From positions 84,376 through 148,375 of the forward strand of contig JBMORA010000017.1 of assembly GCA_049320885.1 (NCBI GenBank): a DNA stretch of 64,000 nucleotides. The letters run 5' to 3'. The stretch's first letter is position 1; each line of letters begins with the position of its first letter. Shown here in pieces: positions 1 through 64,000 of the stretch. The stretch comes from Thermodesulfobacteriota bacterium. Lineage in GTDB: Bacteria; Desulfobacterota; Desulfobacteria; Desulfobacterales; SURF-7. Under the pieces are notes generated by a model that saw only the letters and a program-made list of their open reading frames with translations, had not been told where the DNA came from and searched no databases. A program made the position numbers and the translations under genes.

Positions 1-8
1 ATCCGCTG

Positions 9-1577
9 TTGCTGCACCTTGCCCTGCTGATTGTTCTGGTCGTCGGGGCCCTTGTCGCGGCGACATTCTGGATCGGCAGGGAGCTCCGCGAAGAGGTGTT
101 CACCCGGTTTGTCACCGTTGCAACGGAACAGGCCCGCAAAGAATTCCATGCCTGCTTTTCGCCCATGACCGACACGCTGGCCCTGGTGCGGGGCTGGGGC
201 CGGGCCGGGGACCTGGATGTCACCGACACGGTCGCCTTGAACGCCCGATTCATGCCATTCCTGGAAATGCATACGGACCTGTCGGCGATTTTGCTGGCCC
301 GTTCGGACGGGGTCCTCTATTTCCTCCTGCACAACGGCGGCGAATGGCTTACGCGTTCCCAGACAGAGCCGCAGAACCCCGGCGCAGCCGTATGGCGCAG
401 ATGGAAAGGTCCCGGGGAAATCCTGGACGAGCGCCGGGCGGATGACGGCGTCGACCCCAGGCAGCGGCCCTGGTACCAGGGCGCTCTGGAGCAGGGGCAG
501 GGGGGCGGCATCTTCTGGACATCCCCTTATGTGTTTCAAACCCTGCGGCAGCCGGGCGTCACCCTGGCCGTCAGCTGGAATGACGGGCATCACACCTACG
601 TCGCCGCCTTTGACGTGCTGCTGGATCGGATTGCCGAAGCGGTGCGCACCGTGGGGCAGCGCCAGGAGGACAAGGTGTTTCTGGTGACCGACCGATGGAC
701 CATTTTCGATGCGTCGGGGCGGCCGGCTGCCGGAAAGCAACCCGCCCCCGTGGAAGCGTATTTCCATTCGCCGGCCACCTATCCTGCGCCGGGGGTCGCG
801 GCGGCGGTGGCTGCGTGGCAGCAGCGGGGCAGGCAGGCGGCCGCCGCGTTCCGCTACACCGCCCAAGGGGAGCCGTTCTGGGCCGGATTCCAGTCGCTGG
901 GAGGGCCGGGCCGCCTGTGGCTGGGCTGCTGCCTGCCGGAGCGCGCGCTTTCGGAAAGCATGGGAAGTCGCCGCGGGCCGTATTTCGTGGCGGTGGGTCT
1001 GATCCTGGCGGGCGCCGGAGCCGCGGCCTGGATGCTGGTCCGCCGCCATAGCCGCCGCCTGCAGCAGATGCCGGCCAGGCTCCTGGAGGGGGCCGACCCG
1101 GTCCAGGCCGCCCTGGAAGTGATTCGTTCCGGGGAAAGCGACACCGTTGAATTCAAATCCACCATGCGCATGAACCTGCATACCGGCAAGCCCGGCAAGG
1201 AAATGGAACTGGCCTGGCTGAAAACCGTGGCGGCGTTCCTGAATACCAGCGGCGGCATCCTGTTTTTCGGCGTCGGCGATGACGGCGCCGTCCTGGGCAT
1301 GGAAGCGGACGGATTCCCCAGCGGGGACAAATGCCGCCTGCATTTCGAGAACCTGATCAGCCAGCACATCGGCATGGAGCATGCCCGCTCCCTCCGATTC
1401 ACCATCCTGTCCATTGACGGAAAATCGGTCGGAGCGGTCGCCTGCGAACGCTCGGACTCCCCGGTTTTTCTGAAAACCTCCAAGGAGGAGGCTTTTTACA
1501 TCCGCTCCGGGCCGTCCAGCATTCAGCTGCCGGTCAGCAAGGTCCTGTCGTATTTGAAAAACCCTTCCAATTTTTGA
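9..1577 (+). CDS. Membrane protein: TM - periplasmic dCache-like domain - TM - Schlafen/AlbA_2 domain (true start may lie upstream of the window)
   Basis: N-terminal hydrophobic helix; Cache motifs DPRQRPWY and WTSPY; second TM (YFVAVGLILAGAGAAAWMLV); C-terminal GESDTVEFKS...AAFLNTSGGILFFGVGDDG...FYIRSG typical of AlbA_2. The frame stays open to the window edge. Confidence 0.85.
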   Translation: MLHLALLIVLVVGALVAATFWIGRELREEVFTRFVTVATEQARKEFHACFSPMTDTLALVRGWGRAGDLDVTDTVALNARFMPFLEMHTDLSAILLARSDGVLYFLLHNGGEWLTRSQTEPQNPGAAVWRRWKGPGEILDERRADDGVDPRQRPWYQGALEQGQGGGIFWTSPYVFQTLRQPGVTLAVSWNDGHHTYVAAFDVLLDRIAEAVRTVGQRQEDKVFLVTDRWTIFDASGRPAAGKQPAPVEAYFHSPATYPAPGVAAAVAAWQQRGRQAAAAFRYTAQGEPFWAGFQSLGGPGRLWLGCCLPERALSESMGSRRGPYFVAVGLILAGAGAAAWMLVRRHSRRLQQMPARLLEGADPVQAALEVIRSGESDTVEFKSTMRMNLHTGKPGKEMELAWLKTVAAFLNTSGGILFFGVGDDGAVLGMEADGFPSGDKCRLHFENLISQHIGMEHARSLRFTILSIDGKSVGAVACERSDSPVFLKTSKEEAFYIRSGPSSIQLPVSKVLSYLKNPSNF

Positions 1578-1896
1578 TAATGGCAATGACTTCTCTGATA
1601 TAGGCGCATTCGCATTCAGCGGGGCATGATCGCAGCTCATCTTGGTACAGGCAGTATCCCGGGCATTTTTCCGTATGGGTTGCTTTCACCTGGAAAATCG
1701 GACCATCATAGAGGTCAACGAATTCCGAAGCGGGAATCGTCAACGTGCCTTTACAGGAATGGTTGAAGTAAAGAGAACCGGATTCGAGCCTTTTAAAATT
1801 CGCCTGATAACCGATTATGGTAATCATGGGATCACGTAAAAACGTATCACGGCAATCCCATTCAAACCCGCAATTGTTGCATTTTTTGAATGGCAT
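1534..1896 (-). CDS. Small Cys-rich hypothetical protein (probable metal-binding)
   Basis: 120 aa, 10 Cys (CNNC, HSC, CPGYC, CPAECEC); purine-rich SD (agaggaa) upstream; AT-richer than the flanks; 3' end overlaps the preceding gene by 44 nt. Confidence 0.7.
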   Translation of the reverse strand: MPFKKCNNCGFEWDCRDTFLRDPMITIIGYQANFKRLESGSLYFNHSCKGTLTIPASEFVDLYDGPIFQVKATHTEKCPGYCLYQDELRSCPAECECAYIREVIAIIKNWKGFSNTTGPC

Positions 1897-1950
1897 CCGG
1901 TTTTCCTCTTTTTTGATTCTTATGGTTTTGTCACGGATTCCCCTTCTTTC

Positions 1951-2358
1951 CTATGGCAGCATCGCCGGTTTCCGGTCGCTCCAGGGAAGGGCTCTCTCCA
2001 GCTGGGCCGCGAGCTGCAGGAGGGTGGCCTCGCCACCGAAACGGCCGAAGAATTGCACGCCGCAGGGCAGGCCGTCCGCGGTCCAGTGCAGGGGCACGGA
2101 CATGGCGGGCTGACCGGTGATGTTGGCGATCATGGTCAGGGGCATCTGGCCCTTCATGGTATTGTGCAGCATCTCCTCCAGAATGGCATAAGTGATTTTC
2201 CGGCTGCCTGTCAGAATGCTGCCCATCGGCGAAGAAAGGATCCTCATGGCCAGGCGGTCCGTCATTCCCGGTTTTTGGGAGCCCACCGTCACCGGCGGCC
2301 TTCCCAGGGTGGGGCAGAGGAGCATGTCGAAGCGTTCATACTCGGAAAAAGCGCCCAT
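1951..2358 (-). pseudogene. C-terminal fragment of an amidase-signature family protein
   Basis: FDMLLCPT...[26 protein letters not shown]...[14 protein letters not shown] is the amidase C-terminus. Only 135 aa; the GGSS signature/catalytic region is absent. Confidence 0.7.
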
Positions 2359-2579
2359 GGTTCCTCCTGGATGCGGTCAAGGTCGGTTTGATAACCTCTA
2401 TATCCTGATTTTATTTGAAATTGCAACCCCCTATTCCCCCGCCGGGAGAAAATTCCGGTCGGCTTCCGGGGATGAGCCGAAAAACTTTATTCATCTTTGA
2501 CCTGTTTTTTCCGATTATATGATTATGTTGGGGGTAAAGAGGTCCATGCATCAGAACCTTTGCAAAAGGAGGCGGACCC

Positions 2580-3023
2580 ATGCTGAGAAAATGGTTTTCC
2601 AAGCGGAAAAAAACGCCCGAATATCCGGATGAGATGAGTGATATCGCCAGGCGCATCGCCCCGGTCATCGACCGCATGGTCAGCGATCTTTTCCGGAACT
2701 ATCTGGATTTTTTGATGACCCGTCCCCCCGGCTATATCGTCACGGCGGTCTGGGCCAACGAGGACAGTGTGGAAATGGATCCGGTCACCCGGGAGATCAG
2801 CCATATGGTGGGTCCGACCCTGCAAACGGTTTTCTCGGTTCTGGACATGAAAAAACCGAGTCGTTCCCAGGTGTTCGGCATTTCCTATCTGGTCCGCGGT
2901 TTGATTATTTCCAAAGTTGCCTTTGTACTCGAGGCCCTGCGGAATCTGCCGATGAACATCCGGCCCAATGACGGCGAGTCCGCCCATGATTTGCGGAATA
3001 TGCGTCCCATGGGCGCCGCCTAG
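2580..3023 (+). CDS. Hypothetical protein
   Basis: 147 aa ORF with a strong SD (aaaggagg) before the ATG; no recognisable family. Confidence 0.65.
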   Translation: MLRKWFSKRKKTPEYPDEMSDIARRIAPVIDRMVSDLFRNYLDFLMTRPPGYIVTAVWANEDSVEMDPVTREISHMVGPTLQTVFSVLDMKKPSRSQVFGISYLVRGLIISKVAFVLEALRNLPMNIRPNDGESAHDLRNMRPMGAA

Positions 3024-3223
3024 GATCCGGGTGAAGGGTTTATTCCGATTGCCCGAGGTTGACACGCGGATTTTCATCTGATAGATTCCATTGAAAATTC
3101 CGCGCTTCCATTTGTTTTCAAGACGCCCCGTCCGGGAGGACGGCCATGGGAAGCCGGTGCGGCTCCCATTTGCCGACGACCCGTCACCCTAGCCCAACCG
3201 CCAAGCGATCATCGGGAGGAACC

Positions 3224-3682
3224 ATGAAATACATTTCTCTTGTGGTGTTATCCGTTGTGTTGGCGTTGTGCCGCACCCCGGACGGCCGGGCTGAATCCGG
3301 ATTCGTCGGCACGGTGAAGGCGGTCAAACCCGATGCGTTTCTCATCCGCCGGGGCATGACCATGACCGCCTCGGCCCATATGAAAATCATGATCGGCGAC
3401 GTGGTCAGAACCGGAGCGAACGGGTCCGTGGGGTTCATTCTGAAAGACGATACCGTCATATCCATGGGGCCGGACAGTGAGATCGTCATCGATGATTTCG
3501 TTTTCGATCCGGCGGGTAAAAAGCTGTCCTTTATTGCCAGGCTGTACCACGGGACGGTGGCGTATATCTCCGGCCAGATCGCCAAATTATCCCCCGAATC
3601 CGTTCGATTCGAAACCCCGGTGGCGACCATCGGCATGCGGGGGACGCGCTTTCTCGTCGCCATCGACAAGTCAACACCGTAA
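3224..3682 (+). CDS. Secreted FecR-domain protein
   Basis: SD gggagg then ATG at 3224; signal peptide; GDVVRTG, DDTVISMGPDSEI and TPVATIGMRGT motifs of stand-alone FecR-like proteins. Confidence 0.85.
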   Translation: MKYISLVVLSVVLALCRTPDGRAESGFVGTVKAVKPDAFLIRRGMTMTASAHMKIMIGDVVRTGANGSVGFILKDDTVISMGPDSEIVIDDFVFDPAGKKLSFIARLYHGTVAYISGQIAKLSPESVRFETPVATIGMRGTRFLVAIDKSTP

Positions 3683-3748
3683 GCGGCCGGACGGCCAAAC
3701 CGAAGCCGGAAACCGCGGGATTTCACCCGCCATAAGGATGATGTTCCC

Positions 3749-4369
3749 ATGAAGACAAACCAGAACCGGTTGATGCGGCTGCTGTTCTTGCCGCTGTTGT
3801 TGCTGATGATGGGGCCCGCCGGATGCAGCCGCAAAAACATGGTTGTCCTGATGCCGGAAAAAGACGGTTCCAAATCGGGAATCGTGGTCTCCAACCAGGC
3901 CGGCAGTGTTGAAATCGATTCCCCCTATCACGCGACCCGGGTCCAGGGCGCCAATTCCCCACCAGATCCGGCGGCGGCCGTGGATCAACAGGAGATCCAG
4001 GCGGTTTTCGGTCAGGCCCTGGCCGTTCAACCGGAGCCTCCCGTCCATTTTATCCTGTATTTCGAAAGCGTTTCCACGACCCTCACCCCTGAGTCGTTGA
4101 AAACCTTGCCGACCATCGTCGAAACCATCCACGCCAGGGATTCGGTGGATGTCGGCATCGTGGGACATACCGACACCGCCGGCGACAAGGACTACAACCG
4201 GCGCCTGTCCACCCGGCGGGCGGAGGCGGTGGGCCAATTGCTGGTGGAACGGGGTGTCAGGACGGAATGCCTGGAAATTTCCTCCCACGGCGAGGAAAAT
4301 CCCATTGTCGTAACCGCGGACGATGTAAACGAACCCAGAAACCGCAGGGTGGAGGTGGTTGTCCGGTGA
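3749..4369 (+). CDS. OmpA-family peptidoglycan-binding lipoprotein
   Basis: Lipobox PAGC; OmpA C-domain motifs GHTD, N-x2-LS-x2-RA and NRRVEV. Confidence 0.9.
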   Translation: MKTNQNRLMRLLFLPLLLLMMGPAGCSRKNMVVLMPEKDGSKSGIVVSNQAGSVEIDSPYHATRVQGANSPPDPAAAVDQQEIQAVFGQALAVQPEPPVHFILYFESVSTTLTPESLKTLPTIVETIHARDSVDVGIVGHTDTAGDKDYNRRLSTRRAEAVGQLLVERGVRTECLEISSHGEENPIVVTADDVNEPRNRRVEVVVR

Positions 4370-4449
4370 ACCGCCCGTTCCCCTGATTCCAGAGCAGTCA
4401 TGGCCGGTTCCTTACTTTTACAGGCGGCGGAAGTTTCTTCCATTCATGT

Positions 4450-7353
4450 ATGGTGCAAGCATCTTTTTCTCACATATCCGATCGAATGCTTTTGGGCCTT
4501 GGGTTGGCGTTGACCATCTTCCTGATCGGGATATATCTGGCGAACCCCTTTTTCGTCCGTTTCTTCAACCATAGAATCACCGACGTCATGATGGCGTCTT
4601 CCCCACCGAAACCCGTTTCCGGAAAGGTGGTGGTGGTGGATATCGACGGGGAAAGCCTGGCCCGATACGGCCAGTGGCCCTGGTCCAGAGACCGCCTGGC
4701 GGAGCTGCTGGAAAAAATCAACGCACACGGCGCTGCCAGCATCGCCCTGGACATGATCCTCGCGGAACCCGACAGGACTTCCCCGGTGGTGCGGCATGCC
4801 ATCCGGCCGGAGGATGACGGCCGGAATATGGGGCTGCCGTCCGGCCTTGCCGATCACGATGCGGCTCTGGCCAGGATCTTGGCCGGCGGTCCCTTTGTTC
4901 TCGGGTTCGAATTTCTGTTCGGCGATGAAAGGGCCGGCGGGGCTTCCTGCCGGCTGCATCCGGTGAACGTGATCTGGGTGGACGATCCGGTCCCAGCGGA
5001 TTCGTCGGCAGGGTTTTTCACCGCCGGGGATGTGGATTGCAGTCTCCACCGCCTGGCGGCCGCCGTAACCTATTCCGGATTCCTGAACGCCACACCCGAT
5101 TCCGACGGCATTCTGCGACGGGCGCCGCTGCTGATCCGTTATGGAAACCGCCTGTTTCCTTGCCTGGCGCTGGCAAGCCTGCTGCGGTCCGAAGGCGCGG
5201 GTCAGATCCGGTACGGGACGGAACGATACGGGCGGCGCTATGCGGGTTTGGCCCGTACCCGGATTCCCGTGGACCTGAAAGGGAACATGGCCGTCAATTT
5301 CGCCATCAGGACCGGCGATATCCGGCGGGTTTCGGCGGCGGACATTCTCGGCGGCGGTCTGGGAGCGGATGTCTGCAAGGGCAGGTTCGTTATTGTCGGT
5401 TTGTCGGCATCCGGTTTGAAACACACCTACCAGACGCCCGTCAACCCTGTTTCCGCCCATGCGGACATCCATGCCCAGGTGTTGGAGACCATCCTGACGG
5501 ATGCATTCATTGTCCGGGGGCAGGATTTCGTCCTTTGGGAGTCGTTGTTCGGCATGGCCATTTCGGTATTGTTCAGCCTGTGCATCCTGAGACTCGGTTT
5601 CGCATGGAATGCGGCGATCGCCGTTGCGGCGGCAGCGGGTATCTGGCAGGGGGCCAACGCGGTCTTCCGGGACACCGGTTTTCTGTTTTCTCCCCTGTTG
5701 CCCCTGGCCGTGCTGCCGTTCGATTATGCGGTTTTGACAATCGTCAAATACTGGAAAAGCCAGCTCGAAGCCAGGCGGACAACGGAAAATACGCTGGTGC
5801 TGCTGAAGGCGAGCGAGCAAAAACTGAACACCATCATCCAGACCATTCCGGATATCGTTTTCCTGCTGGACCCGGCGGGGCGGATCACTTTTGTCAGCCG
5901 GGCGATACGGAAATACGAGACCGAGCCCGGGGCGTTGATCGGTCAGCCCATTCTGGACCTGATCATCCCCGAGGACAGAACCAGGGCCGTGCACAAGATC
6001 ACCGAACGGAGAACCGGGGTCAGGGCCACATCCGCCATGGAGCTGCGCATGGTATGGCGGGAACCCCGGAAGGGTGAGGCCGAATTCCGGTATTTCAGCG
6101 TATCGGCCGAGGGGGTGTACCGGGAAGAAAACAGCGGCAATCGCTTGTTCATCGGGACCCAGGGGATTGCCCGGGACATCACCGACCAGAAGAAGATCGA
6201 ACACCAGCTCCAGCAGGCCCAGAAAATGCAGACCATCGGAAACCTGGCCGCCGGTGTGGCCCATGATCTCAACAATGTCCTCGGGGGCCTGGTCACCTAT
6301 CCGGAGCTGCTGCTGCTGGAACTGCCGCCGGACAGTCCCCTGCGCTCCAAAATCGCCCTCATCCAGAGGTCGGGCCAGAAGGCCGCCTCCATGGTGCAGG
6401 ACCTGCTGACCCTGGCCAGGCGCGGCGTTTCCGTGGATGAAATCTTCCAGTTGAATACGGTTATCCGGGACTACCTGGCTTCACCGGAATTCGACGCCAT
6501 CCGGCGCCACAATCCCAAGGTGCGGGTGGAAACCCGGCTTTCCGATGAACTCCTGAATGTCAAAGGCTCTCCGGTTCATCTGTCCAAGGTGCTGATGAAC
6601 CTGATCCATAATTCCGTTGAGGCCATGCCGGCGGGAGGGTGCATTTTACTTACCACCGACAATATCTATGTGGATGCCCCGGTGACCGCCTATGAAACCA
6701 TTCCGGAAGGGGAGTATGTCCGTCTGGGCATCGCCGATGAGGGCGTCGGTATCGCCCGGGAGGATTTGAAACGGATATTCGATCCCTTTTATTCGAAAAA
6801 AGTCATGGGTAAAAGCGGAAGCGGTCTGGGAATGACCGTGGTGTGGGCCTCGGTAAAGGATCATGGCGGGTATATCGATCTCCAGAGCCGTGAAGGCGAG
6901 GGGACCCGGTTCGACATTTATCTGCCGGCGACCCGGCAGGCGGCCGGGGAAAAAAGCCGCCCCATCGTGCTGGAGGACTATGTCGGAACCGAATCGGTCC
7001 TGGTCATCGATGACATCCCCGAACAGCGCGAGATCGCCGCGAAATTTCTCGGCAAGCTCGGCTATCGGGTTGAAACCGCGCCCAGCGGCGAGACCGCCGT
7101 CGAGTATCTGAAGGGACATCCCGTTGATCTGCTGGTGCTGGACATGATCATGCCCGGGGGGATGGACGGCCTGGAAACCTACCGGAAGATCATCGCGAAC
7201 CACCCGGGACAGAAAGCCATCATCACCAGCGGCTATTCCGAATCCGGGCGCGTCAGGGAACTCCAGCAGCTGGGGGCCGGGGACTATGTCCAGAAACCCT
7301 ATACGCTGGAGAAGATCGGAGTTGCGGTCCGGGGAGCCCTGGACAGACGGTAG
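4450..7353 (+). CDS. CHASE2-PAS hybrid histidine kinase (HisKA-HATPase-REC)
   Basis: VVVVDID...GQWPWSR and DSDGILRR (CHASE2); three TMs; PAS; GVAHDLNN H-box; GSGLG; C-terminal receiver DLLVLDMIMP. Confidence 0.92.
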   Translation: MVQASFSHISDRMLLGLGLALTIFLIGIYLANPFFVRFFNHRITDVMMASSPPKPVSGKVVVVDIDGESLARYGQWPWSRDRLAELLEKINAHGAASIALDMILAEPDRTSPVVRHAIRPEDDGRNMGLPSGLADHDAALARILAGGPFVLGFEFLFGDERAGGASCRLHPVNVIWVDDPVPADSSAGFFTAGDVDCSLHRLAAAVTYSGFLNATPDSDGILRRAPLLIRYGNRLFPCLALASLLRSEGAGQIRYGTERYGRRYAGLARTRIPVDLKGNMAVNFAIRTGDIRRVSAADILGGGLGADVCKGRFVIVGLSASGLKHTYQTPVNPVSAHADIHAQVLETILTDAFIVRGQDFVLWESLFGMAISVLFSLCILRLGFAWNAAIAVAAAAGIWQGANAVFRDTGFLFSPLLPLAVLPFDYAVLTIVKYWKSQLEARRTTENTLVLLKASEQKLNTIIQTIPDIVFLLDPAGRITFVSRAIRKYETEPGALIGQPILDLIIPEDRTRAVHKITERRTGVRATSAMELRMVWREPRKGEAEFRYFSVSAEGVYREENSGNRLFIGTQGIARDITDQKKIEHQLQQAQKMQTIGNLAAGVAHDLNNVLGGLVTYPELLLLELPPDSPLRSKIALIQRSGQKAASMVQDLLTLARRGVSVDEIFQLNTVIRDYLASPEFDAIRRHNPKVRVETRLSDELLNVKGSPVHLSKVLMNLIHNSVEAMPAGGCILLTTDNIYVDAPVTAYETIPEGEYVRLGIADEGVGIAREDLKRIFDPFYSKKVMGKSGSGLGMTVVWASVKDHGGYIDLQSREGEGTRFDIYLPATRQAAGEKSRPIVLEDYVGTESVLVIDDIPEQREIAAKFLGKLGYRVETAPSGETAVEYLKGHPVDLLVLDMIMPGGMDGLETYRKIIANHPGQKAIITSGYSESGRVRELQQLGAGDYVQKPYTLEKIGVAVRGALDRR

Positions 7354-7541
7354 GGATGGGAGATGGGCCTGATGTTGAGACGATATCTTCTGGCTGGGAG
7401 AAAGGATTTCATCGGGGTCTCTTTTGTTGTATCTTGGTGGTAACATTGTGACAACGATTCAGGGGGGCATTGCATGATTGTAACGCTAACCAAGCATGGC
7501 AACAGCCTGGCGCTAAGGAGAACGGCTGAAAACGATACGGA

Positions 7542-8564
7542 ATGAGCGACCTGAAAACCTCCACCATTGTACTGCCCGGCATTATCAACGCGGCCCTTAG
7601 GCGCGGAGTGGACATCCAGGGCATTTTACGGGATCTGGGGATTCAGGTGGATCTGGCCAACATCACCCGGACCACCATCGATCTCACGACGGTCCACGCT
7701 GTCGTCACGGCGGTGGAAAAAGCCGCCGGTTACCCGGCCATGGGGCTGACGGCCGGCGCGGATTTCGATTTCGAATTTCTCCCCCATCTGAAAACCTACT
7801 GCATGTCCGCTTCCACCCTCCGGGAGGCCTATGAAACCACGCGGCAGGCCCGGCAGCTCATTTCGCCGCTTCTGACGTTTCACCTGACGGAGAGCGGCGA
7901 TGAAGCCGTCCTGAAACTCCGGCCGGACCCGGTGCTATCCGATGAAGACGACCGCCATTTCACGGAAATGGTTTTCGCCACCGTGAGCACGCTGGTGAGC
8001 CGGCTGCTGAAGCGGGGACAGCCGCCGCGAAGCGTCCGGTTTCGTCACGGCCGCACGGAAATCCGGCCGCTCTATGAAGACTTTTTTCAATGCCCGGTGT
8101 TGTTGGGGGCGCCGGAAAACGCCGTCGTCTACGACCGCCAGCTGATGGATGAGCCGTTGCCCGGGGGATTCCCCGAAATCCGGCGGCAGGCGCGGGAGAT
8201 CGTCGAACGGCAGACGGCGGACTCCCCCTTGCAGGCCGGAGTCGCCCGGCGTCTTCGGGACCTGCTGAAGCAGCGTCGGGAGTTGCTGGCCGCGCCGGTG
8301 GGGCAGGTGGCCCGCTTGCTGAACATCAGCCCCCGCACCCTGCAGCGCCGTCTCTTCCGGGAGAAAACCAGCCTGGGGGAAATCCGCGACCGGATCCGGT
8401 TCCAGGCGGCGGCGGAAGCGCTGAAATCCTCCGGGGCGAGCATTGAAGAAATCGGGGAAGCAATGGGTTTCTCCGACCGCCACAGTTTCACCCGGGCTTT
8501 TCAGCGCTGGGCCGGGGTTTCACCCAGCGCCTACCGCAAAAAGCAGTCCCCGGCCCGTCCCTGA
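7542..8564 (+). CDS. AraC-family transcriptional regulator (OruR-like ligand-binding N-domain)
   Basis: SPRTLQRRL and GFSDRHSFTRAFQRWAGVSPSAYR HTH motifs; SVRFRH...FFQCPVL N-domain pattern. Confidence 0.9.
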   Translation: MSDLKTSTIVLPGIINAALRRGVDIQGILRDLGIQVDLANITRTTIDLTTVHAVVTAVEKAAGYPAMGLTAGADFDFEFLPHLKTYCMSASTLREAYETTRQARQLISPLLTFHLTESGDEAVLKLRPDPVLSDEDDRHFTEMVFATVSTLVSRLLKRGQPPRSVRFRHGRTEIRPLYEDFFQCPVLLGAPENAVVYDRQLMDEPLPGGFPEIRRQAREIVERQTADSPLQAGVARRLRDLLKQRRELLAAPVGQVARLLNISPRTLQRRLFREKTSLGEIRDRIRFQAAAEALKSSGASIEEIGEAMGFSDRHSFTRAFQRWAGVSPSAYRKKQSPARP

Positions 8565-8785
8565 TCCGGGTGCCTGCCTGGAACCCGGTGCCAGGTCAAA
8601 CCACTTCCCACCAGGGGACCGCAAAGACGTCCTCGGAAAGCGTTTGCGCCTTGTCAACCGCGCATATCATGAGACCTTTACTTATGATACCAACACGTAT
8701 CAAAATTTGAGGTAGACAGAAAGAAATACCACTTCCCAACCATCCAGAGGTATGGTCTCCGTTACTCCGCGCGTCGATGCTTCCG

Positions 8786-8849
8786 TGGCGCGAAATGTTC
8801 CTTCTTTGGCATCCGCCGGTATAGCCATATTTCAGCCGATGGGTATGAT
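8786..8849 (+). promoter_or_regulatory. Possible AraC-type tandem operator and -10 element for the M24/DUF362 operon
   Basis: TGGC half-sites at 8786 and 8807 (21 bp apart) followed by a TATGAT hexamer near 8844. Confidence 0.3.
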
Positions 8850-8966
8850 GGGGCCTGTCATCCGACAGAGGATGGATAGCCCCCGCTGCCCGGTTTTTCC
8901 CGGGAGAAGGGAAGGCCCTGCCGGTTGTCGGAAGAGCATGGGACGGGATGAAAAAGGAGGAACCAT

Positions 8967-10208
8967 ATGGCTTTGGGAAAATACGCGGTGGATTATGAGG
9001 AGAGGGTGAATTACGACCGCCTGCGGCGGGAGCGGTTGGAACGGGCCAGGGCGCAGCTGAACGAGGCCGGGGTCGGGGCGCTCGTGACCTGGGACGAGGC
9101 CAATATCCGCTACCTGACCGGGTATTACGTCACCACCCCCATGCGGCCGGCCGAAATTCAATGCGTGTTCCTGCCCAGAAACGGGGGCCCCGTGCTGTTC
9201 GGCGGCGGAACCCCTAAGGAGACGGAGCGGCGGATGCCCTGGATGCGGGGGCGGGTGCGGCCCACGGTGTCGGCCTTCAAACTCAATGCTCTGGATGCGG
9301 ACGATATTTCCGTGCGGGTGTTCGTGGACGCCATGGGCCGGCTGATGGCGGAAACCGGTGTGGAAAAGGAGCCCCTGGGCATCGACGGCACCACCTGCGG
9401 CCTCCTGCTGGACCGGGCTTTCCGCAAGGCCGGAATCGAAACGGTCCACGGCAAGCCCCTCTTGGACAAGGCGCGCATGATCAAGACAACGGATGAAATC
9501 GAACTCATGCGGATCACCTGCGGAAACGCCGAGTCCGCTTTCGCGGCCATCGCCGACGCCATCCGTCCCGGGATCCGCGAATGCGATCTGGTCGGCATCG
9601 GCATTCAGGCCCTCTATCGGGAAGGCGCCGATCATACCGAGGACCTGGTCTGCTGTTCCGGATACAACACCAATCCCTACGGATGGTCCTTCACCGACAA
9701 GCCCCTGCGGCCCGGCGATCTCGTCTATATCGATGTGGACGGCAATTCCTACCAGGGTTACAAATCCTGCGTGTACCGGACATTCTGCTGCGGGAAAGCC
9801 ACCACCGAACAGAAAGAGCTCTATGCGGAATGCCTGGAGATGCTTTACGGCGCCATCGCTATCCTCCGGGACGGGGTCACCGACCATGAGATCCTGGAAA
9901 AATGGCCCCAGTCACCGTCTTACTGGGGATATGATTCCTGGGAGGAGGTGTCGCCCTATGTGTTCGGACACGGGATCGGCCTCAGTCTGCATGACCCGCC
10001 GGTGATCAGTCCGCTGCGGAAGGCCTACGGCCTTCCGCCTGTGACCTTGCGGCAGGGCATGGTCATCGCTCTGGAAACCTATGCCGGCCATAAAGGCGGA
10101 AAAGACGGGGTGCGGTTGGAGGAGAACGTCCTCATCACCAGGGACGGCTATGAAGTCCTGTCTCGCTGGCCGGTAAAGGAGTTGATGGAATGCTGGTTGC
10201 CGTATTAA
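8967..10208 (+). CDS. M24 (Xaa-Pro peptidase/creatinase fold) family protein
   Basis: NIRYLTG, ARMIKTTDEI, GHGIGL-x2-HD, ALETY and GVRLEE motifs; SD aaggagg. Confidence 0.9.
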   Translation: MALGKYAVDYEERVNYDRLRRERLERARAQLNEAGVGALVTWDEANIRYLTGYYVTTPMRPAEIQCVFLPRNGGPVLFGGGTPKETERRMPWMRGRVRPTVSAFKLNALDADDISVRVFVDAMGRLMAETGVEKEPLGIDGTTCGLLLDRAFRKAGIETVHGKPLLDKARMIKTTDEIELMRITCGNAESAFAAIADAIRPGIRECDLVGIGIQALYREGADHTEDLVCCSGYNTNPYGWSFTDKPLRPGDLVYIDVDGNSYQGYKSCVYRTFCCGKATTEQKELYAECLEMLYGAIAILRDGVTDHEILEKWPQSPSYWGYDSWEEVSPYVFGHGIGLSLHDPPVISPLRKAYGLPPVTLRQGMVIALETYAGHKGGKDGVRLEENVLITRDGYEVLSRWPVKELMECWLPY

Positions 10209-10232
10209 CATGAAAATATTTCGGGAGGCGGT

Positions 10233-11507
10233 ATGACGGAAAAATCCATCGTGTCCATTGCAAAGGGCTTTGACGCAAGGCAGGCGGTGCGCCAGGCCAT
10301 TGAAAACCTGGGGGGTATCCGGCGTTTCGTGAAACCCGACACGGTAGTGGTGATCAAACCCAATGCCGGCCATGAAGGCCCGCCGGAAAGCGCCATCAAC
10401 ACCAGCCCGGAAATAGTCGGGGCCGTGATCCGGGAGGTCAGGCAGGCCGGGCCGCGCAAAATTATTCTGGCCGAGAGTTCCGCCATCGGATGCGACACCA
10501 TGGCCTGCCTGAAATCCAGCGGCATCAAGAAAGCGGCGGAGGAAGCGGGCGTCGACGAAATCCGCGACATCAAAACCGAAAAGGACCTGGTAAAGAAGGA
10601 AATCGAACATCCGACTTCGTCCATCACTTCCGTGGAACTGCCGCGCTTCCTGCTGGAGGCCGACCACATGATCAACGTGCCGATTTTCAAGTCCCATGTG
10701 AGCATGGTCTTTTCCTGCGCCCTGAAGAACCTGAAGGGCGTGGTCCAGGATATCCATCATTTCGTCATGCACACCACCAACCTGGCCGCGGCCATGATGG
10801 ATCTGGGCGCGGTGTTCAAGCCGGATCTCACCGTGGCCGACATGATCCGCCCCATGGAAGGATTCGGGCCCCATTCGGGAACGCCGGTGGATTTCGGCGT
10901 GGTGCTGGCCGGCGTCGACATGGTGGCGGTGGATGCCACGGCCTGCCGGCTGGCCGGGTTGGATGTGGGCAAGGTGGACTATTTCAGGGCCGCCGGGGAA
11001 AAGGGGCTGGGCGTCTTTGATGCCGACCGGATCGAAATCCGCGGCGGCTGTATCGAGGAAATGCAAAAACCCTTGTATCTGCCGTATCTCCAGGGGTTCA
11101 ACGCCTGGCCGGAATATCATTTCCATGTGAACATGGCCTGCAGCACCTGCCAGGGACTGGCGGCCTTCACCATGGAGCGGCTCAAGGCCCTGGGGGAATA
11201 CGAAAAGAACCAGGGCCTGCACATCGTCCTGGGGCGGCACGCGAAAATCCCCCCGGGCGTTGCATTCGGCGACCGGCTCATCCTCCACGGCGACTGCACC
11301 CTGGGGTTGAAGAAGAAAATCGAAAAAGCCGGCGGGACCTGCCTGCATGTAGCGGGATGTCCGCCCCTGGAATCCTTCCCGGTTTGGACCATCATGGACC
11401 GGCAGGAGCAGCCGTCGGAGCGGGCCAGCCGGGAGCGGCATGTGGCGGAAGACGCGATCTTCAGAGAATGGCTGAAAGCACGCCATCGCAATGAATGGGC
11501 GCTGTGA
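10233..11507 (+). CDS. DUF362-domain protein with a C-terminal Cys-containing (probable Fe-S) domain
   Basis: VVIKPN, INVPIFKSH, ALKNLKG, DMVAVDA motifs; C-terminal ACSTC...GDC...GCPP. Confidence 0.85.
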   Translation: MTEKSIVSIAKGFDARQAVRQAIENLGGIRRFVKPDTVVVIKPNAGHEGPPESAINTSPEIVGAVIREVRQAGPRKIILAESSAIGCDTMACLKSSGIKKAAEEAGVDEIRDIKTEKDLVKKEIEHPTSSITSVELPRFLLEADHMINVPIFKSHVSMVFSCALKNLKGVVQDIHHFVMHTTNLAAAMMDLGAVFKPDLTVADMIRPMEGFGPHSGTPVDFGVVLAGVDMVAVDATACRLAGLDVGKVDYFRAAGEKGLGVFDADRIEIRGGCIEEMQKPLYLPYLQGFNAWPEYHFHVNMACSTCQGLAAFTMERLKALGEYEKNQGLHIVLGRHAKIPPGVAFGDRLILHGDCTLGLKKKIEKAGGTCLHVAGCPPLESFPVWTIMDRQEQPSERASRERHVAEDAIFREWLKARHRNEWAL

Positions 11508-11510
11508 TGC

Positions 11511-11540
11511 TTGACATCTGATGTTTGATGATTTATCAAT
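11511..11540 (+). promoter_or_regulatory. Sigma70-like promoter/operator of vapBC
   Basis: Perfect TTGACA at 11511; overlapping palindrome ACATC-T-GATGT (11514-11524) and repeated TGATG; weak -10 (tatcaa) at 17 bp. Confidence 0.45.
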
Positions 11541-11605
11541 ATGACAAAGCATCCGGCCCCATGGAACCGTATTACAGCTCATGAAAGAATCATCGGGAGA
11601 CGCCC

Positions 11606-11830
11606 ATGCGAACGACAATCGATATCGAGGATGATCTCCTGATGGCCGCCAAAGAAATCGCCAGGCAACGAAGAACGACCATCGGAAAGGTGCTCTCCGA
11701 CTTGGTGCGTAAGGCCATGACCCAGAGCAGCATCCCTGCCGCCAGGGGGGATGTGCCGCTGTTCCCGGTCCAAAACGATGCGGGCATCGTTACTCTTGAA
11801 ATGGTCAATCGGCTGCGGGACGAATCGTGA
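11606..11830 (+). CDS. vapB: RHH/CopG-type antitoxin (VapB)
   Basis: MRTTIDIEDDLL...AKEIAR...LSDLVRKA; 4-nt overlap with the PIN toxin gene. Confidence 0.85.
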   Translation: MRTTIDIEDDLLMAAKEIARQRRTTIGKVLSDLVRKAMTQSSIPAARGDVPLFPVQNDAGIVTLEMVNRLRDES

Positions 11831-12273
11831 AGACGATTTATCTGCTGGATGTGAATCTGCTGATCGCCTTATGCGACCCCATGCATGTCCATCACGATGG
11901 CGCCCACCGATGGTTTGCCTCAAAGGGCCGTGGACAATGGGCCACCTGTCCGTTGACGGAAAACAGTTTTGTCCGCATTGCCAGCCACCCCCGGTATCCG
12001 AACCGCCCGGGGGATGTCAGCGTTGTGCTTTCCATTCTGCAACGTTTCTGCCAAACCAAAGGCCATTCTTTCTGGCCGGAGGACATCAGCCTCCGCGATC
12101 TGTTGCCTGCCGATGCCGTCATCCATCACGCCCAGATCACCGACCTGTATCTGCTGGGTCTGGCGGCACACAAGGGAGGGAAATTGGCCACCCTGGACCG
12201 GCGTATTCCCGCGGATGTCATCCCCGGTGGAATAGAGGCCCTGGAGCTGCTCTTCGTCGAATCGTCCATATGA
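11827..12273 (+). CDS. vapC: PIN-domain ribonuclease toxin (VapC)
   Basis: LLDVNLLIAL...TCPLTE...QITDLYLL...LATLD retains the acidic PIN residues. Confidence 0.9.
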   Translation: MKTIYLLDVNLLIALCDPMHVHHDGAHRWFASKGRGQWATCPLTENSFVRIASHPRYPNRPGDVSVVLSILQRFCQTKGHSFWPEDISLRDLLPADAVIHHAQITDLYLLGLAAHKGGKLATLDRRIPADVIPGGIEALELLFVESSI

Positions 12274-12334
12274 AAAAAGGTGGTCTCCGTTATGTCGAGA
12301 GATGACCGGCCATGGCCGGCGGCCGTTTTTTTTC
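12273..12334 (+). terminator. Probable intrinsic terminator after vapC
   Basis: GC-rich inverted sequence including the perfect palindrome CCGGCCATGGCCGG (12306-12319), followed by an 8-T run. Confidence 0.4.
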
Positions 12335-12595
12335 AATTGCATAAGGGCCATGATGATGGTAAATTCATATCCTGATTCTGATTCCCTTGAAAAACCATGA
12401 AGTGCCGCCCTGCCGGTTCAGGCAGCGGGAGATACATGGGGCGTGACGTCCCGTAGCGACCTGCTCATCATTGTTGCATTTTATAGTGCCACCACCGTGC
12501 TCTGCGATCGGAAACGGTTTTACAAAACCGAGGAGCCGGAATCCGTTGTTGTCCCGTTGGATTCAATCCCCATATCACAGGAAAGGAGAAAATCG

Positions 12596-13426
12596 ATGAA
12601 AGGCATCATGTCCCTGCTGCTTGCGGCTGTATTCTGTTTTTCCATGCAGGTTTCCGCCCAGGAGCAAGAAATCACCATGGGGTACAAGGATGACTCCAAG
12701 AAGCCCCTCATCGGCGACCCGGGCGATGATTCCGGCCTGTACCAGGAATTGTTTTCCAAGGCCGCGGCCATGATCGGATACAAGCTGAGGATCGAACGGC
12801 TGCCCAAGAAACGGCTGTATGCAAAATTCGAAAAAGGGGAACTGGATTTCTATCCCGGCGCGTCTTTCTCGGAAGAACGCGCGATGTATATGTGCTTTTT
12901 GGACAATGGGCTGAAGACAAAGGAAGTGCTGATAACCCGCAGCGATCTGCCCGAAATCAGGGATATCTCGACGGTGGCCGGGAAACTGCTGGCGGATCTC
13001 GGGGGCAGCAAAAGCGACTTTAACAAGAAATATAATAAAATACAGGTTGTCGAAGTCGCCTCGCTGGAATTGGAACGGGCGATCGAGATGCTGAAGGCCG
13101 GCCGGGCGGATTTTTATATCGCCGACATCGAAGAGGTCGATTATTACCAGAAATCAAAGGGCTTGAAAAGTTACGAAGACATCGGCATGAAGGTCCATTA
13201 CCAGGCCTTCGGGGATTTCATTCCGATGTACATGGGCTTTTCCATGAATTCCAAATTGTTCAAAGCCAAGGCCAATCCTCGGTATGATTCCTCGAAACCG
13301 CTGGATTATGAAAATACCCCCAAAACGGTCGCCGAGGATTGCGTCGCCCATCAATTCCAGGCGGCCTTGCTGAAATTGAAAGCAAGCGGGGAAACCCAAA
13401 AACTGTATGATGCCTATTTTAAATAA
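12596..13426 (+). CDS. Extracellular solute-binding protein (family 3-like), orphan
   Basis: SD aaaggag then ATG at 12596; signal peptide ending AQEQ; LPKKRL...GELDFYPGASFSEER and MLKAGRADF patterns. Confidence 0.8.
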   Translation: MKGIMSLLLAAVFCFSMQVSAQEQEITMGYKDDSKKPLIGDPGDDSGLYQELFSKAAAMIGYKLRIERLPKKRLYAKFEKGELDFYPGASFSEERAMYMCFLDNGLKTKEVLITRSDLPEIRDISTVAGKLLADLGGSKSDFNKKYNKIQVVEVASLELERAIEMLKAGRADFYIADIEEVDYYQKSKGLKSYEDIGMKVHYQAFGDFIPMYMGFSMNSKLFKAKANPRYDSSKPLDYENTPKTVAEDCVAHQFQAALLKLKASGETQKLYDAYFK

Positions 13427-13459
13427 AGTCGAACCTTGCTTTCCCCTGCCATGACGCCG

Positions 13460-13891
13460 TCAGAGAAGGGTTTCGAGGGTGACGACGGCGTCGGCGACAA
13501 ATTGCCGGCAGGCGGTTTCCTTCAGGTTGCGGGCCACGAATTCCCGATATCCTTCTTCCGAGAAGGGATCGAGGCCGATCAGCTGCCGGCAGTTGATCCC
13601 GCCGTGCAATTTCCGGAAGGCGGCGACGAATTCCCGGATTTTACCCATTACGGCCTGGAAACGCGCGGAATCACCGGGATGGGAAAAACCGTACTTCAAT
13701 CCGATCACCAGATATGCGGCGCTCACCGCGCCGCATTCCCCGTCCACGCCGGAACCGCCGGCCAGTCCCATGGCGATTCTTCCGGCGAGATCTGCATCCA
13801 TGCCAACTTCCGGGGCAAAGGCCCCCAGCACCGCCTGGGAGCAGCGATGCCCTTCCATGAATCGATTGACGGCCATTTCCTGTCGGTTCAT
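13460..13891 (-). CDS. C-GCAxxG-C-C family putative redox protein
   Basis: GHRCSQAV...GGSG...ECGAVSAA...INCRQL...AC; SD gaggagg before the ATG at 13891. Confidence 0.88.
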   Translation of the reverse strand: MNRQEMAVNRFMEGHRCSQAVLGAFAPEVGMDADLAGRIAMGLAGGSGVDGECGAVSAAYLVIGLKYGFSHPGDSARFQAVMGKIREFVAAFRKLHGGINCRQLIGLDPFSEEGYREFVARNLKETACRQFVADAVVTLETLL

Positions 13892-13989
13892 TTTCTCTTC
13901 CTCCTCTTGGAATCTCATGTGGTCTGCAAACCGATTGACAGGCCCGTTTGAGCTGGATAAGGAATATCTTATCGAAATTTGTGTGTCCA

Positions 13990-14026
13990 ACGATTTAATT
14001 CGATGGTGATTATCGAAAAAATCGAA
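13990..14026. promoter_or_regulatory. LysR-type binding boxes in the divergent promoter
   Basis: ATCGAAAAAATCGAA (14012-14026, T-N11-A) and a related dyad ACGATTTAATTCGAT 22 bp away (13990-14004). Confidence 0.5.
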
Positions 14027-14039
14027 CGATGAGGCTGCC

Positions 14040-14939
14040 ATGGAATTGCGTCAACTCAAGACGTTTTACACCGTCGCCCAATTGTCGAGTTTCAACAAGG
14101 CCGCGGAAACCCTGCATTACGCCCAATCCACGATCTCCGCCCAGATTCGGCTGCTGGAGGAAGAATTCGGCAGACCGCTGTTTGACCGCCTGGGAAAGTC
14201 CATCGTGCTGACCGCAGCCGGGGAGGTGCTGCTGCGCTATGCCCGCAAGATGCTGGATATGGAGGCGGAAACCCTTACCCAGATGGCCGGCCGGGAGGAA
14301 CCCCGGGGTTCCATCACCCTGAGGGTCCCCCAGAGCCTGAGCAGCTACGCGCTGCCGCCGGTGCTGAAACAATTCCGGGACCGCTACCCCAGGGTCGGCT
14401 TGGACATCAACAGCTGCGCACTGACGATCCAGCAGGAACTGCGCAGCGGGGTCATCGATCTGGCGTTTCTGCTGATCGATTCCATTCAGGAGCGGGATTT
14501 GATCGCCGAAGTGCTGGCTTTTGAAAAACTGCTGCTGATCTGCGGGGTCGGACATCCCCTGGCGCAACAGCCTTCGCTTGGGATCCGGGAATTATCGGCC
14601 CAGACCATCCTGCTGCCCAAGCAGGACTGCAGTTACAAGATGCTGTTGGAGCGGATGTTGACGGAAGAAGCCGTGGACTATGCCGCCCTTATGGAATTCA
14701 ACAGCATCGAGGCCATCAAGCGGAGCGTCCGGGAGGGAGTCGGCATCACGCTCATTCCGGAAATGGCGGTCAGGAGCGAAATCGAATCCGGAGAACTCAT
14801 GGCCCTGCCGTGGTCGGAAGGGGTACTGGAAACCGCCGTTCTGATGATCCGCCATAAGGAGAAATGGCTGTCGCCGGCCCTGCGGGATTTCATGACACTG
14901 GTGCGGGAGCATTTTCACCTGCATCACGATAACATTTAG
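14040..14939 (+). CDS. LysR-family transcriptional regulator
   Basis: MELRQLKTF...SFNKAAETLHYAQSTISAQIRLLEEE...LFDRLGK; divergent from the C-GCAxxG-C-C gene. Confidence 0.95.
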   Translation: MELRQLKTFYTVAQLSSFNKAAETLHYAQSTISAQIRLLEEEFGRPLFDRLGKSIVLTAAGEVLLRYARKMLDMEAETLTQMAGREEPRGSITLRVPQSLSSYALPPVLKQFRDRYPRVGLDINSCALTIQQELRSGVIDLAFLLIDSIQERDLIAEVLAFEKLLLICGVGHPLAQQPSLGIRELSAQTILLPKQDCSYKMLLERMLTEEAVDYAALMEFNSIEAIKRSVREGVGITLIPEMAVRSEIESGELMALPWSEGVLETAVLMIRHKEKWLSPALRDFMTLVREHFHLHHDNI

Positions 14940-15058
14940 GAACAGCCGCCGGCCTCCCCTGTCTGCCGACTCTTCCGCGCGGAAGCTTGCCGGCCGGCGG
15001 CATCTCTGGTATGTTGGCTCCTGTCCAGTCACCTGTCGGAAGAGAAAGCAGCGGCCCT

Positions 15059-15799
15059 ATGGTACGGCGGAAATTCAGGGAGGCCTTTTCCATTTACCGA
15101 ATCCATTTTCGTCGGATCGTCGCCATCGTATGGAGCATCTATATTCCCGTGAATCTGATCACCGGCTACCTGGAGCATGAACTTCTGACGGCCGAGAATC
15201 GTTTCCGGTTCATGACCATCGATATCTACCTGAACGCCTTTTTCGATCCCATCTGCACCGGCGCGGTCATCCACCTCCTGTTATGCGACAAAATTTCCCG
15301 GACCACGGGCTATTTCCGGACCATGTGGATGGGGCTCCGGGAAGGCTTCGGCATCCTGGTGGCCAGGTTGGTCGCGGGGCTGTTCATTCTGGCGGGGCTT
15401 TGCTGTTTCCTTTTTCCGGGCATCCTGCTCATCGTCCGATATTCGTTGATCGACAGCATTGTGGTGCTGGAGAAGGCCGGACAGGCCACGGCCAGGCGCC
15501 GCAGCAGTCTACTGACCCGCAACCATAAATGGGCGATCCTGCGCGTGCAACTCATATTGCTGGCAGGCAGCCTGCTGCTGCCGATCCTGCTGGAGCTGCC
15601 TGCCGTCCATTTTGAAAGCCTCCATCTTCCATTGGTTTCCGTTGTGACGGATTGCGTGCTGGAACTTTTTTACCCGTTTGCCACCATTGTGCTGTTTCTG
15701 TTCTACTGGGAGGCGAAATCAGACGTCGGGAGGCCGAAAGAAGGCAGTATCGAACGGGTTCCCCGGTCGCCGGTCCTTCATGACACCGAGATGAAATGA
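15059..15799 (+). CDS. Multi-pass membrane protein (YciC/DUF975-like)
   Basis: About five hydrophobic segments; GLCCFLFPGILL.VRYSL...VVLE...RRS..LTR pattern. Start codon uncertain. Confidence 0.6.
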   Translation: MVRRKFREAFSIYRIHFRRIVAIVWSIYIPVNLITGYLEHELLTAENRFRFMTIDIYLNAFFDPICTGAVIHLLLCDKISRTTGYFRTMWMGLREGFGILVARLVAGLFILAGLCCFLFPGILLIVRYSLIDSIVVLEKAGQATARRRSSLLTRNHKWAILRVQLILLAGSLLLPILLELPAVHFESLHLPLVSVVTDCVLELFYPFATIVLFLFYWEAKSDVGRPKEGSIERVPRSPVLHDTEMK

Positions 15800-16203
15800 G
15801 CGTCCGTGAGATCGTTGAGGAGCAAAAAGGAAGAAACCGTAATGCACAGCAGCTCGGCGTCGGAATGGCTGATAAATTCCTCCAGATGGGGATGAGCGCC
15901 GATCAACGCGGCTCGAACCCGGCGCCGCTTATCCGGATCGGGAATCTGGCAAAAGCGGCCCTCCACCGTCAGGGCCTGGATATCCTTTCCGGCAAGGCCC
16001 CGGGAGTCGATCAACAGGCTGACATGGGGGTTTTGGGTCAGGTTCCTGTATTTCCGTGTGTTTTTATGGGTAACCAGGTAGATTTCCCGGCAGGCGTCAT
16101 CCACTGCATAAGCCATCAGCGAGCAATGGGGGCGGTTGTCGGCCGAAGTGGCCAGCACGCATTGGCTGTTCCGCCGGATCAGGTCTTGGATTTGGTCGAT
16201 CAT
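15778..16203 (-). CDS. Pyridoxamine 5'-phosphate oxidase-like FMN-binding protein
   Basis: CVLATS...PHCSLMAY...TRKYRNL.QNPHVSLLID; 4-nt overlap with the upstream gene. Confidence 0.85.
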   Translation of the reverse strand: MIDQIQDLIRRNSQCVLATSADNRPHCSLMAYAVDDACREIYLVTHKNTRKYRNLTQNPHVSLLIDSRGLAGKDIQALTVEGRFCQIPDPDKRRRVRAALIGAHPHLEEFISHSDAELLCITVSSFLLLNDLTDAHFISVS

Positions 16204-18215
16204 GGTCTGTCTTTCATTTCAGGTTGAAAAGGGGTCGGCAGGGAAGGGTTTCCCGGCCGGCTGAGGACAAGCTGCAAATCCCCCAACACCCGTTTTTCGA
16301 AACCGGCTTGGCAGATGGACAGGTAGTAGTTCCATTTGCGCTGAAAGGTGCTGTCGAAACCGAGCCTGGAAACGGACTCCCGGTTCGCCAGGAATCGCCG
16401 CCGCCAATCCGCGAGCGTCCGGGCGTAATGGATGCCGATGTTTTCGGCGTGCTCGATCACAAAGCGGGAATGGCGGGACATGGCCCGGGACAATACCGTC
16501 AGGGAGGGCAGCAAGCCTCCGGGGAAGATGTGCTTCTGAATCCAGTCCCGCTCCCGGCGGTACTGATCATATTGGAAGTCCGGGATGGTGATGGTTTGGA
16601 GCACCAGCAGGCCCGCGGGTTTCAGCAGTTGTTCGCAAACGCCGAAAAAACGACCGAAATTCTCATGGCCCACCGCTTCCAGCATTTCGATGGAAACGAT
16701 TTTATCGAACCGGCCCTCCATCCGCCGGTAATCCCGCAGCAGGATGCGGATTTGATCCGAAAGTCCTTCCTCCTGCACCCGGCGGACGGCGTAATCATGC
16801 TGGGCCTTTGAAACCGTAATGCCCGTGACCCGGCAGCCGCTGAGGCGGGCCGCTTCTATGGCGAAGCTCCCCCAGCCGCAACCGATCTCCAGCACATGAT
16901 CTCCGGCTTGAATGCGGGCCTTTTCCATGAGGTTTCGCAGTTTGTTGCACTGGGCATCCTCCAGGCTTTCCTCCGGGGACTGGTACCGGGCGCAGGAATA
17001 CACCATGGTGTCGCCCAGAAACAGGCGGTAGAAATCGTTGCTCAGGTCGTAGTGGTCGCGGATGTTTTTCCGGCTGCCGGTAAGGGTGTTGCGGCGGGTG
17101 ACATGGTCGCTTCGCTCCTTCAGCCGGAAAAACAGGGCGGTGGCGAAATTCCCGTCGGCGAGCGCGTCCCGGTTGTCGATGAGCACCTTGAATACTTTCA
17201 CCAGATCCGGGCTGTCCCATTCGCCGGCCGTATAGGCTTCGCCCAGCCCGATATCACCGCCGGTAAGGGCCGTGCGGGAAAAAAACCGGTAGTCCCGGAT
17301 ATCCATGCGGGCCGCTTCGGCGGTCATGGGGCCAAGCCGCAACTCCCCGCCGTCGGGCATCCGCAGGATAAGGCTTCCCGAATTGATGCGCCGGAGAATC
17401 CCCAGGATGATGCGCATGCAGAGGCGTTGCAGCGCCGTTGGCGGCAGAACGCGGATGGTCATGGGGCTTCGCGGAACGGGTTTGTCATGAAAGCTCATTT
17501 TTTTGTGAAAGTACAGCCGGAAAGCCTCCCGGTAAATCCGTGGTATGCTCAGATGGGGCCTTGCCGGATATCGGACCAGGGTTTTCAGCAGCTGCAAGGG
17601 GGTCAGCGGCTGGAAATCACCGCTGAGCCTGGCGAAAAAAACCATGCAACCTCGGCGAAACAACTGGATCTGGATATCCAGTTTTTCCCGGATATCCGCG
17701 AAACGGAAACGGTATTCACCATCCACCGGGTTGAAGGGTGACACATGGAATTCCTTGGGGGTTGAAAACACCAGGCAGCCGTCGGTATCCCGGGCCAGGG
17801 GATCCGTGAGGATGTACAGATGGCGTTCCCCATAGGTGTTGTTGACTTCCGCCAGGACGCAGACCGGATCACCTCCCGGGGCATGACAGAAATAAAAACT
17901 AACCGGATTGAAGACATAATTCCAGTACCGGGCCGCGGTGACGAGCACGATATCCCCGATGGCCGCCGTGACGCCGCGGGATGCCAGGTGACGCAGCAGT
18001 TTCGTCCGGATGTCGCCTTCCCCATGGTCGAGATAATCACGGTCGTTGATCCTCACCGGCCGGAACCGGTTGTGCCCGAACAGGAAATTGGTTCGGTCCA
18101 GGGTTTCCAGTTCCGACAGATGCAGGGCATAGACATAAATGGGATAGGAAAAGGAGTGTTCCCGGGGCGCCAGACGGCGATGGGTGACCTTGCCGATGCA
18201 GATTCTGGATTTCAT
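16200..18215 (-). CDS. Fusion of DUF1365 (UfaO-like) and a cyclopropane-fatty-acid-synthase-family SAM methyltransferase (UfaM-like)
   Basis: N-half: HRRL.P.H.FSY, FNPVSFYFC, AEVNNTYGERH, KEFHVSPF (DUF1365). C-half: HYDLSNDFY, YSCA, LEIGCGWG, IVSIEMLEAVG, IFPGG (Cfa family). Confidence 0.9.
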   Translation of the reverse strand: MKSRICIGKVTHRRLAPREHSFSYPIYVYALHLSELETLDRTNFLFGHNRFRPVRINDRDYLDHGEGDIRTKLLRHLASRGVTAAIGDIVLVTAARYWNYVFNPVSFYFCHAPGGDPVCVLAEVNNTYGERHLYILTDPLARDTDGCLVFSTPKEFHVSPFNPVDGEYRFRFADIREKLDIQIQLFRRGCMVFFARLSGDFQPLTPLQLLKTLVRYPARPHLSIPRIYREAFRLYFHKKMSFHDKPVPRSPMTIRVLPPTALQRLCMRIILGILRRINSGSLILRMPDGGELRLGPMTAEAARMDIRDYRFFSRTALTGGDIGLGEAYTAGEWDSPDLVKVFKVLIDNRDALADGNFATALFFRLKERSDHVTRRNTLTGSRKNIRDHYDLSNDFYRLFLGDTMVYSCARYQSPEESLEDAQCNKLRNLMEKARIQAGDHVLEIGCGWGSFAIEAARLSGCRVTGITVSKAQHDYAVRRVQEEGLSDQIRILLRDYRRMEGRFDKIVSIEMLEAVGHENFGRFFGVCEQLLKPAGLLVLQTITIPDFQYDQYRRERDWIQKHIFPGGLLPSLTVLSRAMSRHSRFVIEHAENIGIHYARTLADWRRRFLANRESVSRLGFDSTFQRKWNYYLSICQAGFEKRVLGDLQLVLSRPGNPSLPTPFQPEMKDRP

Positions 18216-19468
18216 AGATCGATCCCGAACTGCCTGGCCACCGCGACCCCCGAGCGGATGCCGTCCTCGTGGAAGCCGTAGCCGAAATAACTGCCGCAGA
18301 AATAGGTGTTCCGCCGGCCGTTCAGACCGGGCAGCTCTGTTTGGGTGGCGTAGGATTCAAAGGTGTATACCGGATGGGTATAGGTCATCTCCCGCACAAT
18401 CCGGGAGGAGGGGATGGCCTGGCGGGGGTTGAGGGTGACGAAATACTGGCGCCGGCAGGTCAGCCGCTGGAGCCGGTTCATATGATAGGTCACGGTGATG
18501 GGTGCGGAATCCGGATCCCCGTCTCCCCGCAGGTAATTCCAGGAGGCCCAGGCCCGTCTCTGGGGCGGCATCAGGGAGTCGTCCGTGTGAAGCAGGGTGT
18601 GATTTCGCGAGTAGCGCCAGGGAGACAGCAGCCGGGTTTCCACAGGATCCGGGTCCGCCAGCATGCCGTAGGCTTCATCCGCGTGGGCGGCGATCACCAC
18701 CCGGTCGAAGGCGGCCTCTTCCCCATCCGTGAATCGGATGATGACGCCGGTCTCATTGCGCTGGATGCGCTTCACGCCCTTGCCGGTGGCGACACGGCCT
18801 TGAAAGGATTGCAGAAACGCCTTGACATAGGCGTGACTGCCGCCCTTGATGAAAAACCAGGGGGGATGGCCGCTGACGGCCAGCAGGCCGTGGTTGTCGT
18901 AGAACCGGGCGAAATTGCGCATGGGGAACCGGAGCATCATGTCGTCCGGAGCGGACCAGATGGCCGCCGCCATGGGGATGACAAAACGGCGGACCACATC
19001 CCGGTCGCAACCCTCCTGTTGCAGGAATTCCCCCAGGGTGACATCGCCGATGGCGCCGGCATGATGGGCCCGGCGTGTGCGGCGGATAAAACGGGTGATG
19101 CCGAAAACGAATTTCCAGTAATCCGGACGCAGCAGATTGAGGCGCTGGGCGAACAGGCTGTTCAGGTCGGTGCTGGCGTAGGCCAGTCCCGATGACGGTG
19201 AATAGTAGCCGAAGGACATATCCGTCTGGCGACACTCCACGTTTAGCTGGGCCAGGAAGCGCAGCAGCAGCGGATATGTTCGCTGGTTCAGGACGATAAA
19301 ACCCGTATCCACCGGAGTGCCCTGGTCGGGTCCATCCGGAATGACCACCGTGTGGGTGTGGCCGCCGACATAGTCGTTTTTTTCAAAAAGGCTGACCTCG
19401 TGTTGTTGTTGCAGCAGGTGGGCGGCCGAGATGCCGGAGATGCCGCTTCCCACGACAGCGATGCGCAT
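18212..19468 (-). CDS. FAD-dependent oxidoreductase, COG2907 type (UfaD-like)
   Basis: IAVVGSGISG, GGHTHT, VDTGFIV.N..TYP, RAWASWNY, YTHP, GYGFHEDG. Confidence 0.9.
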   Translation of the reverse strand: MRIAVVGSGISGISAAHLLQQQHEVSLFEKNDYVGGHTHTVVIPDGPDQGTPVDTGFIVLNQRTYPLLLRFLAQLNVECRQTDMSFGYYSPSSGLAYASTDLNSLFAQRLNLLRPDYWKFVFGITRFIRRTRRAHHAGAIGDVTLGEFLQQEGCDRDVVRRFVIPMAAAIWSAPDDMMLRFPMRNFARFYDNHGLLAVSGHPPWFFIKGGSHAYVKAFLQSFQGRVATGKGVKRIQRNETGVIIRFTDGEEAAFDRVVIAAHADEAYGMLADPDPVETRLLSPWRYSRNHTLLHTDDSLMPPQRRAWASWNYLRGDGDPDSAPITVTYHMNRLQRLTCRRQYFVTLNPRQAIPSSRIVREMTYTHPVYTFESYATQTELPGLNGRRNTYFCGSYFGYGFHEDGIRSGVAVARQFGIDL

Positions 19469-19633
19469 GTTTCAGTCCCTTCATGAGACGATTGGGTTGC
19501 AGAGATCGCCGGTTTGGCGTATGGTATGGGCATTTCATATCCAAAAACCGTCGGCCTGTCAAAACAAACCGGCCCCGGGATGCGAAAAAAAAGGTGCGCG
19601 CAGACTCCTACCCACCGGCGCTGAGGAACCGCC

Positions 19634-20413
19634 ATGACAATTCCGACGATTTTTCTTTCCCATGGTCCGCCGTCCATCCTGTTGAGGGATGATCCGAGCG
19701 TCCGGTTTTGGCGGTCCCTGGGAGCTTCCATGCCGCGTCCCAGGGCGGTTGTCTGTATTTCCGCTCACTGGGAAACGGTCAGGCCGATGCTGACATCCAA
19801 TGCCCGGCCCGGCATCCTTTACGATTTTTCAGGACCGCCTCCGCTGTTTTCGCGGGCGTATCCGGCTACCGGTGATCCGAAATTGGCGGAAAGCATTCGG
19901 GAAGCCCTGGCAGCGGCAGGATTTGATACCGCTCTTGATGCATCACGGGGCTTGGACCACGGTGTCTGGGTGCCCGTTTCCCAGATGTTTCCGCAAGCCG
20001 ATATTCCGGTGATACAACTTGCCTTGCAGACCGAGCTCAGTCCGCGGCATCATTATGCGTTGGGTCGGTCCCTGGGCCCGCTCCGCGACGAAGGGGTTTT
20101 GATTCTGGGCAGCGGCGGCGCTGTCCACAACCTGGACGAGATCCATGCCTTCGCCGTTCACGACACCCCGCCGGATTATGCCCTGGCTTTTGAAGCATGG
20201 CTGGAAACCGCAATCTCGGACGATGACGTCGACGCCCTCCTGGACTACCGGAAACAGGCGCCCTCACCCGACCGCTGTCATCCCTATCCGGCCGAACATT
20301 TGCTGCCGCTGTTTGTCTGTCTGGGGGCTGGAAATCGGTTGGGCCCGGGGCGACGCCTGCACCAGGGTTTCCTGTATGGGGTGCTTTCCATGGCGGCATA
20401 CAGCTGGCCATGA
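19634..20413 (+). CDS. DODA-type (LigB family) extradiol ring-cleavage dioxygenase
   Basis: LSHGPP, ISAHW, RGLDHG.WVP, GSGGAVHNL, HP...EHLLPL. Confidence 0.9.
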   Translation: MTIPTIFLSHGPPSILLRDDPSVRFWRSLGASMPRPRAVVCISAHWETVRPMLTSNARPGILYDFSGPPPLFSRAYPATGDPKLAESIREALAAAGFDTALDASRGLDHGVWVPVSQMFPQADIPVIQLALQTELSPRHHYALGRSLGPLRDEGVLILGSGGAVHNLDEIHAFAVHDTPPDYALAFEAWLETAISDDDVDALLDYRKQAPSPDRCHPYPAEHLLPLFVCLGAGNRLGPGRRLHQGFLYGVLSMAAYSWP

Positions 20414-20482
20414 AGTCCAACGGGGCCTCGATCCTATAAGTTAGTAGTATTTTCCTACCAAAAATACCCTGAAATGCCATTA

Positions 20483-20510
20483 TTGAAAGGGGGCGGATCG
20501 TCCCCATAAT
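20483..20510 (+). promoter_or_regulatory. Possible sigma70 promoter for the SDR/chalcone-isomerase/MFS genes
   Basis: TTGAAA-16 bp-CATAAT about 45 nt upstream of the ATG at 20555. Confidence 0.35.
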
Positions 20511-20554
20511 GATTACAGGATGATTGCCGACGATTCAATGAAAGGAACGGGCCC

Positions 20555-21958
20555 ATGATCACGCTCACCGAACACATCGCCGTCGCCAGACCCCGGGAAG
20601 AGGTCTTCCGTTATGTCAGCGATTTCCGGAGCATCGCCGAATGGGATCCGGGCGTGGTGGCGGCCTGGAAGATCACACCGGGGAAAGTGGGTGTGGGCAC
20701 CGAATATGGTTTAAACCTTCGCTACGGTCTGTTCCCCGTGAGCATGACCTACAAGATCGTGGAATATGAAGTTCCCCGGAAGGTGGTGCTGGAAGGCCGC
20801 GGGGAATCCTTCAGCGCGCGGGACACGATTGTATTTTCCCAGCGGGGTGCCGGAGAAACCGGCATTGATTACAGCGCAACCCTGCGCTTTGGCGGGTTGG
20901 GAGCAAAAATCGCCCCGCTGTTTTCCAGGCTGCTGCAACGCATCGGCAGGAATGCCGTGGCCGGCCTGAAGAACGCTCTGGATCAGTATCCGCCGGCTCC
21001 GGCCATCACCCTCGGGGATGCCTGGTTGGACCGCTCCATCGTGGGTGGCTTGCCCGGTTTCACCCGCTGGGGGTTTCAGCGCAGCCGCAGACACTGGAAG
21101 CCCGTTCCGGCTTCGCTGGCGGGCAAAACCGTGCTGGTGACCGGCGCCACTTCCGGTATCGGTCTGGCTGCCGCCACCGGGCTGGCGGACAGGGGAGCCC
21201 GGGTGCTGCTGGTGGCCCGCCGGGCGGAAAAAGCCGCGGCCGCCGCTGATCAGATCATGGGATTGACCGGAAACGACAACCTGGAAATCTATCCGGCCGA
21301 CATGGCCGTTCCGGGACAGGTAAGGGCCCTGGCGGCAGCCGTGCGGCGCCGGGAGCACCGCCTGGATGTGTTGGTGAACAACGCCGGCGCGCTGTTCCAC
21401 AAGCGGGAAAACACCGCGGACGGGTTGGAAAAAACACTGGCCACCGATCTGTTGGGACCGTTCATCCTGACCGAGGAACTCGCCCCCCTGCTGGCGGAAA
21501 GCGCCCCGGCGCGGGTGATCAATGTGTCCTCGGGCGGCATGTACACCCAGAAAATCCGGGTGGATGATCTGGCGTTTCGCCGGGAGCCCTATGACGGCGC
21601 CAAGGCTTATGCCCGGGCCAAGCGGGGCCTGGTGATCTTGTCGGAAATCTGGGCCGGCAGCTATGCCGATCAGGGGATTGTGGTTCACGCCATGCATCCC
21701 GGATGGGTGAAAACTCCCGGGATCAAACGGGCCCTGCCGGAATTTTACCGGATCATGGACCGCCTGCTGCGCACCCCGGAACAGGGTGCCGACACCATCA
21801 TTTGGTTGGCGGTTGCTCCGGAGGCCGCAAAAACCACGGGACGGTTCTGGCTGGATCGCCGGCCGCATTTGACCCATGTCTTCCCGCATACCCGGGAAAC
21901 GGAAAGTGAGCGCCAGTTCCTGTACCGGGAGCTGGCAAGGCTCGCCAGGGAGGTGTAA
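20555..21958 (+). CDS. SRPBCC (START-like) domain fused to a short-chain dehydrogenase/reductase (DHRS12-like)
   Basis: N-terminal EVFRYVSDF...EWDPG; SDR motifs TGATSGIG, NNAG, VSSGG, YARAK, HPGWV.TPG. Confidence 0.88.
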   Translation: MITLTEHIAVARPREEVFRYVSDFRSIAEWDPGVVAAWKITPGKVGVGTEYGLNLRYGLFPVSMTYKIVEYEVPRKVVLEGRGESFSARDTIVFSQRGAGETGIDYSATLRFGGLGAKIAPLFSRLLQRIGRNAVAGLKNALDQYPPAPAITLGDAWLDRSIVGGLPGFTRWGFQRSRRHWKPVPASLAGKTVLVTGATSGIGLAAATGLADRGARVLLVARRAEKAAAAADQIMGLTGNDNLEIYPADMAVPGQVRALAAAVRRREHRLDVLVNNAGALFHKRENTADGLEKTLATDLLGPFILTEELAPLLAESAPARVINVSSGGMYTQKIRVDDLAFRREPYDGAKAYARAKRGLVILSEIWAGSYADQGIVVHAMHPGWVKTPGIKRALPEFYRIMDRLLRTPEQGADTIIWLAVAPEAAKTTGRFWLDRRPHLTHVFPHTRETESERQFLYRELARLAREV

Positions 21959-21959
21959 C

Positions 21960-22541
21960 ATGAAGAACTGGAAACCGCTGTTGTTGATCGCCGGGGTGCT
22001 GATGATGGGCCTATGCACACCGCACCCTTCGGCCGCGCGGGAGCCGGAAGTGGCCGGAACCCGTTTTCAGGCGATCTATGAACACAAGGATGCGCGTCTG
22101 GAACTGAAAGGTGCTTCCCTGCTGCGTTATCTGACCTTTATCAAGGCCTATACCGGAGCGTTTTACCTGCCGCCGACCACGGATGGCGTAAGGGCCCTGG
22201 AAGACGTACCCAAACGCCTGGAGCTGGAATATCGCCTGGCCATAGCGGCCGAGGATTTTGCCCGGGCCACCACGGTCAGCATCCGCAAAAACGTTGACGC
22301 GCAACGCTTTCGGCAGCTTGATCCGAGAATTCGGCAGTTGAACGCCATGTACCGGAGTGTCGTGGCCGGCGACCGCTATGCCCTGACCTATGTTCCCGGA
22401 CACGGGACCGAGCTTTCCCTCAACGGCGTTCCCCTGGGGGTTGTCCCCGGCGCGGATTTCGCGGCGGCGGTGTTCTCGATATGGATCGGCCCGGAGCCCA
22501 TCGACACGGTCTTCCGGAATGAACTCCTGGGGCTGAAATGA
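21960..22541 (+). CDS. Secreted chalcone-isomerase-fold protein
   Basis: SD ggagg and ATG at 21960; signal peptide; L.LKG...RY..FIKAY, GDRY.L.Y.PG.GT, FAAAVFSIWIG..P. Confidence 0.85.
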   Translation: MKNWKPLLLIAGVLMMGLCTPHPSAAREPEVAGTRFQAIYEHKDARLELKGASLLRYLTFIKAYTGAFYLPPTTDGVRALEDVPKRLELEYRLAIAAEDFARATTVSIRKNVDAQRFRQLDPRIRQLNAMYRSVVAGDRYALTYVPGHGTELSLNGVPLGVVPGADFAAAVFSIWIGPEPIDTVFRNELLGLK

Positions 22542-23923
22542 AAACCGGGGGCAACACGCAGAGTGGATCCTCCAGGCTCGGCTTTTCCATAAAACTGGCC
22601 TACGCCCTGCCGGCCCTGGCCCTGGCCGTGGTGGGGATACCGGTGTATGTCTATATCCCCAAGTTCTATACGGACACCGTGGGAGTGGACATGGCCCTGA
22701 CCGGGCTGCTGCTGATGGCTGTCCGCATTTTCGACGCCGTCACCGATCCCCTGATCGGTCATGTCTCCGACAGGACCAGCAGCCGTTTCGGCCGCCGGCG
22801 GCCCTATATGATACTGGGGGCCCTCGGACTCACCCTGGCCATGTTGTTTCTGTTCAATCCGCCTCTTTCCTTGCCGGTTCCCCCTGCGATCTGGTTCGGT
22901 TTCTGGATGTTCGCCCTGTTTTTGTTCTGGACGCTTGCAACGGTGCCCTATGAAGCACTGGGGCCCGAGATCACCTTTGATTATCATGAGCGCACGGAAT
23001 TGTTCAGCTGGCGGGACGGTTTTCTCATCGCCGGTACCCTTTTGGCCGCTGCCTCACCGGCCCTGGCCGCCTGGATGATGGGCGCCGCGGGTCAGGCGGT
23101 GACCGAGCGCGGCAAGTTTTTCGCCATTTCCATTGTGTATGTCCCGTTGATCCTGGCCGCCGTCTGGATCTGCATCCACCTCATCCGGGAACGGCCGAAT
23201 GCCTCCGGAATTCAAACCCCCTTTTTGGAGGGGCTGGGCGCCGTGACGCGCAACCGCCCGTTCATGATCCTGCTTGGGGCCTACACCATCAGCTCTTTGG
23301 GCAGCAACCTGCCGGCGACCCTGATTCTGTATTATGTGCAATACGTTCTCCAGGCCGACAATGCCGAGGCCTTTCTGATGCTCTATTTCGTTACCGGTAT
23401 CTTTTTTCTGCCCTTCTGGATCGGGTTGTCCAGACACCTGGGCAAGAAGAACGCCTGGCTGCTGTCCATGGCCGTCAACACCGGCGCCTTTACCGGTGTC
23501 TTTTTCCTGGGGCCGGGAGATGCCTGGCTATACGGCATTCTGGTCTTTGTTTCCGGCATCGGTTTCGGCGCCAGCCTGGCCCTGCCGTCCGCCATCCAGG
23601 CCGATGTCATCGACTACGATGAAATGCTCAGCGGTGAAAGGCGCGAAGGACGTTATATCGGCTTGTGGTCCATTGCCAAGAAACTGGCCGCCGCCATGGG
23701 GGTGGGCCTGGGATTGTCCCTGCTGGGGTATGCCGGGTATGTGCCCAATGCGGACCAGGGGCCGGAAGTGATCGCCATGCTGCGGCTGCTGTATGCCCTG
23801 GTGCCTTGCATATGCAATCTGTTGGCCATGGCGGTTGTCTGGTACTACCCCATCACCGAAGCACGGCACCGGGAGATTATGCGGTCCATTCTGCTGAATC
23901 GGGAATTGAAAAGTCATTCGTGA
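22538..23923 (+). CDS. MFS transporter, GPH/MelB-like
   Basis: About 12 TMs; RIFDAVTDPLIG..SDRT.SRFGRRRP; ADVIDYDE...GERREG. Confidence 0.92.
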   Translation: MKTGGNTQSGSSRLGFSIKLAYALPALALAVVGIPVYVYIPKFYTDTVGVDMALTGLLLMAVRIFDAVTDPLIGHVSDRTSSRFGRRRPYMILGALGLTLAMLFLFNPPLSLPVPPAIWFGFWMFALFLFWTLATVPYEALGPEITFDYHERTELFSWRDGFLIAGTLLAAASPALAAWMMGAAGQAVTERGKFFAISIVYVPLILAAVWICIHLIRERPNASGIQTPFLEGLGAVTRNRPFMILLGAYTISSLGSNLPATLILYYVQYVLQADNAEAFLMLYFVTGIFFLPFWIGLSRHLGKKNAWLLSMAVNTGAFTGVFFLGPGDAWLYGILVFVSGIGFGASLALPSAIQADVIDYDEMLSGERREGRYIGLWSIAKKLAAAMGVGLGLSLLGYAGYVPNADQGPEVIAMLRLLYALVPCICNLLAMAVVWYYPITEARHREIMRSILLNRELKSHS

Positions 23924-24042
23924 ATAGTTGATGGTTGGCGGTGTGTCCGTAAGGCCGATATTCCGGTCATCATGAAGGACGAAATCCAGTACTTCAAGGA
24001 AATATACATGGATGCGGAGATCCGGGTGAACCGCTGCCTTAT

Positions 24043-26214
24043 TCACGATTCCTCCCCGCCTTCATCCCTGGCGATCCGCGTCAACCCCTCCTCACCGACG
24101 ATCAAGGCGGTGCGGCCGTCACCCATCATGGCGGCCCCCTCGAAAATCTGCTGGACCCGGAGGCCCTCGATGGGTTTGACGACGATTTTCTGGACACCGA
24201 TGACTTCTGTTACGGCAAAGGCGTATTTTTTTTTCATGATGGACAGCAGCACCAGCAGCGGCTCTGATTCGGAAGGTGTCCGGTCCGGCTCGTGGCAGGC
24301 GCCCGGCGACAACGTCCGGCCCAGGTCGATGACGGGAAACAGCATCCCCCTCCGGTTGACGACGCGGCGCTTACCGGCCAGCGTCGTCAGATCGGAAGGT
24401 TTGGCGGCGAAGACTTCCACCACGAGACGGAGGGGCAGTACAAAGATGTCGCCGGAGGTGGTCCGGACCAGATAGCCGTCCATGATTTTCGTGCTGACGC
24501 TCTTGGGCAGGGTGATGATGAATTCGCAGCCGGAAGCGGATGAGTTGTGAACGTCGATCCGGCCCCCGGCCTGTTCGATGGCTTGTTTCACTACGTCCAG
24601 CCCCACGCCGCGTCCGGATACATCCGTGACGGCCGCCGCCGTGGAAACACCGCTTTTGAAGATCAGGGAGATGATATCGTCGGTGGAGAGTGAATCGCCG
24701 CCAAACCCAATGGCGGCGGCCTTGCGGGAAAGCGCTTCCATATCGAGGCCGCGGCCGTCGTCCGCGACCGAGAATACGATGTGGCTGCCTTCTTCCCGCA
24801 GTTCGATGTGGATGGTTCCATCCGCGGGCTTGCCCTGGCGAAGGCGTTCCGCGGGAGGTTCGATCCCGTGGTCGGCGGCGTTGCGGACCATGTGCACCAG
24901 CGGCGCGTCCAGGAGTTCGATGTAGCTTTTATCGATGCGCAGTTTTTCACCGGTGCAGCGCACGGCGATGCGCTTGCCGACGGCGGTGGCGATATCGCGG
25001 ACGATGCGGGGCGCTTTGCCTAGCAAAGCCTGGGCTTCGACCTTGCGGACATCCATGATTCCGCTGCGCAGTTTCGTGGAAAACTGGCCGAACTGGTCGA
25101 TGACCTGCTTCAGATCCGAGGAAAACCGATTGGTATAGCCGTTGCGCGCCAACTGCTGGTAAAGATGGCGGAACATCTCCTCGACACCCATCAGTTCACC
25201 CACGTTTTCCAGGAAGGCGTCCAGGCTGTCTTCCGGTATGCGCATGGATTTGGCCACACCGGCCGTCGGTTTTTTCGGACCCGCGGCCGCGGCTATTCCG
25301 GTTGACTGTTGTTTCGCGGCCGTTTGGGCGCCTCCGGCCCCCGGAACAGTCCCGGCTTCCGCTGCGACCGGCTGGTCTTTCAAGGTCCTGGCCATTTCCA
25401 GCAGGGACTCCCGGGCCAGGTTGTCCAGTCCGACGGGAGAATGGGCGAAAGTCTCGAAGATGTCCAGCATTTCTTCCCGGATTTTTCGTTGGTCCGGCTG
25501 GCTTCCGGAATCGATTGCGGACAGCAGGCCGCCGATGGTTTCGATGGTTTCCGTGGAGGCCTCCCCGTCGAAAGGCTGCTCCAGCAGGCGGATGAGGGAT
25601 TGAAGCGGGGTCGCGGCCTCTTTGCTGGCGATGCTTGTGACCGGTTGCTCGCTTTTCCCGGGCAGGATGGAACGGAGCAGCTCCAGCGGTTCATCGAACA
25701 GGGCGCGGCTGTCTTCCGGAAGCTGATGCCGCAATTCGGATAATCTGCCGGCGATGGTTTGCAGCATGCCGCGCATATGCTCCAGCGGATCGCGACCGGT
25801 ATCCAGCAGGCGGACGACCGCCTCGCAGACCCGGTTCACTTCCGCCGGATCATCGCATTCCGGACCGCCTTCCCGGACGCTGGTCAGCATGCGGCGCAAC
25901 AAATCCACGCCGGGCAGCAGCACATCGATCACCATGGTGGTAACCGGCATCTGTTTCCGACGGACGGCGTCCAGCAGGTCTTCCAGTTTATGGGCCAGGG
26001 TCTTGACTTGCATCAGACCGAAAAAGGCCGCGCTGCCCTTGAGGGAATGCACCGGCCGGAAGACGCCGTCCACCGTTTCCAGGTCGTCCGGCTCCTTTTC
26101 CAGGCGGATCATCAGGTTTTCTGCCATTCCCAGGCCTTCCAGGGATTCCTCCAGAAAACCCGCCAGTATTTCCTTGTCCATATCCGTCATGTCAGTCGTT
26201 CCCATTGCCGGCAT
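24043..26214 (-). CDS. cheA: Chemotaxis-type histidine kinase CheA (Hpt, dimerisation, HATPase, CheW-like domains)
   Basis: FRPVHSLKG (P1); HMVRNAADHGIE; DDGRG; VTDVSGRGVGLDVV; QKIVVKP...GAAMMGDG. Start may be 26205 or 26190. Confidence 0.93.
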   Translation of the reverse strand: MPAMGTTDMTDMDKEILAGFLEESLEGLGMAENLMIRLEKEPDDLETVDGVFRPVHSLKGSAAFFGLMQVKTLAHKLEDLLDAVRRKQMPVTTMVIDVLLPGVDLLRRMLTSVREGGPECDDPAEVNRVCEAVVRLLDTGRDPLEHMRGMLQTIAGRLSELRHQLPEDSRALFDEPLELLRSILPGKSEQPVTSIASKEAATPLQSLIRLLEQPFDGEASTETIETIGGLLSAIDSGSQPDQRKIREEMLDIFETFAHSPVGLDNLARESLLEMARTLKDQPVAAEAGTVPGAGGAQTAAKQQSTGIAAAAGPKKPTAGVAKSMRIPEDSLDAFLENVGELMGVEEMFRHLYQQLARNGYTNRFSSDLKQVIDQFGQFSTKLRSGIMDVRKVEAQALLGKAPRIVRDIATAVGKRIAVRCTGEKLRIDKSYIELLDAPLVHMVRNAADHGIEPPAERLRQGKPADGTIHIELREEGSHIVFSVADDGRGLDMEALSRKAAAIGFGGDSLSTDDIISLIFKSGVSTAAAVTDVSGRGVGLDVVKQAIEQAGGRIDVHNSSASGCEFIITLPKSVSTKIMDGYLVRTTSGDIFVLPLRLVVEVFAAKPSDLTTLAGKRRVVNRRGMLFPVIDLGRTLSPGACHEPDRTPSESEPLLVLLSIMKKKYAFAVTEVIGVQKIVVKPIEGLRVQQIFEGAAMMGDGRTALIVGEEGLTRIARDEGGEES

Positions 26215-26638
26215 CCCCTTCCGCAGACGGCTTCATGCCTTTCAAGACCATCAGTTTTTTCTTCCAATGTTCCAGATACGCCACGGCCTTCTCGACGGCC
26301 CTGTCCAACTCCCCCAAATCCTCCAGCGGTTTGAAAACGCAGGTGTCGGCATTGTTCCGCAGGCAGGCCAGGGCGTTTTCCAGGGTGACATACCCGGTGA
26401 TCATGACCACCCGGGTCATGGGATACTCCAAACGGATCCGTCGCAGCAGTTCGATCCCGTCCATCACCGGCATGATGATATCGGAGATCACCACCTGGAA
26501 GGGCTTTTCCGCCAGTTTGGCCAGGGCGGAGATGCCGTTGTCGGCGGTCTCGGCCTCATAGCCTTTCAGGCGGTAATGCCGCGCCAGGGAATTGCGGATT
26601 GCCGTCTCATCGTCCACGATCAGAATGCGTGCTTTCAT
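26192..26638 (-). CDS. Single-domain response regulator (REC) with a short C-terminal tail
   Basis: ILIVDDE, ISDIIMPVMDG, ITG, FKP. Confidence 0.9.
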   Translation of the reverse strand: MKARILIVDDETAIRNSLARHYRLKGYEAETADNGISALAKLAEKPFQVVISDIIMPVMDGIELLRRIRLEYPMTRVVMITGYVTLENALACLRNNADTCVFKPLEDLGELDRAVEKAVAYLEHWKKKLMVLKGMKPSAEGDAGNGND

Positions 26639-27879
26639 GGCATGTCCTTTTGGGGATATGGTTGGTGTCGTTCCCGAATTGCCGCCGCCCGGTCCCCGGA
26701 GGGAGCTTGTGGCAGTTCGATCCGGAATTCGAGTCCGCCGTCCGGATGGTTGCGGACGGTGATGGTGCCGCCGTGTTCTTCAATGATATTCCGGGAGATG
26801 GAGAGGCCTAGCCCCGTACCTTTGCCCACCGCCTTGGTGGTGAAAAACGGCTTGAACAGTTTTTCAAAATCTCCGTTCCGGACTCCCGGGCCGTTGTCGC
26901 GGACCAGGGCCAAGATTCGCCCCTGGTCGAGAGCGGTGCCGATATGAAGCTCGCCTGCCCCTGCGGCTGACGACTCCATGGCATCCGCGGCGTTGATGAA
27001 GAGATTGACGAACACTTGTTCGATGCGGTTTTCATCACCCGAAAACGGCGGCAGGTCCTCCGCCAGCCGTGTTTCGACGCGCACCCGGTTTTTCAAACGG
27101 TTGGTGCACAGTTTAAGGGCCTGGATAATGCAGGTATTGATCAAAACGGCCTGACTTTTCCGGTTTTCCACCCGGGCATAAGTCTTCAGGCCGTCCACGA
27201 TATCCCGGATCCGGGCCACGCCGTTTTTCATGTCCTGAAGCATTTCAGGCATCTCCCGGCCTATGAGCCGGGCCTGTTCCATGGCTTTTCCGGACGGCTC
27301 TCTCTGGAGGCAGGCGGCGATGCTCGGCCAGTTTTCCTCGATGGTCTGGATGTTGACGGCGATGAACGCCAGGGGATTGTTGATTTCATGGGCGATGCCG
27401 GCGCTTAGAATTCCGATGGTGGTCAGGCGGTCGGCGTGCATGAGCTGCCTGGCCCGCTCCTCGGCGAGCCGTTCCATATTGGCCGCATAGTCCCGGATCT
27501 TTTCTTCCGAACGGATATAGCGGGCGCCGATTTCGATCCGCACCCGGAGTTCGTCATGGTTATATGGCTTGGTGATGTAGTCGTCGGCTCCCGATTCCAG
27601 TCCCTTGATGATGTCCTGGTTATCTCCCTTGCTGGTCAGCAGAATGATATAAAGCGGCTCGTCTATCCGATGGCGTCTTAGCTTTCGGCAGAGTTCCGGC
27701 CCGCTTACACCTGGCATGACCCAGTCCAGTATCATCAGCCGGGGGGAGTCCGGCTCCTGGGAGACACTCCAGGCCTCGTCGCCGTCCGCGGCGCTGACCA
27801 CCGTGTAGCCCCATTTGCCCAAAACGGCCGCAACCATGACCCGCGAGGTGACATCGTCTTCCGCGACCAAAACCTTCAT
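26635..27879 (-). CDS. REC-HisKA-HATPase hybrid histidine kinase
   Basis: VLVAEDD, LDWVMP, GADDYITKP; GIAHEINNP; FFTTK...GTGLGL. Confidence 0.92.
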   Translation of the reverse strand: MKVLVAEDDVTSRVMVAAVLGKWGYTVVSAADGDEAWSVSQEPDSPRLMILDWVMPGVSGPELCRKLRRHRIDEPLYIILLTSKGDNQDIIKGLESGADDYITKPYNHDELRVRIEIGARYIRSEEKIRDYAANMERLAEERARQLMHADRLTTIGILSAGIAHEINNPLAFIAVNIQTIEENWPSIAACLQREPSGKAMEQARLIGREMPEMLQDMKNGVARIRDIVDGLKTYARVENRKSQAVLINTCIIQALKLCTNRLKNRVRVETRLAEDLPPFSGDENRIEQVFVNLFINAADAMESSAAGAGELHIGTALDQGRILALVRDNGPGVRNGDFEKLFKPFFTTKAVGKGTGLGLSISRNIIEEHGGTITVRNHPDGGLEFRIELPQAPSGDRAAAIRERHQPYPQKDMP

Positions 27880-27897
27880 GCGAATCTCCAGATTCCG

Positions 27898-30800
27898 TCA
27901 ATGGATTTTGTTCAATATCGTTTTCAACTGCTCGAACCGTTTTTCCAGCTCCGGCATCAGGGCGCGGCAGGTTTCCATGTTCCCGTCGTTTCCCGCCGTC
28001 TCCATGGCCCGCGCGGTTTCCTCCATGGCCGGTCCGGCGATGTTGGCCGCCGCTCCCTTGATTTTGTGGGCCTGGGCGCTCGCCTGCTCCGGAGTTCCAT
28101 GCTCGATGCTGGCCCGGAGAGCCTGAAGCTGCCGGGGCATATCCACCAAAAAGGCGGCGATCACCTTGGCGATGAATTCCCGGTCCCCCAGCAGCCGGGA
28201 GGACAGTTTTTCCGGCTCGAAAACCGTCATGGCCTGCTCCTCCGTTGCATCGGGATGGTGCTGGGGCGTCGCGGATCCGGAACCGGCAGGCCCCATGGAA
28301 CCTGCCGGGCCACCCGGCGGTGCCGAAAGCCAGCGGTCGATGGCGGCGGCCAGGAGCTTCGGATCCACCGGTTTGACGATGTAATCGTTCATGCCGGCGG
28401 CCAGGCATTGTTCACGATCACCCTTCATGGCATGGGCGGTCATGGCAATGACCGGCAAGTCCTTGTTGCGTTCACCGGCTGCGCCTGCGCGGATCATTCC
28501 GGTGGCGTCATATCCGTCCAGTTCCGGCATCTGGCAATCCATCAGCACCAGGTGGTAGCGCTCTCGTTTCAGAGCTTCCAGGGCCTTGCTGCCGTTGTCC
28601 GCGACGTCGGCCCGGTAGCCCAGTTTGTTCAGTATTCCCAGGGCCACTGTCTGGCTGGTGGGAGTATCCTCCACCAGCAGAATCCGGATCCGCTGCTTGT
28701 TTCTTTCGGAAAGGCTGTGGCGGGTGATGAGTTCCGGACGACCCGTTACGGTTTCCGCCTGGCTGTCCGCCAGCTTCATGGAAAGGCGCAGGGCGTCGAG
28801 CAGTTGATCCTGCCGGACGGGCTTGGGTAAATAGGCGGAAAAGCCGATGGCCGTAAGTCTGGCGGCATCTCCCCGCTGCCCCATGGAGGTGAGCATGACC
28901 AGGATCGTTTCATGGATCCTGCTGTCGGCCTTGATGCGCCGGCCGAGTTCCTCGCCGTTCATTTCCGGCAGTTGCCTATCGATCAGGGCGATGCGATACG
29001 GATCCCCAGCCTCGGCGGCAAGGGCCAGCCTGGCGAGAGCCTCGGTCGGTCCGCCAGCCTCGTCGCATCTCCCTTTCCAGGTTTCCAAAAGGGTTTTTAT
29101 CAACAATCGGTTGGTCTGGTGGTCATCCACCACTAGTAGGCGCACGTTTTCAATATCGGCGGTATCGGGAATTCGGGTCTGTTCGGCTCCGGCCTGTTTT
29201 AGGAAGGAAGCCGTGAAACGGAATTCCGAACCAGCTCCTTCCCGGCTCTCGACGTGGATTTCACCGCTCATCATTTCCACCAGGGCCCTGGAAATGGAAA
29301 GACCCAGGCCGGTTCCACCGTATTTCCGGGTGGTGGAAGCGTCTGCCTGGGTAAAGGGCGAGAACAGGGTTTCCCGTTTGTCCGCCGGAATGCCGATGCC
29401 GGTGTCGGTAACCCGGAAGCGCAGAATCGCCTGGTCCACGCTTTCCGATTCCAGATCGACCCGAATGCCTACTTCGCCCTGATGTGTGAATTTCACGGCG
29501 TTGCCGGCAAGGTTGAGCAGGATTTGCCGGAGCCGTCCCGGGTCTCCCCGCAGCAGGGCCGGTACTTCCGGGTCCACGAAAACCGTCAGTTCCAGGCCTT
29601 TTTCCCGGGTCTTATAGGCCAGCATGGCGGCGATATCCGCCATGCTGGTACGCAGATCGAAGTTCAACATCTCCAGTTCGAGTTTGCCGGCTTCGATCTT
29701 GGAAAAATCCAGGATGTCGTTGATCAGCGTGAGCAGCGCCTCGCCGCTGGTGCGGATCAGCTCCGCGTACTGGCGCTGATCTTCCGTCAGTTCCGTATCG
29801 AGCAGCAGACCGGTGATGCCGATGACGCCGTTCATGGGGGTGCGGATTTCATGGCTCATGTTGGCCAGGAATTCGCTTTTGGCCGCGTTGGCCATGGCCG
29901 CCTGGGCGGCCATTTCCTTGGCGTAGAGGGTCTGCTCCTCCAAATGCCGGTTGAGGGTTTCGCTCTCTTCCTTGGCCCAACTCAGGGCCGTTTCCGTTTC
30001 CTTGCGGACGGTGATATCCGTGTGGGAGCCGGCCATGCGGTAGGGGATGCCCGACTCATCCCGGATGGCCTTTCCCCGGGCCAGAATCCAACGGAACGAA
30101 CCATCCTTATGACGCATGCGAAATTCGATGCTGAACAAGCCGATCTCCCCCCGCAGATACCGATGGACATAGTCCATTACATACGGAAAGTCGTCGGGAT
30201 GGACATTTTTTTCAAAGGTGCCGAACTCATTGGGCAGTTCCCCGTCCTCGTACCCCAGCATTTCCTTCCAGCGGGGGGACAGAAACAAGGTGTTGTCGCG
30301 GATGTTCCAATCGAAGATGCCGTCGTTGCTTCCCTGCACCGCCAGCATGAACTGCTCCCGGCTTGCCGCAAGTTCCTCCTGGGTTTGTTTCAGGTCGGTC
30401 ACATCCACCATGACGGTGAATACGGTTGTTTCCCCCTGGATTTCCATCAATTCGCCGTAAAATAGCCCGTCCAGCAACCGTCCGTCCTTGCAAGCCACTT
30501 TCAATTCGAATTGGTCGATCCGTCCTGTTTCCCGAAGCTGCCGGGAAGCATCGAGCTGCTTTTCGATCTGGGGGAAGAGGTTCAATTCCGCGGCGGTTCT
30601 GCCGATCACTTCTTCCCTGGTGTAGCCGAGGGTTTTCAGAAACGCATCGTTGACATCCTTGAATCGGCGTTCCGGCAGACTGTTGAGCGCCATGATGGCC
30701 GGGTTATGGCGGAAGAGGCTGTCGAAGGTCTGCAGGATGGTTTCCAGATGGGATTTGCTTTTTTCCAGATCGGCGGTGCGGTTCTCAACCAGTTGTTCCA

Positions 30801-31017
30801 GCATTGTCCGGCGATTGACGACCAATCCGATGAGCAGGGAGAAGACCGCGGTCATCAAAAATCCGACCAACAATGCCGTCACTCCGGACCGGACCGCCCA
30901 ATAGGTCCCTGCGGTCCCGACCGCCAATAAAAGGCACAGGGCTGCTGTCCAACAGCGGCCGGCTTTTCCGGGGGAAGGAGAGGACGATTCCTGGTGGGTT
31001 GTCGGGATAGCTGCCAT
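27898..31017 (-). CDS. Hybrid kinase TM-TM-PAS-PAS-HisKA-HATPase-REC-REC-Hpt
   Basis: [32 protein letters not shown]; two receivers (VVDDH.TN, LMDCQMP); Hpt AHKIKGAA. Confidence 0.93.
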
Positions 31018-31120
31018 GAAAATGACCAGATGGATTTTTATTTTTTAGGGCAAAACATAGGAATTTGGTGGAGCGCTTTTCCGGTCTTCGGGAAATCGAA
31101 GAGAATACTACAGCTATATA

Positions 31121-31150
31121 TAACAAATTCAAACGCTCTTATCAAATTCA
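31121..31150 (-). promoter_or_regulatory. AT-rich direct repeat upstream of the hybrid kinase gene (possible regulator site)
   Basis: TAACAAATTCA (31121-31131) and TATCAAATTCA (31140-31150) in an AT-rich intergenic stretch. Confidence 0.3.
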
Positions 31151-31169
31151 TTCTGAGATCCATTCCCCA

Positions 31170-33785
31170 TTACCCAGTGCAGTTCAGTGCCTTTTCCACG
31201 GCCTCGCCCAATTCCCTGGCTTCGTGGGGTTTCAGCAGCAGACCATCCGCACCGATTTCCCGCATGGCGGCCGGGTCGATTTTTTCACTGAATCCCGTGC
31301 ACAGAATGGTTTTGATGTTCGGATTGATCTCGCGCAAGGCCCGGATAACCAGTTTGCCGCTCATTTCCGGCATGGACAAATCCGTGATGACCACATCGAA
31401 GGCATCGGGTGTCTGCCGAACGAGGGCGACGAGTTCCTTTGGATCGGTGCGGGCCTCCACCTGATACCCCAGACGTTCCAGCCGGAGCTTGCCGATTTTG
31501 GCGATGGCCTCCTCGTCATCCAGATAGGCGATCCGCTTGCATCCGGGAGACGCGGCGGTCTGGACCGGTTGGGCTGCTTCCGTTTGCTTGCCGCCGGAGG
31601 GGAAATAGCATTCCACCGTTGTTCCTTTTCCCGGATTGCTGATGATCCGGACGCCGCCGGCATGGGATTTCATGATCCCCCGCACCACCGCCAGTCCCAT
31701 ACCGGAACTCTTGCCGAACCCCTTGGTGGTGAAAAACGGATCGAAAATCCGGTCAATATGCTGGGGCTGGATTCCGCTGCCGGTGTCGGCCACCTCCAGG
31801 CAGACATAAGACCCTTTGTCAAGCTCGCAATCCAGCCATTTCACGGGAGCTGCCAATAGTCTGTTCTCCGCTTTGACCGTCAGCCTGCCGCCGCAATCGG
31901 CCATGGCATGCTGCGCGTTGGCGCACAGATTCAGCACCACTTGGGCGACCTGGATCGGATCGCAAACGATCATATCGCAGGGCAGGCTGGTCTCCATATC
32001 CAGGCGGATGGCGGAAGGCAGGGAAGATTTGACGGTGGCGGCCGTTTCCTGGATCAAGGCGCGCAGATCGATGCGTCGCTTTGCTTGCTCGGTTCCATGG
32101 GTAAACGTCATGAGCTGCCGGACGATATTCCGGCCCCGCTGGCTCGCGTCGAAAATTTCCTTCAGGTGGTCCCGTTCCTGGGGGTGGTACTGGGCCCCTT
32201 CCATGGCCAGTTCGGCATTGCCCATGATGATGCTCAGCAGATTATTGAATTCATGAGCGATTCCGGCGGTCATGGTGGCGATGGCCTCCATTTTCTGGGT
32301 GTGCCGGCGCTGATCTTCCATGGCTTTCCGTTCGGTGGTGATCTGGAAAAAGACCGAAATGCCGCTTGGGCTGGGGTAGATCCGCACATCGTACCAGTCG
32401 GTGTAAGGCTCGACGGTAAAGAAGGTTTCGAAGGTCAGCGGCTTTTTTTCCCGGAGGGCCAGGGCGTATTGATCCTCGAAAATCGTTCCTTTGGCTTCGG
32501 GAAAGGCGTCAAATATGTGCTTGCCCAGAACATCCTGGCGTTTGCGGCCCAGCAGGTTGCCGGCGGCATTGTTGAAATAAGTGATGGTCAGATCTTCGTC
32601 CAGGGCGAAGAACCCGTCGCTGATGCTTTCGAGGATAGTGGTAAGATGCTCCTCGCTGTCCCGGAGGAACGCCAGGGCCTGATCCCGGGCCTCCAGGAGG
32701 CGGCTGTTCCGCAGGGAAATGGCAGCAAATTCCCCGAAGGCGCCGGCCATTTCGGCATCCTTGGGGGTGAAGCCGCCCGGCTTGTTGGACAGTCCGATCA
32801 GGCCCACGGTTTTTCCATCCAGGATCAGCGGGGCGAACATCACGTTGTCCAGGGTGACATGGCCTTCGGGCATGAACTGGATCCACTCGCTGGTCATGAA
32901 GCGATTGTCATAAACCACCCGGCCGGTTTTGTAGGATTCGGCCCGCAGTCCCCGGATGGGCATGGGCAGTTCGGGATTCACCTTGCAGGGACGGCCGCCG
33001 GCTTCCAGGAACAGCAATTCGTTTTCGGCGCCGTCGGGACTCAGCAGGGCCACATATCCGGCGGTTGCGCCGATGAGTTCCCTGGCGGCGTCGAAAATGC
33101 ACCGGGCCGCCTTCTTGAAGTCACGGTATTCCAGAATCGCCCGGGAGCAGGCCAGCAACGCCTCTGTCTCCCGGGCCTTGCAGGTGGATTCATCAAGGGA
33201 GACCTGCAGGCGTTTCTCCACCTCTTTCAGTTCAGAGATATCGTGAACGATCATCAGCATCTGATTCGCGAACTGGTCCCACAGGATTTCCCCCGGACCG
33301 AGGAAACGCCCCTCCAGGCGGACGTAAAAATTCCGGCTGTTGCCGGCCGTTAAGCGCACCTCCATGGTCCGGTCGCCGGTTTTTTTCAGGAAGCTTTTGA
33401 AACGGGAAAAGAAGAGGGCTTTATCTTCCGGGACGACGAATTGGGAAAAGGGTTTCTGGAGAAGATCGGAGCGTTCTTTTTCCAGCATTTCGGTCAAGGT
33501 CCGGTTGGCGTCGGCGATCATGCCGGTCTGGTCCAGGATGCAGTAGCCCACCGGTGCCCGGTGATAGAGCAGGGCCAGCCGATCCCGGGACTTTTCCAGT
33601 TCCTTCTGGGCGTTTCGCAGCTCCTCGTTCTGGATTTCCAGTTCCACCTGGTAGACATGGATCTCGTCGATGAACTTGCCGATATCCTGTTTTGGAATGC
33701 TCTCGACGTCGGGAAAACGTTCCCTGAGCAGGAACTCGGCATTTTGCCGCAATGCGGCGAATTTGTCTTCGCGTATTTCTTTCAT
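31170..33785 (-). CDS. Cytoplasmic PAS-GAF-PAS hybrid histidine kinase with C-terminal REC
   Basis: QVELEIQNEELR coiled coil; APVGY PAS; GAF (FAPL...VGLIGLSNK.GGF); GIAHEFNN; ITDLSMP. SD aaggag. Confidence 0.92.
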   Translation of the reverse strand: MKEIREDKFAALRQNAEFLLRERFPDVESIPKQDIGKFIDEIHVYQVELEIQNEELRNAQKELEKSRDRLALLYHRAPVGYCILDQTGMIADANRTLTEMLEKERSDLLQKPFSQFVVPEDKALFFSRFKSFLKKTGDRTMEVRLTAGNSRNFYVRLEGRFLGPGEILWDQFANQMLMIVHDISELKEVEKRLQVSLDESTCKARETEALLACSRAILEYRDFKKAARCIFDAARELIGATAGYVALLSPDGAENELLFLEAGGRPCKVNPELPMPIRGLRAESYKTGRVVYDNRFMTSEWIQFMPEGHVTLDNVMFAPLILDGKTVGLIGLSNKPGGFTPKDAEMAGAFGEFAAISLRNSRLLEARDQALAFLRDSEEHLTTILESISDGFFALDEDLTITYFNNAAGNLLGRKRQDVLGKHIFDAFPEAKGTIFEDQYALALREKKPLTFETFFTVEPYTDWYDVRIYPSPSGISVFFQITTERKAMEDQRRHTQKMEAIATMTAGIAHEFNNLLSIIMGNAELAMEGAQYHPQERDHLKEIFDASQRGRNIVRQLMTFTHGTEQAKRRIDLRALIQETAATVKSSLPSAIRLDMETSLPCDMIVCDPIQVAQVVLNLCANAQHAMADCGGRLTVKAENRLLAAPVKWLDCELDKGSYVCLEVADTGSGIQPQHIDRIFDPFFTTKGFGKSSGMGLAVVRGIMKSHAGGVRIISNPGKGTTVECYFPSGGKQTEAAQPVQTAASPGCKRIAYLDDEEAIAKIGKLRLERLGYQVEARTDPKELVALVRQTPDAFDVVITDLSMPEMSGKLVIRALREINPNIKTILCTGFSEKIDPAAMREIGADGLLLKPHEARELGEAVEKALNCTG

Positions 33786-33903
33786 GGATAACTGCTCCTT
33801 TTACACTGGACAATGCCCTTGCGGGCACACTACGAGCGGATCCTCCTCGATCGCTTTTCGGAGCCTGGGGCCGGTTTGTAGCTCCGCCATGAGGTGTTTT
33901 CCA

Positions 33904-36900
33904 TTACCTCTTTTCCCCCATGATCGCCCCAATCATTCGCGCCACACGATGAAGCCGCTGCTTGGCGTATTCAATGATGAACGGCGGCCGTGACTCGTAG
34001 GTTTCGGCCTCCTTGCGAAGCAGTTCGGGGTCGACCCGGTATCTTCCTGCAATCTCCTTAAGCACAGCCCCGTCCTTGGGCGGATCGCCGTAGCCGAAAT
34101 TGATGGCGCCGACGATCTCCTCCCCGCACCGGACGGGAACCGCGTATAGCCGCAGGCCGCCGTTACAGGGGACATCCACGGCTTCGCCGGCTTGGATGGC
34201 GGCCAGAGAGGCTTCCCGCCAGCAGGATTCATGGCAGAGCCATTTGCCGCAGGAAAGGGCCTCCCGGTTGTCATCCGTGTCGCACAGCTCCCGGGAAGCC
34301 AGATCCAGGGTCCGGCACCAGCCGGAAGAGAACAGTCCCATGGCGTAATCCCCGTTTTTTTCGTAAATGGCTCCCGAGGTCTCCAGTAATCCAAGATAAT
34401 CGGCGGCCAAGTCCCGGAGCAACCCGGCGCCCATCGTGTCCAGGATGCGCCGGGACAGGTTCAATGCGGTCAGGTCACCGTATGGCTGTCCCGGGTCGGC
34501 CGTCGACTTTCGCGAGGTTTTGGGTGTCATGAGCCATTCGATGCGGCGCAGGGCTTCCGTGTTCTTCCGTTTGGTCGTGATGTCGTCAAAAATGGTGGCG
34601 AAGTGATTCGCAGACGGGCGGTAGGCCGAAACCGAATACCAGCGGTCGAGGGCTTCGGCATAGCTTTCGAATTGAATGGGCTCGCCAGTCTGGACCACCT
34701 TGCCGTATCGGCCGATCCAGTCGAAGTCGGATTCCCGGATATCGGGAATCACCTCCGTGACTTTTTTCCCGATGATGGCTTTCCGTGATAAGCCGGTCAT
34801 TTTTTCGAAAGCGTCATTGGCTTCCAGGAACACATAGTCGATGGGCCTGCCGGCTTCGTCCCAGACGATTTCGTGGAGGGCGAACCCGTTCATCATCCGG
34901 TCGAACAGCTCGCGGTAGCGTGCTTCGCTGCTCTCGGCCCGGCGGGCAATCCGGATCTTTTCGGTTATGTCCTCGATCACCGCCACCATGCCGTCAAAGG
35001 TGCCGGTTTCGTCAAAAAGCGGCGAGGCGTTGATGGTCAGCAGGAGGCGATTGCCAGCGGAGTCCTCCACGGCGTGGCGGATGTTGAACACCGGCTTGCA
35101 GGTGCGGCGCACGATTTCAAAGGGCAGCTGTTCGTCCGGTAAAGAATTGCCGTCGTAATCGGTGATCTTCCATGCCGGGGCGTTGAACGCCCGGCCGTGC
35201 AATTCCTCCTTCTGAAGGTTGAACAGGTTGCGGGCCGGGGCATTGGCGAAAATGATGCTGCCGGATTTGTCCACCATGGTAATGGCGACCGGGCTGGTGT
35301 TCATGACGCGGTCCATCAGGTCCCGCTCCTGGCGAAGGGTATGGGCCGTCTGGTGCAACTGGGCTTCGCTGGCGTTCAGGGCCTTCTGGGCCGCCTTCAG
35401 GCGGGTGATTTCGATAAAGGTCACCACCACCCCGGAAAAGGCGCTGGGGCCAATCTTGTAGGGCAGCACCCGCATCAGATACCAGTTGCCGTCCTCGGTG
35501 CACACTTCCTGATCCAGACGCCGTCCGGTTTCGTGGACTTCCTCGAAGATTTCGAAGGGGTCGATGTCCGCCAGGCGGTGATTCAGGTGGCTGATGGGCC
35601 GGCCCACATCCCCTTCCCGGATTTTATAGACGTCCTGAATTTTGAGAGTGAACTTGCGGATTTCCAGGTCCTCGTCCAGGAACAGGGTGCCGATGTCGGT
35701 GCTGGTGAGGAGGTTGTCCATGTCGTTATTGAGCTCGGTGAGTTCGACGATCTTGCTCTGGTATTCGGCGTTGACGGTATAAAGCTCCTCGTTAACCGAC
35801 TGGAGTTCCTCGTTGGTGCTCTGCAGCTCTTCGTTGCTGGCCAGCAATTCTTCGTTGGTGGCCTGGAGTTCTTCGTTGGAGGTTTCCAGCTCCTCAATGG
35901 TGGCCTGGAGGTTTTCCTTGGTGAACTGGAGTTCGTGTTCCAGGTCGAGGATGCGCTGGGCCGTCTCCTTGCCCACGTCAAAGGTGCGGGAGTCAGCGAT
36001 GGGCTCCCTGTCCCGCCGGATCATTTCCTCGAGCAGGACGGCGACAAGAGGTTCTTGACCTTTTTTCAACGGCAGGGCGCGGATGCGCATGCCGATCTTT
36101 TTTTCCGATCCGTTCCGTTTGATCCGGATATTGGTGTACTGGATTTCCTCGCCGGTTTTAAAGACTTTCTGGATTCCCGTTGCAAGGGGAATGGCCAAAT
36201 CCTTGACGGCCATCTTGGAGATGTCGTTGTCCATCTTGCCTTCCGGCACCTTGAAATATCCTTCGGTGCTTCCGGCCACATAAAGGATTTCCAGCGTTTC
36301 ATTGACCAGCACCACCAGGGGGATGTAATCCTTTGAAAGGGCCTGGATGAGCCGGTCCAGTGCTCTTTCCTCTTCATAGGATTTCAACATTCGGCCTCCG
36401 ACCCGGCGATATTCCCGGGCCGGTTTTTCGAGGATGCGCGGCAGGGTCACCAGCGCATCGCCGGTATCCTTGGGTTTCCGCCTGCCCCGGGACTGGTAGA
36501 TTTTCCATTTGTGATGGAGAGGGTCGAAATAATCCGCCATGTCGCCGGTGGTTTCGGAGGTTCCAAGAAACAGGAGACCCTGGGGGGTAAGGGAGAAATT
36601 AAACAATTCGAGGGCCTTTTTCTGCAGCACGGGCTGGAGATAGATGAGCAGGTTGCGGCAGCTGAGCAGATCGATGTTGGTGAAGGGCGGATCCTTAATG
36701 ATGTTATGCCGGGCGAAGACCACCATCTCGCGGATGTTGCGGTTGATCTGAAAATTGTCGGATTTGCGGTAAAAATATTTGGCCAGGAGCGCCGGGGAGA
36801 GGTCGCCGGCGATGCTTTCCGGGTATTCGCCGGTGCTGGCCCGCTGGATGGCGTCCCGGTCGATGTCCGTGGCGAAGATCTTGACATCCGCTGATTTCCC

Positions 36901-37938
36901 CAATTTTTCCATGCATTCCCGGCTTAGGATGGCCAGGGTGTAAGCCTCCTCGCCGGTGGAGCAACCGGCGGTCCAGAAACGGATTTCCCGGTCGACTTCC
37001 CGTTTGATCAACTGGGGCAGCCATTTGGTTTCCAGTTCGGCGAAGGCCTCGGGGTCCCGGAAAAAACTGGTCACGCCGATGAGCAATTCGCGGTACAGGG
37101 CCGCCACCTCGCCGGGAAAGCTCTCCAGGTATTTGACATAGTCTGAAAGCACCAGAATCTGGTTCACCGTCATCCGGCGTTCGATTCGCCGCACCACCGT
37201 GCTGGGTTTGTAATAGGTGAAATCCACCTTGCTCTTTTCCCTGAGCAGGGCGAAGATGCGGGTCAGGCTGTCCTCGTCGGTGAGCAGGGTGTCGGAGCGT
37301 TCGGTCCGGGACACGTATGGGTGGCGGATATAGGACTGAATCTGGGCCGGCATTTTTTCCGGTGGCAGGATGAAATCCGCGAGGCCTGTGGATATGGCGC
37401 TGCGGGGCATGCCGTCGAATTTGGCTGATTCCTCGTTCTGGACCATGACCATGCCGCCGTTTTCCTTGATGGCCCGGATGCCCCGCATGCCGTCGCTGCC
37501 GGTGCCGGAGAGGATGATGGCGATGGCCTTGGGTCCCTGGTCCTCGGCCAGGGAGCGCAGAAAAATGTCGATGGGCAGGTTGAGGCCCTTTGAATGATCC
37601 TGGTCCTTCAGCAGGAGTTTGCCGTGGAAAATGGTAAGGTTTTTCTTGGGCGGGATCAGGTATACGGAATCCGGAGCCACGGCCATGCCGTCCTCGGCCC
37701 GGTGGACCGGCATTTCCGTTTTTTTGGACAGCAGCTCCACCATCAGGCTTTTGTAATCCGGCGATAAATGCTGGACCACGATAAAAGCCAGGCCGCTTTT
37801 ATAGTGTACATTCTTGATAAAGGTTTCAATGGCTTCCAACCCACCGGCGGAAGCGCCGATGCCCACATAATAGAGCGGCAGCGGATCGGGATTCTGGGTG
37901 GTTGGATACTCCGGTTCCGAATGGATGTCATCCTTCAT
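33904..37938 (-). CDS. CheB-CheR fusion with coiled coil, PAS domains and a C-terminal PocR-like domain
   Basis: CheB GASAGG/VQHL/GTGSDG; Che[28 protein letters not shown] heptads; PAS repeats; Cys-rich SGWC...LCHESC...PCNGG..LYAVPV...VGAI. ATG at 37938 after SD gagg. Confidence 0.92.
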
Positions 37939-38110
37939 GGACAACCTCGTGACGGCGGCAGAGATGCACTGCGGCCTGATGACGTTATCGGTGGGTGGCG
38001 GCGTCGGTTAACCCGCCACATTCGAAATAAAAATCCCCTCTATGATAATAATGGATCGGAGGAAAGATGAATATCGGTGGATGTGCCTAATTTGGAATAG
38101 GTAAAACTAC

Positions 38111-38791
38111 TCACACCACGGTGTACCCTTTGACAATCGCATACCGCACCAGATCCGCCGTGCGCTTCACGTTCAGCTTGCTCATCAAATTGGCCCGGTG
38201 ATTCTGGACCGTGCGGAGGCTGATGTGAAGGAGTTCCCCGATTTCCCGACTGGATTTGCCTTCGGCGATCAGCTTCAGGATTTCCCGCTCCCGGGTGGTC
38301 AGGGGGTCCGGATCCGGATGGGGCTTGCCCCGATACAACTGGAGTAGATCGTCGGTCAGGTCCTTGAACAGGATCGGCGAGATGTATTTTTCGCCTTTTC
38401 GGATGGTCCGGATGGCGGACAGCAATTCGGTGTCCGCGTCTTCTTTGAGCAGATACCCTTCCACGCCGGCCGATATGGCGTTCCGGAAATAGGCCATGTC
38501 CCGATGCATGGTAAGGAGCAGAATCCGGATGTGGGGATGCAGCGCTTTGATTTCCCTTGCGGCCTCTAATCCCCGGAGATGGGGCATGGCGATGTCCAGG
38601 ATGATCAGGTCCGGCCGGGCGTGATTCAGTATTTTAAGGAGCTGGAGACCGTCCCCGGCCTCGCCGATGATCGAGAGATCCGGATATTCCGATATGATCC
38701 GGTGGACGCCTTGACGGAACAGGACATGATCGTCAGCCAAGATGATGGTATATGGATTCTCCGATGAGTGCCTGTTGGTTTGAATTGTCAT
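38111..38791 (-). CDS. NarL/FixJ-family response regulator (REC-LuxR HTH)
   Basis: LADDH, LDIAMP, LTMH, GYLLK; LTTREREILKLIAEG...TVQNHRANLM.KL. Confidence 0.95.
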   Translation of the reverse strand: MTIQTNRHSSENPYTIILADDHVLFRQGVHRIISEYPDLSIIGEAGDGLQLLKILNHARPDLIILDIAMPHLRGLEAAREIKALHPHIRILLLTMHRDMAYFRNAISAGVEGYLLKEDADTELLSAIRTIRKGEKYISPILFKDLTDDLLQLYRGKPHPDPDPLTTREREILKLIAEGKSSREIGELLHISLRTVQNHRANLMSKLNVKRTADLVRYAIVKGYTVV

Positions 38792-40848
38792 GACGACTGC
38801 TTTTGCTTCCTCGGCACGCTGAAGTCGATGCGCGTGCCTTCTTTCGGCCGGCTCTGGATGGCGAATCGTCCGCCCAGCATCCGGATGCGTTCGGCCATGG
38901 CGGTGAGTCCCATTCCGTTACCGGCAGATTCGCCTTCAGCCCGCTTTTCGGCTGCAAAGCCCCGTCCGTTATCCGCCACACGGCACACCACCATACCATC
39001 TCTTATATTCATTTCAAGCGAAATCCGGGAGGCGTCGGCGTGTTTCAGGGCATTGGTCAGGGCTTCCTGAAAAATCCGATACAAGGAAATCTCCGTGTTC
39101 TGGTCGAGGAGCCCCCGGGTGTCCTCCAGCTCGGTTTTGATCAGGGTGTTGGTGTGTTTCACTGCCTCCTCGGCCAGTTGGCTCACCGCTGCCGTCAGGC
39201 CCAGGTCATCGAGAAGGGCGGGACACAATTCCCGGGACATGCGCCGGATACGGTCGGTGATGCCGTCGATGTACCGGAGGGACTCCTCGATGGCGGATTT
39301 GAGCTCCGGCTGTCCCTGGTCGATTTTTTTCTGGCTGGCCCGGAGCTGCAGTTTCAGCACCATGAGGGCCTGGCCCAATTCGTCATGCAATTCGATGGAG
39401 ATGCGGCGACGCTCTGTTTCCTGTGCCTGGATCAGCTGGAAAGAGAGGGCATGGAGACCGGCTTCGGAAATCCTCAAAGCTGCTTCCACCCGCCGAAGTT
39501 CGGTCTCCTCTTCTTTGCGTGCAGAGATATCACGGGTGATGGCCATGATTTCCCGCGTCGCTCCTTGCCTGCCGTTGGCTATGGTTCTGCTGGTGGTTTC
39601 CACCCAACAATAGTGACCGTCTTTCTGGCGGATGCGGTAGGCCACCGTGCAGCCAGAGGCGTTTTCCAGAACGGCCTGATGGGATTTGCCGATTGCCGCC
39701 AAATCCTCCGGGTGAAAAAATTCGTAGGCATTGCGGCCGATCAGTTCTTCCGGCGCGTATCCCAGTATCCCCCGGCAGGATGGTGAAACGAAGAGGTAGT
39801 CGCCCGTTTCGGTATGCTTGGAGATCATGTCCGTTGCGTTTTCCGCCAGCAGTCGGAACTGGCGTTCGCTCTCCTGCAGGGCCTTTTCGGCCAGGGTGCG
39901 GGCCTCCAATTCCCGGGCGAGACGCTTGTTGATCGTCTCCAGTTCCGCGGTACGTTCCCGGATGCGCTGCTCCAGGCTTGCATGGGCCTTCTGCAGCATT
40001 CGTTCGACCTGCTTCTGTTTGGTGATGTCGCGCCAGACAGAACGGCTGTAAAGAATGCGGCCGCTTTCATCATAAGCGGCGGAAACGTTCAGGGAGACGT
40101 CCACCAGACCACCATCTTTGCGTTGAACCTGGAGGGTTTCGTCCTTGATGACGCCGTTCCGCAGGAAATCCGGGAACAGACGCTCTCTGGCATGGACAGC
40201 CGAATCAGGCGCATAGAGCTCGAAGACCGGTCGGCCGATGATGTCTTTTTTTTCATAGCCCAGATCGTGCAGCAGGGTCTGGTTGCATTCCAGGATGACG
40301 GCGGTCGTTGCATCGACGGAGATGTACATGTCCGGAGCGTTGTCGTACAGGTCCCGGTATTTTATATCACTCCGGCGCAGGTTCTCGAGGGCGATGAATT
40401 TCTCGGCGATTCGTCCCATGCGTTCGGCTATGGAATCGATCAGATCTTTTTCTTCTTTCAGGAAGGGGCCGCAATCCTCAGGAGCGCGCTCTTCCAGGTA
40501 GACAATTTCCAAAAAACCGCTTGTTTTTCCGAAAACGCGGACATCGCTGGAAAGCCGCCATTCCGTCATCCGATGATTTGGCGTTTTGTAAACGCGATCA
40601 TCCAGTACAAGCTTCGCGGCAGTGATTTCCGGATATTGCCAGCCCGGGGGCAGCAGGAGCATGCTTTGCTGGAGAATTTCCTCCAGGGAGGAACCGGGAG
40701 TGTCAAAGAGACGGGAAAGACCATGGAGACAGGCCAGTTCTTTCATGCGTTCACGCAAGGCGACCTTCTCCTGCTGGTGCTCGGCAGCCGAGCGTTCCAG
40801 GGCATGGAGCCGCTGGATCAGTTCTTCTCGGGTCTGGATTTCAGTCAT
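38788..40848 (-). CDS. PAS-PAS HisKA_3 sensor kinase, cognate of the NarL-type regulator
   Basis: QETERRRISIELHDELGQ; QEALTNALKHA; DNGRGF; GMGL..MAER. Start uncertain (40848 or 40872). Confidence 0.92.
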   Translation of the reverse strand: MTEIQTREELIQRLHALERSAAEHQQEKVALRERMKELACLHGLSRLFDTPGSSLEEILQQSMLLLPPGWQYPEITAAKLVLDDRVYKTPNHRMTEWRLSSDVRVFGKTSGFLEIVYLEERAPEDCGPFLKEEKDLIDSIAERMGRIAEKFIALENLRRSDIKYRDLYDNAPDMYISVDATTAVILECNQTLLHDLGYEKKDIIGRPVFELYAPDSAVHARERLFPDFLRNGVIKDETLQVQRKDGGLVDVSLNVSAAYDESGRILYSRSVWRDITKQKQVERMLQKAHASLEQRIRERTAELETINKRLARELEARTLAEKALQESERQFRLLAENATDMISKHTETGDYLFVSPSCRGILGYAPEELIGRNAYEFFHPEDLAAIGKSHQAVLENASGCTVAYRIRQKDGHYCWVETTSRTIANGRQGATREIMAITRDISARKEEETELRRVEAALRISEAGLHALSFQLIQAQETERRRISIELHDELGQALMVLKLQLRASQKKIDQGQPELKSAIEESLRYIDGITDRIRRMSRELCPALLDDLGLTAAVSQLAEEAVKHTNTLIKTELEDTRGLLDQNTEISLYRIFQEALTNALKHADASRISLEMNIRDGMVVCRVADNGRGFAAEKRAEGESAGNGMGLTAMAERIRMLGGRFAIQSRPKEGTRIDFSVPRKQKQSS

Positions 40849-40974
40849 GGGGATTTTTCTTTGCCGTTTCATCCGCTTCTTTTGCCGGTTCCGTGTTTCG
40901 TATCGCCGTGCCGCCGTGAGGCGCTTGGTAACACAATGCCTGAACGGGCGCCTATCGAACATTTTCCCGGATCG

Positions 40975-41613
40975 TCAGCGCAGCAGCACCGCCCTGACCG
41001 GCGCGGCTTCGGCGCCGTTCAGGCGCAACGGAAGGCAGAACAGCGTGTAGCTGCCGGGCGGGACGGCGATGAGGTTGATGCTTTCCAGGATCAGGATTCC
41101 GGCGGACAGCAGCGTCCGGTGAGCCTTGAAGTCAAGGCTGTCCCAGGGGTCGACGGAGATATAATCGATGCCCACCAGCGCGACGCCCATTGTTACACAC
41201 CATTCGGCGGTTTCCGGAGACAAATGGACATGACGTTCCGAGAAAACGCCGCTGCGGCAAAGGCCGCGGGTGGAATTGCGCGTCCGGAACAGCAGGGCCT
41301 CCCCCGGCCGGAGGGTGACGTCCGCCAGGGCTTCCGGTTTGACGGAGACGTCATCATCGACGGGCACCACCAGGGCGGGGAGAATGAAATCCTTCACGTC
41401 GTATTGATCGACGGTTCTGCCGTCCTGGATGAAATGGGCCGGAGCGTCGATATGGGTGCCGGAATGCGCGCTGAGTTCCAGGCCGGACAGTTCGCAGGCG
41501 CCGCCGTTCCGGATGGTGGATATGGATTTCCGCGAATAGGGTACATCGCCGGGGTAGTCGATGGACCCGGCGCCCAGCGGAACGCTGATATCATAAATCG
41601 TTTTGTATTTCAC
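40975..41613 (-). CDS. Cyclase-family metal hydrolase (kynurenine formamidase-like)
   Basis: HSGTHIDAPAHF; VGIDYISVD; H..LL..GI.ILE; APVRAV. Confidence 0.92.
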   Translation of the reverse strand: MKYKTIYDISVPLGAGSIDYPGDVPYSRKSISTIRNGGACELSGLELSAHSGTHIDAPAHFIQDGRTVDQYDVKDFILPALVVPVDDDVSVKPEALADVTLRPGEALLFRTRNSTRGLCRSGVFSERHVHLSPETAEWCVTMGVALVGIDYISVDPWDSLDFKAHRTLLSAGILILESINLIAVPPGSYTLFCLPLRLNGAEAAPVRAVLLR

Positions 41614-41635
41614 GATGTGCCATCCCCCTGCCGCG

Positions 41636-44152
41636 TCACGACACTCCCCGTTGATTCAAAAACGGTCCGTACTGGCGGTCCACGTCTTGAATATGGTGGA
41701 TCAGCCAGCCTTTCAGGAAATTCATGGCTTCCACCCCCAGGGAGGTGCCGGCCTGAAAGCGTGCGCGCATGTCCGAAATCCGTTCCACAAAATGGGCGTG
41801 CATTTCCTGCTGACGCTCCAGACCCGGATACCGTTTCACCCGCAGGATCGCTTCTTCCTCCGCGAAGTGGGTTTGGGTGTATTCCACCAGCTCATCCAGG
41901 ATCCCGCCCAGGGAGGACTGGGCCTTGCCGGATTTCAGGCCGTCGTACAGCCGGTTGATCAGCTCCACCAGCTTGCGATGCTGGTCGTCCATTTTTCCGA
42001 CGCCCACCGAATACTCCGGACTCCATTGAATCATTTTTCCCGGTCCGGCGCCGGCGGCAGCCCTTGCGGACCGATGACGTCCCGGTGCGGCTATCAGAGC
42101 TTCGACTTTCCGTCCGGGAGTGTCCGACAGGACGGCGGACGCCTTCCGCCTGTCGCCCGGGGTCTCCCGGATGGTGAACAGCGCCAGGAGCTCCCGCAAC
42201 TGCTGGGCCTGGCCGGAGAGTTCCTCCGAGGCCGCGGCGCTTTCCTCGGCGTTGGCCGTGTTCTGCTGGGTGACGCTGTCGATCTGGCCCAGGCCCTGAT
42301 TCACCTGCTGGAGCCCCTGGGCCTGCTCGTTGGAGGCGGACGCTATTTCCGACACCAGTCCGGCGGCGCGGGTGATGCTTTCCACAATCTCCGTCAAGGC
42401 GCCGGCGGTTTGGGTCGCGATCCGCGATCCGTTTGCCACCTTGGTGTTGGAGGATTCGATCAACTCCGTGGTTTCCCGGGCGGCCCTGGCGCTGCGCTGG
42501 GCCAGGGTTCTGACTTCCTGGGCGACAACGGCGAACCCTTTGCCGTGCTTGCCGGCCCTGGCGGCTTCCACCGCGGCGTTCAACGCCAGCAGGTTGGTCT
42601 GGAAAGCGATGTCGTCGATGATTTTGATGATTTTCCCGATCTGGCCGCTGGAGGACTTGATATCATCCATGGCAACGGCCAGCTGCTGCATGTCCTGGTG
42701 GCCTTTCTGGGCCGATTCCTGGGCTCTGGTGGTGAGTTGGTTGGCCTCCTGGGCGCTTTCGGCGTTCCGGCGCACCTGGCCGCTGATTTCGTTCATGGAG
42801 GCGGTGATCTCCTCCAGGCTGGCGGCTGATTCCGTGGCGCCCTGGGAGAGGCTCTGGGCCGCGTCGGAGATCTGCCGGGCCCCGGAATGCACCTGCTCGG
42901 TGGCGCTGCGGACATCGCCGACAATTCTCGACAGATTGGTCACCATTTTTTCCAGGGCCAGGCCCAGTTGATCCCGGTCGGAGGCAAGCTGCAGATCGCA
43001 GTTCAGGTCCCCCTGGGCCACCCGTTCGGCCAAATCCGCTTTGGCGGCCAAGGTTTGGATCATCCGCCGCATGGCGGCGTGGACGCTGGCGTCGCCACCG
43101 GTTTCATCCACCGGAACGCGGGTGTCCCCTCTGGAGACGTGTTCGGCGATTTCGGACAACCGCATTGGTTCGGCGCCCAGCGGCTGGATGACGTTTTTCT
43201 GGATGCTCCAGTAGAGGAACCCGATCATGCCCAGCATGGCGATGCAGGCAAACCCGAAAACGGCGTTGATCATGTGGCGCTGCCGGTTCAACTCCCGCGT
43301 CACCACCGCGGCCTTCTGACCCATCAGGAACAGGCCTGTCTCCTGGCCATTGAAATTTTCGATGCGCTTGGCCAGGGTCAGGTATTCCCCGTCGAATACA
43401 TGCCCCTGTAATACCGCTGCCGGATCGAGACGGCGGGTGGCGTATTCCAGAAAGGGTTGGTCGATTTCATTGATGGATAACGTGTAATTTCCCAGTTGCG
43501 GCATGTCGCGGAGTTCCTTGGCGACGGACAAATGGTCGTTGTGCAGGAAATACAGAAAAAAGAACTCATGGGGTTCGAGGGTGCGGCGGATGGAATTGAG
43601 TCCCCCCTCGAAATCGGCGATGCCGACAAACTCGCCTTTGTGGAAAACCGGAAAGAGGCCCTTCAATCGCAAACCTAGCTCCGACGCCTCCAGTACCACC
43701 AAGGGTTTCCGGGTGTCCCGGACGCTTTTGAGGGCTTCGGAATAGGCGAGCTCCTCGCCGGATTTGTCCGGTTCCCAGGATTTGACGAAGACCTTCAGAT
43801 CCCGGTCCGCCAGGACGACGTTGACGTTTTTAAAACTCGTATGCTCCTTGTAAATCCGGTTGTATTGTTCGATGATGTCCTGGCAGCGCTTCCGGTCTCC
43901 ACTGCTCATGGCTTCTTGAATCAGCGGGTTGTTGGCCAGCTGCAGGGCGTTGGTCAGCCAGACTTCTTTCTTGGCGGTGAGGGCGTCATCCAGGGTTCTG
44001 GCCATCAGCGCCGCTTTGTTTTCGAGCACTTCCTGCCTGATGGTTGACTGTTGGGCCCAAAAATACGGAATGCCGGCCGCAAGGAAAACAGCGGTAATCG
44101 AAGTCAATGTGATAATCAATCTAGTGCGGACGCCCATTTTTGTTGCGGTCAT
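41636..44152 (-). CDS. Methyl-accepting chemotaxis protein with a dCache_3-like sensor and C-terminal bacteriohemerythrin (DcrH-like architecture)
   Basis: Two TMs; [30 protein letters not shown]-terminal W...YSVG...DDQH...HFAEEE...WLIHHI...D. SD ggagg before the ATG at 44152. Confidence 0.93.
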
Positions 44153-44350
44153 TGGTTGACCCTCCATTACCTCGCAATTGGATGCCTGTTGACTATCGGT
44201 GGTCGGTCTTTGTGACCAAATCCCCGCATAACCATATTGTTCAGCCATATAAGCGAAATCGTCCATCGATCCGGGCAATGGGTACGGCGAGTATGCGGGT
44301 GTTTGGGTTTGGGGATCGAAAGGGTTCGAGTGATTTTAATTCCTTCAAAA

Positions 44351-44802
44351 CTATAACAAATCGAATCGGGAAAGACAACAGGAATGATGGGTGTTCAGCC
44401 GGGATCGCTGCTGGATCTCATCCTTCAGGCTTTTCATGGCAAATGTTTCCTGCAGGGATTTCAGCTCCGTCCGGAACAACAGGAAATAACCCAAATTGGC
44501 CGTCAGGATTCCAACGACCGCCTTCCACCCTAAGTTTGCCAGCATGAAACCGGTATCCCACTGCCAGGGGCCGGCCACCATGAGGACCGGAGGGGCCGCG
44601 TAACTGGTAAGGGTGCCTCCCACGGAAATGTTGACGAAAAGCAACCCCAGGGTGGCGTATTTGAATTTCCGCGATGGCGACAGAGCGAAGAATTTTTCCG
44701 ACAGCAGCATGGCGGAAATGGTCATGGCCGCCGGATGGAACGGTTCCTGACGGATTCGGTCGGCGAGGATGCCGAGGACGCTGTCCATGGACGGCGGAAA
44801 AA
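44351..44802 (-). pseudogene. Remnant of a putative Na+/H+ antiporter (DUF1504 family)
   Basis: PAAMTISA.LL...KYATLGLLFVNISVGGTLT.YAAPPVLMVA..W is DUF1504-like. Only about 130 aa remain and both ends are missing. Confidence 0.75.
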
Positions 44803-44964
44803 CTATTTGGTCTGGGTCTGGGCGGCGGGCGCTCTTTTCAGCCAGTAGTCGGTGTAGAACACCTGGCCGGTTTTGACCGCCAGGGCGATCAGATATACCG
44901 TCATGACGGTGAGGACGATGATATGCTGCTTTGCCTTCACTTTTTCCTTCAGTTTTTGGAACAT
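44803..44964 (-). CDS. Small single-TM protein (53 aa)
   Basis: Strong SD ggaggag before the ATG at 44964; basic N-terminus then one hydrophobic helix (IIVLTVMTVYLIALAV). Confidence 0.65.
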   Translation of the reverse strand: MFQKLKEKVKAKQHIIVLTVMTVYLIALAVKTGQVFYTDYWLKRAPAAQTQTK

Positions 44965-45049
44965 GGACTCCTCCGGGTGATCGTTTGCAACCACCATAGT
45001 CCAAATGCCCGGGGATTGCAAGTCGTTGTGCGCGGCCGGACGCGCCCCG

Positions 45050-48000
45050 TCAAGGCCGCCGGCCGGCCGGCGAAATCCCCAGGCTGCCGATGAAACAGGA
45101 ATCATCGTCATCATCCGCCTCTTCCGTGGAACCGGAAGCCGGGCTGCCCAGGCCGGAGGGGTCCTTGACCATCAGGAGGTCGTCGTCATCGTCATAGGGA
45201 CCGTTGTCGGTGATGTACAGGGTGACGACGGTTCTTTCGGCATTAAAAACCGCGCCGTCGCCTTCGCCGTCGGAAATCAGGCCGCGGTCGAAATTCAGCC
45301 AGCCGGTTTCATAGGTGTATTTATACCAGGCAAAACCCGCCGGCGCCGGTTCGGGCAGGTAAACCGAGATAACGGCGGTGGCTCCGGGCTTGCTGGTTTT
45401 GGCTTCAACGGAAATCAATCCATAGGTCAAATCCGCCGGCCGGTTTGCCGTGGAACTGATGCCGGTGGGATTGACAGCCTCGATACCGGTCAGCTTGGTG
45501 CTGCCACCCGCCATGATACCGATGTCGTCATTGGTATACGACTGGAAGGTGGTGACACCCTCGGGATAGCGGGTGATGCCGTTGTCCGCCACGGAGATCT
45601 GAATGTCATCGGCGTCCGTCAGACCCTCCTCGTCGGTGCAGGTGAGCCGGAAGGCCAAGGTCGCGCCACTGGAACCGACCATCGGCGCGATGAAATTCAA
45701 CCGGGGCGAGGAACTGTCGGAAAGCGTCACAAGGGAACCGGCGGTCTGGATCCATTGATACGCCGCAATGGCGTTGTCCGCGTCATAGGAAGCCGAACCG
45801 TCCAGGCGCACGGTCGTCCCTTCCAGCACCACCTGGTCGTCTCCGGCCAGGGACACGGGCGGGCTCCCGGAAGCGCCTTGGGACCCCGTGACAGTCGCCA
45901 GAATGGAAACGGCGGCATATTCAGCGTCGGTGACCGTGATGGTCGAGACCCCCGCCGATACCCCGCTGACCGTCACGGTGGCGCCGGTGATGTCGGCTGT
46001 GGCGATATGGACGTAGCGGGAGAAGGCCCGATAGGGCGGTTCGCCGCCGCTGACGGTGACGGTGCCGCTGCCGCCGACGTTCAGGGTAAGGTTGCTTGCC
46101 GAAAGGGCCAATACCGGTTTGGCGGTGATGATAACGTTGATGCTGGCGGTTCCGGAAGTGCCTTCGTCATCCGTTGCGGTGAGGGTGACGGTATGACTGC
46201 CGGGCGCCAACAGGGAAGTGGAGACGGAGTTTCCCGAACCGATGACCTGGATCCGGCCGCCGAGATTGGACGTCCAGACCAGGGATTTGCCGATGAGGGT
46301 CCCGTCCTGCGGATCGCTGGCGGTGCCGTAAAAGCTGATGGTTTCGCCCTCGGTGAAGCGGGCGCCGGAAGCGGGACTGCCGATCACCGCCGAAGGCGGG
46401 GCGTTGCCGGCGGTGATGGTCACCGTGGCCGTGCCGGTTTCGCCCTCGCTGTCGGAGGCCGTCAGGGTGACGATATGCGTCCCTTCGGAGGCGTCGTTCC
46501 ATGACAAGGTTCCTCCGATACCGATCTGGCCGTCGAGATTGGATGTCCAGACCAGGGAGGCGCCGGTCAGGTTGCCGTCTTCCGGGTCCGTGCCGCTGCC
46601 CGTCAGCGTAATGACTTCATTTTCGTTGAAGGAGCTGTTGTTCCCGGGGGACGTGATGGTGGCCGTGGGTGTCCGGTTGACGATGGTCACGACGATGCTG
46701 TCCGTTCCTGTGTCACCGTCGCTGTCGGTGGCGGTCAGGGTGATGACATGGGAACCGCTGGAAAGGGTGTCGGAGGCCAGGGTCGCACCGGTGCCGATCT
46801 GATTATCCAGGCTGGAGCGCCAGACCAGGGAGGCCCCGGACAAGGCGCCGTCTTCCGTGTCCGAACCTGCGCCCTGGAAAACGACGTTGTCGCCGCTGTT
46901 GTAGCTGCTGCCGTCCGCGGGGGCTGAAATAACGGCGGTCGGCAGCTCATTGCCCACCTTGACGGAAATGGTGGCCGCGTCGCTGTCGCCGTCGCTGTCG
47001 GTGACGGTTAGGGTGATGACGTGGGTGCCGAAGGACAGGTTCTGGACCGGAAGGGGAGAGCCGGTGCCCAGCTGCCCGTCCAGGCTGGAGGACCATACCA
47101 GGGAGTTGCCGGCCAGGGGACCGTCCTCCGGATCGGTGCCGGTTCCGGTGAAGGTGACCTGCTGGCCCTCGTCGTAATCGCTGCCGCTGGTGGGCGCGGT
47201 GATGAGAGCCGTGGGTTCCTGGTTGGTAATGGTCACGATAATGGTGTCCGTATCCGCGTCGCCGTCGCTGTCGGTGACGGTCAGGGTGATGACATGGGTG
47301 CCGGTGACGAGGGTATTGGACACCACCGGCGAGCCGGTCCCGATCTGGCCGTCGAGGCTGGATGTCCAGACGAGGGCGGCCCCGGAAAGCGCGCCGTCTT
47401 CGGTGTCCGTTCCGGTTCCTTGAAAAACCACGTTGACGCCGCTTTGATAGCTGCTGCCGCTGGCCGGCGTCGTGATGTCCGCCGTGGGCGGTTCGTTGCC
47501 GACCTTGATGTTGATGGAAGCGGTGTCCTCATCGCCGTCGCTGTCGGTGACGGTGAGGGTGATGGTGTGATTGCCCGCGGACAAAGTCTGGATGGCCAGG
47601 GGCGAACCGGTGCCGAGCTGGCCGTCGAGGCTGGATGTCCATACCAGGTCGTTCCCGGCCAGGGCGCCGTCATCCGGATCCGTTCCCGTTCCGGTAAAAG
47701 TGATCAGCTCGCCCTCGTCAAAGGTGCTGCCGCCGGCCGGCGCCGTGATGACGGCGCTGGGGAGCCGGCGGATGGTGATTACAATGCTGTCCGAATTGGT
47801 TTCGCCGTCGCTGTCCGTCACCGTGAGGGTGATGGTGTGGACACCCCGGGACAGGTCGTTGGTGTTGAAGGCGGCGGAATTGCCGCCGATGGGGCCGTCC
47901 TTGGAGGAAAGCCAGGAATAATCGTCGATGGTGCCGGCGTCGGGATCGCTGGCGTCGGCGGTAAAGGCGATGAATTCTTCATGGGCGAAGGAGTCGTTGT

Positions 48001-48142
48001 CGGCCGGGGAGGTGATCTGTACCAGGGGAATGACGGCCCCGGCTTCCACCACCGATAGAATCCAGAGGAGCAGTGACGCCATGGCAATACAACCATGGCG
48101 GATAGCCGGATATGCCCTTTTTTCGCCGAACCGTTTGCGCAT
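45050..48142 (-). CDS. Large secreted Ig/PKD-repeat surface protein with a C-terminal choice-of-anchor-U-like domain
   Basis: ATG at 48142; signal peptide; seven ~90-aa repeats (P.A.I..P...G..I.F.G...D.EDG.L.G..LVW.S.LDG.IG.G...G.H.ITLT.TDSDG); two further Ig/PKD domains; RPADL.YGL...WYKY...V.L.ITD.G..D....DPSGLG; tail DDDDDSCFIGSL. Confidence 0.88.
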   Translation of the reverse strand: MRKRFGEKRAYPAIRHGCIAMASLLLWILSVVEAGAVIPLVQITSPADNDSFAHEEFIAFTADASDPDAGTIDDYSWLSSKDGPIGGNSAAFNTNDLSRGVHTITLTVTDSDGETNSDSIVITIRRLPSAVITAPAGGSTFDEGELITFTGTGTDPDDGALAGNDLVWTSSLDGQLGTGSPLAIQTLSAGNHTITLTVTDSDGDEDTASINIKVGNEPPTADITTPASGSSYQSGVNVVFQGTGTDTEDGALSGAALVWTSSLDGQIGTGSPVVSNTLVTGTHVITLTVTDSDGDADTDTIIVTITNQEPTALITAPTSGSDYDEGQQVTFTGTGTDPEDGPLAGNSLVWSSSLDGQLGTGSPLPVQNLSFGTHVITLTVTDSDGDSDAATISVKVGNELPTAVISAPADGSSYNSGDNVVFQGAGSDTEDGALSGASLVWRSSLDNQIGTGATLASDTLSSGSHVITLTATDSDGDTGTDSIVVTIVNRTPTATITSPGNNSSFNENEVITLTGSGTDPEDGNLTGASLVWTSNLDGQIGIGGTLSWNDASEGTHIVTLTASDSEGETGTATVTITAGNAPPSAVIGSPASGARFTEGETISFYGTASDPQDGTLIGKSLVWTSNLGGRIQVIGSGNSVSTSLLAPGSHTVTLTATDDEGTSGTASINVIITAKPVLALSASNLTLNVGGSGTVTVSGGEPPYRAFSRYVHIATADITGATVTVSGVSAGVSTITVTDAEYAAVSILATVTGSQGASGSPPVSLAGDDQVVLEGTTVRLDGSASYDADNAIAAYQWIQTAGSLVTLSDSSSPRLNFIAPMVGSSGATLAFRLTCTDEEGLTDADDIQISVADNGITRYPEGVTTFQSYTNDDIGIMAGGSTKLTGIEAVNPTGISSTANRPADLTYGLISVEAKTSKPGATAVISVYLPEPAPAGFAWYKYTYETGWLNFDRGLISDGEGDGAVFNAERTVVTLYITDNGPYDDDDDLLMVKDPSGLGSPASGSTEEADDDDDSCFIGSLGISPAGRRP

Positions 48143-49260
48143 GTTCCGCCTTATTGAATGGTGATGGTTATCGATTCGCTGTCCACCGCCCCGTTTCCAT
48201 CGGTGACGGTCAGGGTGATGAGATGCATTCCCGCCGAGAGGGAGCTGACGCTGAAATTGGTGCCGGTGCCGATCAGGTTGTCCCGGTTGGAAGTCCATAC
48301 CAGATTGCCTCCATACAGGTTGCCGTCCTCCTCATCGGTTCCGGTGCCGTTGAAAATGACAAGGTCGCCGGAGCTGAAGGTGTCGCCGTCGGCCGGGTTT
48401 TGAATGGCGGCCGTGGGCGCGGTGTTGCCGACGGTCAGGGCCACGGTGTCGGTCCCGGTGGCGCCGTCGCTGTCCGTGACGAGGAGGGTAATGGTATGGG
48501 CGCCGCTGGACAGATAGGAAACCGTGGGGGAAATGCCGATACCGATCTGGCCGTCCTTGTTGGAGCGCCAGACGAGGGAATTGCCGCTCAGGACCCCGTC
48601 TTCCGGATCGCTGCCGGTTCCGGAAAAGGTGACGGATTCGCTTTCATGGATGGTGGCGCCATCCACCGGATAATTGATCACGGCGGTGGGAGGGGTATTG
48701 CCGATGGTGATGGTCACGCTGTCGGTGCCGGTGGTCCCGGCGCTGTCCGTGGCCGCCAGACGGATGGTATGACTTCCCGACGACAGATTGTTGACGATGA
48801 TGGAGCCGCCCATGCCGATCTGACCGTCGATCTGGGATGACCAGATCAGGGCATTGCCCTGGAGCAGGCCGTCTTCGGTGTCCGTTCCCGTGCCGCTGAA
48901 GGTGATGAATTGCCCCTGTCCGAAGGTGCTGCCGCTGGCCGGTGAGGTGATGGCCGCGACGGGGATGGTGTTGCCCTGGACATTCACCGTGATGGTGGCG
49001 GTGGCGCTGCCCGTTCCTCCCTGGCTGTCGGTGACCGTCAACGTAATGACATGGGTGCCGGTGGAGAGGGATGCGTTGGGGATGTTGGTGCCGATGCCCA
49101 TGCGTCCGTCCCGGCTCGAGCTCCATACCAGGGAAGCGCCCGTCAAGGTTCCGTCCTCGGTATCGACCCCGGAGCCGGAAAATGTGATCAGATCCCCTTC
49201 GGTGAAGGTGGCGTTGTTCGCCGGCGCGGTGATGGCGGCGGTGGGCAGGGTGTTGTTGGC
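46130..49260 (-). repeat. Eleven intragenic ~270-bp Ig/PKD repeat units across two adjacent genes (7 + 4)
   Basis: Recurrent D[PT]EDG, LVW.S..DG and H.ITLT.TDS.G motifs at about 90-aa period. Confidence 0.85.
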
Positions 49261-49398
49261 GGTTTGGGAAGCCGGCGTCTCCTCCGTTTCCTCGATTTCG
49301 TCTCCTCCGGTGCCGACGATACACAGCAGCCCCAGGATGATGATTCCAAAAATTCCAAATGTCCGTAGCCAGTTGTGCAAGCCGTGGTGATGGTTCAT
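48151..49398 (-). CDS. Membrane-anchored/secreted protein with four Ig/PKD repeats
   Basis: N-terminal hydrophobic stretch (FGIFGIIILGLLCIVGTGG), acidic linker, four repeats of the same family as the downstream gene. Start may be 49413. Confidence 0.85.
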   Translation of the reverse strand: MNHHHGLHNWLRTFGIFGIIILGLLCIVGTGGDEIEETEETPASQTANNTLPTAAITAPANNATFTEGDLITFSGSGVDTEDGTLTGASLVWSSSRDGRMGIGTNIPNASLSTGTHVITLTVTDSQGGTGSATATITVNVQGNTIPVAAITSPASGSTFGQGQFITFSGTGTDTEDGLLQGNALIWSSQIDGQIGMGGSIIVNNLSSGSHTIRLAATDSAGTTGTDSVTITIGNTPPTAVINYPVDGATIHESESVTFSGTGSDPEDGVLSGNSLVWRSNKDGQIGIGISPTVSYLSSGAHTITLLVTDSDGATGTDTVALTVGNTAPTAAIQNPADGDTFSSGDLVIFNGTGTDEEDGNLYGGNLVWTSNRDNLIGTGTNFSVSSLSAGMHLITLTVTDGNGAVDSESITITIQ

Positions 49399-49435
49399 CC
49401 TGCTCTGCTCCATTCCATGATATCCATGCCGGTTA

Positions 49436-50104
49436 TCAATTATTGGACAAGGCGGCGCCGCCGATTCCGCCACCGCCGGCGCCGAGGGCCATGGCGCCCG
49501 CGGTGCCGCCGAGGGCCTCCATGGTGTAGGAACTGGTGCCCAGGGCCGCGCCTGCCCCGGACCCCGCCGCCGCGCCCAGACCTGCCCCGGCCAAAGCACC
49601 CAGGACGGCCCGGGAAGTGGGGGTTCCGTGGTAGAACTTGTACTCCCTGGGCGACATATAGACCTTCACCCGGGCCGAGGCGATTCCGTCCTCATGACTG
49701 ATGAAGGAGACCTGCGCTCCCCGCAGGTATGCATTGGTTTCGGTGATTACATGATCCACGGAGATGTTGTTGCGTCCGGCCGCGGTATACGCGTTCAAAA
49801 TGGTTCCGGCGATACGTTCCGACAGCTTGCGGTAACCGTCGATGACGGCGGCCCGCTCGGCCATGAGTTTTTTCTGCTGGGGAGAGCCGGTTTCCGGTTC
49901 GATGCCTTGCCCGATTACATCCACGGCGAATTTCTCGGAGGCCTCCTCCGGCTCCAGTCCCGGTACCAGCTGGTGCTGGCTGGTCAGGATCGGGTTTTCA
50001 TATTTCAGAATTTCATGGCCGGAGGTGCAGCCGATGACACCCGCAAGCAACAGAATGCCGATCATGCCGGAAACACGGCGGATGGTGGTAGCATATCGGG
50101 ACAT
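49436..50104 (-). CDS. LPP20/FlgP-like lipoprotein with a C-terminal glycine zipper
   Basis: Lipobox VIGC; LMAERAAVIDGYRKLSERI.G and YLRGAQV; GALAGAGLGAAAG tail; SD aggag. Confidence 0.75.
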   Translation of the reverse strand: MSRYATTIRRVSGMIGILLLAGVIGCTSGHEILKYENPILTSQHQLVPGLEPEEASEKFAVDVIGQGIEPETGSPQQKKLMAERAAVIDGYRKLSERIAGTILNAYTAAGRNNISVDHVITETNAYLRGAQVSFISHEDGIASARVKVYMSPREYKFYHGTPTSRAVLGALAGAGLGAAAGSGAGAALGTSSYTMEALGGTAGAMALGAGGGGIGGAALSNN

Positions 50105-50163
50105 ATGGTTCTCCTGAAATGAAATGGGGGCCGATGGCCGGAAAACAGCTTACCGAAATTCAC

Positions 50164-50179
50164 AGCAATAATTATGCCA
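50164..50179 (-). promoter_or_regulatory. Sigma54 (-24/-12) promoter for the lipoprotein/Ig-repeat operon
   Basis: Minus strand TGGCATA-ATTA-TTGCT with canonical GG-N10-GC spacing, 60 nt upstream of the ATG. Confidence 0.75.
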
Positions 50180-50445
50180 CCATATCCTGTTCCTAAGTAA
50201 CGTCCCGTCACATAAGCGATCGAGGGAAGCGCGGCCGCCAAGTCCCCGGCCGGAGATGCGGCAAGTTTTTCCGTATGGTCCGGTCTTGCGGCTGCCGTTG
50301 AACCGATTCGGCCATGTCATTATCTTGACGATTTTCCGTGCGGATTGACGGCCGGATGGTTCCGGGCGGGCCCAGGTGGTGGCGGTTTCGATTATAATAA
50401 TCAGAAATAATTATAAATATTTTGTATATCCGGCAGTCGGATTTT

Positions 50446-50461
50446 TGGCATGGAGATTGCT
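50446..50461 (+). promoter_or_regulatory. Sigma54 (-24/-12) promoter for the mot/fli/flh operon
   Basis: TGGCATG-GAGA-TTGCT with canonical spacing, preceded by a very AT-rich tract (50391-50430) where IHF sites usually lie. Confidence 0.8.
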
Positions 50462-50559
50462 GGGAATAGTCATGAATCGCAACGACACGGCAACAGAAAA
50501 CGAAACGGCAACGGTTTCCCACAGTTGACACCATCAATCCCGATTGTAAGAGAACCCGC

Positions 50560-51324
50560 ATGGATATTGCGACACTCCTCGGTATCGTTTCGGCCTTCGG
50601 TCTGGTATTCCTGGCCATTTTCATGGGGGGAGGACTTTCCCTGTTCATCGATGTGCCGTCCCTGCTGATTGTCATCGGCGGCACCCTGGGCGCCACCATG
50701 ATCCATTATCCCATCCAGGATGTCATCGGCGCGGCGCGGGTGGGCAAAAATGTTTTCCTCACCAGGACGGCTCCGCTCAACCAGATCATCCGGCAGTTTG
50801 TCGATTTCGCGAACAAGGCCAGGCGCGAGGGGATTCTGGTCCTGGACTCCGAGGCCGGAAAGATCGACGATGGTTTTCTGCGCAAGGGAATCCAATTATC
50901 GGTGGACGGTCTTGAACCAGCCGCCATCAAGGATATAATGGATACGGAGATCGATCTGCTGAGAGAGCGCCACCAATTGGGCGCGGAAATCTTTTCCACC
51001 ATGGGCGCCTTCGCTCCGGCCCTCGGCATGATCGGCACCCTCATCGGCCTGGTGCAGATGCTCCAATCCATGGATGATCCCAATTCCATCGGCCCGGCCA
51101 TGGCGGTGGCCCTCCTGACGACATTTTACGGCTCCATCCTGGCCAATCTGATCTGCCTACCGGTTGCCGGAAAGCTGCGGACGCGCAGCAAGGAAGAAAC
51201 CCTGACCAAGGAAATGATCATCCAGGGGATCATGGGACTGACCCGGGGGGACAATCCCCGGGTGCTGGAGCAGAAGCTGATGGTGTTTATCGCCCCCAAG
51301 GAGCGTGACAGCCATTTTGACTGA
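50560..51324 (+). CDS. motA: Flagellar stator A subunit (MotA/PomA type)
   Basis: MDIATLLG; ARREGIL; APALGMIGTLIGLVQML...DDP..IGPAMAVALLTTFYG. Confidence 0.95.
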   Translation: MDIATLLGIVSAFGLVFLAIFMGGGLSLFIDVPSLLIVIGGTLGATMIHYPIQDVIGAARVGKNVFLTRTAPLNQIIRQFVDFANKARREGILVLDSEAGKIDDGFLRKGIQLSVDGLEPAAIKDIMDTEIDLLRERHQLGAEIFSTMGAFAPALGMIGTLIGLVQMLQSMDDPNSIGPAMAVALLTTFYGSILANLICLPVAGKLRTRSKEETLTKEMIIQGIMGLTRGDNPRVLEQKLMVFIAPKERDSHFD

Positions 51325-51350
51325 CCGGATAACGGAAAAAACAGCGACCG

Positions 51351-52109
51351 ATGAAGACGAAACAGGGACGGCCAACCGCGGGGAAAGGAGAGCACGGGAG
51401 TTTTCTGCTTCACATGATGACCATCTCGCTCTTTGTCATTCTGTTGGCCTTTTTTATTCTGCTGAACGCCATCGCGGTGGTGGATGAACGCAGGGTCGCC
51501 GTGGCTGTCGGATCTCTGCTGGGGAGTTTCAGGGGGGATTCCGGTGAATACGTCGCCATCGACGGCATGGGAGGCGCACCCCGCTTGGTCACCATTCAAA
51601 CCGAATCGGGAATAATGGATTTTTCCGGTCTGTTTGTCCAGGCGGACAAATGGACCCAGGAAATCAGCATCCGGAAGGATTTCCGGGGGACGGTGATCAG
51701 CATCCCGACGGCTGACCTGTTCGAACCCCATGAAACCCGCCTGAAGAATTCCGGCCAGATGTTGCTGGGCAGACTGTGCCGGATTTTACGGGAGAACGAC
51801 TATCCCATCGAGATCATGGGGCACACGGACGATCTGGCCTCCGCGGAGGGCCGGAGGATCACCAACCGGGAGTTGTCGGCGCTTCAGGCGGTGGATGTCC
51901 TTCGGTATTGCATACAGGCGGGGGGCGTGTCCCCCCAGCGTCTGCTGGCCTATGGATGGGGTTCCCGGCGGCCCCTGTATCCCCACGCGACCGGGGAAGC
52001 CCGCGGGATGAATCGAAGGCTTGACATCCTGGTGGTCCACCCGCGGCTCCGGGAAAAACCGAAAAGCGGATTCACGTTCAAACGCTTTTTCTTTCGGTCT
52101 TTTGAATAG
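51351..52109 (+). CDS. motB: MotB-like stator B subunit paralog 1 (lacks the conserved TM Asp)
   Basis: TM SLFVILLAFFILL; plug-like AVGSLLGSF; OmpA-like GHTDD, NRELSA..A, NRRLDI. Confidence 0.75.
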   Translation: MKTKQGRPTAGKGEHGSFLLHMMTISLFVILLAFFILLNAIAVVDERRVAVAVGSLLGSFRGDSGEYVAIDGMGGAPRLVTIQTESGIMDFSGLFVQADKWTQEISIRKDFRGTVISIPTADLFEPHETRLKNSGQMLLGRLCRILRENDYPIEIMGHTDDLASAEGRRITNRELSALQAVDVLRYCIQAGGVSPQRLLAYGWGSRRPLYPHATGEARGMNRRLDILVVHPRLREKPKSGFTFKRFFFRSFE

Positions 52110-52165
52110 TCTTTGGCTCCGGAGAAAGGAAACCTTCATGAAAACAAGGGTGGAGCGATCGAATC

Positions 52166-52963
52166 ATGGCGAGTAGACGGAGAGATCCATCCGGAAAGCC
52201 GCGCAGTGTCTTTCCCGATACCTGGATGGTCACCTTCGGCGATCTGATCATGCTGATGTTGACGTTTTTCGTGATGCTGATGACCATGAAATCCATGGAC
52301 AACGAAACAGCCAGAAAACTACTGACGGACCTGGCGGCCCGTTCGGGCCCTCCCGGAATCCAGAAACCCGGGACCGGAAGGGCAGCGGATACCGGGTTCG
52401 GCCAGGAAGGTCGACCGGTATTCATCGAAGACGGGGAGGGCCTTAGGGCTGTGGCCAGAATGCTGGAAGGCATCCAGACCCGAACGGCGGAACAGGAACA
52501 GGTAAGGGATTTGATGAAAAAAATCGATGTCGCCGAGGACGACCGTGGGGTGGTGATCACCCTGGAATCCGATGAATTGTTTGCATCGGGGGGAGCCGAC
52601 ATCCGTCCGGACCGGATGACGCTCCTGGACGCCATGGGAAAAATTATCCGCAAAGCGGCCAATGACATTGTTATCGTCGGGCATACCGACGCCATGCCCA
52701 TCCAGAGCGACAACATCCGCTCCAATTGGGAGCTGTCGGTTTTCCGGGCCGTGAATGTCTATTACTATCTCACGGATCATGCGGGCGTGCCCGGGAACCG
52801 GCTGGCCCCGGGCGGACTCGGCGATCAGATGCCGCGGTTTGCCAATGACAGCCCGGAAAACATGGCGAAAAACAGACGGATTGAATTCGTGCTGAAACAA
52901 ACCGAAATCATGGAGACGGATGCCGGTTACGGTGGAAAAACCGCGTCCGAGGAGGAAAGATGA
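52166..52963 (+). CDS. motB: MotB/PomB stator B subunit paralog 2 (canonical)
   Basis: WMVTFGDLIMLMLTFFV; GHTD; SNWELSVFRA; NRRIEF. Confidence 0.92.
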   Translation: MASRRRDPSGKPRSVFPDTWMVTFGDLIMLMLTFFVMLMTMKSMDNETARKLLTDLAARSGPPGIQKPGTGRAADTGFGQEGRPVFIEDGEGLRAVARMLEGIQTRTAEQEQVRDLMKKIDVAEDDRGVVITLESDELFASGGADIRPDRMTLLDAMGKIIRKAANDIVIVGHTDAMPIQSDNIRSNWELSVFRAVNVYYYLTDHAGVPGNRLAPGGLGDQMPRFANDSPENMAKNRRIEFVLKQTEIMETDAGYGGKTASEEER

Positions 52964-53523
52964 GTGCGGAAGAAGTCGCGGCGGAAGAAGGCTCCAAGGA
53001 AGCATCGCCGGTAACGTCAAAGCGGAAATGGATCATCATCGGTGCGGTGGGACTGCTGCTGCTTCTGATTATCGGCGGTGTCGCCAGCTGGCTGCTGATC
53101 AAAAAAGGGGGGGATGAGAAGACAGGGCACCCCGCGCCTGCTCCGGAATACAAACCTGTTCCCGCGTCCGGGCCGGCGCCGGCGTCCAAGGCGGAATCGG
53201 TCCCCGGTTTCGGCAACATCCTGGCTCTGGAACCGTTTGTGGTCAATCTGGCGGATCCGGGCGGAAAACGCCTGCTGCGGATCAGGATCGAAATGGAACT
53301 GGCGGGCGGAATGCCCCAGGATGAATTCGCGGTGAAGGTCCCCCGGTTGCGGGACATGATCCTGTTGCTGCTGAGTGAAAAGACCATGGAGAACATCCAG
53401 AAAATGGAAGGCAAAATCGCGTTGCGGAATGAATTGATCACGCGCATCAATCAAATCCTGACCACCGTCAAGATCCGCAACCTTTATTTTACGGAATTCG
53501 TCATCCAGCAAAGTGAGCCATGA
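52960..53523 (+). CDS. fliL: Flagellar basal-body protein FliL
   Basis: Single TM; LEPFVVNLAD; PRLRD; LYFTEFVIQ. Confidence 0.93.
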   Translation: MSAEEVAAEEGSKEASPVTSKRKWIIIGAVGLLLLLIIGGVASWLLIKKGGDEKTGHPAPAPEYKPVPASGPAPASKAESVPGFGNILALEPFVVNLADPGGKRLLRIRIEMELAGGMPQDEFAVKVPRLRDMILLLLSEKTMENIQKMEGKIALRNELITRINQILTTVKIRNLYFTEFVIQQSEP

Positions 53524-54497
53524 GCGAAATTTTATCCCAGGAAGAAGTTGACAGTCTGTTAAGCGGGTTGTCGGCAGGCAAGGTTGAAACCGAAACGGAC
53601 AAGCCGGTGGAAGCGGGGGAATTGCGCCGTTTTGATTTCGCCAATCAGGACCGGGTCATCCGCGGACGCATGCCGACCTTTGAAGTCATCAACGAACGTT
53701 TCGCCCGCGAGGTCCGCACCAGCCTTTCCAACCTGCTGCACACCACCGTCGATATCAGCGCCGAGGCCCTGGACACCATGAAATTTTCGGAGTTCGGCAG
53801 ATCCCTTCCGGTGCCCACCAGCCTGCATGTGTTCCGCATGGATCCGTTCAGGGGCCATGCGTTGCTGGTGCTGGAAAGTCAGCTGGTGTTCAACCTGATC
53901 GACACGTTTTTCGGCGGCAAGGGGACGGCGCCGGCGAAAATTGAAGGCCGCGAATATACCGCCATCGAGGAAACCATGATCAACAAGGTGGTCATGGCCT
54001 GCCTGAAGGATCTCCAGACGGCCTGGGCCCCGGTGGAACCCATTACGACGGTTCTGGTGCGCTCGGAAGTGAATCCCCAATTCGCCGCCATCGTGATGCC
54101 CACGGACCTGGTCATCGTGACGAAATTCGAAATCGAGCTGGAGCAATCCGCCGGGACCCTGATCGTCTGCCTGCCCTATGCCATGCTGGAGCCCCTGCGC
54201 AGCAAGCTGGCGGCTGGTTTTCAGGCGGAAATCCTGGATATCGACTATGTCTGGCAGAAACGCTTGAAGGAAATCATTCTCAGCTCCACCGTCCGATTCG
54301 AGGTCTTGCTGGGGAAGGTGAAAATCAGCGGTGAACGCTTGATCCAGATGAAAACCGGGGATGTGATTCAACTCGATCAGGATGCCGAGGACAGCTTGGT
54401 GGGGCTGGTGGAAGGCGTCCCCAAACTGATGGGCTACGCCGGGATTCAAAGAGGATTTCAAGCGTTTCAGGTAGCCGAGAAAAAACGATTGGAGTGA
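53520..54497 (+). CDS. fliM: Flagellar motor switch protein FliM
   Basis: MSEILSQEEVDSLL; GRMPTFEVINERFAR; EVNPQF; PY.MLEP. Confidence 0.96.
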   Translation: MSEILSQEEVDSLLSGLSAGKVETETDKPVEAGELRRFDFANQDRVIRGRMPTFEVINERFAREVRTSLSNLLHTTVDISAEALDTMKFSEFGRSLPVPTSLHVFRMDPFRGHALLVLESQLVFNLIDTFFGGKGTAPAKIEGREYTAIEETMINKVVMACLKDLQTAWAPVEPITTVLVRSEVNPQFAAIVMPTDLVIVTKFEIELEQSAGTLIVCLPYAMLEPLRSKLAAGFQAEILDIDYVWQKRLKEIILSSTVRFEVLLGKVKISGERLIQMKTGDVIQLDQDAEDSLVGLVEGVPKLMGYAGIQRGFQAFQVAEKKRLE

Positions 54498-54502
54498 ATG
54501 CG

Positions 54503-54826
54503 ATGGACAATGGAAGCAACAAGGAAAAAAAGCAGGCCGCCCCTCCCGCGGTCGCGGCCGAACATGCGGATTTGGATTTTATCCTGGATATCCCGCTGGA
54601 ATTATCCGTGGAGCTCGGCAAGGCGCGCATGCTGGTGAACGATCTGCTGCAGCTCGGTCAGGGTTCGGTGGTGGAACTGAACAAGCTGGCCGGCGAGCCC
54701 CTGGAAATTTTCATCAACCGCAAACTGGTGGCCCGGGGCGAAGTGGTGGTGGTGAATGACAAGTTCGGGGTGCGGCTCACGGACATCATCAGCCCGCTGG
54801 AGCGGGTGCGGAACTTGGGGGCTTGA
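54503..54826 (+). CDS. fliN: Flagellar motor switch protein FliN
   Basis: LDIPLELSVELG...GSVVELNKLAGEP...ARGEVVVVNDKFGVR; ATG at 54503 after ggag. Confidence 0.96.
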   Translation: MDNGSNKEKKQAAPPAVAAEHADLDFILDIPLELSVELGKARMLVNDLLQLGQGSVVELNKLAGEPLEIFINRKLVARGEVVVVNDKFGVRLTDIISPLERVRNLGA

Positions 54827-54830
54827 GACG

Positions 54831-54872
54831 CAATTACGAATTACGAATCGGGAATTACGAATGGTGGATGGG
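54831..54872 (+). repeat. AATTACG heptamer array, copy 1 (fliN-fliO junction)
   Basis: c-aattacg-aattacg-aatcggg-aattacg-aatggtg-gatggg. Confidence 0.9.
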
Positions 54873-54946
54873 ACTCAATTCATCTTACGGAGCGGCTGCC
54901 GGATCAACCGGACCAGGAGACAATCGGGCGGAGGGAGCGGAAAATC

Positions 54947-55252
54947 ATGAACACGGTGGCCTCAGAAGGCGCCGGGGCGATGGCGCCGGATTTATGGATG
55001 ACGCTGCTGAACAGTTTCGCCGTTCTGTGCATCGTGCTGGGTCTGGTGGTGGCGGTGCTGTTCTTCCTGCGGCGGTTCGTATTAGGGCAGGGGCGATCCG
55101 GGGAACAGGGCGTCCTGAAACTGGTGGCGACTTATCCCGTGGGACCCAAGGAGCGGATCCTGCTCATGGACGTCATGGGGGAACGGATTCTCATCGGAGT
55201 GACGCCGCAACAGATCAACCATATCAAGACAATTACGAATTACGAATTGTGA
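54947..55252 (+). CDS. fliO: Flagellar export chaperone FliO
   Basis: One TM then LRRF; VGPKERI.L.DV..E.ILIGVT...I; position between fliN and fliP. Confidence 0.85.
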   Translation: MNTVASEGAGAMAPDLWMTLLNSFAVLCIVLGLVVAVLFFLRRFVLGQGRSGEQGVLKLVATYPVGPKERILLMDVMGERILIGVTPQQINHIKTITNYEL

Positions 55253-55271
55253 ATTACGAATGGCGGATCGG
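55230..55271 (+). repeat. AATTACG heptamer array, copy 2 (fliO 3' end)
   Basis: c-aattacg-aattacg-aattgtg-aattacg-aatggcg-gatcgg; 38/42 identical to copy 1. Confidence 0.9.
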
Positions 55272-55337
55272 TGAAGCGAGGCTGAATCCGGCATGCGAAA
55301 CGGCATCGGGAGTGTTATGAGGAGGGATTGTAAAAAA

Positions 55338-56114
55338 ATGTCGGACCGGAGCCTTCGGGGCCGCTTGTGGATGGCGCTTTTTCTGTTGGTCTGGCTGATG
55401 CCCATCTGCGCCGATGCGGCCACGATTCCGGTTCCTTCCATCAATATCGGGGTGGGGAAAAGCGACAATCCGGACGACGTGGCGGTGGTCCTGGAAATCA
55501 TCGCCCTGCTGACGGTGCTCACGCTGGCGCCGGCGATTTTCATCCTGATGACCTCCTTCACCCGGTTGATCATCGTTTTTTCTTTCCTGCGCCAGGCCAT
55601 CGGCACGCAGCAGAGCCCCCCCAACCAGGTGTTGGTGGGCCTGGCCTTGTTCATGACGTTTTTCATCATGACGCCGGTGTGGAACAATATCTACCAGGAG
55701 GCCCTCCGGCCGTATCTGGATAAAACCCTGGGGCCCGAGGAAGCCTTTGAAAAAGCCCAAAAACCCCTCCGGGAGTTCATGCTGAAAAACACGCGGGAAA
55801 AGGATCTGGCCCTGTTCGTCAAAAGCACGAAGGGAGAACGGCCCAGAACCCGGGAGGATGTATCCCTGATCGTGCTGACCCCCGCCTTCGTCATCAGTGA
55901 ACTCAAAACCGCTTTCATCGTCGGTTTCGTGCTCTATGTGCCGTTTCTGATCATCGACATGGTGGTGGCGAGCGTGCTGCTGTCCATGGGCATGATGATG
56001 CTGCCGCCGGTGATGATCGCCCTGCCGTTCAAGTTGATGCTGTTCGTCCTGGTGGATGGCTGGCATCTGCTGGTTGGTTCCATGATCAACAGCTTCGGAG
56101 GCAAGATCATATGA
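55338..56114 (+). CDS. fliP: Flagellar export gate protein FliP
   Basis: LTVLTLAP; TSFTR; PPNQVL; PAFVISELKTAF; MMMLPP...LPFKL.LFVLVDGW; ATG at 55338 after aggagg. Confidence 0.96.
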   Translation: MSDRSLRGRLWMALFLLVWLMPICADAATIPVPSINIGVGKSDNPDDVAVVLEIIALLTVLTLAPAIFILMTSFTRLIIVFSFLRQAIGTQQSPPNQVLVGLALFMTFFIMTPVWNNIYQEALRPYLDKTLGPEEAFEKAQKPLREFMLKNTREKDLALFVKSTKGERPRTREDVSLIVLTPAFVISELKTAFIVGFVLYVPFLIIDMVVASVLLSMGMMMLPPVMIALPFKLMLFVLVDGWHLLVGSMINSFGGKII

Positions 56115-56380
56115 CTCCTGAATTCGTCGTCAACATGGCAAAGGAGGCCATTATCCTGACCATTCTGGTGTCCACGCCGATGTTGGGGCTGGGACTGATC
56201 GTCGGTCTCAGTGTCAGTGTTTTCCAGGCGGTCACCTCCATACAGGAAATGACCCTGAGCTTCATCCCCAAAATCCTGGCGGTGATGTTCGGACTGCTGT
56301 TTTTCGCTCCCTGGATGCTGGAAAAGCTGACCGCCTACACCTTCAAGCTGATCTCCGGCATCCCCTTGTATATTCACTGA
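56111..56380 (+). CDS. fliQ: Flagellar export gate protein FliQ
   Basis: FQAVTSIQEMTLSFIPK. Confidence 0.96.
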   Translation: MTPEFVVNMAKEAIILTILVSTPMLGLGLIVGLSVSVFQAVTSIQEMTLSFIPKILAVMFGLLFFAPWMLEKLTAYTFKLISGIPLYIH

Positions 56381-56397
56381 AAGGGGACTGTCGGCCC

Positions 56398-57186
56398 ATG
56401 ATGACGTTTCTCGGGTATCCGCCGGAAAGTCTTCAATTGTTCTTCCTGGTGTTTATTCGAATCAGCGTGCTGCTGTTTCTGTTTCCGGTCTTCGGCAGCC
56501 CGGTTTTCCCGGAGTTGGCCAAGGCCGGACTCGCCTTGATCCTTTCCCTGGCGCTATTCCCCATGGTTCCCGCCGGCCTTTCCATTTTCCCCGGGAGCCT
56601 GGTGGGGACGGTCGTCCTGATGGCCTCGGAATTGATCATCGGCCTGATCCTGGGGCTGATGATCCGGATGTTTTTTGCCGCCGTGCAACTGGCCGGGCAA
56701 CTCATCAGTTTTCAGATGGGGTTCGCCGTCATCAATGTTCTGGATCCCCAGACCGGCTCCCAGGTCTCCATCCTGGATCAGTTCGCTTATTGGGTGGTGC
56801 TGATCGTGTTCCTCCTGATGAATGGCCATCATTTCATGATCGGGGCGCTGGTGGAAAGCTTTCAGGTTCTCGGCGTCGGGATGCTGACACTGAAGGAAGG
56901 GCTTTACCGGCAGGTCCTCCAGCAGTCGGTGGACATGTTCGTGCTGGCGGTGAAAATCGGGGCTCCGGGAATTGTCGCGCTGCTGTTCGTCAGCGCGGCC
57001 TTCGGTCTGTGCGCCAAATTCGCGCCGCAGATGAACATCCTGATTGCGGCCTTCCCGGTGCAGATCGTCGTGGGGCTGTTTTTTTTCGGCGCGGCCCTTG
57101 ACATCATCGTGACCGTCACGCGGACCTTCGTCCGCCAACTGCCCCAACTGCTGATTTCGCTGCTTCATCTGATGAGCGCCGGATAG
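56398..57186 (+). CDS. fliR: Flagellar export gate protein FliR
   Basis: AGQLISFQMGF...DP; NGHH; APQMNI. Confidence 0.95.
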   Translation: MMTFLGYPPESLQLFFLVFIRISVLLFLFPVFGSPVFPELAKAGLALILSLALFPMVPAGLSIFPGSLVGTVVLMASELIIGLILGLMIRMFFAAVQLAGQLISFQMGFAVINVLDPQTGSQVSILDQFAYWVVLIVFLLMNGHHFMIGALVESFQVLGVGMLTLKEGLYRQVLQQSVDMFVLAVKIGAPGIVALLFVSAAFGLCAKFAPQMNILIAAFPVQIVVGLFFFGAALDIIVTVTRTFVRQLPQLLISLLHLMSAG

Positions 57187-57312
57187 TATGGCGCGAGCCT
57201 TGCATTACACCTTCCTCAAGAATCCAGTCTTCATCGATATATCCGCAGACGGCTGACCTTTCCAGCCTCCGGTGCGATCCGGTTGGCCGGAACGGTTTGG
57301 CGGAGGTCACCT

Positions 57313-58383
57313 TTGGCCGACGAGAGTTTTCAAGAAAAAACAGAAGAAGCGACTCCCAAGAAGCGTGAAAAAACGCGCGAGGAGGGGCAGGTTGCAAGGA
57401 GCGTGGAAATCGCCTCGGTTTTTGTCCTGCTGGCCGGGGTCCTCATGTTGTACGGACTCGGGAGTTTTTCCTACCGGAATTTCATGGAAACCCTGCGCGG
57501 CGGATTGTCGCTGACCGCCATCCCTTCCTTTGATTCTCCATATGTGATGCAGGTATTGTATTCCGTCTCCCTCCGTTTTTTAATGTTCGTGTCCCCCATA
57601 TTCCTGGCCATCTTCATTATCGCGCTGGTCAGCAATTTCCTCCAGGTCGGTTTCATGATTTCCTCCAAGGCCATTGAACCGAAATGGAACCGGCTCAGCC
57701 TGATCGCCGGATTCGGGCGGCTTTTTTCCATGCGATCCGTGGTGGAGGCGGTGAAAGCGGTGCTGAAACTGTGCATCATCGGCGTGGTGTCCTATTTGAT
57801 CGTGCGGCGGGAATTGGATCGCATCACGGGTCTGTACACCCTCGGCGTGGGGGAGATTCTGCTGTATCTGGTAAAAATCGCTTTCAAAATCTTCATCTGG
57901 GTGATCCTGGTGATGATGGCCCTGGCCTTGCTGGATTATCTCTATCAGCGCTGGCAGTTCGAACAGCAGATCAAAATGACCAAACAGGAAATCAAGGATG
58001 AATTCAAACAATCGGAAGGGGATCCCCAGGTGAAATCCCGCATCCGCAGCCTCCAGCAGCAGGCGGCCAGGAAACGGATGATGCAGGAAGTGCCCAAGGC
58101 CGACGTGATCGTCACCAACCCCACCCATCTGGCGCTGGCGATCCGCTACGACGCCCTGACCATGAGCGCGCCCCGGATCACTGCCAAAGGCGCGGGCCTT
58201 TTGGCTCAACGGATCAAGGCCGTGGCCATGGAACACGCTGTCCCCGTCGTGGAAAACAAAGAATTGGCTCAAAACTTGTATAAGCTAGTGGATATCGGCG
58301 AGGAAGTCCCCAGTCAGTTTTTCAAGGCCGTGGCGGAGTTGCTTGCCTATGTTTATAGATTAAAAGGAAAAACAATAGGTTGA
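57313..58383 (+). CDS. flhB: Flagellar export switch protein FlhB
   Basis: EKTEEATPKK; KMTKQEIKDE.KQSEGDP; NPTH autocleavage motif; TTG start after ggagg. Confidence 0.96.
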   Translation: MADESFQEKTEEATPKKREKTREEGQVARSVEIASVFVLLAGVLMLYGLGSFSYRNFMETLRGGLSLTAIPSFDSPYVMQVLYSVSLRFLMFVSPIFLAIFIIALVSNFLQVGFMISSKAIEPKWNRLSLIAGFGRLFSMRSVVEAVKAVLKLCIIGVVSYLIVRRELDRITGLYTLGVGEILLYLVKIAFKIFIWVILVMMALALLDYLYQRWQFEQQIKMTKQEIKDEFKQSEGDPQVKSRIRSLQQQAARKRMMQEVPKADVIVTNPTHLALAIRYDALTMSAPRITAKGAGLLAQRIKAVAMEHAVPVVENKELAQNLYKLVDIGEEVPSQFFKAVAELLAYVYRLKGKTIG

Positions 58384-58493
58384 AAGTGATTTGGCCGCGC
58401 GGATGATCCGGAAATTCAAGGTTCCATGTCATAGTTTCAACAGGCGTGTCAAAAAACAGTCGTCGGGAATCGTTCCGGCGTCAAGGAGGCGGA

Positions 58494-60593
58494 ATGGCGG
58501 GTGAGCGCAAGGGGTTTATCGGCACCATACTCCGGGATTCAACGGATATCGGCATGATCATCGCCGTCATCGGCATCCTGATGGCCATGCTGATCCCCAT
58601 GCCGGCCATCTTGCTGGATCTGATGCTGGCCATGAACATCACCCTGTCCGTCATCGTTCTGATCACCACCATGTATACGGTCACGCCCCTGGAATTTTCC
58701 ATCTTTCCATCCATGCTGCTGGTGTTGACCCTGTTCCGGTTGTCCCTCAACGTGGCCTCCACGCGTCTGATCCTGCTGTACGGACACGAGGGGCCCGAGG
58801 CGGCCGGCTCGGTGATCAAATCCTTCGGCAGTTTCGTGGTGGGCGGCAATTATGTCATTGGCTTGATCATTTTCATGATTCTGGTGCTGATCAATTTCAT
58901 CGTCATCACCAAAGGCTCGGGTCGCATCGCCGAGGTCGCGGCCCGGTTCACGCTGGACGGCATGCCCGGCAAGCAGATGGCCATCGACGCGGACCTGAAT
59001 GCGGGCCTGATCGATGAAAACGAAGCCAGGGCACGCCGCAAGGAAGTCGCCAGCGAGGCCGAGTTCCACGGGGCCATGGACGGCGCCAGCAAATTCGTCC
59101 GGGGAGACGCCATCGCCGGCATTGTCATCACCATCATCAATATCATCGCCGGGTTCATCATCGGGGTCTTTCAACAGAACATGGTCATCGCGGAAGCGGC
59201 CCGGAATTACACCCTGCTCACCGTGGGAGACGGGCTGGTGGCCCAGATACCGGCCCTGATCATTTCCACCGCGGCCGGCATCCTGGTCTCCCGGGCCGCC
59301 AGTGAAAACAGCATGGGCAAGGAGTTCGGCAAGCATATTTTCGCCAACGCCACGCCGATTTATATCAGCGCCTTCATCGTTTTCCTGATCGGCCTGGTTC
59401 CCGGCCTGCCGGCCATGCCGTTCATGACCCTGGCGCTGCTCATCGGTGGTGGCATGTATCTGATCAAACGGGGGAAACCGGCTGAGGGGGAGGTGCCCGC
59501 GGCGGGGGCTGCGCCCGCGGAAGGCGCCGAACCGGCGGGCCCCGAGGAAGTCGAGCATCTGCTGACCCTGGATACCATGGAACTCGAAGTCGGCTATGGG
59601 TTGATTCCCCTGGTGGACAAGGAGCAGGATGGCACCCTGCTGGGCCGGATCCGGGCGATCCGCCGGCAGTTCGCCACGGAGATGGGTATCATCGTTCCGG
59701 CCATCCATATCCGGGACAATTTGAAACTGCGGCCTTCCGAATACCGTATGCTGATCAAGGGTGTTGAAATGGCCAAGGCGGAATTGATGGTGAACCATCT
59801 TCTGGCCATGGACCCCGGCGGCGTGACCCGCACCATCGAGGGGATTCCCACGGTGGAGCCTGCCTTCCGGTTGCCGGCTCTCTGGATTCCTCCGGAAAAA
59901 GAGGAGGATGCGAAATTCAGCGGGTATACGGTGGTGGACAATGCCACGGTGATTGCAACGCATATCACCGAGATCATCCGCAACAACGCGGCGGATCTGC
60001 TGGGGAAACAGGAAACCCAGCATTTACTGGAAAATCTTTCCAAAACCCATCCCAAGGCGGTGGAGGAATTGGTCCCCGCCCTGCTGCCCCTCGGCATCGT
60101 CCAGAAGGTATTGCAGAATCTGCTGCGGGAACGGGTTTCCATTCGCGATCTGCTCACCATCGTTGAAACCCTGGCCGATTATGCGCCCATGAGCAAGGAT
60201 GCGGATCTGTTGACGGAATATGTCCGGCAGAAGCTGGGCCGGTCGATTCTGGAGCCCTATGTGCAGGAGGGCGGCGTCCTGCAGGTCATCACCGTCGACC
60301 CGGCCGTGGAGGAGACGCTTTCCAAAGGGATCCAGCATTCGGAGCACGGTTTGTATCTGGCGGTGGAACCCAGGATCGTCGAATCCATCATTCGGTCCAT
60401 CAAGGAGGAAGTCGAAAAATTCATGGAAGTGAGCGTTCAGCCGATCATTCTCTGCTCGCCCCTGCTGCGAAGGCATCTGCGGAAAATCATCGAACAGTTC
60501 GCCGCTTCCGTTTTTGTGCTGTCCCACGCCGAAATATCGCAAAACATCCGGATACAATCCATCGGGAAGGTAATGTTGAAGCATGGCGCCTAA
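58494..60593 (+). CDS. flhA: Flagellar export ATPase-docking protein FlhA
   Basis: RIAEVAARFTLDGMPGKQMAIDADLNAG; GAMDGASKFVRGDAIAG; ATG at 58494 after aaggagg. Confidence 0.97.
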   Translation: MAGERKGFIGTILRDSTDIGMIIAVIGILMAMLIPMPAILLDLMLAMNITLSVIVLITTMYTVTPLEFSIFPSMLLVLTLFRLSLNVASTRLILLYGHEGPEAAGSVIKSFGSFVVGGNYVIGLIIFMILVLINFIVITKGSGRIAEVAARFTLDGMPGKQMAIDADLNAGLIDENEARARRKEVASEAEFHGAMDGASKFVRGDAIAGIVITIINIIAGFIIGVFQQNMVIAEAARNYTLLTVGDGLVAQIPALIISTAAGILVSRAASENSMGKEFGKHIFANATPIYISAFIVFLIGLVPGLPAMPFMTLALLIGGGMYLIKRGKPAEGEVPAAGAAPAEGAEPAGPEEVEHLLTLDTMELEVGYGLIPLVDKEQDGTLLGRIRAIRRQFATEMGIIVPAIHIRDNLKLRPSEYRMLIKGVEMAKAELMVNHLLAMDPGGVTRTIEGIPTVEPAFRLPALWIPPEKEEDAKFSGYTVVDNATVIATHITEIIRNNAADLLGKQETQHLLENLSKTHPKAVEELVPALLPLGIVQKVLQNLLRERVSIRDLLTIVETLADYAPMSKDADLLTEYVRQKLGRSILEPYVQEGGVLQVITVDPAVEETLSKGIQHSEHGLYLAVEPRIVESIIRSIKEEVEKFMEVSVQPIILCSPLLRRHLRKIIEQFAASVFVLSHAEISQNIRIQSIGKVMLKHGA

Positions 60594-61743
60594 ACGATAT
60601 CAGACCAGAACCATCCAGGAGGCCATCGGCAAGATCAAGAAGGAGATGGGCCCGGATGCGATCATCCTGTCCACCCGCCGGATCGCCGGCTCCGGACAGA
60701 GCCGAAACGATCACGGCCTTTTTGAAGTGACGGCGGCCCCGAAGGATTGCCCGCCAGCCATTACCCGATTCCCTTCCATGGAAAGCCTGGAAAAATCCAC
60801 CGGCGTCATGGGGGATGGCGGCGATGACGCCTTCCTGTTTCGAGCCAGCCAGCAACATGGCACCATCCGCGAGGAATTGTTTCAGATCAAGGATATGCTG
60901 TTCCTGCTGAATCAGGCCGGCGGGTGGCCGGACGTTTTTCGAAATTATCCGGAATTATTGGAATTTTATGCCGGACTGATCCGGATCGGTTTATCCGGCG
61001 AGCGGGCCCAATGGTTCATCCAGCGGGTCGTCCGGACGGACGCGGCCCAAGAACTTTCCGCCGGGGAGATCCGGAAACGGGTATTGAGCGACATCGCACG
61101 CACGATCATCACGGCCGATCCTTTCCAGACGAATTCATCCTCCCGCGAGGACGACGGGCGGAAAATCGTCAGTTTCATCGGCCCGACCGGAGTCGGTAAA
61201 ACCACAACCATCGCCAAGCTGGCGGCGGATTTGAGCCTGAAGCGCAAACAAAAAGTGGGGCTGGTGTCCATCGACAGCTACCGCATCGGCGCCATTGAAC
61301 AGTTGAAAACCTATGCCGCCATTATCGGCCTGCCCTGCATGTCCGCTTTCAATACCCAGGATGTCCGGACGGCGGCGCGGAAAATGCAGAACAAGGATGT
61401 CATTTTGATCGATACGGCCGGTCAAAGTCATCTGGACCGGAAACGGCTGATGGAACTGGCGCATCTGCTGGACTGCGATCCGAAAATATCCAGCCAGCTG
61501 GTCATCAGCGCCACCACCCGCCGGCCGGACATGAAAACGGCCGTGGAGCGATTCGCGGTGTTGAAACCCAAAACCTATATTTTTACCAAATTGGATGAAA
61601 CCGGTCAGAGGGGCGGCATCATCGACCAGCTGCTGGATTTCCGGATGCCGATTTCCTACGTCACCAACGGCCAGAATGTCCCGGAAGACATTCTGCCCGC
61701 GAGCCGGCAGAACGTATCCCGGCTGATATTCAATCGGATGTAA
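60583..61743 (+). CDS. flhF: SRP-type GTPase FlhF
   Basis: GPTGVGKTTTIAKLAA; DSYRIGA; DTAG; TKLDE; GQNVPED. Confidence 0.95.
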   Translation: MAPKRYQTRTIQEAIGKIKKEMGPDAIILSTRRIAGSGQSRNDHGLFEVTAAPKDCPPAITRFPSMESLEKSTGVMGDGGDDAFLFRASQQHGTIREELFQIKDMLFLLNQAGGWPDVFRNYPELLEFYAGLIRIGLSGERAQWFIQRVVRTDAAQELSAGEIRKRVLSDIARTIITADPFQTNSSSREDDGRKIVSFIGPTGVGKTTTIAKLAADLSLKRKQKVGLVSIDSYRIGAIEQLKTYAAIIGLPCMSAFNTQDVRTAARKMQNKDVILIDTAGQSHLDRKRLMELAHLLDCDPKISSQLVISATTRRPDMKTAVERFAVLKPKTYIFTKLDETGQRGGIIDQLLDFRMPISYVTNGQNVPEDILPASRQNVSRLIFNRM

Positions 61744-61836
61744 GGACTTGCCGGAAGAAAACGGGGAACGGTGACTTCGGTTCGGAATTGGATGATCACC
61801 ATTGGTTGTAACCAGATCATGTGAGGGAGATAACTC

Positions 61837-62787
61837 GTGGATCAGGCACAAGGTTTGAGAAAAATCGTGGAAACAAGAGCCATGGATACAAGACGAAGGG
61901 CCGTGTCCGGAGAAGCGGCAGGCCATTCCGTTCTGCACGCCCCCCGGGTGATTTCCGTTACCAGCGGGAAGGGCGGTGTCGGTAAAACCAATATTGTCGG
62001 GAATTTGGCGGTGGCGTTCGCCCGCATGGGGAAAAAGGTGCTGATCTTCGATGCGGACCTCGGGCTGGCCAACATTGATATTATTTTCGGCCTGAGCCCT
62101 GCTTACCACATGGGGCATGTCATCGACGGCGAAAAATCCCTTCAGGAAGTGATGGTGGAGGGCCCGGAAGGCATCCGTATCCTTCCGGCCGGGTCGGGGA
62201 TCGCGGAACTGACCCATCTGACGGAAGGACAGAAGTTGAACCTGCTCAGCGAATTCGAGGCCCTGGATGAAAAACTGGATATTTTTTTAATCGATACCGG
62301 GGCCGGCATTTCCTCGAATGTCATCTATTTCAATCTGGCGGCGGACGAATGCATCATCGTCGTGACGGATGAACCCACCTCCATCACCGATGCGTATGCC
62401 ATGATCAAGGTGATGTTCACGCAGCACGGCACCAAGCATTTCAAACTCCTGGTGAATATGGTAAAAGACAGTATGGCCGCCAAATCCGTATATGAAAATT
62501 TAAGCTATGTGGCGGACCGTTTTTTGAATGGGGTTCTGCTGGAATACATCGGTTACATCCCCGGTGACGAATTGATGAAAAAGGCGGTGCTGAGCCGCAA
62601 ACCGATCATGAGTCTCTACCCGGGAGCGGAATCGAGCAAACAGTTCAATAAGCTGGCGGCCGGCATCCTGGAGTCTCCCCGGAGGCATGAATCGGACGGC
62701 AATATGAAATTTTTTCTTCAACGGTTTATCGGTTTCCGTTCCTCCCAAATGGGGAAAAGACAATTACGGATCACGAATTACGAGTGA
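61837..62787 (+). CDS. flhG: MinD-like ATPase FlhG (FleN)
   Basis: MDQAQGLR; TSGKGGVGKT; DADLGLAN; DTGAG; EPTSITDAY. Confidence 0.95.
   Translation: MDQAQGLRKIVETRAMDTRRRAVSGEAAGHSVLHAPRVISVTSGKGGVGKTNIVGNLAVAFARMGKKVLIFDADLGLANIDIIFGLSPAYHMGHVIDGEKSLQEVMVEGPEGIRILPAGSGIAELTHLTEGQKLNLLSEFEALDEKLDIFLIDTGAGISSNVIYFNLAADECIIVVTDEPTSITDAYAMIKVMFTQHGTKHFKLLVNMVKDSMAAKSVYENLSYVADRFLNGVLLEYIGYIPGDELMKKAVLSRKPIMSLYPGAESSKQFNKLAAGILESPRRHESDGNMKFFLQRFIGFRSSQMGKRQLRITNYE
62761..62782 (+). repeat. AATTACG heptamer array, copy 3 (flhG-fliA junction)
   Basis: c-aattacg-gatcacg-aattacg, preceded by aaga as in copy 2. Confidence 0.8.
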
Positions 62788-63548
62788 TGGTATTTCAATA
62801 CGAACAAGCCGGCGAAACCGGAAACGGTGTATTCGATTCCCGGACGCGGGAAGCGATGATCGTCAAGTACGCCTATCTGGTCAAGCGCATTGCCGGCAGA
62901 ATGGCTTCCCGGTTGCCGTCCAGCGTCATGATGGATGAACTGGTCAGCGCCGGTTGCATCGGGTTGATCGACGCCATCGATAAATATGACCCGCAAAAGG
63001 AAGTCAATCTGCAGACCTACGCCGAGTACCGGATCAAAGGCGCCATCCTGGACGAGCTGCGGAATATGGATTGGTATTCCCGATCCATGCGCAAGAAAAT
63101 CCGTGATATCGAGAAGGCCATCGCCACCGTCGAATCCCGGGCGGGACGCGGAGCCGATGACCAGGAGATCGCCGACGAACTCGGTATCGAACTGGAACAA
63201 TACTACAAATACCTGACGGATATTCATGGCACGGCAATGCTCAGCCTGGATGAATTCATCCGCAACCAGGACAACGAAACGCTTTCCCAGAAACGATTTC
63301 AGGATAAAATACGCAGCCAGGACGACCCGTCCGGAAATTTCGCCCGGGAGGAAATGAAACAGGTGGTCGCCAAAGCCATCACCAACCTTTCGGAAAAAGA
63401 ACAGCTGGTCATTTCCTTGTATTATCATGACGAACTCACCTTGAATGAAATCGGAAAAGTATTGAAACTGACCGAATCACGGATTTGCCAGATCCATACG
63501 ACGGCGTTGATCAAGCTGAGGAACAAGCTCAAGGCGTTTTATGAATAA
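62784..63548 (+). CDS. fliA: Flagellar sigma factor FliA (sigma28)
   Basis: GLIDAIDKYDP; TYAEYRIKGAILDELR..DW; LTLNEIGKVL.LTESRICQIH. Start is GTG 62784 or ATG 62787. Confidence 0.96.
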   Translation: MMVFQYEQAGETGNGVFDSRTREAMIVKYAYLVKRIAGRMASRLPSSVMMDELVSAGCIGLIDAIDKYDPQKEVNLQTYAEYRIKGAILDELRNMDWYSRSMRKKIRDIEKAIATVESRAGRGADDQEIADELGIELEQYYKYLTDIHGTAMLSLDEFIRNQDNETLSQKRFQDKIRSQDDPSGNFAREEMKQVVAKAITNLSEKEQLVISLYYHDELTLNEIGKVLKLTESRICQIHTTALIKLRNKLKAFYE

Positions 63549-63590
63549 GAACCATTCGGGATGACAGCGGGAGTGATCCGGAGCCGACAG

Positions 63591-64000
63591 ATGGCCGAAA
63601 TCCACCAACCAGATTCAGCGACGACCCAATTCTCCCAGGAGGATATCGATGCCCTGCTCCGGGGCGTTTCCCAAGAAATGACGGCGGTGGAGGAGATCGA
63701 CGCGGGGCAACCGGAAAGCCAGGAATCCGTGACCCTGGAGGAGATCGACCGGTTGTTGGACATTGCCCTGGAAAAGGCTGAGGAAATCGAGAGTTCCCTA
63801 AATGGTAAAGCCGTCGCCGCCGGGCCGCCGGTATCCCAGGACGACATCGACGCGTTGTTTTCCGGGGGAGTATCGCCGGCGGAGGAAGCAGCGCCGGCGA
63901 GGGCCGTGGAACCGGAGTCGGGGCCGGTATCCCAGGAGGACATCGACGCGTTGTTTTCCGGGGGAGTTTCGCCGGCGGAGGAAGCGGTGCCGGCGAGGGC
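63591..64000 (+). CDS. Acidic repeat protein with several SQxDIDALx motifs (runs off the window end; absent from the ORF track)
   Basis: Manual translation from ATG 63591 (ggag SD): MAEIHQPDSATTQFSQEDIDALLRGVSQEMTAVEEIDAGQPESQESVTLEEIDRLLD...PVSQDDIDALFSGG...PVSQEDIDALFSGG...; no stop before 64000. Confidence 0.85.
   Translation, partial: MAEIHQPDSATTQFSQEDIDALLRGVSQEMTAVEEIDAGQPESQESVTLEEIDRLLDIALEKAEEIESSLNGKAVAAGPPVSQDDIDALFSGGVSPAEEAAPARAVEPESGPVSQEDIDALFSGGVSPAEEAVPAR
63828..64000 (+). repeat. 96-bp (32-aa) in-frame tandem repeat, at least 1.8 copies
   Basis: Unit PVSQ[DE]DIDALFSGGVSPAEEA[AV]PARAVEPESG starts at 63828 and 63924 and is nearly identical at the DNA level. Confidence 0.9.

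Follow-up and report, generated by a model that had tools for sequence, protein, structure and literature searches.

A gene at the start of the 64,000-nucleotide stretch of Thermodesulfobacteriota DNA analysed here (the window; contig JBMORA010000017.1, positions 84,376 to 148,375) encodes a one-component receptor in which an extracytoplasmic double-Cache sensor is joined across the membrane to an intact Schlafen output domain, an assignment that is well supported by a family conserved over its full length and by invariant catalytic residues. The architecture has already been catalogued in print, and the receptor is a member of the published pSlfn12 group, real and widespread. What is new here is a matter of kinship: in comparisons of domain sequences, the nuclease domain appears to group with receiver-Schlafen regulators rather than with fusions to defence proteins, and another kind of receptor, SBP_bac_3-TM-Schlafen, appears on a different branch. 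We put at about one in two the probability that the receptor is a ligand-gated ribonuclease serving ordinary signalling.

Results

The sequence-only reading had begun the gene at position 9, but the codon there is an internal TTG and the frame is already open at the window edge (position 3). The likely start is an ATG lying 39 bases 5' of that TTG and 30 bases before the window (G000:C17, L001:11970), which gives a receptor of 535 aa rather than 522 aa; the 535-aa form is present in the protein collection, and all residue numbers below refer to it. Within the window the gene occupies 1..1577 of the plus strand, on which the receptor features given next also lie. Hydropathy places TM helix 1 at residues 13-31 (6..62; model helix 7-78) and TM helix 2 at residues 339-357 (984..1040). 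Between them lies the extracytoplasmic double-Cache sensor (residues 41-328; 90..953), and beyond TM2 a short helical linker (residues 358-380; 1041..1109), in which model helix 336-365 continues TM2, leads to the cytoplasmic Schlafen/AlbA_2 domain (about residues 381-535; 1110..1574). The linker is without a HAMP domain, for which Pfam gave no match in the receptor, and in 134 diverse homologs the spacing from TM2 to E389 is mostly 30-34 residues. The TM-Cache-TM-AlbA_2 order proposed from sequence is thus confirmed by Pfam, VIA, hydropathy and an AlphaFold model (mean pLDDT 90, pTM 0.66, from a 117-row alignment), which leaves no room for a further output domain beside the Schlafen. The receptor accordingly fits the definition of pSlfn12 (Cache.pSlfn), namely one or more Cache domains followed by pSlfn and nothing else. 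NCBIfam assigns it no family, promoter and terminator scans at the gene stayed at chance level, and a homodimer prediction for residues 326-535, with a score of 0.00, carries no weight either way; the Schlafen domain folded from its single sequence reached a pLDDT of 39 and was left out of the analysis.

An assembly chimera or a one-off fusion is ruled out by the 115 of 119 listed homologs that are full-length, covering at least 90% of the query. One contig also spans the whole locus, though it is possibly the source of this DNA itself, while contigs from three other runs cover the gene in part and are uninformative on the fusion because none crosses the TM2 junction.

The C-terminal domain matches SLFN_AlbA_2 (PF04326), as had been predicted, at 70.1 bits against a cut-off of 25.3 (E 3e-19). 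Residues 362-535 of the model have the fold of a Schlafen C-lobe, with a VIA Z score of 13.6 to 3lmm (rmsd 3.5, 150 aligned) and further matches to SAMD9 (Z 13.1), SLFN11 (Z 10.2), SLFN5 and SLFN12. The motif Ex4(E/D)xK, as defined in PMC13056530, is satisfied by E389, E394 and K396, which with D437 make up the putative catalytic residues (1134..1280). All four are present in 134/134 diverse homologs (those of at least 470 aa among the 150 best matches in a set of 50%-identity representatives, 23-42% identical), in 120/120 of the closest homologs and in 77/77 genome loci. The residues singled out in the sequence-only reading, acidic ones in the Schlafen domain and a Val, an R-x-W, a Tyr and an Asp in the Cache domain, prove to be E389, E394 and D437, and V161, R166, W168, Y187 and D215. 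Among the 134 homologs, pairwise identity averages 51% for the Schlafen domain, 24% for the distal Cache module and 18% for the proximal one, and dN/dS, taken over 18 non-overlapping locus pairs from an alignment of the 77 of 81 loci that were long enough, is 0.059, 0.185 and 0.177, respectively. The Schlafen domain is therefore under strong purifying selection, and the sensor half is under selection as well. Because the catalytic residues are kept in all 134 diverse homologs and the core of the sensor motif in only 75, the nuclease half of the receptor is fixed and the sensor half has diversified.

The sensor itself matches Pfam dCache_1 (PF02743) with 27.6 bits (E 2.6e-6), under the cut-off of 45, so that its assignment relies on profile and structural evidence. 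The family profile matches PctA at E 1e-16, and residues 41-328 have a double-Cache fold with a VIA Z score of 19.0 to the dCache domain of PscC (rmsd 3.1, 229 aligned); dCache domains that bind amino acids are among the best structural matches. In related genomes, on a reading of the sequences, the same sensor subfamily is carried by kinases and by receptors of the HD and cyclase types. The dCache_1AA motif of PctA (Y121, R126, W128, Y144 and D173; PMC8915833) maps by alignment and conservation to V161, R166, W168, Y187 and D215, with PctA Y129 falling on Y169 (450..614). The R-W-Y-D core is found in 120/120 of the closest homologs and 74/77 genome loci and is lost in 59/134 diverse homologs. 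At the first position this copy has Val where 106/120 close homologs have Tyr; Val161 lies outside the set of Y, F, W and L that defines the Y121 position and to which most relatives keep, and Val is absent from the 27 bacterial variants listed in PMC8915833. Amino-acid binding by this particular copy is uncertain, since Val161 is not among the published variants.

Such a substitution might mean that the family is functional but that this copy is decaying or ligand-blind, sensing having been abolished by the Val, and the absence of the gene from close relatives would fit a copy on its way out. However, the frame is intact, every other motif and catalytic residue is kept, and the first position is naturally variable among the 77 intact loci (His, Leu, Glu, Phe, Gln and others), all of which makes decay a very improbable explanation.

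The homolog search yielded 393 homologs among 8,000 candidates, with PF04326 in all 119 listed besides the query, and a genome scan yielded 338 relatives. The best 80 loci belong to Pseudomonadota (49), Thermodesulfobacteriota (13), Kiritimatiellota (5), Calditrichota (3), Myxococcota (3), Verrucomicrobiota (2), Bacteroidota (1) and Planctomycetota (1), with 3 unassigned. Near the host the distribution is patchy: full-length matches occur in 3/60 related genomes and in 0/17 genomes of the same family, and in a class sample the Cache type is present in at least 19/401 genomes, the host genome counted. One Cache-type homolog, L113:727-1950:+ (G310), has a frame of only 408 codons without the first TM helix and is possibly frameshifted.

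Searches with the Schlafen part extended this picture beyond the receptors. Receiver fusions gave 477 matches among 651 candidates, and the same Schlafen subtype stands behind a range of further modules (85 matches among 436), among them receiver-SpoIIE, receiver-HD-GYP, HATPase-GNAT, TPR and PLD proteins. It is also found on the defence proteins BrxL and DUF262 and on type I RM subunits, which are its nearest non-signalling relatives and have the same invariant residues; clade-specific changes are few, W416 and H466 being examples. The 29 best non-self matches in the class sample comprised 18 Cache, 5 receiver, 1 multi-TM and 5 DUF262-like proteins. Among the 11 sequences fetched from its 18 weaker matches, five were receptors composed of SBP_bac_3, a TM helix and a C-terminal Schlafen domain, with both domains above the Pfam cut-off (L140:222-1724:-, L141:282-1751:+, L142:259-1647:-, L144:279-1742:+ and L150:392-1798:+).

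An unrooted tree was built from 90 domains (152 columns), its non-Cache rows coming from one class sample and a receiver-type query. In it, the Cache, receiver, receiver-SpoIIE and receiver-HD-GYP fusions make up one side of a branch with support 99/98 (45/90 rows), and the same Cache/receiver branch has support 100/99 in another tree. The five SBP fusions group together (99/91) and are placed with two-TM and DUF262 rows (100/99). A first tree included two distant outgroup rows, whose very long branches gave no usable root, and both were omitted later. Because the Cache and SBP types lie on different branches, the tree suggests that a periplasmic small-molecule sensor was joined to a Schlafen domain at least twice, separately. 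The receiver-Schlafen regulators, represented by L091:1489-2445:- (G020) and by proteins P0265-P0388 and already catalogued under pSlfn18, include some that carry SpoIIE or HD-GYP together with a second receiver. Four proteins of about 650 aa (P0393, P0397, P0401 and P0405) join HATPase_c_2 of the anti-sigma kinase type to GNAT and Schlafen domains and fall outside the Cache/receiver branch, and among P0389-P0452 are BrxL proteins of about 670 aa whose C-terminal Schlafen domain keeps its motif intact.

That this clade of domains fills the usual slot of a signalling output, and shares a polypeptide with receiver-HD-GYP or receiver-SpoIIE modules, raises the question of whether the output is a tRNase at all. 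Its metal site could act instead on a small nucleotide, as a second-messenger phosphodiesterase or something similar would, or on a single particular RNA. Alternatively, the domain could serve nucleic-acid binding only; a non-toxic output of this kind would presumably suit a nutrient sensor better. However, the clade keeps the invariant residues of its defence-fused relatives, with few changes of its own, and the available parts of the cited literature describe no prokaryotic Schlafen with such an activity, so we consider a non-tRNase output unlikely.

Upstream of the receptor gene are genes for a DUF4136 lipoprotein, an alpha/beta hydrolase, an Lnb_N protein, a PD40 protein and a fatty acid cis/trans isomerase, and downstream follow a small convergent gene, an amidase fragment, FecR, OmpA and a CHASE2 hybrid kinase. 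The small gene (window 1534-1896, minus strand) is a 120-aa Cys-rich ORF that overlaps the receptor 3' end by 44 bases; it has no Pfam match and resembles clusters of hypothetical proteins, with a score of 0.97 but a low recognition value. The amidase fragment (window 1951-2358, minus strand) is a 135-aa ORF whose match to the amidase family is limited to that family's C-terminal end, and it is probably a gene remnant.

Across 81 loci, the survey of neighbours covered 848 genes in 506 clusters (ORFs of at least 90 aa, picked by composition), and no conserved partner gene is common to these loci across phyla. The commonest neighbours, a CCA-adding enzyme (16/81 loci), a bPH_2 membrane protein and TatD with a PLD-family gene, are bound to lineages. 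The gene for the CCA-adding-type tRNA nucleotidyltransferase is convergent and lies close downstream, mostly in related gammaproteobacteria; a link to tRNA repair is possible, and shared ancestry is the simpler explanation. Loci with this neighbour are L004-L013, L017, L025, L030, L043, L062, L070 and L076. PADLOC was applied to the 290 nearest of the 506 neighbour representatives, out to about 4 kb, and matched 14/146 at 1e-5 and 7/144 at 1e-15, mostly through generic domains, for example those of TatD, RuvB, OmpA and methyltransferases. By raw count, a single Cas3 among the 290 was unambiguously a defence gene, and none of the scanned neighbours at this locus had a match. A full-length PADLOC match, PDC-S08, is by Pfam a 5'-nucleotidase and was rejected as a defence gene, and Pfam found MazF, BrnT, PIN and TIR genes near four homologs. 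The receptor's neighbours are thus mostly housekeeping genes, not defence islands, and location beside defence genes, a trait of anti-phage pSlfn systems, was not found.

These observations bear on a reading in which the receptor serves danger-sensing defence, its dCache domain detecting lysis products or an envelope cue and its Schlafen domain cutting tRNA, arresting growth and so limiting phage. All tested prokaryotic Schlafens in the available parts of PMC13056530, PMC13462974 and bioRxiv 10.64898/2026.05.29.728809 are anti-phage tRNases, the nearest non-signalling relatives of the domain are the BrxL, DUF262 and type I RM fusions, and the patchy occurrence among relatives is also compatible with a defence gene; all three points count against an ordinary signalling role, as do the loss of the motif core in 59/134 diverse homologs and the unlisted Val in this copy. 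Moreover, 8 of 18 pSlfn12 entries viewed in the supplement of PMC13056530 have a defence gene within 10 kb. However, six of these eight are from Brachyspira, and the Pseudodesulfovibrio entries among those viewed are without one in 8/8 cases; the defence score of the group is 0.36, as compared to 0.71 for pSlfn1 and 0.76 for pSlfn7 (PMC13056530). Within lineages the genes hold stable positions beside housekeeping genes, and the receptor protein had neither a PADLOC match nor a match in 50,697 phage records. We therefore judge a defence role improbable; in the earlier list of roles (dormancy, translational control or defence), defence becomes the weaker option on account of the housekeeping neighbours and the group score of 0.36.

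Discussion

The earlier statement that no characterised example of this fusion is known holds in that no study of it was found in the literature searched, which included few subscription papers, but not in the sense that the architecture is unrecorded, since it appears in two published supplements. In Supplementary Table 2 of Perez Taboada et al. (Nat Microbiol 2026; PMC13056530), pSlfn12 'Cache.pSlfn' is a group of 25/5,930 proteins, and one listed member, Desulfoluna limicola NZ_AP024488.1_4451, is our L059, 34% identical to the receptor over its full length (E 6e-113). The group is undercounted there, because two close homologs are filed as unannotated fusions; the SBP group is not named among the 55 groups of that table, a search of the file for it gave 0 matches, and it may likewise sit among the unannotated fusions. 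The main text contains 'cache', 'transmembrane' and 'periplasm' 0 times, and pSlfn12 is outside its tested systems. Dataset S2 of Gumerov et al. (PNAS 2022; PMC8915833) has a row 'AlbA_2,dCache_1' with 11 amino-acid-motif proteins, from which this copy departs at the first motif position; 'Alb' or 'Schlafen' occurs 0 times in the main text of that paper, and the fusion is not among its titrated domains. The main texts of PMC13462974 and bioRxiv 10.64898/2026.05.29.728809 are without 'cache', although the latter surveys 103,533 Schlafen architectures and may include Cache fusions.

The closest characterised systems share one half of the receptor each. Like RorSlfn5 (pSlfn5), CbCash and the SLFN-pAgo system RzAgo, it combines a single-lobe Schlafen bearing Ex4(E/D)xK with a fused sensor, and in those proteins, as far as the available parts of PMC13056530, PMC13462974 and bioRxiv 10.64898/2026.05.29.728809 describe them, tRNA is cut once the sensor has been triggered; in RzAgo two Schlafen domains pair, rebuilding the two-lobed active shape (bioRxiv 10.64898/2026.05.29.728809). 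The three are, however, soluble by their described domains and anti-phage, with a phage protein, cA4 or target DNA as trigger, whereas the receptor has its sensor across the membrane, its nuclease at the C-terminus and no defence context. With the dCache_1AA receptors PctA, CtaA, Mlp24 and Tlp3 it shares the sensor fold and four of the five motif positions, but its output is a Schlafen rather than an MCP, kinase, cyclase or phosphatase, and no HAMP linker intervenes. The groups pSlfn18 'CheY.pSlfn' and pSlfn7 'DUF262.pSlfn' have the same C-terminal Schlafen subtype, and the receiver fusions share the receptor's branch. The pSlfn7 group includes the anti-phage EcoSlfn7 (PMC13056530); DUF262 fusions fall outside the Cache/receiver branch, in a tree that does not contain EcoSlfn7 itself. 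In its logic alone the receptor resembles IRE1, a eukaryotic, kinase-coupled protein whose ribonuclease is switched by a sensor lying across the membrane from it, the domains of the two proteins being unrelated.

We envisage the receptor as a two-pass inner-membrane protein whose periplasmic dCache pocket would bind a small molecule, probably an amino acid in most close relatives. The resulting change would pass through TM2 and the short continuous helix, and the shift of that helix would re-align two single-lobe Schlafen domains within a receptor dimer (dCache receptors usually being dimers), thereby activating or silencing a metal-dependent ribonuclease. This enzyme would probably act on tRNA or some other structured RNA and so serve to tune translation to nutrient status rather than to mount abortive defence. 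We infer in this scheme the ligand, the dimer, the direction of the switch, the substrate and the physiological role, as well as RNA cleavage by the receptor and its gating by ligand. Cleavage of RNA is suggested because the tested single-lobe Schlafens with the same motif cut tRNA when their sensors are triggered, and ordinary signalling is suggested because the Schlafen branch is common to receiver regulators and clear defence genes are nearly absent among the neighbours scanned. Counting against this reading, in addition to the points raised above, is that broad tRNA cutting would be an odd response to a nutrient.

Bacterial membrane receptors ordinarily act through kinases, chemoreceptor domains, cyclases, phosphodiesterases or phosphatases. 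If the preferred reading of ligand-gated RNA cleavage is true, ribonucleases would be a new output class for such receptors, one that acts without a kinase, a second messenger or a transcription step, and prokaryotic Schlafens would have a non-immune role. More broadly, and only tentatively, Schlafens may have been adopted as a general everyday signalling output, in the dCache and receiver clade and again in the separate SBP_bac_3 lineage, such that extracellular amino-acid status would gate RNA cleavage directly. The authors of PMC13056530 leave a non-immune role open for the 30.4% of genes that, in their data, are without a defence neighbour.

The receptor family is directly testable, as its sensor is of a known type with predictable ligands, null mutations of its active site are known, and it occurs in cultured hosts (Desulfoluna, Desulfosarcina, Marichromatium and Thiocystis). 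The host of the present copy has four more PF04326 matches (G000:C35, C13, C61 and C9; L082, L083, L085 and L086), and the two of these that were scored are of a distant type, at about 40 bits as compared to about 200 for the receptor family.
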